NCBI GenBank assembly: GCA_029259795.1
Contig: JAJDEM010000044.1
Span: 1 to 41,920, forward strand
Reading direction: 5' to 3'
Source of the DNA: Planctomycetota bacterium
GTDB taxonomy: Bacteria; Planctomycetota; PLA2; JAEUHO01
DNA length: 41,920 nt
A program made the translations under genes and the position numbers. The notes below the pieces were generated by a model that made no database searches, was not told the DNA's origin, and was given only the letters and a program-made list of their open reading frames with translations. Every line of letters begins with the position of its first letter. Within the stretch, counting starts at the first letter, position 1. This document shows positions 1 to 41,920 of the stretch, piece after piece.

Positions 1-2
1 CC

Positions 3-1655
3 AACGCATTCGCCGGCACGGGCAAGGTCGAGGAGAGCGCCCGGCACCTGAAGCTCGCGCGCGCGAAGGCGCAGACGATCGACGACGAGAACTTCGGCCT
101 CGCACTCAACGACACAGCGATCGAGATCGCCCATCGGGCAGGACGACACGCAGACGCCGTCACAGCAGCCCTGCTGGCCGCAGACGCCCTGCAGCGCAGC
201 TACAGGCAGCTCGCGGACGACGAGCAGGCGGGTGCCCGGGAGCGCTGGGCACGCGGGTTGACGCGTGGCGTCCTCTCCGCGGCCAAGCTGGGTCGGGCAG
301 ACGACGCGTTCCAGCTCATCGAGCTGAACCGCGCCGGCGCCTTGCGCCGCGCGCTCGGCGGGACGGATCGTGTGTACGGCGCGCTGCTCGATCCCGCACT
401 CCGAGCCGAGGAGGCTGAAGCGCGTGCGCAGGAAACCTCCGCGGTGGACCGCCTGCGCGCGGCCCGCGGCGGCGATCTCTCGGCCAAACAGCTGAAGGCC
501 CTTGAAGGGGAGCTGCGCGCCGCACGGGAGCGCCTCCACGATCTGGACCGCCGCGTTCAGCGCGGCGCGGCAAGCGCCCGCGACGTCACCGCGCCTACGC
601 TGCCGACCCTCGCTGAGGTCCAGAAGGACATGGCGGCCGACGAGGCGCACGTCCTCTACTCCATGGCGGGCGAGGCGGCTGTCGCCGTCGTCGTCACCAA
701 GAAGACCAAGCGCGTCGTCGAGCTCGGCCCCAGCGCCATCCTTCGTGATCTCTGCGAGGACCTCCTTGTGGACTACGAGGGGACCATCGACCGAGAACGG
801 CTCATCGAGCTGGTTCAGCTCGTGGTGATGCCGCTGCGGCTCAAGAACACGCTGCGCCGCGTGCGTGTCTCCCCCAGCGGTCCCCTCGGCTACGTGCCGT
901 TCTCCTTGCTGTTTCCCGGGCACGAAGTCGTCCTGGTTCCTTCGGCCGCTACCTATGCGCTGCTGGCGGAGCCGTCGGCGAAGGGAACCGCCCGCGTCCT
1001 CGCGCTCGGCGACCCTCTCTATGCCGAGAAGGGTGAAGCCAGCGTGCTGCGCGGAGCACGCGCCGGGCGGAGCCTGACCCGACTCCCGGCGACCAAGGCC
1101 GAGGCCGAAGCCATCGGGGACGATGTGTTGCTGGGCGCAGGCGCCACCGAGGCTGCCCTGCGCAAGACCCTCGGCACGCAAGCCCACTGGCGCGCCGTCC
1201 ATCTGGCCTGCCACGGCCTGGTGGATCCTGAGCGGCCGATGTTCTGCTCCCTGGCGCTGACCCCGGGCGACGGCGACGACGGCTTCCTGACGGTACTCGA
1301 GGTCATGCGCCTCAAGGTCCCGGCCGACCTCGTCGTGCTCTCGGCGTGTGAGACGGGTCGCGGCCGCGTCGTCGCTGGCGAGGGCATTCTCGGACTGACG
1401 CGAGCCTTCATGCTGGCGGGCGCGCCGCGCGTGCTCGTGAGCCTTTGGCAGGTCGACGATGAAGCGACCCGCATGCTCATGGAGCACTTCTACACGGTGT
1501 GGAAGGCTGGGTCCGTGGGTCCGGCCGAGGCACTCGTGAAGGCACAGAATCACGTGCGCACCTACAAGCAGCCTGGCAAGGCCGGTGGTGCGAGCAAGCA
1601 GCCGTACAAGGACCCGCGTTTCTGGGCGGGCTGGGCCCTCTGGGGCCTGCGCTAG
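3..1655 (+). CDS. CHAT-domain (caspase/HetF-like) protein, 5'-truncated by the window edge
   Basis: The frame is open from position 3 (NAFAGTGKVEESARHL...) into ORF 258..1655. CHAT motifs: AVHLACHG (catalytic His), DGFLT, LVVLSACETG (catalytic Cys), VSLWQVDDEAT, PRFWAGWALWG. Confidence 0.92.
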   Translation, partial: NAFAGTGKVEESARHLKLARAKAQTIDDENFGLALNDTAIEIAHRAGRHADAVTAALLAADALQRSYRQLADDEQAGARERWARGLTRGVLSAAKLGRADDAFQLIELNRAGALRRALGGTDRVYGALLDPALRAEEAEARAQETSAVDRLRAARGGDLSAKQLKALEGELRAARERLHDLDRRVQRGAASARDVTAPTLPTLAEVQKDMAADEAHVLYSMAGEAAVAVVVTKKTKRVVELGPSAILRDLCEDLLVDYEGTIDRERLIELVQLVVMPLRLKNTLRRVRVSPSGPLGYVPFSLLFPGHEVVLVPSAATYALLAEPSAKGTARVLALGDPLYAEKGEASVLRGARAGRSLTRLPATKAEAEAIGDDVLLGAGATEAALRKTLGTQAHWRAVHLACHGLVDPERPMFCSLALTPGDGDDGFLTVLEVMRLKVPADLVVLSACETGRGRVVAGEGILGLTRAFMLAGAPRVLVSLWQVDDEATRMLMEHFYTVWKAGSVGPAEALVKAQNHVRTYKQPGKAGGASKQPYKDPRFWAGWALWGLR

Positions 1656-1741
1656 GCGCGAGGGTCTCAACAGCAGTTCGCGACATAGGGAGCGCGTTCG
1701 GCGCGTAGTAGGCTGCCCGCCCACCTCGTGGACCCCGCCCC

Positions 1742-2974
1742 ATGTACGAGCGCTACACGGCCTTCTTCCACCTGCGTGCCGTCGCGGGCCAGGGGGCGAT
1801 GTCGGGCGTACTCATCCTCAACGAGTACATCGCGCGCAAGGAGCTCGGCGCGACGCGCTGGCAGATCCTGGCGCTCCTGCTGATTCCGGCCGGGGCGCAG
1901 CTCATGGCCGTCGTGTGGAACCCGGCCAGTAGCAAGGGGCCCATTGCCCGCCGACCGTTTCGAGTCCTCGGCATGGGCCTGCATGCCCTGCTGTTCCTGC
2001 CGCTGCTTACCGGCGGCCGCTGGACCCCGGGGCTGTTCGTCGCGCTGACAGCCACGGTCGCCGTCGCGCAGATGCTGCTGGTTCCGCTGCAGAACGCCAT
2101 CCTCGCGCGGAACTATGGCGAGTCGCACCGCGGCCGACGCTTCGGTCGGGCGGTCGCCATCCAGAGCCTTGCCCTCGTCGTGGTCAGCGTGCCCATCGGG
2201 CTGTGCCTGGATCGGGAACCCGACGCTTGGACCTGGGCGTATGCCCTCTCGGGCGCCTTCGGCCTCTTCGCCTACCGCCAGTGGGGCAAGCTTCGCCGGC
2301 GCCGCGCCTCACAGGATGTGAGCGGACTCTCCGAGCACGGATCGCCTTGGAACGCGCTGTTTGGCGATCGCTCCTTCCTCGCCTTCGAAGGCTGCTTCAT
2401 GGTCTACGGGCTCGGGTTCCTGGCGTTGATGCCGATCCTCCCGCTCTTCCTCGTCGACGAAGTGGGCGTGTCCTACGGCGACGTCGGTCTCGCCCGGGGT
2501 GCCGTATTCTGGATCGTCATGATCGTCACCGCTCCCCTTGTGGGGTGGCTTGCCGATCGAATCGGCATCCTCCGGCTCGGCGCCATGGGCTTCCTCTGCC
2601 TCGCACTGTTCCCGCTCACGATGATCCTGCTGCCGAACCGACTCGGGCTGTTTCTCGGATTCGCCGTCTTCGGGCTCGCCATGTCGGCCGTCAACGTGAC
2701 CTGGAACCTCGGGCCGATCACGCTGGCACGAGGTCGCGACCCGATCCCCTACCTGAACGCGCACCTCTCCCTGGTCGGCGTCCGCGCCATCATCGGGATG
2801 ACGGCGGCGACCGCTCTCTATGGACCGCTCGGCAGCCAGGGGATCTTCGTGGGTGTGATCGGCCTCGAGATCGCTGCGGCTGTGCTCATGTTCTGGGCCG
2901 CGCGCGCAACAGGCCGCCGCTGGCGCGTCGACGCCGAGGCGGCGCAGGTAACCCTGCCGCAGCCCCCGCGCTGA
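1742..2974 (+). CDS. MFS transporter
   Basis: 410 aa with about 12 hydrophobic segments in two halves; MFS motif A-like GWLADRIG in the second half. Confidence 0.85.
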   Translation: MYERYTAFFHLRAVAGQGAMSGVLILNEYIARKELGATRWQILALLLIPAGAQLMAVVWNPASSKGPIARRPFRVLGMGLHALLFLPLLTGGRWTPGLFVALTATVAVAQMLLVPLQNAILARNYGESHRGRRFGRAVAIQSLALVVVSVPIGLCLDREPDAWTWAYALSGAFGLFAYRQWGKLRRRRASQDVSGLSEHGSPWNALFGDRSFLAFEGCFMVYGLGFLALMPILPLFLVDEVGVSYGDVGLARGAVFWIVMIVTAPLVGWLADRIGILRLGAMGFLCLALFPLTMILLPNRLGLFLGFAVFGLAMSAVNVTWNLGPITLARGRDPIPYLNAHLSLVGVRAIIGMTAATALYGPLGSQGIFVGVIGLEIAAAVLMFWAARATGRRWRVDAEAAQVTLPQPPR

Positions 2975-2989
2975 GTTGCCGCGGCGGCG

Positions 2990-4501
2990 CTACTTGCCTG
3001 CGGCCTCCGCCGCGAGCGCTTCAATCTCCTCGATCCAGGCCTCGGCCATCTCGACGACCTTCGGATCCGAGTGGTTGACGGCCTCCTTGAGCGCGGCCAG
3101 CGCGCCCTTGTCGCCCTGGGCGAGCTCGCCCAGGGCATCCGACGCCTTCTCGCGCACGACGGCGTCATCGTCGCGTAGCGCCGCACGGAGCATCGGCACG
3201 GCCTCGCGCGGCGCGTAGTTCATCAACCCCTGCACGACGACCCGGCGCACGCCCACGTTGTCATGGCGCAGCGCATCGCGCAGCGTGTCGGCCACAGCGA
3301 AGCGCCCATCGTGTGCTCCGGCAAGGAGCCGCAGCGTCATCGCGGCGGTCTGCCACTGCGCCTCCTCGTGGGAGCGAAACATCGCCTCGAGTGTGGGCAC
3401 GACATCCTCGGCCCGCTTCGCAATGCTTGGCACCATGCGCATCGCCCGGTCACGCCAGAGCACCTCGGAGGAAGGCAGGGTGGCCAGGAGCGCCGGAAGC
3501 AGTGTCTCCTGGGGAACCAAGCGAAGCTGGAGGAACAACGAGACTGCTCCCATGCGAACCTGCGGCAGCTCGTCCTTCAGCGCGGCCAGCAGGATCTCCT
3601 TGGCATCGGGGCGCTTGGTGAGGAAGCGCCACGCGGCCCCCTGGGCATTCACGCGCGAGTTGATCACCCCAACCAAGGCCCGCTGCGCGACGGGATCGTC
3701 GGGGCCGATCTGGATGAGCGCGGACACCACGCCGTAGAAGTCACCGCCCTTCAACAGGAAGTCTGCGAAGAGTGGGATCAGGCTTCGGCCACGCGTGCCC
3801 AGCGAGCCCACGGCTTGACCGAGGTTTCGAACAAGGACGCGGTACTTCCCGTTCGGGAGTGGCGTCAGCATCCAGCGCAGGAACGACTCGATGTCGGCGC
3901 CACTCCTGGCGCTGTCGAGCACGAGTGCCGCCACCCACGGCAGATACAGCGAGGACTCGTTCGCCCGGGCCCAGGCTTCGAGGCCCCGACGCGTGTCCGG
4001 CGGGAGCGGCACGAGCGCGCGCAGCCAGCGCAGGACCGGGTGTTGCCCGTAGCGCCGCTCTGGAGCGGCAAGTCCGCGCAGGCAATCGAGAAGACCGGCC
4101 GCAAGCTGCGGCTTGAGGTCCTCGAGCGGCGCAAGAACCTCGTCGAGGAACGCCACATACTCCCGGTGCGCGTAGTTGATCGATGTGTTCTCGAGCGCCG
4201 CCATCAACTCGCAGATGCGCTCGGGGTGCGCGCGGATCCACGCGGTGAGCTCCGCGCGTTCCTCGGGCTCTAGCGTCTGGTCCAGCCGCCCCATCAAGGC
4301 ATCAGCGGATCCTGCCTGGGGCGCTTGGCGAAGGCCCGGTCCGGCGTCGGCTTCGCGGGGCTGCGCCTCGCGCTCCTCCTCAGCCTCCGCCGGCGTGTCG
4401 GCAGCGTCGGGCTCAGGCACCTCGTCGGAGCCTAGCAGCCAGACCAAGAGCCCGATGACGACCCACCCAAGCAAGACGATCGGAATCAGACGACCGCGCA
4501 C
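2990..4501 (-). CDS. Membrane-anchored HEAT-repeat protein
   Basis: GTG at 4501 with a GGAGGG SD 7 nt upstream. N-terminal TM segment, acidic linker, and C-terminal HEAT/PBS-lyase repeats (LKDELPQVRMGAV, LRHDNVGVRR, LRDDDAVVREKASDALG, NHSDPKVVEMA). Confidence 0.8.
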   Translation of the reverse strand: MRGRLIPIVLLGWVVIGLLVWLLGSDEVPEPDAADTPAEAEEEREAQPREADAGPGLRQAPQAGSADALMGRLDQTLEPEERAELTAWIRAHPERICELMAALENTSINYAHREYVAFLDEVLAPLEDLKPQLAAGLLDCLRGLAAPERRYGQHPVLRWLRALVPLPPDTRRGLEAWARANESSLYLPWVAALVLDSARSGADIESFLRWMLTPLPNGKYRVLVRNLGQAVGSLGTRGRSLIPLFADFLLKGGDFYGVVSALIQIGPDDPVAQRALVGVINSRVNAQGAAWRFLTKRPDAKEILLAALKDELPQVRMGAVSLFLQLRLVPQETLLPALLATLPSSEVLWRDRAMRMVPSIAKRAEDVVPTLEAMFRSHEEAQWQTAAMTLRLLAGAHDGRFAVADTLRDALRHDNVGVRRVVVQGLMNYAPREAVPMLRAALRDDDAVVREKASDALGELAQGDKGALAALKEAVNHSDPKVVEMAEAWIEEIEALAAEAAGK

Positions 4502-4573
4502 CAGCCAACCCTCCAAGGCTTTGCAACGGACGGATTGTAGGCGGAACGACTCGCCGCGCGGACAGTGGGTGCG

Positions 4574-5659
4574 TTACTTGGCTGCGGGGCGCGGGAGCGT
4601 CCAGGCGTGGACCACGCCCTCGTGCAAGGCCACGGCGTAGCGCCCGCTGGCAGTGAAGGACACCGTGCTCGGCCGCTTGCCCTGGATTGGAGCGAGCGCG
4701 GGCGCCTCGCCTGCAAGCGCGCGCAGCGCGAGGCTCCCATTGTGGAGGCCGAGCAGAACCAAGCCTCCGTCAGGCGAAACCGATGCGGTGACCGTGACCG
4801 CCTTGAGATCCGAGAAGGTGGTCGTAGGCGTGAACACCACCTTCGTGGCCTCGGGCTTGGGCTCACCGCCCCACCCCTTGCTCCAATCCTTCACCTTCAC
4901 CACACGGCCGGTGGTCGGCCAGATCGACGCGCTGGTCGAAAACAACTGCGAACCGACGATCCCGGTCGCGTCGGGCAAGAACGCCGCGTACCAATCCGCG
5001 GCGCCCGGTCCCGAGAACTCATGACGCGTCTTGCCTGTGCCTGTCTCCACGAGAAGGCAGTCGAGGTTTCACCCGTCAGCGACGCCGAGGACCGCCAGCG
5101 CCGTGGTCGGCCCAAACACCACCCGCAAGACGGTGCGCTTGCCGCCGACGCGTCGAGTTGCGAGCACGCTGCCGTCCTTGACGGCCGCTGCTGTGAGCAC
5201 ACCTGTGGACGCGACGCTGATCAAGCGCTCGCCATCGGGCGAGAACGCGAAGCCGACAGGCCGCGCCTTGCGCCACAGAATCTTCTGCGTCGAGCGATCC
5301 AACACGAGGACTTCCTTGGCGGTCGCCCCAGCTAGCCGGCGCCCGGTCGGGTCGACAGCGACGCGGGTCACGGCCGACTCGCCAAGGCGGACCGCGAGGG
5401 TCGGACCGTGCCCGATACGCCAACCGCGGAGGAAGCCGTCACTCGTCCCCACGAGCAGCGCCTCGCCGCTGTGATCGGCAGCCAAGGCGGTGACGGTTCC
5501 CTCGAGCGCGATGCGCTGTGCTGCGATTGCCGGTGCGGCCGGGGCAGGCTGCTTGGCGGCGACCTCAGCCTTCGTTGCGGGCGGCTCGTCATCGGCCACC
5601 GCTCGCTGCAAGGGGAACGCGCACGCGAGAGCGGCGAAACCGAGGCAGAGCACGCGCAT
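4574..5659 (-). CDS. Secreted WD40/YVTN-like beta-propeller protein with an in-frame UGA at 5071-5069 (recoded or nonsense-mutated)
   Basis: ORFs 5069..5659 and 4574..5050 are in the same frame, joined by TGA AAC CTC GAC TGC CTT CTC. Signal peptide present. Propeller-blade repeats occur on both sides of the stop (VAVDPTGRRLA, FAFSPDGERL, AAFLPDATGI, SVSPDGGLVL, VSFTASGRYA). Confidence 0.75.
5038..5059 (-). promoter_or_regulatory. SECIS-like stem-loop downstream of the in-frame UGA
   Basis: Minus strand UGCCUUCUC-GUG-GAGA(C)AGGCA: 9 bp stem with one bulged C. The apical loop starts with GU, 18 nt after the UGA. Confidence 0.35.
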
Positions 5660-5754
5660 GGCAGATCCTCCCGAGACGAGCCGTGTTCTACCAGCCTGCC
5701 AGGGTCAGGCAGGTCAGCGCGTGTGCCGGCCCCAACACCCGGAGCCTGGACGAG

Positions 5755-6201
5755 CTACCCGTCCGCTGCGGGCCACCAGTGGTACTCGACATCCGGCTCG
5801 GACTCCGGAGGCGGGCTGACGCCGTACTGGAACACTTCGAAACCGCGGGCCTCGTAGAAGCGGCACGCGCCTGTGTTCTTCTGGTGCGTGAAGAGCCGCA
5901 GCCCTGCGGGCGAGAGCTGCTTGGCATGGCCGAGCAACGCGGAGCCGACGCCTTGGCGCTGCCGCTCCACGGCGATGTAGAGCCTATCGAGGAAGTCACC
6001 CTGCAGCGCCAGGTAGCCGGCGATCCTGCCATCGATCTCTGCGACCCAGAGCTCGTTCTCAGCGACGATGACGCGAGCAAAGTAGGCACGATCCTCTGCC
6101 TCGGTGTGCGCCTCGAGGAAGGTGTACGTCACGGCCATCACCGCGCGCCAGAGGGTCACGACGGCTTCGCTATCAGCAGCGGTATACGGGCGGATCTGCA
6201 C
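5755..6201 (-). CDS. GNAT family N-acetyltransferase
   Basis: GTG at 6201 preceded by GAGGAG. Acetyl-CoA-binding motif RQRQGVGSALL and NTGACRFYEARGF. Confidence 0.9.
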   Translation of the reverse strand: MQIRPYTAADSEAVVTLWRAVMAVTYTFLEAHTEAEDRAYFARVIVAENELWVAEIDGRIAGYLALQGDFLDRLYIAVERQRQGVGSALLGHAKQLSPAGLRLFTHQKNTGACRFYEARGFEVFQYGVSPPPESEPDVEYHWWPAADG

Positions 6202-6227
6202 TGCGCTGGCCTCCTCGGCCTCGACTA

Positions 6228-6400
6228 GGGTATGTCTGAAGAAACACCGTCGCGAGCCGGGTGAGGCCGAAGCGAGGCGTAGCCACAACGAAGACATGGC
6301 CCGGAGGCGTGCTCCTGCACGTTGAGGAGCCATGTCGCCGCTGGGGCACGGATCGCGAGGGCATCAGCAGGCGCAGCAGGTGGGCTTTTCAGACAGGCCC
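6228..6400. mobile_element. MITE / non-autonomous IS-derived element (~173 bp)
   Basis: Imperfect terminal inverted repeats GGGTATGTCTGAA (6228-6240) and TTCAGACAGGCCC (6388-6400), 11/13 match, flanked by CTA and CAG. Nested internal stems GACATGGC/GCCATGTC (6293-6336) and CGTGC/GCACG (6308-6321). No transposase. Confidence 0.6.
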
Positions 6401-6416
6401 CAGGGTAGGGCTACAC

Positions 6417-7466
6417 GTGGTCGATCACACACCCCAACCCGATGCAGCCTCCGCAGCACGCCTTGCCAGCCATGCGGCGGCGAAGGCCGCGCTCGCGCAG
6501 GTGGATGACGAGACGCTCTGCCGACTTCTCGCCGATGCCGCAGCCCAGGACTCCGGGCACGGCATCATTCAGCTGCCCGACGGCGGCGCCCCAGCCTTTG
6601 CCAAGTTGCTCCCCCTGAGCGACGTCGAGGCAGATGAAGGGCAGCGGCTCGCAACCCGCAACCTGTTCGAGCTCCCGTGCTTCTATCAGTACCGACTCGG
6701 CAGCCTCGGCTTCGGCGCGTGGCGAGAACTCGCGGCGCAGGAACTGACCACGTCGTGGGTACGCAGCGGGAGCTTCTCGGCCGTCCCGCTGCTTCACGGC
6801 TGGCGCGTCTTGCCGGTCAAGTCAGCCATCGAGGACGATCGCGCGGAGGTATCGCTATGGGGTGGCGACCTCACGATTGCACGGCGCATCGAGGCCAACC
6901 GCTCGTCCACACGATCGCTCGTGCTGTTCATGGAGCCCTACCCCCAGACCTTCGCGGCGTGGCTCGGTGAACGGCTCGCAGACCCCAGGGGACTTGCCGT
7001 GCGCCCTCACGACCTCGAGGCCTCGCTGCTCGCCATCGTGGAGGCCATGAACACGCGCGGCCTTCTGCACATGGACGCGCACCTCGAGAACTTCCTCACC
7101 GACGGAGAGACGCTCGTCCTCGGCGACTACGGCCTGGCCACAGCGCAAGCCTTCGACCTCAGCCCCGAGGAAGAGCACTTCCTCGAAACGCACGCGTCGT
7201 TTGACAGCTGCACCGCGATCACGGGCTTGGTGCAGGCGTTCGTCGCGCGCTACGACCAGCGCGCTGAGTGGCACGACGCACTTCGAGAGGTCGCCGCAGG
7301 GAACCACGTATCCCGCGACGTCATGCCCGAGCCTGTCCGCAGATACCTCGCGCAGCGGGCACCGGTCGCCCTCACGATGCACGAGTTCTACGTCCAGCTC
7401 CTCGCAGACCTGAGCGGCGCCGAGTTCCCTGCGCAGGCGCTTGAGCGCGCCCTGGACGGCTCCTGA
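6417..7466 (+). CDS. Atypical protein kinase-like / phosphotransferase-fold protein
   Basis: AFAK (beta3 Lys), catalytic loop HMDAHLEN and DYG. The start is uncertain because the upstream part of ORF 6261 runs through the MITE. Confidence 0.7.
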   Translation: MVDHTPQPDAASAARLASHAAAKAALAQVDDETLCRLLADAAAQDSGHGIIQLPDGGAPAFAKLLPLSDVEADEGQRLATRNLFELPCFYQYRLGSLGFGAWRELAAQELTTSWVRSGSFSAVPLLHGWRVLPVKSAIEDDRAEVSLWGGDLTIARRIEANRSSTRSLVLFMEPYPQTFAAWLGERLADPRGLAVRPHDLEASLLAIVEAMNTRGLLHMDAHLENFLTDGETLVLGDYGLATAQAFDLSPEEEHFLETHASFDSCTAITGLVQAFVARYDQRAEWHDALREVAAGNHVSRDVMPEPVRRYLAQRAPVALTMHEFYVQLLADLSGAEFPAQALERALDGS

Positions 7467-7647
7467 AGCGCGCGCGTTCGTCCGGGCCTGCGGTGTCAAG
7501 CGGCGTAGGGACCGATCCAGCGTTAGTCCCGCCCAGGAGGCAGAGTTCAACTCGATCCAGCCCCGTCCGTACCGCTGGCTGCGCCTCTCGGTCTAGCCCG
7601 TTACCATCCTCCTCGCCGCTACGCCCCCCCGCCCTGAGAGGGACTCC

Positions 7648-8475
7648 ATGTCGCACTACCCCCCCACCCTTCCGCTCGCCGACTGGCAACCGACCCGCGA
7701 CACGCTGCATCGCTACGCGCGCATCCTCGGCAAGGTCCGTGGCCGCTACATGCCGGCCTCCAAGCACTGGTGGCACATCACGTTGTCTGTCTGTGCGCGC
7801 GGCCTGACCACGACGCCGTTCCCCGTCGGTACGCAGACGATCGAGCTGACGTTGGACCTGGTCGCGCATCGGCTGGCCATCGACAGCAGTGCCGGTTGGT
7901 CGGCTGCGCTGCCCCTCGTGGGCCAGAGTGAAGTCGGCGTTCGCGAGTGGATCGACGCCAGCCTCGAGAGTGCCGGCATTCAGCAGGAGTCGGACGTACT
8001 CGCGGCGTTTGAGTCCGATGAGGTCCAGCCCTACGACACCGAGGCGACCGGCCGCTATCGAATGGCCCTGGCGTGGATGGACGCCAGCCTCAAGGCGTTC
8101 AAGGGCGGCCTCCGCGAGGAGACCAGCCCGGTGCACGTCTTCCCGCACCACCTAGACCTCGCGGTCAACTGGTTCTCGGGTCGCCTGGTGCCGGGCAAGG
8201 ACCCGGCGGATGCGGAGAGCTCCGACGAGCAGATGAACTTCGGCTTCGTCACCGGCGATGGCTCGATCGATGACGCCTACATCTACGCCACGGCGTACCC
8301 CGCGCCGGAGGGCTGGGCCGACCTCGCGCTCGCAGCCCCTGCCTTCTGGCACACCGAAGGCTGGACGGGGGCGATCCTGCCGTACGACGCGCTCGCAAAC
8401 GCCGACGATCCGGACGCGGTGCTGCTCGCCTTCCTCGAGGCGGTGCAGACCCACGGCAGCGCGCTCATGCGCTAG
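7648..8475 (+). CDS. DUF5996-like protein
   Basis: Family-typical TLHRYARILGKVR, HWWHITL, GLTT, PVHVFPHHLDLAV, FSGR, GFVTGD, YATAYPAP. SD GAGAGGGA upstream. Confidence 0.75.
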   Translation: MSHYPPTLPLADWQPTRDTLHRYARILGKVRGRYMPASKHWWHITLSVCARGLTTTPFPVGTQTIELTLDLVAHRLAIDSSAGWSAALPLVGQSEVGVREWIDASLESAGIQQESDVLAAFESDEVQPYDTEATGRYRMALAWMDASLKAFKGGLREETSPVHVFPHHLDLAVNWFSGRLVPGKDPADAESSDEQMNFGFVTGDGSIDDAYIYATAYPAPEGWADLALAAPAFWHTEGWTGAILPYDALANADDPDAVLLAFLEAVQTHGSALMR

Positions 8476-9698
8476 CCGGCGCTCGGCGCCTCGGGGGCCA
8501 GCGCCCGCCAGGCATCGAGGATCCCTCGCAACAGCGCGACGCGCCGGCCCGCCCGCCCCCGCTGCGGATCGTGGGTCGCCTCGATGCCGGCAGCGGCGGC
8601 GTGCGCCTCGATCGACCCCGCCTTGCGATTGGTCAGAAGGCGCGCGGTAGCGCTCAGGTCGAGGAACGGGCCGGGCAGCGTACCCCCGCAGTCCTGGAGC
8701 AGGCGCAGCGCGTGGTGGCCCCATGACGCCACGACATCCGTAGGCCGCAGGAAGTCCACGAACGCCGAGAGCATCTCCTCAACCGATCCTCCCGCGAGGA
8801 GCTCAGCGGCCGAGAACCCCACGTAGCCGGGGATGTTGGGCGCCAGCGGGTGACGAGGTGCCACAAGCGACGAGAGGTGCTCGCCCGTGCTGGGGCGCAG
8901 CGCCGTCCAGACGATCAGCTCGTCCCCAAACGCGCGCTCGGACGTGCCGTGCGGCCACGCGTTCGCGTCGGCCATGACGAGGACAAGGTCCTCGTAGCGA
9001 TCGCGGACTTCTACGGGCAGTCGCTCATGCGGCGTGAGCTTCGGACGGGTGCGCAGTCGGGGGACGCGCTTCTCCGGTGCGGCGGCTGTCTGCTGCGCTC
9101 GGATCTGTGCATCGACCATGGCATCCATCGGGCGACGCAGCGCACGGAAGCGCTCCGGCTCGCCTTCGATCGCGCCCAGGACATGCATGAGTGCCTCGAT
9201 CGTCGAGACGTACTCGTCGCAGGGCTCGCGCCGAATCCTGTAGTTGGACGGCTCCGGCGCATGGAACGCGTAGCACGGCAGCGCGGCCAGGCGCGGGTTG
9301 TCGCGCACGAGCGTCCGGGCCTGCGACCAGGTGCCGTCCACGACGACCAGGGTGACCGGCGCAGGCGGCGGCTCGCGCAGGATGTCGCGTGCATCCGGCC
9401 CCGGATAGAGCAGCACCGGCGGGCGGGTCGGGTCGGCACAGGCCGCCGCGAGCACGTCGCTCTCATCCCACGCCGTGCCGACATGCACACTCGCCTGCGG
9501 CAGGCAGAGGCTCGCCATGTGCGCCGTCCCGATCGGCATGCCGGCCTCGCGCGGGTGCTGGAGGATCACGATCCGTGAGCGTGTCTCGATCGTGGTGATG
9601 GCCGCGCAGTAGCAGACGCTCACAGGCCGCTCGCAGCGCGAGCACATGGCGCGCCCGGTCGTGGCTTCGGCAGGGGACGGGGGAGGGGTGGCGCTCAC
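8472..9698 (-). CDS. DTW-domain tRNA-uridine aminocarboxypropyltransferase (TapT/YfiP-like) with a C-terminal extra domain
   Basis: N-terminal CSRC...CYC, LQHPRE, LLYP, VVDGTW (DxTW), YRIR, STIEA, followed by a ~180-aa C-terminal extension. Confidence 0.85.
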   Translation of the reverse strand: MSATPPPSPAEATTGRAMCSRCERPVSVCYCAAITTIETRSRIVILQHPREAGMPIGTAHMASLCLPQASVHVGTAWDESDVLAAACADPTRPPVLLYPGPDARDILREPPPAPVTLVVVDGTWSQARTLVRDNPRLAALPCYAFHAPEPSNYRIRREPCDEYVSTIEALMHVLGAIEGEPERFRALRRPMDAMVDAQIRAQQTAAAPEKRVPRLRTRPKLTPHERLPVEVRDRYEDLVLVMADANAWPHGTSERAFGDELIVWTALRPSTGEHLSSLVAPRHPLAPNIPGYVGFSAAELLAGGSVEEMLSAFVDFLRPTDVVASWGHHALRLLQDCGGTLPGPFLDLSATARLLTNRKAGSIEAHAAAAGIEATHDPQRGRAGRRVALLRGILDAWRALAPEAPSAG

Positions 9699-9707
9699 GC
9701 CCTCAGC

Positions 9708-10178
9708 CTAGCGACGGCGCGTACCGCTGGCCTTCTTCGCAGCCTTCTTCGCAGCCTTCTTCTTCGCGCGCTTCTTCGTGGCGGCCTTCTTCTTGGCCGC
9801 CTTCTTCCTGGCGGCCTTCTTCTTGGCGGCCTTCTTCTTGGCGGGCCCGGCAGCGCTCAGCGCATAGCTCTCGTCCAGCCACTTCGTCCAGAGCGCCTTC
9901 GGCATGGGCGACGCCGCGCTGAAGCGTGCCGTCACCCAGGCTGTACTCCCGACCTGGAAGTCCTCGGGTGCCCGCTTGGCCAAGCGCTCGGCCTCTGTCC
10001 GGGAACGCCCCAGCTTGAACATCGCCTTGCAGCGACCGCCCTGCATGCCGACGTAGAGGAACGCCTGCTTGCCCGTCTTGAACGAGCTCTGGGTACAGGA
10101 CGTCCCCTGATCGACGCCGGGATAGCGACTCGCCTTCAGGCGCATCGGCTCCGTCGGATCCTTCTTGCTTGCAGCCAC
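9708..10178 (-). CDS. MmcQ/YjbR-like protein with a Lys/Ala-rich histone-H1-like tail
   Basis: GTG at 10178 with a GGAGG SD. YjbR-like features SFKTGKQAF, WVTARF, WLDESYAL. Tail begins AKKKAAKKKAARKK. Confidence 0.7.
   Translation of the reverse strand: MAASKKDPTEPMRLKASRYPGVDQGTSCTQSSFKTGKQAFLYVGMQGGRCKAMFKLGRSRTEAERLAKRAPEDFQVGSTAWVTARFSAASPMPKALWTKWLDESYALSAAGPAKKKAAKKKAARKKAAKKKAATKKRAKKKAAKKAAKKASGTRRR
9729..9842 (-). repeat. Coding tandem repeat (AAKK/AKKK units)
   Basis: Repeated gccttcttc/gccttcttcttg units on the + strand encode the Lys/Ala tail. Confidence 0.85.
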
Positions 10179-10209
10179 GGAAGACGTCCTCCAAGGGGTT
10201 TGCGTGCGA

Positions 10210-10686
10210 TCAGCCCTCGCTCGGCGTGGCAAGGAACGCATCAAGCTTCCCCAACGCCGCCGTCCAGCCACCGCGAATGATATCCCGCAGCTCGACATCG
10301 CCCTCGACGGTCATGTCCGGGATGCCCGCGTGCACGAGACGGACCAACGTTCCGCCCTCCACCTCGGTGAAGTCGACGGTCACAAGCATGGTCTCGTCCG
10401 GTCCGGCCGGACTGCCCGACTCGAACGCCAGCCGCGCAGGCGGGTCGAACTCCGTAAGCGTCGCCGCGCCGGGGACCTCGCCGACACCCTCGATCGTCAT
10501 GTGGTGGCAGTACTGCCCACCGACCTGCGGCTCGATCTCCGAGCGGACCGACGTCGTCGCCGCACACCCCCACCACTGCTGGACCTTGCTCGTCTCGACC
10601 CACGCCTCGAACACCAACTCGCGCGGCGCCGGATACACCCGCGACACGATCAACTTGCCGTCTTCGAACGTCGTCTCTGTACTCAT
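10210..10686 (-). CDS. SRPBCC (AHSA1/START-like) domain protein
   Basis: VSRVYPAPRELVFEAW...QQWWG, EFDPPARLAF, GGTLVRLVH, GWTAALGKL. Overlaps the ArsR stop (ATGA coupling). Confidence 0.9.
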   Translation of the reverse strand: MSTETTFEDGKLIVSRVYPAPRELVFEAWVETSKVQQWWGCAATTSVRSEIEPQVGGQYCHHMTIEGVGEVPGAATLTEFDPPARLAFESGSPAGPDETMLVTVDFTEVEGGTLVRLVHAGIPDMTVEGDVELRDIIRGGWTAALGKLDAFLATPSEG

Positions 10687-11048
10687 CGCTTCTTCCTCTC
10701 CTGAGGGCTGGTCTGCTTGCGTGCTGCCGCGCCATGTGCCTTGAGGTACGTGTCCACGGCATCAAACTGCTGTTCCCAGGACCGCGCGTAGCGCCCGATC
10801 CAGGTGCTCGCCATCTCGATCGACCGCGGGTCCACGCGGATGCGGTGTTCGCGGCCCACGCGGGTCCGCTGGATCAGCCCCGCCTCCTCCAACACACGCA
10901 GGTGGCGCGAAATCGCCGGCTGGGACATGGCATACGGCTCAGCGAGTGCGCTCACGTTGGTCTCGCCTTCGGCGAGTTGCTGGAGCATGCCCCGGCGGGT
11001 CGGGTCCGCCAGGGCGGAGAAGACGAGATCGAGGGGGGCCTTTTGCAT
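10683..11048 (-). CDS. ArsR/SmtB family transcriptional regulator
   Basis: FSALADPTRR, SQPAISRHLRVLEEAGLI, GRE. ATG at 11048 preferred over the ORF-track start. Confidence 0.92.
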   Translation of the reverse strand: MQKAPLDLVFSALADPTRRGMLQQLAEGETNVSALAEPYAMSQPAISRHLRVLEEAGLIQRTRVGREHRIRVDPRSIEMASTWIGRYARSWEQQFDAVDTYLKAHGAAARKQTSPQERKKR

Positions 11049-11086
11049 AACCAACAGGCTATATGACAGCTCGAGGCGCTCGTCAA
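11047..11086 (-). promoter_or_regulatory. Sigma70-like promoter and overlapping imperfect palindromic operator of the ArsR gene
   Basis: TTGACG (11086-11081)-N17-TATAGC (11063-11058). Inverted repeat ATAACC-N4-GGCTAT (11047-11062) overlaps the -10 box and the start codon. Confidence 0.6.
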
Positions 11087-11179
11087 GCCTGCGCTCCGCG
11101 ACCGCGCAGCAACACAATCTGCTACCCGGCCCGGGGCCTGCCGGGGATGATCCGAGGTCCACCTCAGCACGGAGGCTCC

Positions 11180-11755
11180 ATGCCTAACATCCTCGCGTTC
11201 GCCGGCAGCACCCGCACGGACTCCTACAACAAGCGTGTCGTCGCCGTTGCAGCCGAAGCCGCGCGCGCCGCCGGTGCGGAGGTCGAGGTGATCGACTTGC
11301 GCGACTTCCCGATGCCGCTGCTGGACGAGGACGAGGAGCGCGCGAACGGCAAGCCCCCCGCCGCTCTGGCCCTGAAGGCGAAGATGGCCGCCAGCGACGG
11401 CTTCCTGATCAGCTCGCCTGAGTACAACGGTGGGATCACGGGAGTCCTCAAGAACACGCTCGACTGGGTGTCCCGACCGGACGAGGGCGACGCGCCGCGC
11501 AGCATGCCGGCGTTCCAGGGCAAGACCGTCGTCTTGATGAGTGCCTCGCCGGGCGGACTCGGCGGCCTGCGCGCGCTGTTTCACGTGCGCGACATCCTCT
11601 CGGGCGTTGGCTGCGTCGTCCTGCCGCAGCAGGTGGCTGTCTCGGCGGCGTACAAGGAGTTCGACGAGGATGGCGCGATGAAGGCAGACGGCTTCCGCCC
11701 GCGCATCGAAGCGCTGGGCACCACCCTCGCGGAATACCTCACGCGGCACGCGTGA
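11180..11755 (+). CDS. NAD(P)H-dependent FMN reductase (SsuE/ChrR-like flavodoxin fold)
   Basis: GGAGG SD and ATG at 11180; GSTRTDSYN, SPEYNG, LKNTLDWVSR, SASPGGLGG. Confidence 0.93.
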   Translation: MPNILAFAGSTRTDSYNKRVVAVAAEAARAAGAEVEVIDLRDFPMPLLDEDEERANGKPPAALALKAKMAASDGFLISSPEYNGGITGVLKNTLDWVSRPDEGDAPRSMPAFQGKTVVLMSASPGGLGGLRALFHVRDILSGVGCVVLPQQVAVSAAYKEFDEDGAMKADGFRPRIEALGTTLAEYLTRHA

Positions 11756-11786
11756 GCGACGACACGCCTCGCGCGTCTGAGTTGAG

Positions 11787-13463
11787 CTAGGAGGCCGCGA
11801 CCGCGAGAGCCTCGAGCTCACGCGCAACCGCACTGGCATCGGAGGGCCGCAGCGCCGGATCCGACGCGAGGAGACGCATCGTCAGGTCGCGCAGTGCTGC
11901 AGGGTGCTCATTGCCGAGCGGAGGCGGCGGCGCGTTCCGCACGGTCGTAATCGAGTAGATCGACTCCCCCGGCGGATACGGCAACGCGCCGGCCATCAAC
12001 TCGTAGAGGATCGTGCCAAGCGCGTAGAGATCGGCGGCCGACGTCGCAACGGACCCTGCGAACTGCTCCGGCGCCATGTAGAGCGGTGTCCCTGCCAGCT
12101 GCCCCGTCATCGTGAGGCGCGTCGCCTTGTCCTGACGAGCGATACCGAAGTCGGCGATGACGGCGCGCTCGCCTGCTGCGACCAGCACATTGTGTGGCTT
12201 CAGGTCGCGATGCACGATGCCCGCCGCGTGGATGGCCTCGAGTCCACGGGCGATCCCGGCGCCCAAGGACGCCACGCGATCCGGTGCAAAGGAGCCCTCG
12301 CGCAGGAGCAACGTCGCCAGATCCGGACCGCCGATGAAGTCCATGACGACATACGGCGTGCCGTTCTCCTCCCCCACACCGCGGATTCCGACCACGTTCT
12401 CGTGGTCGATCTGCTGCATCGCGCGCGCTTCACGCAGGAAGCGCTCGAACGCGTCGTTGTCCTCGCGATGCTCCGGCTTCAGGGCCTTGACGGCGAGCGG
12501 CGCCCCCTCGCTGCACGCACTGTGGGCGCGCAGAACGACGCCGAAGGCGCCAGCGCCATGCCGACCGACGATCTCAAGACCATCTGGGCAGTCGCTGGGA
12601 AACAGGCGCGAGCCCGTCTGGAAGCCCGAAGGAATCTCGGCGGCGTGCCGCTGGTGGATCTCGACGAGGAGCATCCCGAGCGACGCGGCACTGCCCTTGC
12701 GTTCCGCAGGGTCGGCCTCCAGCGCATCGACAAGTCGACTGAGCAGTGCCTGGGGGACATCCGGACTGAGCGTGTGCAGATCCAGCAGCGGCGCGGCATC
12801 ACGGGCGCGCTGGGTCGCCACCTCCTCATCGTCCCCGCCCCGCGGATAGCGACCGGTGAGCCAGTAGAAGATCGTCGCGGCCAGTCCGTAGACGTCCGAC
12901 GCCGTCGTCGGCCGCTCGCCGCCGAACTCCTCGGGTGCGGTGAATGGGGAGAGGCCGAGCACCGCCGGACGCAGGGGCCAGATGCCTGCGTGCAGGTCGG
13001 CCGCCTTCACGAGATTCAGCAAGAAGGCGTGGCCACGGTCGCTCACCGAGACCCAGCGCGGGGACACCTTGCCGTGGACGTAGCCCTCGGCATGGATGTG
13101 GGCCAGCGCGTCGGCGACCTGCGCACCCAGGCGAGCGGCCTCCCCGACCGGCAGGCGGCCGTCCTCCGAGACGATGTCGCTGGTCAGCCGAATCTTGTCG
13201 TACTCATGCACCGACCAGAGGGCGCCGTCGTGCTCGAACACGTCAATCGCCCGGTGGATGTGCGGGTGCCGCAGCGCCGCGGCCAGACGCTGCTCGCGAT
13301 AGAAGGTCTCATGAACGTCCTGGCCGCGGGCCGGGTCGATGCTCAGCCGGCGCAGCATGACATCGCTGCCCAGGATGAGGTTCTTCCCCAGGAAGAAGGT
13401 GCTCGGGGGGCTGACGGTGATCGCCTCGCCCAGTTCGTAGCTCTCGATACCCACGAACGGCAT
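11787..13463 (-). CDS. Hanks-type Ser/Thr kinase with an N-terminal degenerate kinase domain and a C-terminal intact kinase domain
   Basis: C-terminal domain has GAGAFG, AVK, FLRE, HRDLKPHN, DFG, GTPLYMAPE, DLYALG. N-terminal domain has FYREQ..LRHPHI, HGKVSPRW, APEE, DVYGL. Confidence 0.9.
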   Translation of the reverse strand: MPFVGIESYELGEAITVSPPSTFFLGKNLILGSDVMLRRLSIDPARGQDVHETFYREQRLAAALRHPHIHRAIDVFEHDGALWSVHEYDKIRLTSDIVSEDGRLPVGEAARLGAQVADALAHIHAEGYVHGKVSPRWVSVSDRGHAFLLNLVKAADLHAGIWPLRPAVLGLSPFTAPEEFGGERPTTASDVYGLAATIFYWLTGRYPRGGDDEEVATQRARDAAPLLDLHTLSPDVPQALLSRLVDALEADPAERKGSAASLGMLLVEIHQRHAAEIPSGFQTGSRLFPSDCPDGLEIVGRHGAGAFGVVLRAHSACSEGAPLAVKALKPEHREDNDAFERFLREARAMQQIDHENVVGIRGVGEENGTPYVVMDFIGGPDLATLLLREGSFAPDRVASLGAGIARGLEAIHAAGIVHRDLKPHNVLVAAGERAVIADFGIARQDKATRLTMTGQLAGTPLYMAPEQFAGSVATSAADLYALGTILYELMAGALPYPPGESIYSITTVRNAPPPPLGNEHPAALRDLTMRLLASDPALRPSDASAVARELEALAVAAS

Positions 13464-13546
13464 CCTCACACGAGGCCTCGGGCCGGGCAACCGGCGTCCC
13501 CTGCTCCCTCACCGATGCCACGAGGTCCTTCGAGGTTTCACCCGAA

Positions 13547-14755
13547 TCAGGGAGCCGACCGCTTGACGGTGAGGCCGGCGCGACCCGCCATCAGCGGCTC
13601 GCGATAGCGCCCGTCGCCCTTCAGGGCGTAGTTGAGGAACGCCGTTGACCGCTCGACGAGGAGCAGCGTCGCCTCGCGGGGGCCAAGCATGTGGGTCATC
13701 CCCTTGACCACCAAGAGGAAGCGCTCGCCGGGCGCCTGCTTGTAGGCCGCCGTTGCGGCAGCGAGGAACTGATCCTGATCGCCGATGATCAGGCACGCCG
13801 GAGAGGTGGCCTTGCCTTCGACCGCCTCACCGGGCCCCGACGGCGCCAGCGCGAGACAGGCGCGCACCCGCTGATCGGTGCGGGCGCTGCGCAAGGCCGC
13901 ATTCCCGCCGCGCGAGTGGCCCGCGACCGCCAGCCGCTTGAGATCGACGAGCCCCTTCAGCGGCGAGCCCTCCCGCGCCGCCTCCGTCGTAAGCCAGTCC
14001 ATGACGGTGCCGAACTTCCCGGCGCGCTTGGCCGCGGACCTGTCGTTGAACGCAACGATCACGGTAATGTAGCCCCACGTGGCAAACCACCGGCCGTAGG
14101 GTCGGTAGCCCTGGGCACTGGCCGCGTCGCCCCCGGGGGAGAACACGATGGCCGGATACGGGCCCGCGCCATCCGGATGATGGACCTGCGCCGCCATCCC
14201 CTCGATCGTCGCGTCGTACTGGCGAAGCCCCAGCCCGCCGCCCTTGCCAGGGTGCTTCAACTCGACGCCGACGTCGCCCGAAACAAACGGCTTCCAGCCC
14301 TTGCCGGCGTCCACGTGCACGGCGTAGGTGAAACCTGACTTCGCCTTCTTGGTGAAGGTGTAGCGCCAGCGTTCGTCGGTCTCGCCTTCGTGCGCGGTCT
14401 CCTCGAACGTCACGACGCCCTGCGCATCGACGGCGCCTGTGTAGACGCGCAGCACGCCCTTGGCCCACTGGCGCATGCGGAGTGCCTTGCTCTTGGCGTC
14501 CCAGGAGATCACGCGGAGATCCTCGTGGACCGTACGCCCCTGCATCGTGCTCTTGGTGCGGATCTCGATCACGGACTTGGCAAGCCCGTACGCTCCGACC
14601 TGGGTCTCGTCGTAGGCGCCGTAGGGGTGCTTGCCCGCACCGGTGAACTCGCCAACGAAGAATGCGACGGGGGCGAGCGGATCGTCGGGGGATCCGACAG
14701 CGAGTGTTGCGTTGCCAAGGAGCAAGCCAAGTGCGAGTACATGCCAGGTCTTCAT
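13547..14755 (-). CDS. Secreted two-domain protein: N-terminal beta-rich domain plus chlorophyllase/cutinase-like alpha/beta hydrolase
   Basis: Signal peptide MKTWHVLALGLLLGNA; GPYPAIVFSPG; nucleophile motif GHSRGG; GDQD; GMTH. Confidence 0.8.
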   Translation of the reverse strand: MKTWHVLALGLLLGNATLAVGSPDDPLAPVAFFVGEFTGAGKHPYGAYDETQVGAYGLAKSVIEIRTKSTMQGRTVHEDLRVISWDAKSKALRMRQWAKGVLRVYTGAVDAQGVVTFEETAHEGETDERWRYTFTKKAKSGFTYAVHVDAGKGWKPFVSGDVGVELKHPGKGGGLGLRQYDATIEGMAAQVHHPDGAGPYPAIVFSPGGDAASAQGYRPYGRWFATWGYITVIVAFNDRSAAKRAGKFGTVMDWLTTEAAREGSPLKGLVDLKRLAVAGHSRGGNAALRSARTDQRVRACLALAPSGPGEAVEGKATSPACLIIGDQDQFLAAATAAYKQAPGERFLLVVKGMTHMLGPREATLLLVERSTAFLNYALKGDGRYREPLMAGRAGLTVKRSAP

Positions 14756-14976
14756 CGAGGGTCTCCCTTGGGGGCATCCAGCGCCGACATCAGGCCCGAG
14801 AGCCTGCTTCGCAGGACGCTCGTCCGGCGGCTCGAAGGATAGCCGCACGCCTGGGCGTCGGTGCGGCAGAGAGCTACGGGGTACGCTCGCGGGGCTTGAG
14901 GCTTTCGGCCCAGATACGGCAGCGCATCCAAGCCGTAGGACGCGATCCCGTGGCGCACTCTTCCGCTCGCTCGGAA

Positions 14977-17900
14977 TCAGCCGAGCAGAAGTTCCAGATC
15001 CGCGCGCGTGATCCCGCGCAGCGGCGCATCGTTCACCCCGCCGAGAACGGCTTGGACCAGCTCGCGCTTGCGCGCCTGCAGCTGAAGGACGCGATCCTCC
15101 ACGGTGTCCTCACCGATCAGGCGGTAGACGGTGACCGGGTTCTGCTGCCCCATGCGGTGGGCCCGGCCCACGGCCTGTGCCTCGACAGCGGGGTTCCACC
15201 AGGGGTCGAGAATGAAGACGTACTGCGCGGCCGTCAGGTTGAGCCCGGTACCACCGGCCTTGAGGCTGATCAGGAACGTCGTGACATCCGGATCTTCCTG
15301 GAACCGATCGATGCTCTCGCCCCGCTTGGTCGTCTTGCCGTCGAGGTACTCGTAGCGGATGCTCAGCTCGTCGAGCCGGTCGCGAACGATCGCGAGGAAC
15401 GACGTGAACTGCGAGAAGACCAGCGCCTTGTGCCCGGCGTCGGCGATCTCCTCGAGCATGGGCAGCAGCAACTCGAGCTTGGCCGCCGTCTCGGAGACAC
15501 GCTGCTTGTCGATGAGCCCGGGGTGGCAGGCCGCCTGACGCAGCCTGAGCAGGGCCTCGAGGACGTGCATCTTGGACTTGCCAAGGCCCGAGTTGTCGAC
15601 CTTGCTCAGCACGCTCGCGCGATAGTGCTCGCGGATGCCGTCATAGGCCTGGCGCTGCTCGGGCTGGAGCGCGCAGCGCAAGACCTGCTCCTCGAGCTCG
15701 GGCAGCTCGGTGAGGACCTGCTCGCGGGTCCGTCGCAGGATCACGGGGCGCAACGCGGCTTGCAGCCACGCGATGCGCTCCAGGGAGGGCTTGCCGGTGC
15801 TGCCGAGCAAGGCCTGGAACTCCCGCTTCGTTCCGAGCAAGCCCGGATTGAGGAACGCGAACAAGGAGCCGAGCTCTTCAAGGTGGTTCTCGATCGGCGT
15901 GCCCGAGAGGGCGAGCCTGTGCTTGGCGTCGAGCTGCCGCGCGGCCCGGGCGGTCTTGCTCGTTGCGTTCTTGATGGCCTGGGATTCGTCGAGCACCGCG
16001 TAGTCGAGCGGGATGTCGGCGAGGATCTTGATGTCGCGGCGCATCGTGCCGTAGGTCGTGACGATCAGATCGAGCTTGCTGACATCCTTCAGGGTGTCGG
16101 CCCGGCTCGGCCCGTGATAGCTCGCAACCCTGAGGGCGGGCGCGAAGCGCTCGGCCTCACGAACCCAGTTCGACATGACCGAGCGCGGCGCGACGACGAG
16201 GCTCGGCCCGCGCCGGTCCTTTGCCCGGCGCCGCGGCAACAGGCAGGCAAGAACCTGCACCGTCTTGCCAAGGCCCATGTCATCAGCAAGGCAGCCGCCC
16301 AGGCCCGCCTCGCGCAGGAACGCAAGCCAGCCCAACGCCTCGCGCTGGTAGTCGCGCAGCGTGCCTTCGAAGCTCTTGCTCTCGCGGCGCGCGCGTACGC
16401 CCTTGAAGCCAGCGAGCGTCTCGCGGAGCGCCTCGAAGTCGGCGTCGACCTGCACGTTGGCGAGGTCGTCGAGCAGTATGTCGAGCAGCGGGGCCCGGGC
16501 CCGCGCAACGCGTAGATTCTCCCCCGCCACGGGTGTGGCGGAGAGGGCGCCGAGCGCCTCGAGCCTGGAGATCCACTCCGGCGGTAGCAGGGCCGCTCCG
16601 CCGCCCGCGAGTTCGACGAAGCCGCGACCAGCCCGCACGGCCTGCAGGATGGCGGGCAACGGCAACGCCTCCTGATCGAAGGTCACCTCGCCATCGATGT
16701 CGAACCAGTCGATGCCAGAGCTGACGCGCACGGCCAAGGACCCACCGGACTTCACCGCGCGGCTCTCGACGCGCACGGCCCAGCCCGCTTCGATGAGTCG
16801 CGTGCAGCGCCGTGCAAGGTCTTCGACCGGCATGAGGTAGGGACGCTCGGCCCAGGCGGGGCCGCTCCGGATGCAGCCTTGCTCCGTGAGGGAGGCGAGC
16901 AGGGCCCCTTCGCCTTCGTCGTTGCGCCGCAAGATCCTCGGGATGTCTTCCCGCGTCGTCAGGTAGCGGCTCGGGTCCGCGGCCGAGACGAGCACGTCTC
17001 CGTAGGTGAAGGTCACCGTGCCTTCGGCATGCGGCCCCGGCGGCAGCGAGAGGTCCAGCGAACCGAGGGGCGCCTCGCTCGGCTCCGCCAGCTCACCCAA
17101 CTCGAGCGGGACGCCCCGGGCGACGCTCATCAGGGACTCGAGGAATGCGCCGACGTCTTCGCCGCGGACCTGCATCGCGCCGTCCTCACGCAGGTTGCTG
17201 ACCCAGTCCGAGGCACCGGCGTCGTCGAACGGGCCGACGCCGTCATCGAGAATGGCGATCCCGCCGGGCAGGAGCAGCTGGGCCGCTTCGAGCGGTCGGC
17301 GATCCTCGCCACACACGAGTTCGGCCTCGAGTGAGACGGCGCGCGGATCGGCCGGATCCCCCGCGGGTCTGAGGTTCAGCTCGAAGCGCCACGGGGTCGT
17401 CGACCAGGTCAGCGGCCCACGCCAGTCCCCATCCGCGCCGCGGCAGTAGACCGGCACGATCCCCTGCACGGACTCAAGCGCCCGCGCGGCGTCACGGGGG
17501 GGCACATGGATCCTCGACTGCTCGTTCCAGCGCCAACCAAAGGCCTTGTCGTCGCCGACCTTCGCGATGCGGTAGAGCGCCAGCCGGACGTCCTTGGACA
17601 TCGTGCGGTACTTCTCGAGGGTCGACCACTTCGCCTCGGAGGCCTCGCCGTAGCCACCGCCCTTGCGCGCCTGCTTGCGGGTCAGCGAGAGCACGAGCCC
17701 ACTGTGGGTGACGCACTCGCGCGGGTCGATCCAGAGCTCGAAGAGCTGGGAGCGCGCGCCTTCGCGCCCGACGATCTCCTCCTGGCGGCGGAGGGCCCCC
17801 TGCTCGAGATGGGCAAAGCGCATGCGCCACGACGGCGCCCGACCGCTGGTCAGCCCGCCCGCAGCGGCGGGATCCGCGAGGGAGGTCAGTTGCTCGCCGG

Positions 17901-18207
17901 CCCGAAAGGCGCGGATGGCGGCCGCAGCGTGGCCCTTGGCATCGGCGAGGCAGGCAAACGCCACCGCGTGCTTGCACATCCCCTCGTAGCTCCACGCCGG
18001 GCAGGTGCAGTCGGCCACGAGGCCACTCTCGCCGTATTGCAGCTCGACGTCGTAGCCTTCCGTACCGACCACCACGGCCCGTAGATGGCCGCTGGCGGTC
18101 AACTGAACGCCTCGGACCCGGCCCTCCCGGAAGTAGGTGATCCCGCGCGCGATGGTGCGCTCTTGGGCGTGTTCCTTGCAGAGACGGAGATAGGGGTCAG
18201 CAGACAT
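14977..18207 (-). CDS. SWIM zinc-finger SNF2-family helicase/ATPase
   Basis: SWIM motif CTCP...CKH; helicase motifs LADDMGLGKT, DESQ, LSGTP, LVFSQF, SLKAGGTGLNL, QAVGRAHRMGQ. Confidence 0.95.
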   Translation of the reverse strand: MSADPYLRLCKEHAQERTIARGITYFREGRVRGVQLTASGHLRAVVVGTEGYDVELQYGESGLVADCTCPAWSYEGMCKHAVAFACLADAKGHAAAAIRAFRAGEQLTSLADPAAAGGLTSGRAPSWRMRFAHLEQGALRRQEEIVGREGARSQLFELWIDPRECVTHSGLVLSLTRKQARKGGGYGEASEAKWSTLEKYRTMSKDVRLALYRIAKVGDDKAFGWRWNEQSRIHVPPRDAARALESVQGIVPVYCRGADGDWRGPLTWSTTPWRFELNLRPAGDPADPRAVSLEAELVCGEDRRPLEAAQLLLPGGIAILDDGVGPFDDAGASDWVSNLREDGAMQVRGEDVGAFLESLMSVARGVPLELGELAEPSEAPLGSLDLSLPPGPHAEGTVTFTYGDVLVSAADPSRYLTTREDIPRILRRNDEGEGALLASLTEQGCIRSGPAWAERPYLMPVEDLARRCTRLIEAGWAVRVESRAVKSGGSLAVRVSSGIDWFDIDGEVTFDQEALPLPAILQAVRAGRGFVELAGGGAALLPPEWISRLEALGALSATPVAGENLRVARARAPLLDILLDDLANVQVDADFEALRETLAGFKGVRARRESKSFEGTLRDYQREALGWLAFLREAGLGGCLADDMGLGKTVQVLACLLPRRRAKDRRGPSLVVAPRSVMSNWVREAERFAPALRVASYHGPSRADTLKDVSKLDLIVTTYGTMRRDIKILADIPLDYAVLDESQAIKNATSKTARAARQLDAKHRLALSGTPIENHLEELGSLFAFLNPGLLGTKREFQALLGSTGKPSLERIAWLQAALRPVILRRTREQVLTELPELEEQVLRCALQPEQRQAYDGIREHYRASVLSKVDNSGLGKSKMHVLEALLRLRQAACHPGLIDKQRVSETAAKLELLLPMLEEIADAGHKALVFSQFTSFLAIVRDRLDELSIRYEYLDGKTTKRGESIDRFQEDPDVTTFLISLKAGGTGLNLTAAQYVFILDPWWNPAVEAQAVGRAHRMGQQNPVTVYRLIGEDTVEDRVLQLQARKRELVQAVLGGVNDAPLRGITRADLELLLG

Positions 18208-18310
18208 GGGCGAACGATCCTACGGGGTCGAAGCCCGACCCCCGCAGAAGGTCGCTGCCTTGGAATCCAATCGGCCACACAGCACGCGCAGATTCGCGTT
18301 CAATGGGGCG

Positions 18311-20299
18311 ATGCAGCGGCGGGTTCTCCTCCTTCTTCTCCTCGCCCCCCTTCTCGTCTGCCTGACGGCGCCCACGCGGGCAGCAGCCGATGACTTCGGG
18401 GAGACCGAGCACAGGCTGAAGACCGCTGGGATCGAGCCGGACCTCCGGAAACGGATCCATGCGGGCATTGCACGTGCCGTCGCCTGGCTCCGCGCGAAAC
18501 AGAACCCCAGGAAGGGGAGCTTCTCGCGCGACATCGGGCATACCGTCCTGGCCGCCCTCGCGCTGCGCCACGCGGCCACACCGGCGGCCCTCGAAGGCTC
18601 GGCTGCTGCGCTGGTGTGGCTACGCAAGTACGCCGAGGGGCACCTGCAGTCGCGTACGTACGAGGGCGGCATCGCGGCCATGCTCCTTGACGCCAACAAG
18701 AGCGACGACGCCCTGGGGCGCAAGATCCACAAGCAGCTAGCGATCGGGCCAGGCAAGAGCGGCTGGTGGGGCTACTCGCCAAGTGGCACCCACGGGAGAG
18801 CCAATCTATCGACGGCCCAGTTTGGCGCGCTGGGGCTCTGGGCGACCGAGCGCCGCGGCGCCCCCCTTGCCCGCGCCGCGTGGCTGCGGCATCTCAGCGG
18901 CACGATGCGAGAGCAACTCGCCGATGGCTCCTGGACCTACGCACCGCTGGGCGGCGGCCAGCAGAACGCGCGCTACGGGGGGTACGCCACCGGGACCTTC
19001 ATGGGCTACGCCGGCATCGTGCTCGCCAGCAACGCGCTCAAGGACGACATGCCCGAGGACGAGGACTTCCTCGCACGCCTGGCAATCGTGAGCGCGCGCG
19101 CCGAAGGCGCGCTGCGCCGCGATGTGCAGGCTGTGCTCGGGTCCCCTGGCACGGCCCTCACCATGAGCACCAACCTCTTCTATCGCATCTACGCACTGGA
19201 GAAGGCGTGCGTCTTCGCGGGTCACACCGATGTGGGCGGCGTCGACTGGTATCGGGAGGGCGCCAACATCCTCCTGCGTGGCCAACTCCGCGATGGCGGC
19301 TGGGGGGTTACGAGCCTCGGCGGCGCCACGGTGCGGCGCCCGGGCACGCCCAGGGTCACCGTACGGTCCAACACGATCCAGACGGCCTTTGGACTGCTGT
19401 TCCTGTTGCGCGCCTCGGAGAGCTACCGACCGCTCACGCCGCGTCCCGTCGACCGCAAGCCGGTCACGACGCCCACCGGCGACGAGCCGCCCGAACCCGA
19501 AGACCTCCCGCCTCCGCCGCCGCGCTTGAGCATCGCGAACAAGATCCTCGATCGCCTCGAGGCGCACTTGGGTGCCCCTGGCGTTCCTCGACTCGCGCCC
19601 TACCTGAGCGCCTTTCGCTTCATCAGGCGCACCTATCCCAGGGCTCGCACGAAAGACGGCTTCCTCTCCCCAGAGCACGACGCGTGGTGCCGGCGCGCCG
19701 ACGCGCTTCTCCTACGGGCCGTGACCCACTTCACCGCAGCGCCCGGTAGCGCGCGTGGACCCGCCGTCTCCTTGGAAGCCCTCAAGACGCTCGCCGTCTC
19801 GCACCCGCGGGTCGGCCTGCTCCTCATGCGTCGCGTCGCGACCATGCGCCACGACAGGTCTTTCTCGCGGCACCTGCACTCCGCTTGGTACGCAGCGGCG
19901 TTCGAAGCCCTCCGGCGACTCGCGCCCGCGGGGATCGATGCGTGGCTGGCTGGGCGCATGGTCACGCCCGATCTCAAGCAGGCCGTCCGCTCCAGAGCGG
20001 CGCTTGTCACCCTCGGCGGTCGCGCGTTCTTCATGACCGGCGCCCAGCGCCACGCGACCGCCCGCAACCTGCTCGCCGGCCTCCGCCCCCTCTTCATTCG
20101 CGGCGCCATCACGGACCCCGGCCTCAAGCGCATGGTGCGCGCGCTGGCGTTCACCCTCCAGCGCCTTGCCACCCCCGCCGCCGAGCAGGGCCTGGCCCTC
20201 AATCACCACGCCGGCCTCGCCACCCACGACGCGCAGGCAATCATGCGCTGGTGGCAAGCGTGGCGCGCGCCGACGGCATCGATCTGGCAGGACCGGTAG
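18311..20299 (+). CDS. Secreted alpha/alpha-toroid (prenyltransferase/squalene-cyclase repeat-like) protein with a C-terminal helical domain
   Basis: Signal peptide MQRRVLLLLLLAPLL...AAADD. QW-like repeats WLRAKQNPRKGSF, EQLADGSW, DWYREGANILLRGQLRDGGW; TAFGLLFL; Pro-rich linker. Confidence 0.7.
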   Translation: MQRRVLLLLLLAPLLVCLTAPTRAAADDFGETEHRLKTAGIEPDLRKRIHAGIARAVAWLRAKQNPRKGSFSRDIGHTVLAALALRHAATPAALEGSAAALVWLRKYAEGHLQSRTYEGGIAAMLLDANKSDDALGRKIHKQLAIGPGKSGWWGYSPSGTHGRANLSTAQFGALGLWATERRGAPLARAAWLRHLSGTMREQLADGSWTYAPLGGGQQNARYGGYATGTFMGYAGIVLASNALKDDMPEDEDFLARLAIVSARAEGALRRDVQAVLGSPGTALTMSTNLFYRIYALEKACVFAGHTDVGGVDWYREGANILLRGQLRDGGWGVTSLGGATVRRPGTPRVTVRSNTIQTAFGLLFLLRASESYRPLTPRPVDRKPVTTPTGDEPPEPEDLPPPPPRLSIANKILDRLEAHLGAPGVPRLAPYLSAFRFIRRTYPRARTKDGFLSPEHDAWCRRADALLLRAVTHFTAAPGSARGPAVSLEALKTLAVSHPRVGLLLMRRVATMRHDRSFSRHLHSAWYAAAFEALRRLAPAGIDAWLAGRMVTPDLKQAVRSRAALVTLGGRAFFMTGAQRHATARNLLAGLRPLFIRGAITDPGLKRMVRALAFTLQRLATPAAEQGLALNHHAGLATHDAQAIMRWWQAWRAPTASIWQDR

Positions 20300-20308
20300 G
20301 CTCTCGGC

Positions 20309-20851
20309 GTGCTCGAACCCAAGAAGCCCACACCCGACGATCTGGATCGGCTCCTGCTAGCCACACGAGACGACGAAGCGCTCGGGGGCGTGAACATCCA
20401 TGCATTGATCGAGCTTGCCAAGCGCGGGCTTCACGCCGTCGGCGGCGAGCTCCTTCTCGACCCCATCGACATCCGGGGTGTCATCGGCAACAGCGTTCCG
20501 ACGAGTCCACGCGGCAAGCAGACGACCGTTGCCTGGAAGCGGCTCGTGATGCGAACGGTCAAGGCAGCTCGCGGCGACGGACCGCTCGACCCACTGGTTC
20601 CGCGGGTCGTAGAGATCCACTTCGAGTTCCACCGCAGCAACCACGGCGGCCACGACTGCGACGCCGAGAACTTCGTCAAGCCCACCGCCGACGCCATCGC
20701 GGCCGGCCTCTTCTGCCCCAACGACCTCGAACCCGAAGACGTCCGACGCTTCGCATTCGACGACACGCGCTTCAGCGTCATCCCCTACCGCATGGACGAT
20801 CCCGCCACCGCTGGGGAAGAGGGCGTCACCGTCATCATCCGCGAGGCGTAG
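20309..20851 (+). CDS. RusA-like Holliday-junction resolvase fold protein (divergent)
   Basis: VEIHFEF...DCDAENFVKPTADAI...FDDTRF...GEEGVTVII resembles the RusA DxDNxxKxxxDAL...DD signature. Confidence 0.5.
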   Translation: MLEPKKPTPDDLDRLLLATRDDEALGGVNIHALIELAKRGLHAVGGELLLDPIDIRGVIGNSVPTSPRGKQTTVAWKRLVMRTVKAARGDGPLDPLVPRVVEIHFEFHRSNHGGHDCDAENFVKPTADAIAAGLFCPNDLEPEDVRRFAFDDTRFSVIPYRMDDPATAGEEGVTVIIREA

Positions 20852-20881
20852 CCGGCAAGCCTCGCACGCGCTCGCGGCGGC

Positions 20882-23869
20882 CTACACCGCGCCCCAGAAG
20901 ATCCAGCCGGCCCAGTAGTAGGGCGCTGCCCAATGCGCCTTGCCATGCTTGTCCTTGTGAGTCCGCACGACCTCCTGGGCCTCGCGGAGCGCGTCGTGCA
21001 ATGAGCGACCCTTGCTACGCTCGGTGTAGAAGGCCGTCATGAGTACGGACGTCGCCTTGTCATCGGCAGGCCAGAGACTCGTGAGCAGTCTCGGGCAACC
21101 CGCGGCCATGGCGGCGCGGACGAACCCGAGCAGGCCTACGCCGTCGCGATGCTGAGCGCGACCGACGTCGCAAGCCGACACGACCGTCAGATGGGCGCGC
21201 AGCTTGAGCGCGAACAGCTCGCTGGCGGTAAGAAACCCGTCGTCCTCGTCGGTCGGTGACAATGCCACGCAGGTCAGGCCGGGCGTTCCGTCGTCGACGA
21301 TGCCATGGCAGCCAAGGTGAACAACGTCCCAGACCTCGTCGGTGGCGAGTTGTCGTTTCAACTCCGTCTCCGAAGCCGCCGCGCGCAGAAGGCGAATGCC
21401 CTTTTGCCCGATGAGCTTGCTGCTTTCAGCGCCGCTGTGCTCCAAGCGCGGGAGATACCTGGAACCGGGCGCCCAGGGGACGGTGCGGCCGCCGACGGCC
21501 TTCTCGTAGAGAGGGTCGCCCATGGCGAGCGAGCGCCCGCCCTTCTCGGGACGCAAGGTCCGCGCCTGAAGAAGCGAGGTCGCCGAGGGCACTACGGTGA
21601 TGTCAAGCCGCGCTGCGCGTGCGACCGGAAGGCTCGACCACGGAACGACCGTCAGGGGTCCGGCCGGGCTCACGTAGAGGCGGCGGATCGAGGCAGGAAG
21701 TGCCAGATCTTGGATCAGACGCTGCTCGATGACGGCGATTGGACGCTCATACTGCTCGCGTGTCATGTCGCCGACCGAGCGCTGAAGCGTCTCACATGCG
21801 GCCTCGACCTCTGGCCACTTCTTGAGTACCGGAGTCCGCGCGCCAGCCTTGGTAACCACCAGCACGCTCGCAGCCCCGGCGTGCACGTCGTAGAGTGCGA
21901 TGGCCTCGTCGGAAGCAAGCGCCTTGCGTACGGTCTTCAACACCGCCGCCTTCGGGTAGGCGAGCGCAGCCCGGGAGCCCGCCTGTCTCTGGATGCTCGT
22001 GATCACATCCAGGAAGGCCGTTTGCGCGGCATCCTTGGCCGCACGCGCATCAGCGACTCGCTTGTCCCGAAGGCTGCGTCCGAACCGGCTGTGCAACAAC
22101 AGGTAGCGCTCACGCGCAGCCACAAGCACACGCTGGGCCTTTCGCTCGCGGGCCCGTAGCTCTGGCTTCAGATCCAAGCCTCGCGCAAGGTGGCTGCCGC
22201 CCATGGCGCGAACCAGCAGGCGAGCCCGGCCCGCTTCGTAGGCTTCGAACTCAAGCGCCCTGTCGTTCGATGCCCGAGCAGCGCGCCCCCAGACGCGGAA
22301 GATCCGCGCGCGCTCGCGCTCCGACCGGACGCTGATGTCTTCCTCATCCGCAAGGCCCAAAGTGGACTCGTCCATGAGCGCCATCGCCGCCTTGGCCTGC
22401 TTGACCGCCGCGACAGGCCTACCCGCTTCGAGCTCAAGCTCCGCCAACCGGCCGTGGATCGAGGCTCCCAGGTCCAGGATCTCTTGCGCTTCGGTAACGA
22501 GGCGAGCCGCGTCGAGGCGAGCCCGCGCAGGCTTCCACTCTCCCAGGCCGATATGCGCAACTGCCGCCGTGAAGTGCGCCCAGGCGGCATCCTTGGTTCC
22601 CGCCGGCAGCATGGCGAGGCCCTGGGTCGCGTCGGTGAGCGCCGCCCGCCAATCCGCGCGCTCCACATGCAGCGCGAGCGCCCGATACATGTGCAGCCAG
22701 CCTACGAACTCGGGCTCGTTCATCTTCTGGAACGCAACCCGCGCGTCCTCAAGGCTGCTTGCAGCCGCCTTGAAGTCACCCGTCGCCGCGAAGGCCAGCC
22801 CCAAGTTTGCCCGCAGCGTGGCGTCGAATGTCGGGTCCAGCTGGCCGCTCTTCAAGAGGTGGCCGCCTCGCTTGATGGCACTGGTGTATCGGCCCATGTC
22901 GATGAGCAACGACACCAGCGTGTAGCCGGCATTCCTCTGCGTGACGGCGGCATCCACTGCATCTTCCTCGGCCACCCCTTCTGACGCGGCGGCCCGGCCC
23001 GCCTCGACAGCGGCACGTTCGCAGGTCGAGAGCGCCTCTGCATAGCGCCCCAGGTGACCGAGTGCGGTTGCCAGGTGCACCCGCGCCGCTGCCGCCTGCG
23101 CCAAGGGTCCATGTTCGTCGAAGTGCGAGATGACACGGCGCAGACTCGTCACTGCGCCTCGAGGAGAACCCTCCCTCAGCGCGAGGAACGCGTCGAAGCG
23201 ATCGACATGCCGCTCCTCCGCTACGACCTGCATCGCCTTGGCAACGAGGCGCAGGTCACGGAGCGTGGCTCGGGCATCTCCGAAGCGCGCCTCGTCCTTA
23301 AGGATGAAGAACCGGCCATGCAAGGCCACCGCCTGGCCTCGCAGCCAACCCAACTCACGGGCCACGCGCTCCATATCGCTGTAGGACGCGAGCGCATCCT
23401 CGAGCTTGCCGAGCGCAGTTGAGGACTCTGCGATGGCGTGGCTGCGCATCCAACCGAGCACGCTTGGGGCGGCGGGCGGGCGGGCTGCCAGAAGCCCTAG
23501 GACTCCCTCATGGTCACCCGCAGCAAGAACGTCGATCGCCTCAACGATGGCGCGCCGAAGCAGCGGCTGCGCTTGGGACGGGGCGCGAGCGTAGCGCAGA
23601 AGGCCATCGCGATCTGGTTGGCGTAAAGCACCGGCATAGGTAACCGCAGCCCGTGTGAACCCATCTGCGAGCAGCCGATCGACGATTTGCCATGGCACTA
23701 CGGCAGGCGGCGACGCCAGGCGACGAAGTGTGGCGTCGTCGCCTTCGCGAGCAGCCTTCAGGGTGCTTGCGAACAGCTCCGCATGGACGTCCGCGTCACC
23801 AGATGCGACGGGCGCTCCCCAGCCCAGGCCAAGGATCAGGATCCACGGCCCAAGGCGAAGAGCACGCAT
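20882..23869 (-). CDS. Signal-peptide TPR-CHAT (caspase-like) protease
   Basis: Hydrophobic N-terminus; TPR-like repeats (LGRYAEAL, MGRYTSAI, TGDFKAAA, LGEWKPAR); VVHLGCHG, DGFLTASE, VVSACDVG, TSLWPADD, PYYWAGWIFWG. Confidence 0.9.
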   Translation of the reverse strand: MRALRLGPWILILGLGWGAPVASGDADVHAELFASTLKAAREGDDATLRRLASPPAVVPWQIVDRLLADGFTRAAVTYAGALRQPDRDGLLRYARAPSQAQPLLRRAIVEAIDVLAAGDHEGVLGLLAARPPAAPSVLGWMRSHAIAESSTALGKLEDALASYSDMERVARELGWLRGQAVALHGRFFILKDEARFGDARATLRDLRLVAKAMQVVAEERHVDRFDAFLALREGSPRGAVTSLRRVISHFDEHGPLAQAAAARVHLATALGHLGRYAEALSTCERAAVEAGRAAASEGVAEEDAVDAAVTQRNAGYTLVSLLIDMGRYTSAIKRGGHLLKSGQLDPTFDATLRANLGLAFAATGDFKAAASSLEDARVAFQKMNEPEFVGWLHMYRALALHVERADWRAALTDATQGLAMLPAGTKDAAWAHFTAAVAHIGLGEWKPARARLDAARLVTEAQEILDLGASIHGRLAELELEAGRPVAAVKQAKAAMALMDESTLGLADEEDISVRSERERARIFRVWGRAARASNDRALEFEAYEAGRARLLVRAMGGSHLARGLDLKPELRARERKAQRVLVAARERYLLLHSRFGRSLRDKRVADARAAKDAAQTAFLDVITSIQRQAGSRAALAYPKAAVLKTVRKALASDEAIALYDVHAGAASVLVVTKAGARTPVLKKWPEVEAACETLQRSVGDMTREQYERPIAVIEQRLIQDLALPASIRRLYVSPAGPLTVVPWSSLPVARAARLDITVVPSATSLLQARTLRPEKGGRSLAMGDPLYEKAVGGRTVPWAPGSRYLPRLEHSGAESSKLIGQKGIRLLRAAASETELKRQLATDEVWDVVHLGCHGIVDDGTPGLTCVALSPTDEDDGFLTASELFALKLRAHLTVVSACDVGRAQHRDGVGLLGFVRAAMAAGCPRLLTSLWPADDKATSVLMTAFYTERSKGRSLHDALREAQEVVRTHKDKHGKAHWAAPYYWAGWIFWGAV

Positions 23870-23891
23870 TACCCGTGGTATCCGCCGGCCC

Positions 23892-24596
23892 CTACGGCTT
23901 GGCCGCTGAGGTCGCCAGGATACCGGTGGCGTGCGAAGTTGTGGTTCCGTGGGGATCGTCTGACCACACCTTGTTCACGGGATCCCATGTGAAGTAGATG
24001 ATGTCGTACTCGATCCAGTAATCGAAGTTGGAGCCGTTCGGCTTGACCTTCAGCTCCATGAGTACTTCTGCGATGTGCTTGTTGTAGGCCGGCGCCGGCA
24101 GATCAATCACGAACGACGGAATCACCGTCATCTTGAGCGTGGGCGTCTCGGCGAGGGCCAGATTGCTGAAGACAAGGCTCGGATGGATGTAGCCCGGCGT
24201 GTACGCGACATACTCGTAACCCGCATCGCCCGAGTGCCCGCTGCCCAAGGCGCCGGGGCTGTTGCCATTGGGGATGCGCTGCGGGAACGGCCCGATGGGG
24301 GCTGTATTCACGACCGGGCTGCCGTGCAACCCACGACTTCCTGCGCCGTAGAGGTACGGCTTTACGTCCCGCGCCGAGCGGTTCTTGAGGCGAACGACCT
24401 TGGCCGTCGGTCCGCTGCCCGAGTCTTTGAAGTAGTCTCCGATGCTCCCGAGAGGCCCTCCACCGTCATCCTTGGGCTTGCAGCAATCATCGCCGATGCA
24501 GGCAGAGCCAAGCAAGGCGAGGGCCGGTAGGAGCAGAAGGGCTAGCAGGCCTCTCCTGCTCAACTCAGGTCGATACCAACGGCGTGCAGTCCTCAT
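23892..24596 (-). CDS. Hypothetical lipoprotein (possible Tat substrate)
   Basis: GGAGGA SD and ATG at 24596; SRRGLL twin-arginine-like motif, hydrophobic stretch and lipobox LGSA-C. Confidence 0.7.
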   Translation of the reverse strand: MRTARRWYRPELSRRGLLALLLLPALALLGSACIGDDCCKPKDDGGGPLGSIGDYFKDSGSGPTAKVVRLKNRSARDVKPYLYGAGSRGLHGSPVVNTAPIGPFPQRIPNGNSPGALGSGHSGDAGYEYVAYTPGYIHPSLVFSNLALAETPTLKMTVIPSFVIDLPAPAYNKHIAEVLMELKVKPNGSNFDYWIEYDIIYFTWDPVNKVWSDDPHGTTTSHATGILATSAAKP

Positions 24597-24626
24597 GCGC
24601 AGTCCTCCATGGGACCCCAATCCCCT

Positions 24627-26027
24627 CTACGGGACAGGATCCAGGTTGTTTCCCCAGTTCGCAAAGAGCCTGAGATTCTTCCTGATGACCCTTGCGTTGT
24701 TTGCCGTCCCCACCTCGCCGACCGCGACGCCCGCAGAGTCCCCCTCCGGGTCCGTCTTGTTGGGGTTGCTGAAGACACGTTCCAGCACGCAGCTCGCGTT
24801 CTCCGAAGCCTTCCCCATCAGGGTGCAGCGGCGCTGTGACACAAAGTAGGACCCGCCAGTAATCCAGTCGGTCACCTCGACCTGGGCGAAGTACACGAAG
24901 CCGTGACCGTAGGCATCCCGCGGATTGTCCGGATCCGTGTTGTGTTGGCAAGCGAAGTTGTGGGCGACCTCGTGTGCCAAGGCGACGCCCCCCTCCATGT
25001 TGAGCCAACTCGTAATACTGTAGGCGCGCTCCGCGAAGTACCCATCGCCGGACTTCCAGATCTCCCCCTCGCCGAGATCGTTCATCCGGCTCCGAGCAAC
25101 GAGGACCGTCACGACGTCGGCCTTCTGGTCATAGCGAGTCCTGCGGAGGTCCTCGACAGCCTGGACGTCGGCCAGCAGGTCGACGTCGGAGGCGCCGTTC
25201 TCGTCCATGTCGACCAGCACGAAGCCCGTGACGCAGATCATGGTCGAGACCCCGCTCCGGCGCAACGCGTCGTTGAAGGCGCAGACGGCCGTGCCCGTTC
25301 GCGCGCGAATGATCGCCTCGTCGGAGTTGACGTCTGCAAGAACGTCGTTGGTGTAGCCCACCAACAGTTCGATCCGCGATCCGTCTTCGCTATTGTCCCG
25401 CTTCTTCCAGCGGCTGAGCGGTGGCCGCATGGGGCGCGGCGGACGCGGCGGGAGATCGGGTGGCGGGGGCAGGTCCAGCGGTTGGCGCGCGGCAGCCTTG
25501 CCTCCCAGCCGCACCCGCGGCATGTCCCGCCTAAGGTAGAGAACGCCACCCTGGTAGGGCAGCGTCGTCGCTGTGTACTCCAGAATCCGACCGCGGTAGA
25601 ACACGACCAGGTGCGAGGTGAATCGCTTGGCCTGCTTGAACTCGCCCTCCCAAGTGAAGGACATGAACGCTTGATACGAGCCCTGGTTGGCTGGGCTGGA
25701 GTATGCGATGACGCGCGGCATGCACCGACACGTCAACTTCATATGGATCGAGACGTCGTGCAGCTCGGGAAGGTCGACGCTGGCCCAGATGCTGGGCGCA
25801 CCGATGGAGCCGGTGATGCTCCGCCGGTTGAACCGTGCGAGGCCAAGCCTCTCACCCTTGCGTCCCAGGGCATAGCCACGCATGTGCCGCATGCGCTTGT
25901 GGGTCATGTGTCCATCGGGAAGCGCCTGGAAGACCTCAATCGGATGGGCCTCGTCAGCGTGGGCAGCCACGGTGTCGAGGCACAGCAGGATCGCAGGGAC
26001 AAGCCATCCAATGACGCGCACATGCAT
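24627..26027 (-). CDS. Secreted reprolysin-like (M12) zinc metalloprotease, paralog B
   Basis: Signal peptide ending AHA-DE; IELLVGYT, ADVVTVL, HEVAHNFACQH, YGHGF, Met-turn TLMG, FSNP. Confidence 0.85.
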   Translation of the reverse strand: MHVRVIGWLVPAILLCLDTVAAHADEAHPIEVFQALPDGHMTHKRMRHMRGYALGRKGERLGLARFNRRSITGSIGAPSIWASVDLPELHDVSIHMKLTCRCMPRVIAYSSPANQGSYQAFMSFTWEGEFKQAKRFTSHLVVFYRGRILEYTATTLPYQGGVLYLRRDMPRVRLGGKAAARQPLDLPPPPDLPPRPPRPMRPPLSRWKKRDNSEDGSRIELLVGYTNDVLADVNSDEAIIRARTGTAVCAFNDALRRSGVSTMICVTGFVLVDMDENGASDVDLLADVQAVEDLRRTRYDQKADVVTVLVARSRMNDLGEGEIWKSGDGYFAERAYSITSWLNMEGGVALAHEVAHNFACQHNTDPDNPRDAYGHGFVYFAQVEVTDWITGGSYFVSQRRCTLMGKASENASCVLERVFSNPNKTDPEGDSAGVAVGEVGTANNARVIRKNLRLFANWGNNLDPVP

Positions 26028-26169
26028 GAGGCGAGTGCTCCAATCCGCGGCCCATTGAACGCCAATGAACACCGAAAAATCAAGCCCACGGGCACCTTGG
26101 AGGCCCGTCGTGGCCTAACAAGCGAGTTGTGCGGCCAACCATGTCGATCAGGCGTCGGGTGGACACGGG

Positions 26170-27552
26170 TCAGGGCACGCGCCGGAGGCCGTTGCCCCAG
26201 TTTGCGAAGGTCCGAAGCCCTTCGCGGATGGCGCGCGCGTTGTCACGTCGCTCAGCGACACCCGTCGGCTGCGCTCCCTCGCCCTGCTCAGGCTCAGAGA
26301 CCAGCGGCGAACTGAACACAGGCACCGGCTTGCATGACCCGTTGGCCGGCGGCTTCCCAAGGATCGTGCAACTCGGCTGGTCGACCAGTTTCGGCCTGTC
26401 ATCACCCCAGACCACAGTCTTCTTCCTCCAGACGAAGAAGTGGCCGTGACTCCACGGGCTCCTGGGGCGGCATGGATCCAGATTGTGCTGGCATCCGAAG
26501 TTGTGGGCGACCTCATGCGCCAGCGCAAAGCCCCCGTCCAGATACAACCAACTCGTGATGCTGTAGGCGCGCTCGGCGAAATCGTCGTCTTCCGCCTTCC
26601 GGATCTCGGCCTCGCCCCAGTCGTTCGAACGCCGGCGGGCGACCAGCACGGAGACCGCATCGGCCCGCAGACGCCTCCGCTCGCGCCGAAGCGCGGCTAC
26701 ACCCTGAACGCGTGACAGCAACTCGGGATCACTTGCCGTGCCTTCTTCGAACTGACTCAACGCCATGAAGTCGAGGACGCAGATCTTTGTGGGAACACGG
26801 CTCCGACGCAACGCCTCGTTGAAGAAACAGACGGCGTTGGCGACCCGCGCCACAATGCGAGTTTCGTCGGATCCCGCAGCGAGCGAAACCTGGCGCGTGT
26901 AACCAATCAGCAGATCGATGCGTGTTCCGTCGTCTCGTTGTTTGCGCCGCATGTCAGGCGGCCGCCTGCGGGTGAGACGAGCGGGCAGGCATGGCGTCGA
27001 GCGCTTGCTCGCGAGCTTCGCGCTGGCAAGTGAGAGTGGCGCGTCCCGCCACACGTAGAGGACGTCGTCCCTGTAGGCATGCGGCGTAGCCATGTATTCG
27101 CGGAGGCGGCCGCGGTGGAAGACGACCAGGTTCGTCGTGTACTTCCGGGCCAGCCCCTTCCCCGGCCGGAGAACGAAGGACATGAACGCGCGGGGCTCGC
27201 CGGGCTTGCCAACACTCGCGTAGCTGATCGCACCGCGCACGCAGCGGCATCCCCGGACGAAGCGCAAGACGCGGGACTCGTCATCGGCGAGTTCGAGCCG
27301 GATCGTCAGCCGCGGCTTGCCGATCATGGGCCCCAACTGCCCCCAGTCCACAAACGCCAGGCCGAGCGTCTCCCTGGAGCGCCCTGTTCGAAAGCCGCTC
27401 CTCACAAGCATCTGATCGTCAGTCCAATCCAGCTTGGGCAGGGAGGAGACGGCCGTCATGCCGGCGTTGTCGTCAGCGCGGACCACAGTGGGGTCGACAA
27501 AGAGCGCGAGGAGCGCCGCGAGCAGGACGAGAGAGAGGAAACGCACTGCCAT
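26170..27552 (-). CDS. Secreted reprolysin-like (M12) zinc metalloprotease, paralog A
   Basis: Signal peptide MAVRFLSLVLLAALL...VRA-DD; IDLLIGYT, ADAVSVL, HEVAHNFGCQH, WSHGH, TILG, FSSP. Confidence 0.85.
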   Translation of the reverse strand: MAVRFLSLVLLAALLALFVDPTVVRADDNAGMTAVSSLPKLDWTDDQMLVRSGFRTGRSRETLGLAFVDWGQLGPMIGKPRLTIRLELADDESRVLRFVRGCRCVRGAISYASVGKPGEPRAFMSFVLRPGKGLARKYTTNLVVFHRGRLREYMATPHAYRDDVLYVWRDAPLSLASAKLASKRSTPCLPARLTRRRPPDMRRKQRDDGTRIDLLIGYTRQVSLAAGSDETRIVARVANAVCFFNEALRRSRVPTKICVLDFMALSQFEEGTASDPELLSRVQGVAALRRERRRLRADAVSVLVARRRSNDWGEAEIRKAEDDDFAERAYSITSWLYLDGGFALAHEVAHNFGCQHNLDPCRPRSPWSHGHFFVWRKKTVVWGDDRPKLVDQPSCTILGKPPANGSCKPVPVFSSPLVSEPEQGEGAQPTGVAERRDNARAIREGLRTFANWGNGLRRVP

Positions 27553-27848
27553 GGGCCATGCTCCGCTGGGAGCACCAGTGGACGCCAAGCAGGGCCACCA
27601 AATCAAGCCTGCGCCGCTGCCGTCAGTTTCGGGGCGTGTGCCGCGCTCTGGCAGGAGGTACTGCGCTGCTAGATTGGGCGCCGAGGCGCCGGCGACCGTC
27701 CGGCCGGCAGTCCTGCTGCTCTCCAAAGAAGGGGATGCGACGTGAACCACCCGCCTGAGAGACAGCCGACACCCGACCGAATGACAACGGCGTGGCCGCT
27801 ACGGCGAGGGCTCGCAAGGCCCGCGATCTCCAAGCCGTAGGGCAATCC

Positions 27849-28508
27849 ATGGCGACCGTCATCTTCGACTTCGACAGTGTGCTGATTCCGTGCGAGAGCC
27901 TCGAGGTGGTGCTGGCGCGGAGCGCGGGGCTCACCGACGAGGACTTCGCGGCCATCGAGGCGCTGACCACAGCGGGCATGGAGGGGCGGATCTCGTTCGC
28001 GGAGTCGCTGGAGCAGCGGCTGGCGATCGCGCAGCCGAACCTGGGGACGCTGATGGCCTTTGCCTGGCGGCTCGCGGAGAAGCCCACAGCGGGCGCGGCC
28101 GAGCTGATCGCCACGCTCACGGCCCAGGGCCATGAGGTGTGGATCGTCAGTGGCGGGTTCCAGGAGATGCTCTCTGAGGTCGGGAGCAGCCTGGGTGTTG
28201 CGGCAGATCGGATTCACGGCGTCCAGGCCCGCTGGAGCGACGACGGCGCGTTCGAGGGTCTCGCTCCCGACTCGGCGTTTGGTCGCTCCAAGGTCGAGGG
28301 GTTGACCGCACTTGGCGCGGCCTATCCCCGTCCGGCGATCGGTGTGGGCGACGGCGCCACGGACCTCGCATTGCGTACGGCCGGCTTGGTCGACGCGTTC
28401 GTGGCCTACACCGAGCACGCGCGCCGGGAGCCCGTGGCTGCCGGCGCCGACGCGGAAGCCCGCTCGATGGAAGCCCTCGGACTGCTGCTCGGCGAGTTGC
28501 TTGCCTAG
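27849..28508 (+). CDS. serB: HAD-IB family phosphoserine phosphatase
   Basis: DFDSVL (motif I), ITxxGMxG-like TTAGMEGRISFAESL, VSGGF, K, GDGATD. serA and serC lie nearby. Confidence 0.8.
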   Translation: MATVIFDFDSVLIPCESLEVVLARSAGLTDEDFAAIEALTTAGMEGRISFAESLEQRLAIAQPNLGTLMAFAWRLAEKPTAGAAELIATLTAQGHEVWIVSGGFQEMLSEVGSSLGVAADRIHGVQARWSDDGAFEGLAPDSAFGRSKVEGLTALGAAYPRPAIGVGDGATDLALRTAGLVDAFVAYTEHARREPVAAGADAEARSMEALGLLLGELLA

Positions 28509-28511
28509 GCG

Positions 28512-30440
28512 CTACGAGTCGCTCTTCGTCCCGAGCTCGGTCTCGAAGCCGACCCAGACGGTGTGCGCGTCGTCGCCTGAGAGGAACTTCGCCATGTCGT
28601 AGCTGTACTGGATGCGCAGCCGGATCGCCGGGTTCATCGTATTGACCAAGCGGATCTTCGACTGGTTGAACGCGATCGGAATGATCGCCAGGGCAGAGAT
28701 TCGCTGACGGTCGTGGCGGAGCGGGTCCGCCTCCCGCCCGCTGAAGGTCGACGCCCCGCTCGTGGCGTCGAAGCCGACGAACGAGTCGCGCGCCCCCGTG
28801 GCGTAGTCGTAGCGCACACCGACGGCCATGTTCCGCGTGACCGATGTGACGGCCTGCGCGTAAAAGCCCCAGTCTTCGAGCTCGTCCTTCGAGAGAACGT
28901 TGGGGTTGCCTCCGCCGTCGACCGCGCTGTAAGCGTCTGTCCGAATCCGGCGGTGCATGATCTCCGCAACGAACATCGTGCGGATGCCGTTGCGGGAGGC
29001 GTCGACGATGTCGACGCGCACGTCGCCGCCGAACACCGTGGTGTGCCCTTCCTTGCCCGTGTTGTTCGGGCCGAACATGCCGGACCCGCCGATCTGCATG
29101 GCCGTGCAACCATTGACCGGAAGGACATGGGCGACGCGGCCGTGCCAGACGAGATCGGAGAAGTTCTTGCCCTCCAACTTCACCGAGTGCCAGATCTTGG
29201 AGAGGCCACCCATGCTGAAGCCGGTAAGCTCGGCCTCTGCCTGATCGAGGTCTTGGGCTCCGATATGGATGCGCAGCCGGCGGGCCACATCGTGGATGGC
29301 GAAGTCGGCTCCGATCGACTTGAAGCCGTCCTTGCCGAGGACGCGCGTGCGGATGATCGGTGAGTCCACGAAGTGCCACGCGCCGTCGGTGTACATGTTG
29401 TGGATGCCGAAGGGAGCCCGATACGTACCGGCCGCCAAGGCAAACCCCGAGGCCACCTCGGAGAAGAGCGAGGCCTCCTCGACGTCGATTTCGGTCAGAT
29501 CGCCGGACACGCTGTCGACGACCGAGTTGAAGCGCAGATCGCCGCCCAGGTACTCATCGAAGAGATCCGCTCCGGCCTGCGTCGTCACGACATGCGCGAA
29601 GAACCCACGCGACTTGGGGTCGAGTTCGCCCTGCTGAAGGATCGGAAGCCGCTTGTCGTCGGTGCTCGAGCCGCCATACATGATCCGAGCCGAGGCACTC
29701 ACGTACCACGGGACGCGCATGCCCCCGAGCTGGATGGCGGACGGCGAGACGCTCTCGGCCGCCGGGCCCGCGGCAGACGAGTAGCGCGAGAAGCCCACCG
29801 ACTGCGCACGCGGCATGGGCGCGCCCGTCTGCGGGAGGCTGCGGGCCAGGGGTCCGCCGCGGGAGTCGGCGTTGTACAGGCGAGACGGGGTTCGGCTCCC
29901 GCGGGCCGCGATGGAGCCTGCGTATGGCCGCGCCTCATGGCCCAGCATGCCGACCCCTCCCGAGTTGCCCTCGCGGAAGAACGGCTGACGCGGCGTGCTT
30001 CGACCGCGTCGCGGGAGCGTGTCCAGCATGGGCAAGGAGAACCAACGCCGTTCGAATTGACGCGGCCGCGCGAGCCGCTGCTGGGCCTCGATCACGGCCG
30101 CGCCATAGGCATCTTCGTAGGCTTGTCGCACCGACGGCGCCACGGGCCGCACGGCAGAGTGGCCCGGTGTGCGAACCAGGGGCTGCATCGGCACACGCCA
30201 GCCATGGTCCACGACGCGTGCGGTAGCCCTGGGGTCGGCAACGACCCCATAGGTGATCCCGCCAGCGCCGTTCGGCGGGCGGGAGGGACAGGGGATGTCA
30301 TCCCGAATCGAGTCCCGGACGTACTCCACCACAGGCCCCTCCTCATCAGCGAGGGCTACCTGCACCCCATGACCCCCAAGCACTAGCACCCCTTGAATCG
30401 CAAGGGCGTATGCCAACGTCGAATGCAGCAGTCTCATCAC
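28512..30440 (-). CDS. Putative outer-membrane beta-barrel/porin-like protein with a long Pro/Arg-rich N-terminal region
   Basis: Signal peptide ending ALA-DEE; amphipathic strands and motifs VEEA, PFG.HN, FGPNN.G, WGFYAQ, GVRYDY, LRIQYSYD, VWVGFE. Confidence 0.7.
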   Translation of the reverse strand: MMRLLHSTLAYALAIQGVLVLGGHGVQVALADEEGPVVEYVRDSIRDDIPCPSRPPNGAGGITYGVVADPRATARVVDHGWRVPMQPLVRTPGHSAVRPVAPSVRQAYEDAYGAAVIEAQQRLARPRQFERRWFSLPMLDTLPRRGRSTPRQPFFREGNSGGVGMLGHEARPYAGSIAARGSRTPSRLYNADSRGGPLARSLPQTGAPMPRAQSVGFSRYSSAAGPAAESVSPSAIQLGGMRVPWYVSASARIMYGGSSTDDKRLPILQQGELDPKSRGFFAHVVTTQAGADLFDEYLGGDLRFNSVVDSVSGDLTEIDVEEASLFSEVASGFALAAGTYRAPFGIHNMYTDGAWHFVDSPIIRTRVLGKDGFKSIGADFAIHDVARRLRIHIGAQDLDQAEAELTGFSMGGLSKIWHSVKLEGKNFSDLVWHGRVAHVLPVNGCTAMQIGGSGMFGPNNTGKEGHTTVFGGDVRVDIVDASRNGIRTMFVAEIMHRRIRTDAYSAVDGGGNPNVLSKDELEDWGFYAQAVTSVTRNMAVGVRYDYATGARDSFVGFDATSGASTFSGREADPLRHDRQRISALAIIPIAFNQSKIRLVNTMNPAIRLRIQYSYDMAKFLSGDDAHTVWVGFETELGTKSDS

Positions 30441-30473
30441 TCACCCCCCAGTTCCAAGGCACGCACGCGACGA

Positions 30474-31160
30474 TCAACGCTTGACCGGCAGGAAATCGAT
30501 CTCACCCATTTTTACTTTCGCGTAGTCATCCACGAGGATCGCGTCATAGGGACTTCCCGCAGGTTCAAGACGCTTGGTCGTTGCGTCGATCTGCAATATC
30601 TTCTGGCCGCGCGAGCTGACGACCGCGAGCAGCGTCGCGATCGAGCGTCCCTTGTCGTCGACCCCGATGTCGACGACGAGCACAAGCGAACAATCCTGAA
30701 GTACGCCAGCGCAGTCAGCTGTCGAGCACGACGGTCGAATGCAGATGTCGACCGTCCTGCGTCCCCCCAAGCAGGCGATGGAACTCGTCAGCACCACCGA
30801 GGGAGGCTGGAACGAGTACGCCGTCGTGTGACGCCAGAACGTGCGAGCGTCATAGAGGTCTCGGACGATTCTGTCGTGGATGGGCCCCGATTTGAGATCC
30901 GACTCGTCGGGCGCGTCGGCGAACTCCTGCACCACCACTTGGGCGAACGCTGCGGCGCAGACCAGATCCCGCCAAGCCTGCGGCTGATTGCAGTCCCCGC
31001 ACCGTTGTGCGGCAGGCGTGCAGAGCATCGCGCCGCGCACCTCCGATGCGAGGCGGCGGTTGGCATCCGAAGGAGGCACCCCGGACACGCACCCCGCACA
31101 AGCGAGAATCAGCCCGGCCCCCACGACCGTACACACCCACGAACCCACGCGACCGCCCAT
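30474..31160 (-). CDS. Hypothetical Cys-rich lipoprotein
   Basis: Hydrophobic leader with LACAG-C lipobox; 12 Cys in total including CGDC. Co-oriented 33 nt upstream of the porin gene. Confidence 0.55.
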   Translation of the reverse strand: MGGRVGSWVCTVVGAGLILACAGCVSGVPPSDANRRLASEVRGAMLCTPAAQRCGDCNQPQAWRDLVCAAAFAQVVVQEFADAPDESDLKSGPIHDRIVRDLYDARTFWRHTTAYSFQPPSVVLTSSIACLGGRRTVDICIRPSCSTADCAGVLQDCSLVLVVDIGVDDKGRSIATLLAVVSSRGQKILQIDATTKRLEPAGSPYDAILVDDYAKVKMGEIDFLPVKR

Positions 31161-31284
31161 GGCACCCCCCCCCACGACCCGCGCCTGCAGTCCCTGCAAC
31201 ACCGCGAACGGCGCGGTTCTAGCATGTTTGCCGCCCGCGCGGCAAGCGCCGCGGGCTGGGGGGGCCCCTTGCGATCCTCTGGCG

Positions 31285-32520
31285 GTGACAACGACACGCC
31301 TCAGCCATCCCCGCGACCAGATCCGCTTCCTCTTGCTGGAGGGGATCCACGAGCGCGCGGTGGAGGTGCTCTGCGAGCGGGGCTACACGAACGTCCGGCG
31401 GGAGTCGGGCGCCTTGCCACGCGACGCGCTGCTCGAGGCTGTGGCCGACGTGCACTTCATCGGCCTGCGCTCGCGCACGCAGCTGGACGCCGAGGTGCTG
31501 GCCGCGGCGGAGCGGCTCACCGGCGTCGGCTGCTTCTGCATTGGCACGAACCAGGTCGACCTCGTCGGCGCCGCCCACAAGGGCGTTCCGGTATTCAACG
31601 CTCCCCATTCGAACACACGCTCGGTTGCCGAGTTGGTCATCGGGCTCGCGGTCATGTTGTTTCGCGACATCTTCCGCAAGAGCACGACCGCGCACGCAGG
31701 GGGCTGGCTCAAGACCGCCAAGGGCGCGCGCGAGCTGCGCGGGCGCAGGCTCGGCATCGTCGGCTATGGCCACATCGGATCCCAGGTCTCGGTGCTCGCC
31801 GAGTCGATGGGCATGAACGTCATCTACTACGACGTCAAGCCGGTGCTCTCCATGGGCAACGCGACCTCGACGACTTCCCTCGCCGCCTTGCTGGCCGAGA
31901 GCGATCTCGTCACCCTGCACGTGCCCGAGACGCCGCAAACAGAGAAGCTCATTGGCGCCGCCGAGGTCGCGGCCATGAAGCCGGGGGCGCATCTCATCAA
32001 CGCGAGTCGCGGGACGGTGGTCGACGCCGACGCCCTGGCGGCGGCGCTGGCCAGCGGCCAGGTCGGGGGTGCTGCGGTGGATGTGTTCTCCCGCGAGCCC
32101 AAGGGACCAGACGAGACGTTCGAGAACCCGCTCCGCGGCGTGCCGAACGTCATCCTCACCCCCCACATCGGCGGCTCGACGTTGGAGGCCCAGGAGTCCA
32201 TCGGCGTCGATGTGGCCACCAAGCTCGCGGCCTACAGCGACAGCGGCACCACAACCGGGGCCGTGAACTTCCCGCAGTTGAATCTCGCCCCCAACGACGA
32301 CTGCCACCGGGTCCTCCACATCCACCGCAACGAGCCGGGCGTGCTGGCCCGCATCAATGGGGTCCTCGCGGCGCAGGACGCCAACATCCTCGGTCAGCAC
32401 CTCCAGACGCAGAATGGCGTGGGCTATGTGGTCACGGATGTCGCAGAGATCGACGCGGCCGCCACCCTGCCCCAGCTCAAGGCTGTGGAAGGCACGCTGC
32501 GCACGCGCATCTTGTATTAA
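31285..32520 (+). CDS. serA: D-3-phosphoglycerate dehydrogenase with ACT domain
   Basis: LLLEGIH, GLRSRT, GCFCIGTNQVD, NAPHSNTRSVAE, GIVGYGHIG, LHVP, INASRG, LTPHIGGST, HIHRNEPGVL; 411 aa from GTG at 31285. Confidence 0.97.
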   Translation: MTTTRLSHPRDQIRFLLLEGIHERAVEVLCERGYTNVRRESGALPRDALLEAVADVHFIGLRSRTQLDAEVLAAAERLTGVGCFCIGTNQVDLVGAAHKGVPVFNAPHSNTRSVAELVIGLAVMLFRDIFRKSTTAHAGGWLKTAKGARELRGRRLGIVGYGHIGSQVSVLAESMGMNVIYYDVKPVLSMGNATSTTSLAALLAESDLVTLHVPETPQTEKLIGAAEVAAMKPGAHLINASRGTVVDADALAAALASGQVGGAAVDVFSREPKGPDETFENPLRGVPNVILTPHIGGSTLEAQESIGVDVATKLAAYSDSGTTTGAVNFPQLNLAPNDDCHRVLHIHRNEPGVLARINGVLAAQDANILGQHLQTQNGVGYVVTDVAEIDAAATLPQLKAVEGTLRTRILY

Positions 32521-32551
32521 CCTCCCGGGCTGCCCCAAGGAGGAGCACGCG

Positions 32552-33604
32552 GTGAGCATCGTCTATCTCGGCATCGGCCCGTCGGAAGTCAGTGCGGCTG
32601 TCCGCCAGGACCTCGCCGACTTGGCCACCAGCGGCCTTCTCTCGGAGAGCCACCGCGGGCCCGCAGTCCAAAACGAGCTCAAGCAGACGACCGCCAATCT
32701 GCGCAGCGCGATGGGCATACCCGCCGACTACGCCGTCATCTTCCAGCCGTCGGCAACGGCAGCCATGGAGCTGATCCTGCGCAACACGGTGCGCGCGCGC
32801 TCATTTCACTTCGTGGACGGCGCCTTCTCGGGCCGCTTCGCCTCGACCGCCGACCAGATCGGCATCGGCACGACGGTTCACGATCACGCGTGGGACGAGC
32901 CGCTCCTGCCGGAGGAGGCAAGGATCGACGATGTCGTCGAGCTGATCTCCCTGGCGCACAACGAGACCAGCACCGGCCAGATGTGGCCGTGGGAGACCAT
33001 CCGCGCGCTGCGCGAGCGCCACCCCGACCCGCTGCTCTCCATCGACGTCACGTCCACCTTCGGTGCGGTCGCCATGGACTGGACCTTGGCCGACTTCTGG
33101 TTCTTCTCCGTCCAGAAGTGCATGGGCCTTCCGGCCGGACTCGGCGTACTGATCGCCAGTCCGCGCGCTGTCGATCGTGCGCGTGAACTCGGGCCGCTCC
33201 GGCAGGTGGCTGGCTGGCAGGACCTCGTGGGCCTCGCCGAGCGCATCAAGGTCGGAGAGACCGTCGAGACGCCCAACGTGCTGGGCATCGCGTTGCTGGG
33301 TCGCCAACTGGCCCGCTGGGATCTCGCCCGCATCGACGCCGACACCCACGCCAAGGCAGCCTGCGTCGCCGAGGCCGTCTCAGACGAGGCGTACTTCATA
33401 CGCGACCCCGCCTGGCGTTCCGTCACCGCGCACAACCTGCAGTTTGACGACGTCGCCGCCGTGAAGGCCCGAGCCCTCACAGCGGGCTTTGCGCTCGGCG
33501 CGGGCTACGGCCCCTTGCGCGAGAAGTGCGTGCGCCTCGCGACGTTCCCGACCGTGACGGTCGATCAGGTTCGCGAGGCGCTGGCTGCGATCACCGGGGT
33601 CTAA
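32552..33604 (+). CDS. serC: Class V PLP aminotransferase, probable phosphoserine aminotransferase
   Basis: AGGAGGAG SD and GTG at 32552; GPS, SHR, HNETSTG, IDVTS, SVQKCMGLPAG (PLP Lys), ETPN, GYG. Directly downstream of serA. Confidence 0.85.
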   Translation: MSIVYLGIGPSEVSAAVRQDLADLATSGLLSESHRGPAVQNELKQTTANLRSAMGIPADYAVIFQPSATAAMELILRNTVRARSFHFVDGAFSGRFASTADQIGIGTTVHDHAWDEPLLPEEARIDDVVELISLAHNETSTGQMWPWETIRALRERHPDPLLSIDVTSTFGAVAMDWTLADFWFFSVQKCMGLPAGLGVLIASPRAVDRARELGPLRQVAGWQDLVGLAERIKVGETVETPNVLGIALLGRQLARWDLARIDADTHAKAACVAEAVSDEAYFIRDPAWRSVTAHNLQFDDVAAVKARALTAGFALGAGYGPLREKCVRLATFPTVTVDQVREALAAITGV

Positions 33605-33656
33605 CCCGGGGCCGGTCTTCCCGCCCCCTACACCGTTCGCCGCCTTCGCTTCCCGA

Positions 33657-36600
33657 CTACTTCCGCTTCGACGGAACCTCGAGCTTCAGCGTCGCGAGGC
33701 CTGTCTGAGGGCCCCAGGTGGCCAGCCCGACGCGCGTGTTCCGCGGGATGGGGAGTAGCGAGGTCTCGTCGAACAGCGTCACGCCGCCGAGCTTCACGGT
33801 CAGTCGCCCGTCGTAGTAGGTGAACTCGAACTCCCGCAAGCCGTCCTTGTCCACGGGCACGGCGATCGGCGGGACCTGGAAGTAGAGGTGGTCGTAGCGC
33901 TCGAGCTGCGCAGCCACCTGATTCTTGCCGCGGGGATGCACGATCAGGTTCCAACCGGAGAGGCCGTCCTTGCTGCCGTCCCCCTGGATGGTCATGACGA
34001 ACTTGGGGCCCCTTGCGCCGGAGTCGATCTGCGCCGTGAAGCGCAGATCCGTGATGCCGTCCGTGAACTTGGGCTTGAGCCAGATCAAGTTGCTCGGCGA
34101 GTCCTTCGGAAAGCCCGGCCGCACCGTGTACTTGCGCCACGGGACCCGCTTGTCGGTCGCTTGGCCGACGAGGCGTGCGTTGACGACCTTCCAGTTCCCA
34201 ACGACCGGCTTGAGTTTCGCGCTGAAGCTCTTGCGCTTGAAGTTCATCTTCAACGCGGACTTCCAGCCGATGCGCTTCTTGGCGGCCCGGCGCGCGCCCT
34301 GGCTCGTCGAGCCCTGATCCGTCGGCGAGGCGCGGGTGTCGACCGTCAGGCCCTTGATGGGCGCCCCGCGCGGCTGCGCGATCGCGAGAATGAACCCCGC
34401 ATCGCCACGGCGATTGCGGACCTTCACGAGCAGCTTGTTGCGCCCCTTCTGGAGCTTCACGGGGAGCTTCATCGCATCGGGCACGGGGGCGTAGGGCCCG
34501 CGCCACGCCAGCAGCCTCGAGCCGTTCCCGCCCGCATTGATGTAGTTCTCGACGAGGCGGTCGTTGAGAAACATCGTCAGGTCGTCGTCCGCGCGGACGT
34601 GGATGAAGGCGTCCATGGCCTCCGGCACGGTCAGAAACGTGAGCGCGTAGGTCGCCGTGTTGTCCTGGTAGGCGAAGTTGAAGTGGATCCAGCCCGTGCT
34701 GTCGCGCGAGACCACGCCCTGGCGCTGCGGATCCCGCCACTTGGAGACGTTCGCCTCCCCGGGGTACTCCTTCGTGTAGTCGATCTCGTACTCGGGCGGG
34801 AAGACGCCGGCGCCCGGCCCCACCCCCGCCTTCTTGAACGGGCCGATGACCTTCCACTCGTGGATGACGCCCAGTTCCTCGCGACTGACGCGTTCCGCCT
34901 CCTCGTGGTCGCGGCGCCGGTACGACTCCATCATCTTGCCGGCAATCAAGTCGCGCGGGATCGGCGAGCCGTGGAACTTGCGCAGCTCGGGCTCGGTCCG
35001 CTCGATGGCGTAGCCGCCCTTGGCGAACGCCTCGACCTCCTTCTGCACGGCGTCGCGGTCATCGGGGAGCAGCGGCAGCCGGAAGCGAATGAGGTCGTCG
35101 AACGCCTTGGGGCCGAACGCTCGGATGAGGAAGTACGCAACGGCCCGCGCGATGTAGGGAATGCGGCCATCCTTGAGCGGGGCCGCCCGGTACTCGCGAA
35201 AGAACTGGCGGTAGGGCTTCCAGTCGTGGAGGCGACCGACCTTGCTGAACTTCTCGACGAAGTGCAGGAAGAACCCCGCGCTGGGCCCGTACTCGTGCAT
35301 GCGCCAGTAGGCGACGTCCTTCTCGAGATAGTCCACCTTGAAGGCCTCGAGGTTGCGCTGGAACCCATGCAGACTGTCCGACGTCTGCCCAAGGGCTTCG
35401 TACGCGTAGGCCGCGCCAAAGTTGGCGAGCCCCTCGCGCCAGCCACTGATGATCGGACTCGTGTCGTCGATGCAGTGTGTGAGCTCGTGGTAGAGCAAGC
35501 CGTTGTCGATCCGCCGGCCCTTCTGGTCCGGCATGGCCTTCCCGATGTCGATGGTCTTGCCGCCGCCGACGCCGCCGCCGAAGTCCCACAACTCCTTGAA
35601 GTAGACGGTGACGCGATCGCCGCCGGGGTTGGGCTTGCGCCCGAACAGATCCGTGAGAAACACGTAGGCGAGATCGAAGCGGAGCTTCGACATCGGCGGC
35701 AGCGTCCCGACGAGATTCGTGGGTCCGATGAAGATGAACTTGTGCGACGCACTCGCGGTCGTGCGCGCCCACACCGGGTGGTTCAGGGCATCGTCGACGA
35801 CCTGTTGCTGCTCGGGGGGCGTGTCCTTGAGCCAGGTCTCGTCCAGGGCCTTGCGACGCGCAACGGCCCTCCCCCCAAGTTCCCCATCGGGACTGTTGAG
35901 GGCAAGCCCGCGTAGCGCGAGGCTCGCGGGCGCGTACATCTTCTTCCGGGCCCACGCCTCGGCCTTCTCGAAGAGTGCCTTGGTGTAGCCATTCGCCTTC
36001 ACGGCCGAGGCCACGAGCGCCTTCTCCTCGTCGGTGGCGCTCTGCAGGATGCGGACGTGGAGATCCGTGATGTCGCGCTGGGTACGCACGGCGTCGTCGA
36101 CAGCCCCGATGACCGCGCCGCCTGCGTCCTCGCTGAGCTTGCCCCCCACGGCCTCGAGAATGCGCAGCGAGGCGTGATACTGCTTGCGGCGGAACGCGCC
36201 GCTCGAGATGAGCTTGAGGTAGCGGTGCTTTTCGGCCTTGATCCGACCGGCGATGATCTCGCGTTCGACCACGCTGATCGGGCGCGGCGGCAGGTGTCCG
36301 AGCTTCAAGATCGCGTCCCGGAAGCGGTACTTGGGGCCGTCTTCCACCGAGCGCCGCATGCCGAGCTCGAGTGCACTCCACGCGTCGGCCAGGCGCCCTT
36401 TGCTCGCGAGGTCGGCGGCGGCCGCGAGGATCGAGTCGACCAGCGGGCCTTCCTCGAGCGGCCCGAAGTCGGGCAGGTCGAAGTGGGCCACGCGGATCCA
36501 GTGACTGTAGCGCTGCCCCTCCATGCGCGGGACGAGGGTGCGGTCGGCCTTCGGGTCGTAGAACCCGACCCAGAAGCCCATGGGCGCGCCGGGCTTGACG

Positions 36601-36950
36601 CGAATGGGCAAGGGCGCGGGCACCTCGTAGGCAACGACCTGCCCCTTCTTCCAGGTGCCGACGGCGGGGTCGGGCGCATGGTCGAGCGTGACGCCGGACT
36701 GCCGCCAGGCCAGGAGGCGGAGCTCGACGCGGTAGGGCCGGTCGATGTCTTCGAGCGCCTTGAAGCTCAGCTTCAGGGTGACCATGCCAGTTGCGGCGGC
36801 CTCCTTGAGGTCGACAGTGCCCGTGACCTCGATCGGCACGTCCCGTCGGTTGTCCTCCTCCTCGTCCTCGTCCGCACGGGCCGGCGCGGTGGCCAGGCCG
36901 AGGCCCAGGAAGACGAGCACCAGCAGCCAGGAGAGTCGATGCAGCAGCAT
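33657..36950 (-). CDS. Large secreted modular protein with a gluzincin-type HExxH...E metallopeptidase motif
   Basis: Signal peptide ending ARA-DE; LLYHELTH...WREGLANF; N-terminal Ig-like segment; WKVIGPF jelly-roll-like module; C-terminal beta-sandwich. Confidence 0.7.
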   Translation of the reverse strand: MLLHRLSWLLVLVFLGLGLATAPARADEDEEEDNRRDVPIEVTGTVDLKEAAATGMVTLKLSFKALEDIDRPYRVELRLLAWRQSGVTLDHAPDPAVGTWKKGQVVAYEVPAPLPIRVKPGAPMGFWVGFYDPKADRTLVPRMEGQRYSHWIRVAHFDLPDFGPLEEGPLVDSILAAAADLASKGRLADAWSALELGMRRSVEDGPKYRFRDAILKLGHLPPRPISVVEREIIAGRIKAEKHRYLKLISSGAFRRKQYHASLRILEAVGGKLSEDAGGAVIGAVDDAVRTQRDITDLHVRILQSATDEEKALVASAVKANGYTKALFEKAEAWARKKMYAPASLALRGLALNSPDGELGGRAVARRKALDETWLKDTPPEQQQVVDDALNHPVWARTTASASHKFIFIGPTNLVGTLPPMSKLRFDLAYVFLTDLFGRKPNPGGDRVTVYFKELWDFGGGVGGGKTIDIGKAMPDQKGRRIDNGLLYHELTHCIDDTSPIISGWREGLANFGAAYAYEALGQTSDSLHGFQRNLEAFKVDYLEKDVAYWRMHEYGPSAGFFLHFVEKFSKVGRLHDWKPYRQFFREYRAAPLKDGRIPYIARAVAYFLIRAFGPKAFDDLIRFRLPLLPDDRDAVQKEVEAFAKGGYAIERTEPELRKFHGSPIPRDLIAGKMMESYRRRDHEEAERVSREELGVIHEWKVIGPFKKAGVGPGAGVFPPEYEIDYTKEYPGEANVSKWRDPQRQGVVSRDSTGWIHFNFAYQDNTATYALTFLTVPEAMDAFIHVRADDDLTMFLNDRLVENYINAGGNGSRLLAWRGPYAPVPDAMKLPVKLQKGRNKLLVKVRNRRGDAGFILAIAQPRGAPIKGLTVDTRASPTDQGSTSQGARRAAKKRIGWKSALKMNFKRKSFSAKLKPVVGNWKVVNARLVGQATDKRVPWRKYTVRPGFPKDSPSNLIWLKPKFTDGITDLRFTAQIDSGARGPKFVMTIQGDGSKDGLSGWNLIVHPRGKNQVAAQLERYDHLYFQVPPIAVPVDKDGLREFEFTYYDGRLTVKLGGVTLFDETSLLPIPRNTRVGLATWGPQTGLATLKLEVPSKRK

Positions 36951-36994
36951 GGGCGCATCGTACTCGCGGAGCGTTCCCGGGCGGGTACGGGGGG

Positions 36995-37822
36995 TCAGGC
37001 GAGTCCGAGAGTGGAGGCGGCCTCGTGCCAAGCCTCCGCCGTCTCGGCGGGCAGGTCCGGGTCGGAGGCGAGCACGGCACCCAGATGGCGCTGCCCATCC
37101 GGGGCAGAGACCCCGACGATGACGCGCGCGAGGCCCAGACGATCGGCCAGCTTCAGGGCAGCCTTCCGGAAGCTCCTCGCGTGACTCTCGTCGACGCCGT
37201 AGACGAAGGCGGTGAACGCACCAGCGAACGCCGAGCCCACGTACGCACCGAGCGTGCGGCGCAGGGCGTCGAAGTCCTTCGGCTCGAGATGCGGACCCAG
37301 CTCGACCTGCTTGCACTCCCCGCCGTGCTTCCAGGTGTAGGGGTCCATCGTGAAGAGCCACGGTCGGTCCAGATCGGGCGGCGGCAGCAGGGAGGGAACG
37401 AGCTCGCGCCACGGGCGCCCCTCGATCCGGACCGCGGTGCCCGCCCAGGCGGTGGCAAGGGCTGCACGTTTGGCCGGGTCGACCTCACAGAGGAGGCCGG
37501 CGATGCGCTCGCGCCCGAGGAGTGCGGCAAGCAACTCGGCGGTGTTCGGATAGTGCCCCGTGGTTGCGGCGGCGTGCGCGTACGCGCGCATCACCGCGTG
37601 CGAGGAGGCGTCGGCTGCTTCCGGCGGGAGGCATGCGACGGCCCCGAGCAGATCGCGGAGCGCCCGATTGTGCTCGTGCGGGTCGGGGCGTTCCGCCGCT
37701 TCAAAGGGCGCCATGGCGTGGGTGGCGACCAAGTAGAGCCCCGCTCCCTCCGTCGCAAGCGTGGCCGCGGCGTGGCACTCGATCGCGTGTTGCAGGAGGT
37801 TGCCGTTGTTGACTCGCGCCAT
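36995..37822 (-). CDS. Hypothetical SAM-dependent methyltransferase-like protein, remotely RlmJ-like
   Basis: NNGNLLQH, VATHA, HYPNT, LCEVDP, TMDPY occur in the same order as the RlmJ motifs HAGN..KH, DTHAG, YPGS, E.HP, IDPPY. Confidence 0.45.
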   Translation of the reverse strand: MARVNNGNLLQHAIECHAAATLATEGAGLYLVATHAMAPFEAAERPDPHEHNRALRDLLGAVACLPPEAADASSHAVMRAYAHAAATTGHYPNTAELLAALLGRERIAGLLCEVDPAKRAALATAWAGTAVRIEGRPWRELVPSLLPPPDLDRPWLFTMDPYTWKHGGECKQVELGPHLEPKDFDALRRTLGAYVGSAFAGAFTAFVYGVDESHARSFRKAALKLADRLGLARVIVGVSAPDGQRHLGAVLASDPDLPAETAEAWHEAASTLGLA

Positions 37823-37832
37823 GCGGGGACGC

Positions 37833-38216
37833 TCAGCCCTCGATCAGGGCAAGCGTCGCGCCTGCCGGATCGCGGACGACGCAGAAGGGCTTGGCCCCCA
37901 TGGGGCGAGGCCCGTCGAGAACCGATCCGCCAAGCTCGACGCAGCGCTTTGCACTCGCCTCGACGTCCGCGACGGTGACGTAGATCATCCACTGCGCTGG
38001 CACGTTCGCGTTGGCGCCGCGCGCATGACAGACGCCGGCCACGCACTCGCCGGTGCCGGAGGCGATCATCTCGTAGTCGTTGTACTCGCCCATGTCGTGC
38101 GGCTTCGCGGCCCAGCCGACAACCTCGCTGTAGAAGTCGCGTACGCCGTCGGCATCGGGAACCGTCAAGTCCCGCCACACGATCGAGCCGAGCTTCTTCG
38201 CGCTGTCGTCACTCAT
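37833..38216 (-). CDS. VOC/glyoxalase family protein
   Basis: GAAGGAGG SD; IVWRDLTVPD..RDFYSEVVGW, WMIYVTVADV, GGSVL, VRDPAGA. Confidence 0.92.
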   Translation of the reverse strand: MSDDSAKKLGSIVWRDLTVPDADGVRDFYSEVVGWAAKPHDMGEYNDYEMIASGTGECVAGVCHARGANANVPAQWMIYVTVADVEASAKRCVELGGSVLDGPRPMGAKPFCVVRDPAGATLALIEG

Positions 38217-38348
38217 GGGAGCCCTCCTTCGGGGGCGGATCCTACCCCGCGATAGGCCCCGACGCCCTTGGGATGGAAGAGGCGCCCGCACGGTGAGCGC
38301 CGTGGCAGCCGGCGTCCTCAGCTAGCTCCGAGAGCGCATGGACGTCCC

Positions 38349-39734
38349 TCAGGGCGCGCTGATGACCCGTGAGACCGTGCCCGACGTACTCAGCGGAGAG
38401 ATCGCCCCGCTGGTCAGGACGTAGAGTTCGCCGCCCTCGTCTTTGCCGATGCCCATGAGCGCGCCGGGCAACGGCGCAGGCCCCGGCTGAACCAGGATGT
38501 CCCGCCGCTGCCACGCCGACGGCCCCGCGATGGCGCAGACGAACAGCCGTCCGACGGGATTGCCGAAGTCCGAAGCCCAGTCGCCGAAGACATAGAGGCC
38601 GCTCAACGCGGACACCCCGGGCCCGCGGTAGACATGACCGCCGATGATCGAGACACCGAGGCCGTGGTCGTAGTCGAGTACCGGGTCGAGCAGCGGTTCA
38701 CCCGACGGGCCCACCGTGGGACAGCCTGCGGGCGGCGCCGTCGGGTTCAGCGGATCGAAGCAGAGGAACCCCTCGCGGGTCGCCCAGCCGTAGTTTCCGC
38801 CGAGCACGATGTCGTTCAGCTCTTCGCGCAGCCCCTGGCCGACGTCGCCGCAGAGGAGCTTGTTCGTTCCGCCCGTGCCGTCGTCAAACGACAGGCGATA
38901 CGGGTTGCGCAGGCCGTATGCATAGATCTCATCGACGCCGGTGACGCCGACGAACGGGTTGGTCGGCGGCACCACATAGCTCTGGCCCATCGGCGGGACC
39001 GTGTCGACGTCGATCCGCAGGATCGCGCCCAGCGGCGTCGTGATGTCCTGGCCATGGCCGAGCGGCCCGTGGAGGCCGGGGACGGAGCCCAAGCCGTCGC
39101 CCGAGCCGCCACCATCGCCAAGGCTGAAGTAGAGGAACCCGTCGGGGCCGAAGACGACGGAGCCACCATCGTGGTTGAACTCGGGTTGATCCACCGTGTA
39201 GAGCACGCGCTCGGAGCTCGGATCGGCCACGTTGTTCGTGACGGGATTGCCCGTGACCGTGAACTCACTCAGCACCGATGTGTGGCAGCCGCGCGGGGTC
39301 CCGAAGCAGGGCTCGCCCATCGCGCCGGCGCGCGTGCGGCTGTAGCGCACGTAGAAGCGACCGTTGCTCGCGTATTGGGGATGGAAGGCAAGCCCAAGCA
39401 GGCCGCGTTCGTCGAAGCCACCGTCCAGGGTCACCATCAGGCCCGCGACATCGAGAAACGGCGCCGCCAGCAGCGTGTCCGTACCGTCCAGGATGCGGAT
39501 CTGCCCCGTCTGGAGCACGATGAAGCGTCGGCCGGAGCCGTCCCCCGCATGCGTGAGGAAGACGGGCGGGGGAAGCCCCGTCGCCAGCGGGACGAGTCCG
39601 ATCGACACGGGGCCGGGTGGCGTCGCCGCCGGGTCGCCCCCAGAAGCACCGCCACACGTGGGAAGGAAGAACAGGAGCGAGAAGACGAGCAGGCAGCGAC
39701 GCGCGCTCGCCAGGGGCGTGGGCATGGTGGGCAT
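38349..39734 (-). CDS. PQQ-dependent sugar dehydrogenase (glucose/sorbosone dehydrogenase family) lipoprotein
   Basis: Lipobox-like LPT-C; ERGLLGLAFHP, NHDGG, FGPDGFLYFSLGDGG, YAYGLRNPYR, DVGQ, GGNYGW. Confidence 0.92.
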   Translation of the reverse strand: MPTMPTPLASARRCLLVFSLLFFLPTCGGASGGDPAATPPGPVSIGLVPLATGLPPPVFLTHAGDGSGRRFIVLQTGQIRILDGTDTLLAAPFLDVAGLMVTLDGGFDERGLLGLAFHPQYASNGRFYVRYSRTRAGAMGEPCFGTPRGCHTSVLSEFTVTGNPVTNNVADPSSERVLYTVDQPEFNHDGGSVVFGPDGFLYFSLGDGGGSGDGLGSVPGLHGPLGHGQDITTPLGAILRIDVDTVPPMGQSYVVPPTNPFVGVTGVDEIYAYGLRNPYRLSFDDGTGGTNKLLCGDVGQGLREELNDIVLGGNYGWATREGFLCFDPLNPTAPPAGCPTVGPSGEPLLDPVLDYDHGLGVSIIGGHVYRGPGVSALSGLYVFGDWASDFGNPVGRLFVCAIAGPSAWQRRDILVQPGPAPLPGALMGIGKDEGGELYVLTSGAISPLSTSGTVSRVISAP

Positions 39735-39882
39735 GGGGCCTCGATCGTTGGGGGGACGTGCGACCGCGCCGCCCGCCTCCCACGCCCCGGAGCCGCGACT
39801 CGATCGTGTTGTTCTCTCTTCCTTCTATACCCCACTGGTACCGTCCGGACGGGCCTCAGAGCCCGAATGTGAAGGAGCCCCC

Positions 39883-40662
39883 ATGGCTACGTCCCGTGCA
39901 CTCGAAGGGCGCGTCGCGCTCATTACCGGCGGCTCTTCCGGCATCGGCCTCGCCACCGCCGAGACCTTTGCGCGTGCAGGCGCCACCGTCGCCCTCACCG
40001 GTCGTCGGGCCGAGCCACTGGCGGAAGCAGCCGCCCGGGTCGAAGCGCTCGGCGGCCGCGCCTTGGCCCTGCCTGGGGATGTGCGCGACGAGGCTCACGC
40101 GGCGGAGGCGGTCGCCGCGGTCGTGGCGACCTTCGGCGGCCTGGACATCCTCGTGAACAACGCGGGGGTGATCGGCGCGGGGCCGCTCGAGGACACGAGC
40201 CTCGAGGAGTGGCAGCGGCTGATCGACATCGACCTCACGGGCCCCTTCCTGTTTGCGCGCGCGGCCATCCCGCACCTGAAGGGTCGAACCGGGGCCGCGA
40301 TCGTCAACGTGTCGAGCGTGGCGGGGACCCGCCCCTACCCGGGCATCGCACCGTACTGCGTGGCCAAAGCGGGGCTTGACCGTCTGACAGAGTGTCTCGC
40401 GCTCGAGCTGGCCCCGCACGGGGTACGCGTGAATGCGATCAACCCGGGCGTCGTGAAGACCAACCTCCACAAGGCCACGAACACCGTCCCGGATTACGAC
40501 GCCTTCCTTGCGCGCAGCGAAGAGACGCACCCCCTCGGCTTCTACGGCGCCCCCCAGGACGCTGCCGACTTGATCCTCTTCCTCGCGAGCGGACAGAGTC
40601 GCTGGATCACGGGTGGCCTGATTCCGCTGGATGGCGGACGCGCCCTGACTTCGTTACGCTGA
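39883..40662 (+). CDS. SDR family oxidoreductase
   Basis: AAGGAG SD and ATG at 39883; [29 protein letters not shown]. Confidence 0.95.
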
Positions 40663-40687
40663 GCGCTCCCCCACCCGGAGAGCACCG

Positions 40688-41392
40688 ATGCAGAAGAAGT
40701 TGGCCGCTGAGTTCCTCGGCACGCTCTGGCTCGTCCTTGGCGGCTGCGGCACGGCGATCCTCGCGGGCGCCAGCGTGGGCTGGGTCGGTGTGAGCATCGC
40801 GTTCGGCCTCACTGTGGTGAGCATGGCGTACGCGATCGGCCACATCTCCGGATGCCACCTCAACCCGGCTGTCACGATCGGGCTTGCCGCCGCGGGACGT
40901 CATCCGAAGAACGAAGTTCTCGGCTACGTCATCGCGCAAGTCCTCGGCGGCATCGTCGGCGCCGGGATCATCTTCCTCATCGCCTCGAACATCCAGATGC
41001 CGCCGGGCGCGCCCGCATGGGAGGTTGGCGGCTTCGCGAGCAACGGCTACGGGGACCACTCGCCCAATGGCTACGGCATGGTCGCCGCCCTCATCTGCGA
41101 AGTCGCGATGACGTTCTTCTTCCTGCTGGTCATCATCGGCGCGACGTCAAAGGCTGCCTCGCCCGGCATGGCGGGGCTGGCCATCGGTCTCTGCCTCACC
41201 CTCATCCATCTCGTGAGCATCCCGGTCACGAACACTTCGGTGAACCCCGCGCGCAGCACGGGCCCGGCGTTGATCGCGGGGGCCGATGCCCTCGGCCAGC
41301 TGTGGCTCTTCTGGGTCGCGCCGATCGTTGGGGCCGTGTTGGCAGCCATCGTCCACAAAACGGTCCTGGGTGGCGACACGGAGACTGCGTAG
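40688..41392 (+). CDS. aqpZ: Aquaporin Z
   Basis: [54 protein letters not shown]; water-selective F/H/T/R filter residues are present. Confidence 0.97.
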
Positions 41393-41403
41393 CGCGGCAG
41401 CCT

Positions 41404-41458
41404 CGCCGCCAGGCGCAGCGAGCACGCCGCCAGGCCTAGCGGACCCAGGCCTAGCGGA
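41404..41458. repeat. Short direct repeats between convergent genes
   Basis: CGCCGCCAGGC at 41404 and 41425; CCAGGCCTAGCGGA at 41430 and 41445. Confidence 0.6.
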
Positions 41459-41920
41459 TCAAGGCCGCCAAGGCCTGCTCGGGGCGACCCCAGCCGCGAC
41501 TCGTGATCGTGCCGACGGCCTTGCCGTCGACGAGGACGACGCCGGTCGGGATGCGCTTGATGCCGCGCTTGCGAGCCTCGGGATCCCGACGCATCGCCTG
41601 GCCCTTGGGCAAGCCGTAGTAGGTGACGGTGATCTTGCTTCCGGCGATCGCCTCGTCCACGCGCAGGATGCGGGGTAGCAGGCGCCGGCAGGTCGGGCAC
41701 CACGAGCCAAAGAACACGACGACCTCGATCTCCTTGGCTCCAGCCTTGATGCGCTTGACGTCGGCTGCGCGGGGTCGATACGTCGCACCGGCGCGCTCGT
41801 ACTCCGGGCTGTGCAGGATCACCGCCGCCGCGTCCTTCGCACCGAGGAGGTAGGGCTGCGGCTGCAGCCTCGCCACCAAGCCTTCGACCTTGATGGCCAT
41901 GCCGCCCCGGTCGAGCCGCA
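41451..41920 (-). CDS. Thioredoxin-family protein, probably 5'-truncated by the window edge
   Basis: VVFFGSWCPTC and cis-Pro motif RIPT. The frame stays open beyond ATG 41900 to the end of the window. Confidence 0.85.
   Translation of the reverse strand, partial: RLDRGGMAIKVEGLVARLQPQPYLLGAKDAAAVILHSPEYERAGATYRPRAADVKRIKAGAKEIEVVVFFGSWCPTCRRLLPRILRVDEAIAGSKITVTYYGLPKGQAMRRDPEARKRGIKRIPTGVVLVDGKAVGTITSRGWGRPEQALAALIR

Follow-up and report, generated by a model that had tools for sequence, protein, structure and literature searches.

This study describes a gene of a Planctomycetota bacterium (GCA_029259795.1, JAJDEM010000044.1) which, judging from the comparison of its DNA with that of its relatives, very probably belongs to a genuine new selenoprotein family in which the UGA at codon 197 is read as selenocysteine (Sec). 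The gene lies on the minus strand (5659..4574) of a stretch of 41,920 nucleotides that was analysed over its full length and is called the window hereafter; its source genome is labelled G000. An initial annotation of this DNA had proposed that Sec read-through would give an exported propeller of 361 amino acids with a U-x3-C pair, and this proposal is supported by a TGA at the same place in all eight members of the family available as DNA, by the presence of most of the Sec machinery and by a WD40 model of the product. On sequence grounds, the conserved TGA column is evidence far beyond chance, and the decisive support is comparative and does not come from the hairpin of a single sequence.

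Gene structure and the in-frame TGA

The two ORFs found here had been taken initially as one frame split by a UGA, and we observed exactly such a single frame, running on the minus strand from ATG 5659..5657 to TAA 4576..4574 with the TGA at 5071..5069 (codon 197) as its only interruption. The whole selenoprotein gene (4574..5659, minus strand) comprises 361 codons with the proposed Sec codon U197 at 5069..5071 and ends in TAA, and the same architecture is found in the orthologs. The read-through product of 361 amino acids reads ...LAVLGVADG-U-NLDCLLVETGTG..., with U at position 197. A Shine-Dalgarno-like GGGAGG (5667..5672, minus strand) is located 7 nt 5' of the ATG, and GGAGG-type motifs also precede the ATG of four orthologs.

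Read support at 5069-5071 had been put forward as a check, and it agrees with the assembly in that a contig of run X1, which is possibly the source sample, spans 4748..5659 with zero differing letters and shows TGA, not a sense codon; this check covers one contig, and the second DNA run of the same study is without coverage at the UGA. When the window was scanned for frames that contain one in-frame TGA flanked on either side by high GC3, only this gene, its own antisense frame and a frame at 29242 were returned. The frame at 29242 was considered as a second candidate and set aside, being rich in Ser, Arg and Trp and looking like noise. A reassigned genetic code is not the explanation because TGA also ends ordinary genes, such as the MFS gene at 1742..2974 of the window and the orthologs of genomes G003 and G372 themselves.

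Conservation of the TGA in the family

The eight sequences compared came from two Planctomycetota orders and two metagenome contigs, and consist of those from genomes G000, G001, G003, G005 and G020, the metagenome contigs L047 and L048, and a short form from G372. In all of them the TGA occupies the identical alignment column, at protein identities of 22-44%. The full-length and near-full-length relatives are 33-44% identical to the window protein, and the short form of G372 is 25% identical to it and 22-29% identical to the other relatives. The TGA sits within the best conserved block of the family, DG-U-N(L/F)DC-x-LVE; in a five-way alignment the block is invariant on both sides of the UGA as LAVLG-x-x-DG-U-NLDC-x-LVE, and 38 of the 60 invariant columns lie downstream of U.

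These relatives were detected by searches of different kinds. A six-frame search of 61 related genomes disclosed four orthologs with 37-43% identity, each containing exactly one in-frame TGA within the block LAVLG(V/I)(A/E)DG-TGA-NLDC(L/H)LVE. With a DNA pattern of the block left open to TGN, both metagenome contigs retrieved (L047 and L048) carried TGA, and a looser TGN-open pattern applied to 401 genomes from the phylum hit five of them, all with TGA, against none for a reversed control pattern. A profile search of the same 401 genomes added the G372 relative, which belongs to a different order and is the fifth genome-borne relative. Its short form has 202 residues, a hydrophobic N-terminus and the block AVAVDDG-TGA-NFDCYLVE, and aligns to blades 4-7 of the long form.

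In a representative library of 1.84 billion proteins, the family is present only as halves. Six further N-terminal fragments, from lineages beyond those with DNA, all end exactly at ...(V/I)LG VADG, and two C-terminal database fragments start at the Val of LVE. The database entries of the family are all split into two fragments named 'hypothetical' or 'WD40 repeat'.

The initial annotation had distinguished Trp, Arg or Gly from Cys or UGA at this position in homologs; the eight sequences display TGA throughout and none of Trp, Arg or Gly, and no Cys form was found either. Among the best 150 matches from the 1.84 billion representatives, none was a full-length form, whether with Cys or with another residue at the U column. 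A Cys-coded version of the block pattern gave nothing new, and another homolog search returned only five generic WD40 matches. Cys-containing homologs are the customary supporting criterion for a new selenoprotein family and not a defining one. The nearest WD40 paralogs in the order of G372 show Leu or Ser in the column of U, and their counterpart of NFDC is RGEA; these paralogs without Sec are uninformative about a Cys ancestor.

Selenocysteine machinery and other UGA-Sec genes

The initial annotation had also pointed to selA, selB, selC and selD as genes whose presence would matter, and most of this set was recovered from G000, an assembly that is 89% complete and in 417 contigs. SelA was detected at 219 bits, partial because it is cut by a contig end, and SelB at 314 bits; the tRNA-Sec scored 68.8 bits with Rfam and was called by ARAGORN as tRNA-SeC with the anticodon TCA. 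The selD gene stayed below the cut-off in G000 and likewise in G003, which is 92% complete and fragmented. Of the other genomes carrying the long form, all four harbor tRNA-Sec and SelB, and three have SelD. SelA was matched in 38 of the order's 40 genomes, the two exceptions including G003. In three relatives selD directly adjoins selA, and as selA of G000 runs off its contig end, selD in G000 was probably lost at the contig break. The selD of these three relatives is itself a selenoprotein gene, with an in-frame TGA in the context SAGG-U-AAKV.

Other genes of G000 also carry a TGA where Sec would be expected. Four AhpC/TSA (peroxiredoxin-type) genes have a TGA at the position of the active-site Cys, in the contexts FTFV-U, TPG-U-T, W-U-PYC and G-U-GPC, and three of them are followed by 3-nt loops with G first, 17-21 nt after the UGA, the fourth being weaker. 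The hairpin of the propeller gene is of the same style as these. For FdhA, G000 gave only a sub-threshold molybdopterin-type match of 124 bits, without a stop.

The hairpin downstream of the UGA

A bSECIS-like hairpin (5038..5059, minus strand) lies just downstream of the UGA and consists of a lower stem, a bulged C, an upper stem of 4 bp and the apical loop GUG at 5050..5048, as obtained by folding and by the published bSECIS criteria. The hairpin had been described at the outset as spanning 5059-5038, starting 9 nt after the UGA and offering a GU-starting loop at 18 nt, and these coordinates proved exact. It has 9 pairs and one bulged C, with an MFE of -9.7 kcal/mol. The bSECIS model in section 5 of PMC13188914 sets a loop of 3-9 nt with a G as its first or second nucleotide, an upper stem of 4 bp or more, a distance of 16-37 nt from the UGA and an MFE of at most -7.5 kcal/mol, and the hairpins of all eight sequences agree with this model as given there. 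Their loops are GUG, GUC or GGUCG (3-5 nt, starting with GU or GG) at a spacing of 17-18 nt, and they have 7-10 pairs and MFE values from -8.2 to -14.2.

The stability of the hairpin was rejected as evidence. In the six full-length genes of the family, 211 of 2058 codon positions (10%) are followed by a hairpin of equal quality, as are 58 of the 867 TGA trinucleotides (6.7%) within the window. Nor does the 48-nt segment behind the TGA stand out by its folding, as the fraction folding at least as well is 0.03-0.67 among synonymous recodings and 0.20-0.93 among other stretches of the gene. The caution voiced in the initial annotation, that hairpins are common at this GC content, is thus borne out by both the recodings and the background.

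The comparison between relatives is more telling. In an alignment of seven sequences 87.5% of the cells pair, against 32-61% when the partners are slid. One stem pair alternates between G-C (four sequences) and U-A (three sequences), and the observed score is reached by 14 of 500 shuffles; the covariation amounts to one compensatory pair and possibly to a single evolutionary event. When the proteins were held fixed and the codons redrawn by the genes' own usage, the specific hairpin survived with a P of 0.026-0.162 per sequence, and it is present in all seven; the product of these probabilities, approximately 1e-8, overstates the case, given the relatedness of the sequences and a test that was designed with the structure already known. 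In the lower-GC short form of G372, different codons and pairs rebuild a 9-bp stem with a GGUCG loop. These observations suggest that the hairpin is kept beyond the demands of the protein, which is better evidence than its fit to the model. A search of Rfam over 4400..5800 gave no family at E up to 1.

Alternative readings of the TGA

A pseudogene, a recent nonsense mutation or an assembly error would agree with a lone in-frame stop in a MAG contig of low depth (about 4.8), and the initial annotation had named a recent nonsense mutation or a sequencing error as its alternatives. Those alternatives did not survive the comparison, as the same TGA stands in eight independent assemblies with intact and conserved downstream frames, and the single available contig shows no differing letter. 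Sequencing error, recent nonsense mutation and decaying pseudogene are excluded by the shared TGA together with the database record of halves only, and we give this reading a negligible probability. It was also considered that translation stops at the UGA and that the C-terminal 3.5 blades are made by re-initiation, the two polypeptides then assembling into one propeller. The gene callers split the family in this way in every database entry, and a GTG occurs 7 codons after the TGA in G000, G001, G003 and L048. In the window it is the start of the downstream ORF under translation table 11 (5050..5048) and, in agreement with the initial annotation, it forms the apical loop of the hairpin and has no Shine-Dalgarno motif before it. 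Against such a restart, the same Val codon is GTC in G005, G020 and L047, where the first in-frame start-like codons are found only 77, 28 and 105 codons after the TGA, respectively. Since the restart codon is not conserved, the C-terminal half could be made only by read-through. Moreover, N-L-D-C-L-L is maintained over the six codons that separate the TGA from the GTG, five of the six variable alignment columns there being third codon positions, and these residues are therefore conserved as amino acids; the reading frame is gapless across the TGA in all eight sequences. The C-terminal half has no signal peptide of its own and no Shine-Dalgarno motif, and could not follow an exported N-terminal half. 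As residues 198-205 form the third strand of blade 4, a split gene would cut a blade and leave an unexportable half without a conserved start, and we regard two polypeptides as very improbable.

Read-through without Sec is somewhat less improbable, though still far from our preferred explanation. A near-cognate tRNA (Trp, Cys or Arg) would decode the UGA at a low level in a programmed manner, and the hairpin would only slow the ribosome or have no role. This agrees with a hairpin that is unspecific at this GC content and with the failure to find a Cys homolog that would point to a chalcogen at the site. Nevertheless, tRNA-Sec and SelB occur in all five genomes with full-length forms, and the hairpin resembles in style those of the bona fide Prx and SelD selenoprotein genes in this lineage. 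Sec also agrees better than a leaky stop with the invariant Cys at a distance of four residues and with the lack of any sense-codon variant in eight lineages. To our knowledge, conserved programmed read-through of UGA is rare in bacteria. Reading of the UGA as Sec is hence preferred here.

Predicted export signal, fold and the Sec/Cys site

The first 22 residues (5594..5659, minus strand) make up a predicted Sec-type signal peptide that ends in ...AVA before DD; it was judged by eye, and an A-x-A with acidic residues recurs in the orthologs. A low-confidence linker rich in Ala, Pro and Lys follows, and the pLDDT is below 50 for residues 1-25. A lipoprotein reading of Cys13 was rejected, as by eye there is no lipobox before Cys13 in most orthologs and L047 is without the Cys.

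The AlphaFold model displays seven four-stranded blades (28 strands) closing into a ring, with a mean pLDDT of 87.6 and a pTM of 0.82, so that propeller blades lie on both sides of the UGA as first described. With Foldseek, at least 500 WD40 structures were matched at E up to 0.001, including 5yzv_B (E 2.6e-16, target-normalised TM 0.79), WDR5 and G-beta. The Pfam WD40 model (PF00400) reached 25.2 bits, under its cut-off of 27, and all 12 propeller-type matches were sub-threshold. According to the model, the protein is a divergent WD40 member by fold and not by a curated sequence threshold. Models of the BamB/PQQ type were not reached either, with 22.2 against 285.2 for TIGR03300 (in a relative) and 19.7 against 27.6 for PF13360. 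Up to an E of 1, NCBIfam contained no family matching the window protein, and it gave only sub-threshold BamB matches for a relative. A selenium-binding propeller of the SELENBP1/SBP56 type was also considered and rejected, there being no such Pfam match.

Blade 4 covers residues 176-217 (5009..5134, minus strand), as delimited by the secondary structure of the AlphaFold model and the WD40 fold matches. In the model, U197 occupies the two-residue B-C turn of this blade, between the strands of residues 188-195 and 198-205, which are paired; the latter is strand C. The codon of Cys201 (5057..5059, minus strand) encodes the invariant partner in the U-N-(L/F)-D-C motif. The predicted mature protein contains only one Sec and one Cys (C201), both of which are invariant in all eight relatives. 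The best conserved part of the protein runs from blade 4 into blade 5 and includes, besides the block around U, the elements F-S-G and (Y/F)-A-A and a Trp. In WD40 topology the B-C turn is on the top, ligand-binding face. Residues i and i+4 of an extended strand are about 13 Å apart, and a direct bond between U197 and C201 would therefore need local rearrangement. In residues 191-200 and 211-220 of the model the pLDDT falls to about 80, which is compatible with a mobile site and proves nothing.

Distribution and genomic context

The long form was detected in five of the 40 genomes of its order and in two of the 24 genera; the searched assemblies of the congeners G002 (70% complete) and G004 (88% complete) lack it. 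The short form occurs in one of the 21 genomes of the order of G372, where it matched only itself, and the other matches were generic WD40 repeats without the motif. Orthologs within one GTDB genus are only 37-44% identical, and DUF5996, an accessory gene in the window, has 55% identity to its counterpart in the one congener that carries it. These sequences hint at a fast evolution of the propeller family outside the Sec block.

A conserved gene neighbourhood was considered and rejected, for unrelated families surround the gene at every locus. The neighbours in the window belong to the Pfam families HEAT, GNAT, MFS and CHAT, and those elsewhere include CarboxypepD_reg repeats, alpha/beta hydrolase, DUF4185, PALP and SpoIIE, as well as a DDE transposase, MR_MLE and an apiosidase-like protein. 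A tblastn search with seven window neighbours against six related loci produced no match at E up to 1e-3. Since the neighbours differ at every locus, the context gives no support for any function.

Proposed mechanism and function

By analogy with the standard bacterial pathway, the hairpin at 5059..5038 would offer its G-U apical loop 18 nt after the UGA and recruit SelB·GTP·Sec-tRNASec with the UGA positioned in the A site of the ribosome, so that Sec would be inserted and translation would continue to the TAA. The signal peptide would then direct the product across the cytoplasmic membrane and be cut after AVA at residue 22, and the exported protein would fold into a seven-bladed WD40 propeller. 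In the modelled fold, Sec197 would be found in the B-C turn of blade 4, with the invariant Cys201 four residues on along strand C. When selenium is lacking, termination at the UGA would presumably leave a fragment of 196 residues, or 3.5 blades.

The Sec/Cys pair may be the working site of the protein, either as a redox-active selenol that pairs in a selenenylsulfide with Cys201 or the thiol of a substrate or partner, or as a ligand of a soft metal or metalloid; we hold this assignment to be possible at somewhat short of even chances. The site would be displayed on a protein-binding scaffold and not on a thioredoxin fold. A still more speculative proposal, which we put forward as unlikely to hold in full, is that this is the first selenoprotein on a WD40 scaffold and an obligate one, as no Cys form was found. 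Its Sec on the ligand face would then be a covalent-capture residue, or one binding a soft metal or metalloid, of an exported adaptor and not a thioredoxin-like redox centre, and the conserved module of four blades (4-7) would also be used on its own after a membrane anchor in a second order of Planctomycetota.

If the reading is true, a Sec-containing WD40 propeller widens the range of structures that use selenium, and MAGs of Planctomycetota would hold selenoproteins that homology-based pipelines have overlooked. The apparent lack of Cys forms would make the family a helpful system in which to ask what selenium achieves beyond the reach of sulfur, and the eight natural hairpin variants would be a ready set for studying SelB recognition in the phylum.

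Comparison with known systems

With reference to the literature, Table 1 of PMC13188914, a review of 2026, comprises 119 selenoprotein families and subfamilies, and no WD40 or other propeller entry occurs in this table, in keeping with the earlier remark that a propeller was not known among selenoproteins. The words propeller, WD40 and Planctomycet have no occurrence in the main texts of PMC13188914, PMC12013277 (deep-Sep) and PMC13326102 (BSepDB). The full-text literature searches likewise gave no bacterial propeller selenoprotein; their scope was main texts, and the family may have been listed earlier as a 'hypothetical protein' in supplementary family lists. A study of Planctomycetes (PMC4807772) names fdhA and fmdB. 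The WD40 propeller would thus be a fold new to the listed selenoprotein families, and the recoding mechanism would be the standard one.

The closest likeness in general character is to the thiol-oxidoreductase selenoproteins of the envelope and periplasm entered in Table 1 of PMC13188914, namely the thiol:disulfide interchange protein, the DsbA-like and DsbG-like proteins and the Prx-like UxxC type. Like them, the propeller is predicted to be exported, has one Sec near a Cys and a UGA with a downstream hairpin, and a selenenylsulfide or redox reaction would be the likely chemistry of both. They differ in having a thioredoxin fold, a U-x2-C spacing and many Cys homologs, whereas the propeller has U-x3-C in a blade turn, no Cys form that was found, and neither a thioredoxin-type Pfam match nor an NCBIfam match. 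TsoA (LULAxC motif, NF045695) has the only motif in Table 1 of PMC13188914 that shares the U-x3-C spacing with the propeller; the two are unrelated in sequence according to NCBIfam (no family at E up to 1), a comparison made with TsoA as entered in the table. The seven-bladed fold is shared with prokaryotic WD40 propellers, such as the WD40 domain of Thermomonospora (PDB 5yzv), and with WDR5 and G-beta, but these are cytoplasmic scaffolds without Sec. Lastly, the TonB-dependent receptor of the FCYXU type and the GSU2204/MtrB-PioB-like outer-membrane beta-barrel, both in the table of PMC13188914, show that Sec can occur in all-beta proteins of the envelope other than the classical redox folds, although they are membrane beta-barrels without sequence similarity to the family described here, and not soluble propellers.

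A short form of the propeller family

A short form of the propeller family, comprising 202 residues, was detected in G372, a Planctomycetota genome of another order than that of the window (L053:1486-2094, corresponding to G372:C1, about 3487112-3487720), in which a hydrophobic N-terminal anchor is followed directly by blades 4-7. Its TGA is codon 60, lying within DDG-U-NFDC, and its hairpin is a rebuilt one of 9 bp with the loop GGUCG. This short form suggests that the Sec blade together with three blades constitutes the functional module.

Genomic neighborhood

Immediately downstream of the propeller gene and on the same strand, with a TTG start 57 nt past the propeller stop, the window encodes a 508-residue protein (2990-4516, minus strand) that begins with a hydrophobic segment at its N-terminus and carries HEAT repeats in its C-terminal part. 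The ortholog in the related genome G020 also has an adjoining (weak) HEAT-repeat gene, but it lies on the opposite strand, and co-function of the propeller and HEAT proteins is therefore not supported. A carboxypeptidase-regulatory-like repeat protein adjoins the propeller gene on the same strand at two loci, being Pfam-confirmed in the related genome G005 (L043:1326-3911) and judged by eye from the translation only on a metagenome contig (L048:~520-1539). The window genes for the CHAT-domain (258-1655, plus strand), DUF5996 (7648-8475, plus strand) and DTW-domain (8472-9698, minus strand) proteins did not recur next to propeller orthologs.

Another frame of the window contains a single in-frame TGA (29242-29244, plus strand), with high GC3 on either side; its translation is rich in Ser, Arg and Trp and resembles that of an antisense or noise frame.

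Selenoprotein genes elsewhere in the genomes

In the relatives G005, G020 and G001, selD (L049, G005:C57; L050, G020:C39; L051, G001:C111) directly adjoins selA and is itself a selenoprotein gene, with the context SAGG-U-AAKV. Contig C196 of the window's genome, G000, ends within selA, which is probably why selD was not detected there. In four AhpC/TSA-type genes of G000 (L073, C122:18943-19338; L074, C384:725-1108; L075, C292:2835-3275; L077, C124:2574-2918), an in-frame TGA occupies the active-site Cys position, within FTFV-U-ATE, TPG-U-TIE, GEW-U-PYC and STG-U-GPC, respectively, and three of them display short loops with G first, 17-21 nt 3' of the TGA. The predicted selenoproteome of this organism has multiple members.

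Follow-up and report, generated by a model that had tools for sequence, protein, structure and literature searches.

Recurrent linkage of a lipoprotein gene with genes for an exported TPR-CHAT protease and a variable second protease in one bacterial family

Introduction

Several described protease systems resemble parts of the locus reported here. DdvA is a periplasmic TPR-CHAT protein beside a flexible linker, and self-cleavage of this membrane-proximal linker is proposed in the available part of the published report (PMC11506125). In a Haliangium type III-B CRISPR locus, SAVED-CHAT cleaves and activates a second protease, PCaspase (accessible portion of bioRxiv 10.1101/2023.06.23.546230). 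In Pseudomonas aeruginosa, the metzincin Mep72 is co-transcribed with an adjacent small gene, bamI; BamI binds Mep72 and relieves its toxicity in E. coli (PMC4334185, seen in excerpt). The staphylococcal cascade of aureolysin, SspA and SspB proceeds by sequential activation across catalytic classes, according to the excerpted text of PMC3454333. A literature search found no paper describing a composition of lipoprotein, TPR-CHAT and second protease. Here, we describe a locus in which such genes lie together.

Results

Layout of the locus

The window, that is, the whole stretch of DNA analysed, is a 41,920-nt contig of a 4.29-Mb metagenome-assembled genome (G000) of a Planctomycetota bacterium. 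Four co-directional genes on its minus strand follow the order META, METB, LIPO and CHAT, with intergenic gaps of 142, 30 and 22 nt, as stated in a preliminary description of this DNA.

26170-27552, minus strand: META, exported adamalysin-like (M12B-type) zinc protease of 460 aa, by translation and profile matches
26079-26119, minus strand: hairpin in the META-METB gap, minimum free energy fold; U-run directly after it at 26074-26078
24627-26027, minus strand: METB, META paralogue of 466 aa
23892-24596, minus strand: LIPO, lipoprotein-like protein of 234 aa, by translation
20882-23869, minus strand: TPR-CHAT, exported caspase-like protease of 995 aa with a signal-peptide-like N-terminus, Pfam CHAT

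The composition given in that description was reproduced, the CHAT protease by Pfam PF12770 and the two zinc proteases by HExxH motifs and a profile match. A signal-peptide-like start was also seen on all four proteins, as judged from inspection of the sequences and from a crude hydrophobicity rule only. Logan contigs of run X1, probably from the same sample, bridged all three junctions with 0 differences.

The 22- and 30-nt gaps are compatible with co-transcription of METB, LIPO and CHAT; a search of RNA runs found none containing the locus. META may be transcribed apart from these three genes by way of the hairpin and U-run in the 142-nt gap, which could be a terminator or an attenuator. Folded whole, this gap gave a z-score of only -0.32, and the hairpin was not among the sites listed by a consensus terminator scan. 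GC3 was 0.77-0.82 in the four cassette genes versus 0.82-0.88 in flanking genes. The lower GC3 bias remarked on earlier is therefore present but mild, and it is not anomalous, the cassette genes falling in the 19th-36th percentile among the genome's long ORFs.

The TPR-CHAT protease

PF12770 matched residues 714-993 of CHAT (E 4e-47; 161 bits, cut-off 24), and Pfam matches to TPR families were under cut-off throughout. Judged from its motifs, the His855/Cys900 dyad is intact.

21302-21319, minus strand: catalytic His motif HLGCHG (His855); C854 and H855 invariant in alignment A6
21167-21181, minus strand: catalytic Cys motif VSACD (Cys900); A899 and C900 invariant in A6

The nearest homologue, G006:C50, shared 37% identity (E 1.5e-158). 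A phmmer search against solved structures found no CHAT structure with similar sequence. We counted 25 PF12770 proteins in G000, 35 in G006 and 20 in G010, a density of about one per 170-250 kb. Because TPR-CHAT genes are so common here, adjacency to CHAT by itself carries little weight. The export signal is common to the paralogue family as a whole and not special to the cassette: a signal-like start was present in 10 of its 14 complete N-termini.

The zinc proteases

META and METB are paralogues with 43-44% identity. META comprises a signal peptide, a beta-rich N-terminal domain of ~190 aa, a basic Pro/Arg-rich linker and then the catalytic domain. The N-terminal domain, which carries a conserved CxC, is restricted to META and METB and could be a prodomain.

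26485-26517, minus strand: META zinc-binding motif HEVAHNFGCQH (HExxHxxGxxH), residues 346-356; invariant columns in alignments A1 and A2
26356-26370, minus strand: META candidate Met-turn position, CTILG (alignment A2)
24942-24974, minus strand: METB motif HEVAHNFACQH
24813-24827, minus strand: METB Met-turn-like CTLMG

The Pfam matches were under cut-off, at 20.2 bits (Reprolysin_3) and 18.4 bits (Reprolysin_5) for META and 18 bits (Reprolysin_5) for METB. Profile A2, built from META, METB and the homologue in G010, matched adamalysin-type proteinases among solved structures at E 3e-5. NCBIfam Mep72 matched META (E 2e-8) and METB (E 9e-10) in part; with scores of 33-38 bits, where the equivalog cut-off is 645 bits, the two proteins were rejected as Mep72 orthologues. 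Homology searches found no close homologue of META, and no further metzincin of the META/METB family was found in G000. In A2, the Met-turn position is Leu in META and Met in METB and the G010 homologue, and Ala replaces the motif Gly in the METB zinc-binding motif. These substitutions make the catalytic competence of META and METB, respectively, doubtful. The model of the metzincin fold was unusable, with a pLDDT of 32.

The lipoprotein

LIPO contains, in order, an SRRGLL n-region, LLGSAC, CC, a Gly-rich linker, KVVRLKN and a beta-rich C-terminal domain.

24498-24515, minus strand: LLGSAC
from 24485, minus strand: CC
24381-24401, minus strand: KVVRLKN

The family has in common an anchor, a Gly/Pro-rich flexible linker, the motif [KR]x[VIL]R[FLIV]xN and a C-terminal domain of ~150 aa; a Cys-Cys pair is often present as well. 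The AlphaFold2 model of LIPO is all-beta (pLDDT 53.7), and this weak model matched no solved structure, inhibitors included, at E <= 0.001. Pfam and NCBIfam (the latter at E <= 0.01) gave zero family matches. A word-indexed search of 5.8 billion entries retrieved LIPO alone, and a full HMMER pass over 1.84 billion representatives found 3 remote homologues (P0012-P0014). The earlier label of an orphan lipoprotein was thus nearly right, in that LIPO belongs to no Pfam or NCBIfam family but has these three relatives. Its assignment to the Tat pathway is tentative: the SRRGLL stretch is present, NCBIfam gave no match of any kind at E <= 0.01, and the twin arginine was missing from the LIPO relatives inspected by eye.

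Recurrence in other genomes

Because the LIPO family is rare, the genes beside its members are informative. Among 40 genomes of the order, five, each from a different genus (G000, G006, G010, G017 and G022), carried LIPO-family genes, 7 in total at 6 loci. In a phylum sample of 401 genomes, real LIPO matches were confined to one bacterial family, f1. A hit in G407, outside this family, was rejected because it matched the signal region of a TPR lipoprotein.

An exported TPR-CHAT gene adjoins LIPO at 6/6 loci, and a second exported protease, either M12B-like, another HExxH zincin or C11 clostripain-like, lies beside LIPO at 5/6. The preliminary description had proposed an exported set of CHAT, metalloproteases and lipoprotein, and named a lack of such linkage in other genomes among the things that would refute it. 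The linkage does recur, but the invariant pair is lipoprotein plus CHAT and not metzincin plus CHAT, because G006, with the closest CHAT homologue, keeps the lipoprotein at a locus where no metzincin or other recognisable second protease was found. LIPO and CHAT are co-directional with CHAT downstream in G000 and G006, and convergent in G010, G022 and at locus C31 of G017; at locus C24 of G017, two CHAT genes flank LIPO on both sides. As gene orientation varies between loci, co-transcription of the module cannot be general.

The second protease is represented by two M12B-like genes in G000, an M12B protein in G010 exceeding the Pfam cut-offs of Reprolysin_3/4/5, proteins with the motifs HELGHALLHGH and LTIMV (C31) or HEFGHMLGNCD (C24) in G017, and a C11 clostripain family member in G022 (35.9 bits, cut-off 25.8). 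Two of these second proteases, P0018 and P0020, were assigned by motifs with no Pfam match, and no signal peptide was seen at the called start of P0020.

As a control, 24 weak-hit loci were inspected, and a CHAT gene lay within 1.5 kb at 0/24, in a comparison limited to 1.5-kb flanks and by tblastn, which overlooked a real CHAT N-terminus in L125. By our arithmetic, only ~3-4% of genome positions have a CHAT gene within 1.5 kb. The LIPO relatives of G006 (profile A3, E 5e-5) and G017 (C24, E 6e-7; a second copy at C31, E 2e-6) were found by sequence before their neighbours were inspected. Three members with weak initial scores were accepted after inspection of their neighbours and subsequently included in profile A5: P0009 of G010 (hhalign probability 15%), P0016 of G022 (E 0.014) and P0017 of G017 (E 0.74). 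A possible counter-example is G023, whose borderline relative (E 0.029) lacks a CHAT gene within ~7 kb. Five genomes of the same genus (70-92% complete) did not yield the cassette.

The signal-like N-terminus and His/Cys dyad are kept in 7/7 LIPO-adjacent CHATs. In a quick-search CHAT tree, whose key fork is not strong (SH-aLRT 87), five of these seven fell within one group of 6. LIPO adjacency changed 4 times on this tree versus a shuffled mean of 6.6, a value matched by 2/500 shuffles. The cassette is a real recurrent module, so its four proteins probably act together outside the cytoplasm. The loci linking LIPO with an exported TPR-CHAT, mostly plus a second protease, span 5 genera of one bacterial family.

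Discussion

We read the four genes as one copy of a lineage-restricted extracytoplasmic module of LIPO, TPR-CHAT and a variable second protease, with a probability of roughly 0.5. The module would combine a small beta-rich protein held by a lipid or membrane anchor, a TPR-CHAT cysteine protease that is exported and keeps its catalytic dyad, and a second exported protease that varies, here a tandem adamalysin-like pair. It is somewhat more probable than not that LIPO, CHAT and the second protease are a functional unit. The specific mechanism is a tentative proposal by analogy, less likely than not. LIPO would be the membrane-tethered partner of the CHAT protease, either a substrate cleaved in its flexible linker or a securin-like inhibitor, as suggested by the self-cleavage proposed for DdvA. 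Coupled to this pair, the second protease would be either its activator or activated by it, and together they would make up a switch that works by proteolysis on the membrane's outer face.

LIPO could instead be a membrane-anchored inhibitor by which the producer protects its own envelope against the secreted proteases of the neighbouring genes. The proteases would then be independent, with no cascade, and serve feeding, biofilm remodelling or competition. We consider this unlikely, though worth weighing. The sspABC operon offers a protease-plus-partner arrangement in a characterised extracellular cascade (PMC3454333, in the excerpted text), and Mep72 with BamI is a precedent to which the partial Mep72 matches of META and METB (E 1e-9 to 2e-8) could point. 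In G000, in G010 and at C31 of G017, moreover, the gene directly upstream of LIPO encodes a zinc protease and has the same orientation. The Mep72 scores are nevertheless far under the family cut-off, and the LIPO model, though weak, matched no solved inhibitor at E <= 0.001. The unchanging partner of LIPO is the CHAT protease, and the second protease alternates between zinc and C11 cysteine classes or is absent (G006), so a single active-site-directed inhibitor family is hard to fit.

It is very improbable that abundant TPR-CHAT and secreted protease genes simply became neighbours with no joint function, the common layout of G000 and G006 being synteny retained from common descent. The high PF12770 numbers agree with such clustering, as do the heterogeneous genes around the remaining CHAT paralogues of G000 (gene calls read by eye), the lack of another META/METB-type metzincin there, a CHAT homologue in G015 without LIPO, and the phylum's catalytic-domain metzincin relatives elsewhere (L030-L057), which had no CHAT hit within 1.5 kb. 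Against it stand the CHAT neighbour at 6/6 LIPO loci versus 0/24 control loci and the small share of the genome that is close to a CHAT gene. Flanking genes and orientation vary among the LIPO loci, and some of these loci carry non-sister CHATs; thus, simple inherited synteny cannot explain all loci. We give as little credence to a split DdvA/DdvS-like switch in which the trio would form the periplasmic half and a sigma/anti-sigma or kinase partner would be encoded at another place in the genome. In the available part of PMC11506125, DdvA is a case of an ECF sigma factor gated by a periplasmic TPR-CHAT, and other CHAT paralogues of G000 and G010 have Sigma70_r2 genes within a few kb. None of the 40 Sigma70_r2 matches of G000, however, lies on the 41.9-kb contig carrying the cassette. 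In G010, the nearest match is ~220 kb from the module, and G022:C125 has none, in a complete list of 121 matches; in G006 the nearest is at least 20 kb away among the matches listed (150 of 270, including G017). No anti-sigma factor Pfam domain was found in the scanned neighbours. The cassette is thus distinct from DdvA/DdvS in having no sigma factor gene nearby.

Comparison with known systems

Adamalysins/reprolysins (M12B) share with META/METB the HExxHxxGxxH motif and a C-x-x-M type turn. META/METB differ from them in Pfam scores under cut-off, a private N-terminal domain with the conserved CxC and, in META, Leu at the Met-turn position. Mep72/BamI resembles the cassette in combining a secreted, toxic metzincin with a small, adjacently encoded binding partner that neutralises it (PMC4334185). 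As far as the excerpted text describes that operon, it has no CHAT, and bamI is upstream of mep72, whereas LIPO is downstream of the zinc protease genes; Pfam found no carbohydrate-binding modules in META or METB. The staphylococcal cascade likewise unites extracellular proteases of different classes, partly co-encoded with a small third gene (sspABC), but the proteases described in the portion available belong to families M4, S1 and C47, with neither a CHAT nor a lipoprotein. SspC acts as a cytoplasmic inhibitor.

SAVED-CHAT/PCaspase also has a CHAT encoded beside a second protease, in a set that includes an inhibitor. According to the accessible text, that system is cytoplasmic, cyclic oligoadenylate-triggered and CRISPR-linked, whereas the cassette genes have export signals, no SAVED domain was found in their proteins by Pfam, and PADLOC gave 0 hits on all four. 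DdvA/DdvS shares an extracytoplasmic TPR-CHAT, a His-Cys dyad and a flexible membrane-proximal linker as the proposed cleavage site. Compared with DdvA as portrayed in the part of the source available, the cassette CHAT is exported as a free protein by means of a cleavable signal and has neither a zinc anti-sigma domain nor a transmembrane helix, no ECF sigma gene is nearby, the membrane tether is a separate lipoprotein, and a second protease is attached.

Layout and genomic setting of the cassette

A preliminary description of this locus had proposed an exported protease cascade composed of metzincin A, metzincin B, a Tat-lipoprotein and a TPR-CHAT protease, encoded by four closely spaced minus-strand genes. 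ORF coordinates and domain and motif matches bore out this layout. The genes are ordered META, METB, LIPO and CHAT, with spacings of 142, 30 and 22 nt.

Features of the cassette and the contig
26170-27552, minus strand: META ORF, adamalysin-like zinc protease
27238-27252, minus strand: conserved C-R-C in the private N-terminal domain of META
26074-26119, minus strand: GC-rich 41-nt hairpin followed by UUUU(U) in the META-METB gap, found by folding
24627-26027, minus strand: METB ORF, adamalysin-like zinc protease
25719-25733, minus strand: conserved C-R-C in the private N-terminal domain of METB
23892-24596, minus strand: LIPO ORF, lipoprotein-like protein of 234 aa
20882-23869, minus strand: CHAT ORF, putative TPR-CHAT protein of 995 aa
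3-1655, plus strand: second CHAT gene fragment, 37% identical to the cassette CHAT over residues 440-993 of the latter and running off the contig start

The metagenome-assembled genome carrying the cassette (G000) comprises 4.29 Mb, is 89% complete and has a G+C content of 68%; the window is one entire 41.9-kb contig. Each of the three gene junctions of the cassette was spanned by Logan contigs from the probable source run. Among sequencing runs, the locus was found in three DNA runs of one study and in zero RNA runs. Signal-like N-termini were recognized on all four cassette proteins by eye and by a crude rule.

The cassette had also been described, by eye, as less GC3-biased than serA or aqpZ. 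Its genes were mildly low compared with the flanking genes (GC3 of 0.77-0.82 versus 0.82-0.88), but they fall in the 19th-36th percentile genome-wide and are not anomalous. Because this range is unremarkable, horizontal transfer, considered on the basis of GC3, was dropped.

The hairpin and U-run between META and METB could be a terminator or attenuator, and their presence in the 142-nt gap suggests that META may be carried on its own transcript. The whole gap folds no more stably than its shuffles (z -0.32). A promoter scan for a sigma-70-type promoter 5' of META gave none, the sole match falling within METB. A SNF2-family helicase of 1076 aa with an N-terminal SWIM zinc finger is encoded at 14977-18207 on the minus strand, 2.7 kb from the cassette; no connection between the two was seen.

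The zinc proteases META and METB

META and METB are paralogues (43-44% identity). The zinc motif HExxHxxGxxH/D reads HEVAHNFGCQH in META and HEVAHNFACQH, with Ala for Gly, in METB. The candidate Met-turn column, located by alignment only, holds Met in METB and in a homologue from G010, another genome of the same order, and Leu in META. Pfam models scored under their cut-offs (Reprolysin_3, 20.2 bits against 22.4; Reprolysin_5, 18-18.4 bits against 27), and a three-sequence profile of META, METB and the G010 homologue reached solved adamalysins at E 3e-5; the M12B adamalysin-like assignment is therefore based on this profile. Orthology to Mep72 (NCBIfam NF052434) was rejected, as the two proteins scored 33.2 and 37.7 bits against an equivalog cut-off of 645 and matched model positions 2-223 of 573. 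The conserved C-R-C is missing from the G010 homologue and is possibly a cysteine-switch-like prodomain feature. The two metzincins also contain a basic linker (RRKQRD, RWKKRD). The AF2 model of META, predicted from a 3-row alignment, was not usable (pLDDT 32).

Relatives of the metzincins were scarce. Among 60 related genomes there was one weak match, in G010, and a set of 5.8 billion sequences yielded one identical fragment and one weak match. Longer matches in GTDB contigs showed 24-32% identity, the remainder being short and limited to the motif, and a metzincin profile found zero relatives in metagenome contigs. In a sample of the phylum, 27 of 401 genomes had matches restricted to the catalytic domain, and no CHAT gene lay within 1.5 kb of those loci.

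The LIPO family

LIPO had been described as an orphan lipoprotein. It matched zero families in Pfam or NCBIfam, but an exhaustive HMMER search of 1.84 billion representatives recovered three remote homologues. LIPO and these proteins have in common an anchor, in many cases with CC, a linker rich in Gly (residues about 34-64 in LIPO), the motif K(V/R)VR(I/L/V)KN and other motifs. By the lipobox rule, the signal peptide of a bacterial lipoprotein ends in [LVI][ASTVI][GAS]C (PMC12462473). The candidate lipobox region is LLGSAC in LIPO, with Gly at -3, and LLGSC, LSLGAC, LLAAC, LLGAC or LTGC in its relatives. LIPO also carries a twin-arginine-like SRRGLLA, matched by no NCBIfam model at E <= 0.01, and the RR is missing from the relatives inspected. 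The Tat consensus is S/T-R-R-x-F-L-K.

META and METB end in VP (26170-26175 and 24627-24632, respectively) and LIPO in KP (23892-23897). Pro is the C-terminal residue in 7/10 LIPO-family proteins, the relatives including P0012 and P0014-P0017. These Pro-ending C-termini may act as a signal for sorting or processing.

Among the genomes searched (40 from the order and 401 in the phylum sample), LIPO genes were confined to one bacterial family (f1). No member turned up in five genomes of the same genus (70-92% complete), and a LIPO profile found zero relatives in metagenome contigs. A match in G407 was rejected as a member, being a signal-region match within a TPR lipoprotein. The ESM Atlas returned only generic 'lipoprotein' clusters (<=0.82). 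AF2 with 8 alignment rows gave an all-beta model that was not usable (pLDDT 53.7, pTM 0.50), and Foldseek matched this model to no PDB entry at E <= 0.001. LIPO defines a new, rare family of lipoprotein-like proteins, and a CHAT neighbour is its only known common feature.

The CHAT protease and its paralogues

CHAT proteins of Pfam PF12770 are caspase-like clan CD peptidases. The cassette protein matched this family over residues 714-993 with 161.4 bits (cut-off 24; E 4.1e-47). His855 (GCHG) and Cys900 (SACD), which we take to be the catalytic dyad from general knowledge of the family, are invariant across seven LIPO-adjacent CHATs. CHAT and TPR families were the only family matches, the latter at 17-21 bits and all under cut-off; the CHAT paralogues on a contig of genome G017 (G017:C24) gave strong TPR_12/TPR_1 matches. 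A phmmer search of the PDB with CHAT returned only a spurious PPR match.

CHAT genes are numerous in this lineage. PF12770 matches numbered 25 in G000, 35 in G006 and 20 in G010, and G000 has 24-25 CHAT loci, among them a second one on the window contig, at its edge. By the crude rule, 10 of the 14 G000 CHATs with complete N-termini looked exported, versus 65/175 control genes. The neighbours of the other G000 paralogues, read from gene calls, were heterogeneous. Sigma70_r2 genes occur within a few kb of CHAT paralogues at G000:C265 (10112-15369), G000:C38 (3539-7340), G010:C4 (284549-288388) and G010:C5 (468391-472204); these sigma-linked paralogues are a class distinct from the lipoprotein-linked CHATs.

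Recurrence of the neighbourhood

Because CHAT genes are numerous and often exported-looking, their neighbours are mixed and the metzincins lack close relatives, CHAT adjacency alone is weak evidence, and LIPO was taken as the marker of the module. A LIPO profile built blind to context identified an ORF on contig G006:C50 (E 5e-5; hhalign probability 90%). Directly downstream of this ORF, on the same strand, lies the gene that matches the cassette CHAT best over its full length (37% identity, E 1.5e-158). The genes upstream of the pair looked housekeeping-like from their sequences, and there was no metzincin at this locus.

On G010:C9, a Pfam-supported M12B protease gene is followed after 43 nt by a CC-lipoprotein gene and then by a convergent TPR-CHAT gene. 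Weak profile matches led to G022:C125 and G017:C31, where both lipoprotein genes are convergent to CHAT; the G022 protein contains CCCPCPDRCC, poly-Gly and FKRLRLVN, and the first G017:C31 lipoprotein contains TRIRFLNKSDRKVK. A widened profile, using sequence alone, added a second G017:C31 copy (E 2e-6) and one on G017:C24 (E 6e-7), the gene for the latter lying between two CHAT genes. The second protease is a secreted C11 clostripain-family protein encoded divergently in G022, a secreted protein carrying the motifs HELGHALLHGH and LTIMV on G017:C31 (P0018), and a protein with HEFGHMLGNCD on G017:C24 (P0020). P0018 and P0020 were recognized by motif only, with zero Pfam support, and P0018 was rejected as a member of the META/METB family (hhalign probability 1%, motif only).

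In total, a CHAT gene adjoins the LIPO-family gene at 6/6 loci and a second protease gene is adjacent at five of the six, with three family members accepted only after their neighbours had been seen. As a control, CHAT lay within 1.5 kb at none of 24 weak-match loci, whose flanks were short. A borderline LIPO relative in G023 had no CHAT nearby. All-against-all BLAST of the neighbours at seven loci revealed no further conserved component, only CHAT, metzincin and LIPO recurring. The module is real and recurrent, with the lipoprotein-CHAT linkage seen in other genomes.

A quick maximum-likelihood tree was built from 44 CHAT domains, comprising G000 paralogues, 18 G010 paralogues, the LIPO-adjacent CHATs and a G015 homologue; HSPs covering <200 query residues and the other G006, G017 and G022 paralogues were left out. 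Five of the seven LIPO-adjacent CHATs fell inside one group of six (SH-aLRT 87), and the G000 and G006 CHATs were sisters (SH-aLRT 99). LIPO adjacency required four changes on the tree, versus a mean of 6.6 when labels were shuffled (2/500 shuffles equally low).

The G015 homologue was rejected as a further module, since no LIPO-like gene lies upstream. On G010:C6, a 182-aa membrane-anchored protein (L135; 10204-10752, minus strand) occupies the position equivalent to LIPO directly upstream of a CHAT that groups with the LIPO-linked CHATs in the quick tree; it was not accepted as a LIPO relative, having no detectable similarity. The module proteins on G017:C31 are Cys-rich. A VKOR-DsbA fusion gene for disulfide formation (L099; 9533-10915, minus strand) lies just upstream of this module.

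Proposed mechanism and comparison with known systems

The interpretation in the preliminary description is partly supported, in that the module is real and recurrent. The analysis shows what the module is made of, that its catalytic motifs are intact and that the neighbourhood recurs. LIPO may act as a tethered partner to CHAT, being either its substrate or its inhibitor, and a second protease may be coupled to the LIPO-CHAT pair. A tentative reading, to which we give a probability of roughly 0.2, is an extracytoplasmic caspase-like cascade. The exported TPR-CHAT would be restrained by, or act on, its own lipid-anchored partner, and its effectors would be interchangeable zinc or C11 pro-proteases, which it activates upon a trigger at the cell surface. 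If so, the role of the cascade could lie in defending the envelope, in interactions with kin or prey, or in remodelling biofilms; the lineage has 20-35 CHAT paralogues per genome. The analysis also indicates that this bacterial family has an exported CHAT set of unusual size. Since the protease, the candidate tethered partner and the candidate downstream proteases are separate small genes, what an exported CHAT cuts and unleashes is directly testable with purified proteins.

Caspase-like CHAT proteases are triggered switches within bacterial cells. To our knowledge, DdvA is the sole characterised CHAT outside the cytoplasm, with neither a signal nor a substrate known for it so far. A DdvA/DdvS-type unit was considered and rejected: Sigma70_r2 matches were absent from the window contig, from the surroundings of the G010 module and from G022:C125, and among the matches listed for G006 the nearest lay 20 kb or more from the module. 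DdvA-type proteins have an N-terminal zinc anti-sigma domain, a transmembrane helix and an adjoining ECF sigma gene, whereas the cassette CHAT has CHAT and TPR matches only, a signal-like N-terminus and no Sigma70_r2 on its contig. A known anti-phage defence system was likewise rejected, PADLOC-DB v2 giving 0 families for the four proteins at E <= 0.001. The preliminary description knew of no described system with such a composition, and our literature searches found none.

Precedents for the proposed mechanism are DdvA (PMC11506125), the SAVED-CHAT to PCaspase cascade (bioRxiv 10.1101/2023.06.23.546230), Mep72/BamI (PMC4334185) and the staphylococcal proteolytic cascade (PMC3454333). We class the composition as a variant of exported TPR-CHAT systems, and the proposed cascade would parallel, at the cell surface, the SAVED-CHAT to PCaspase and Craspase switches of the cytoplasm.
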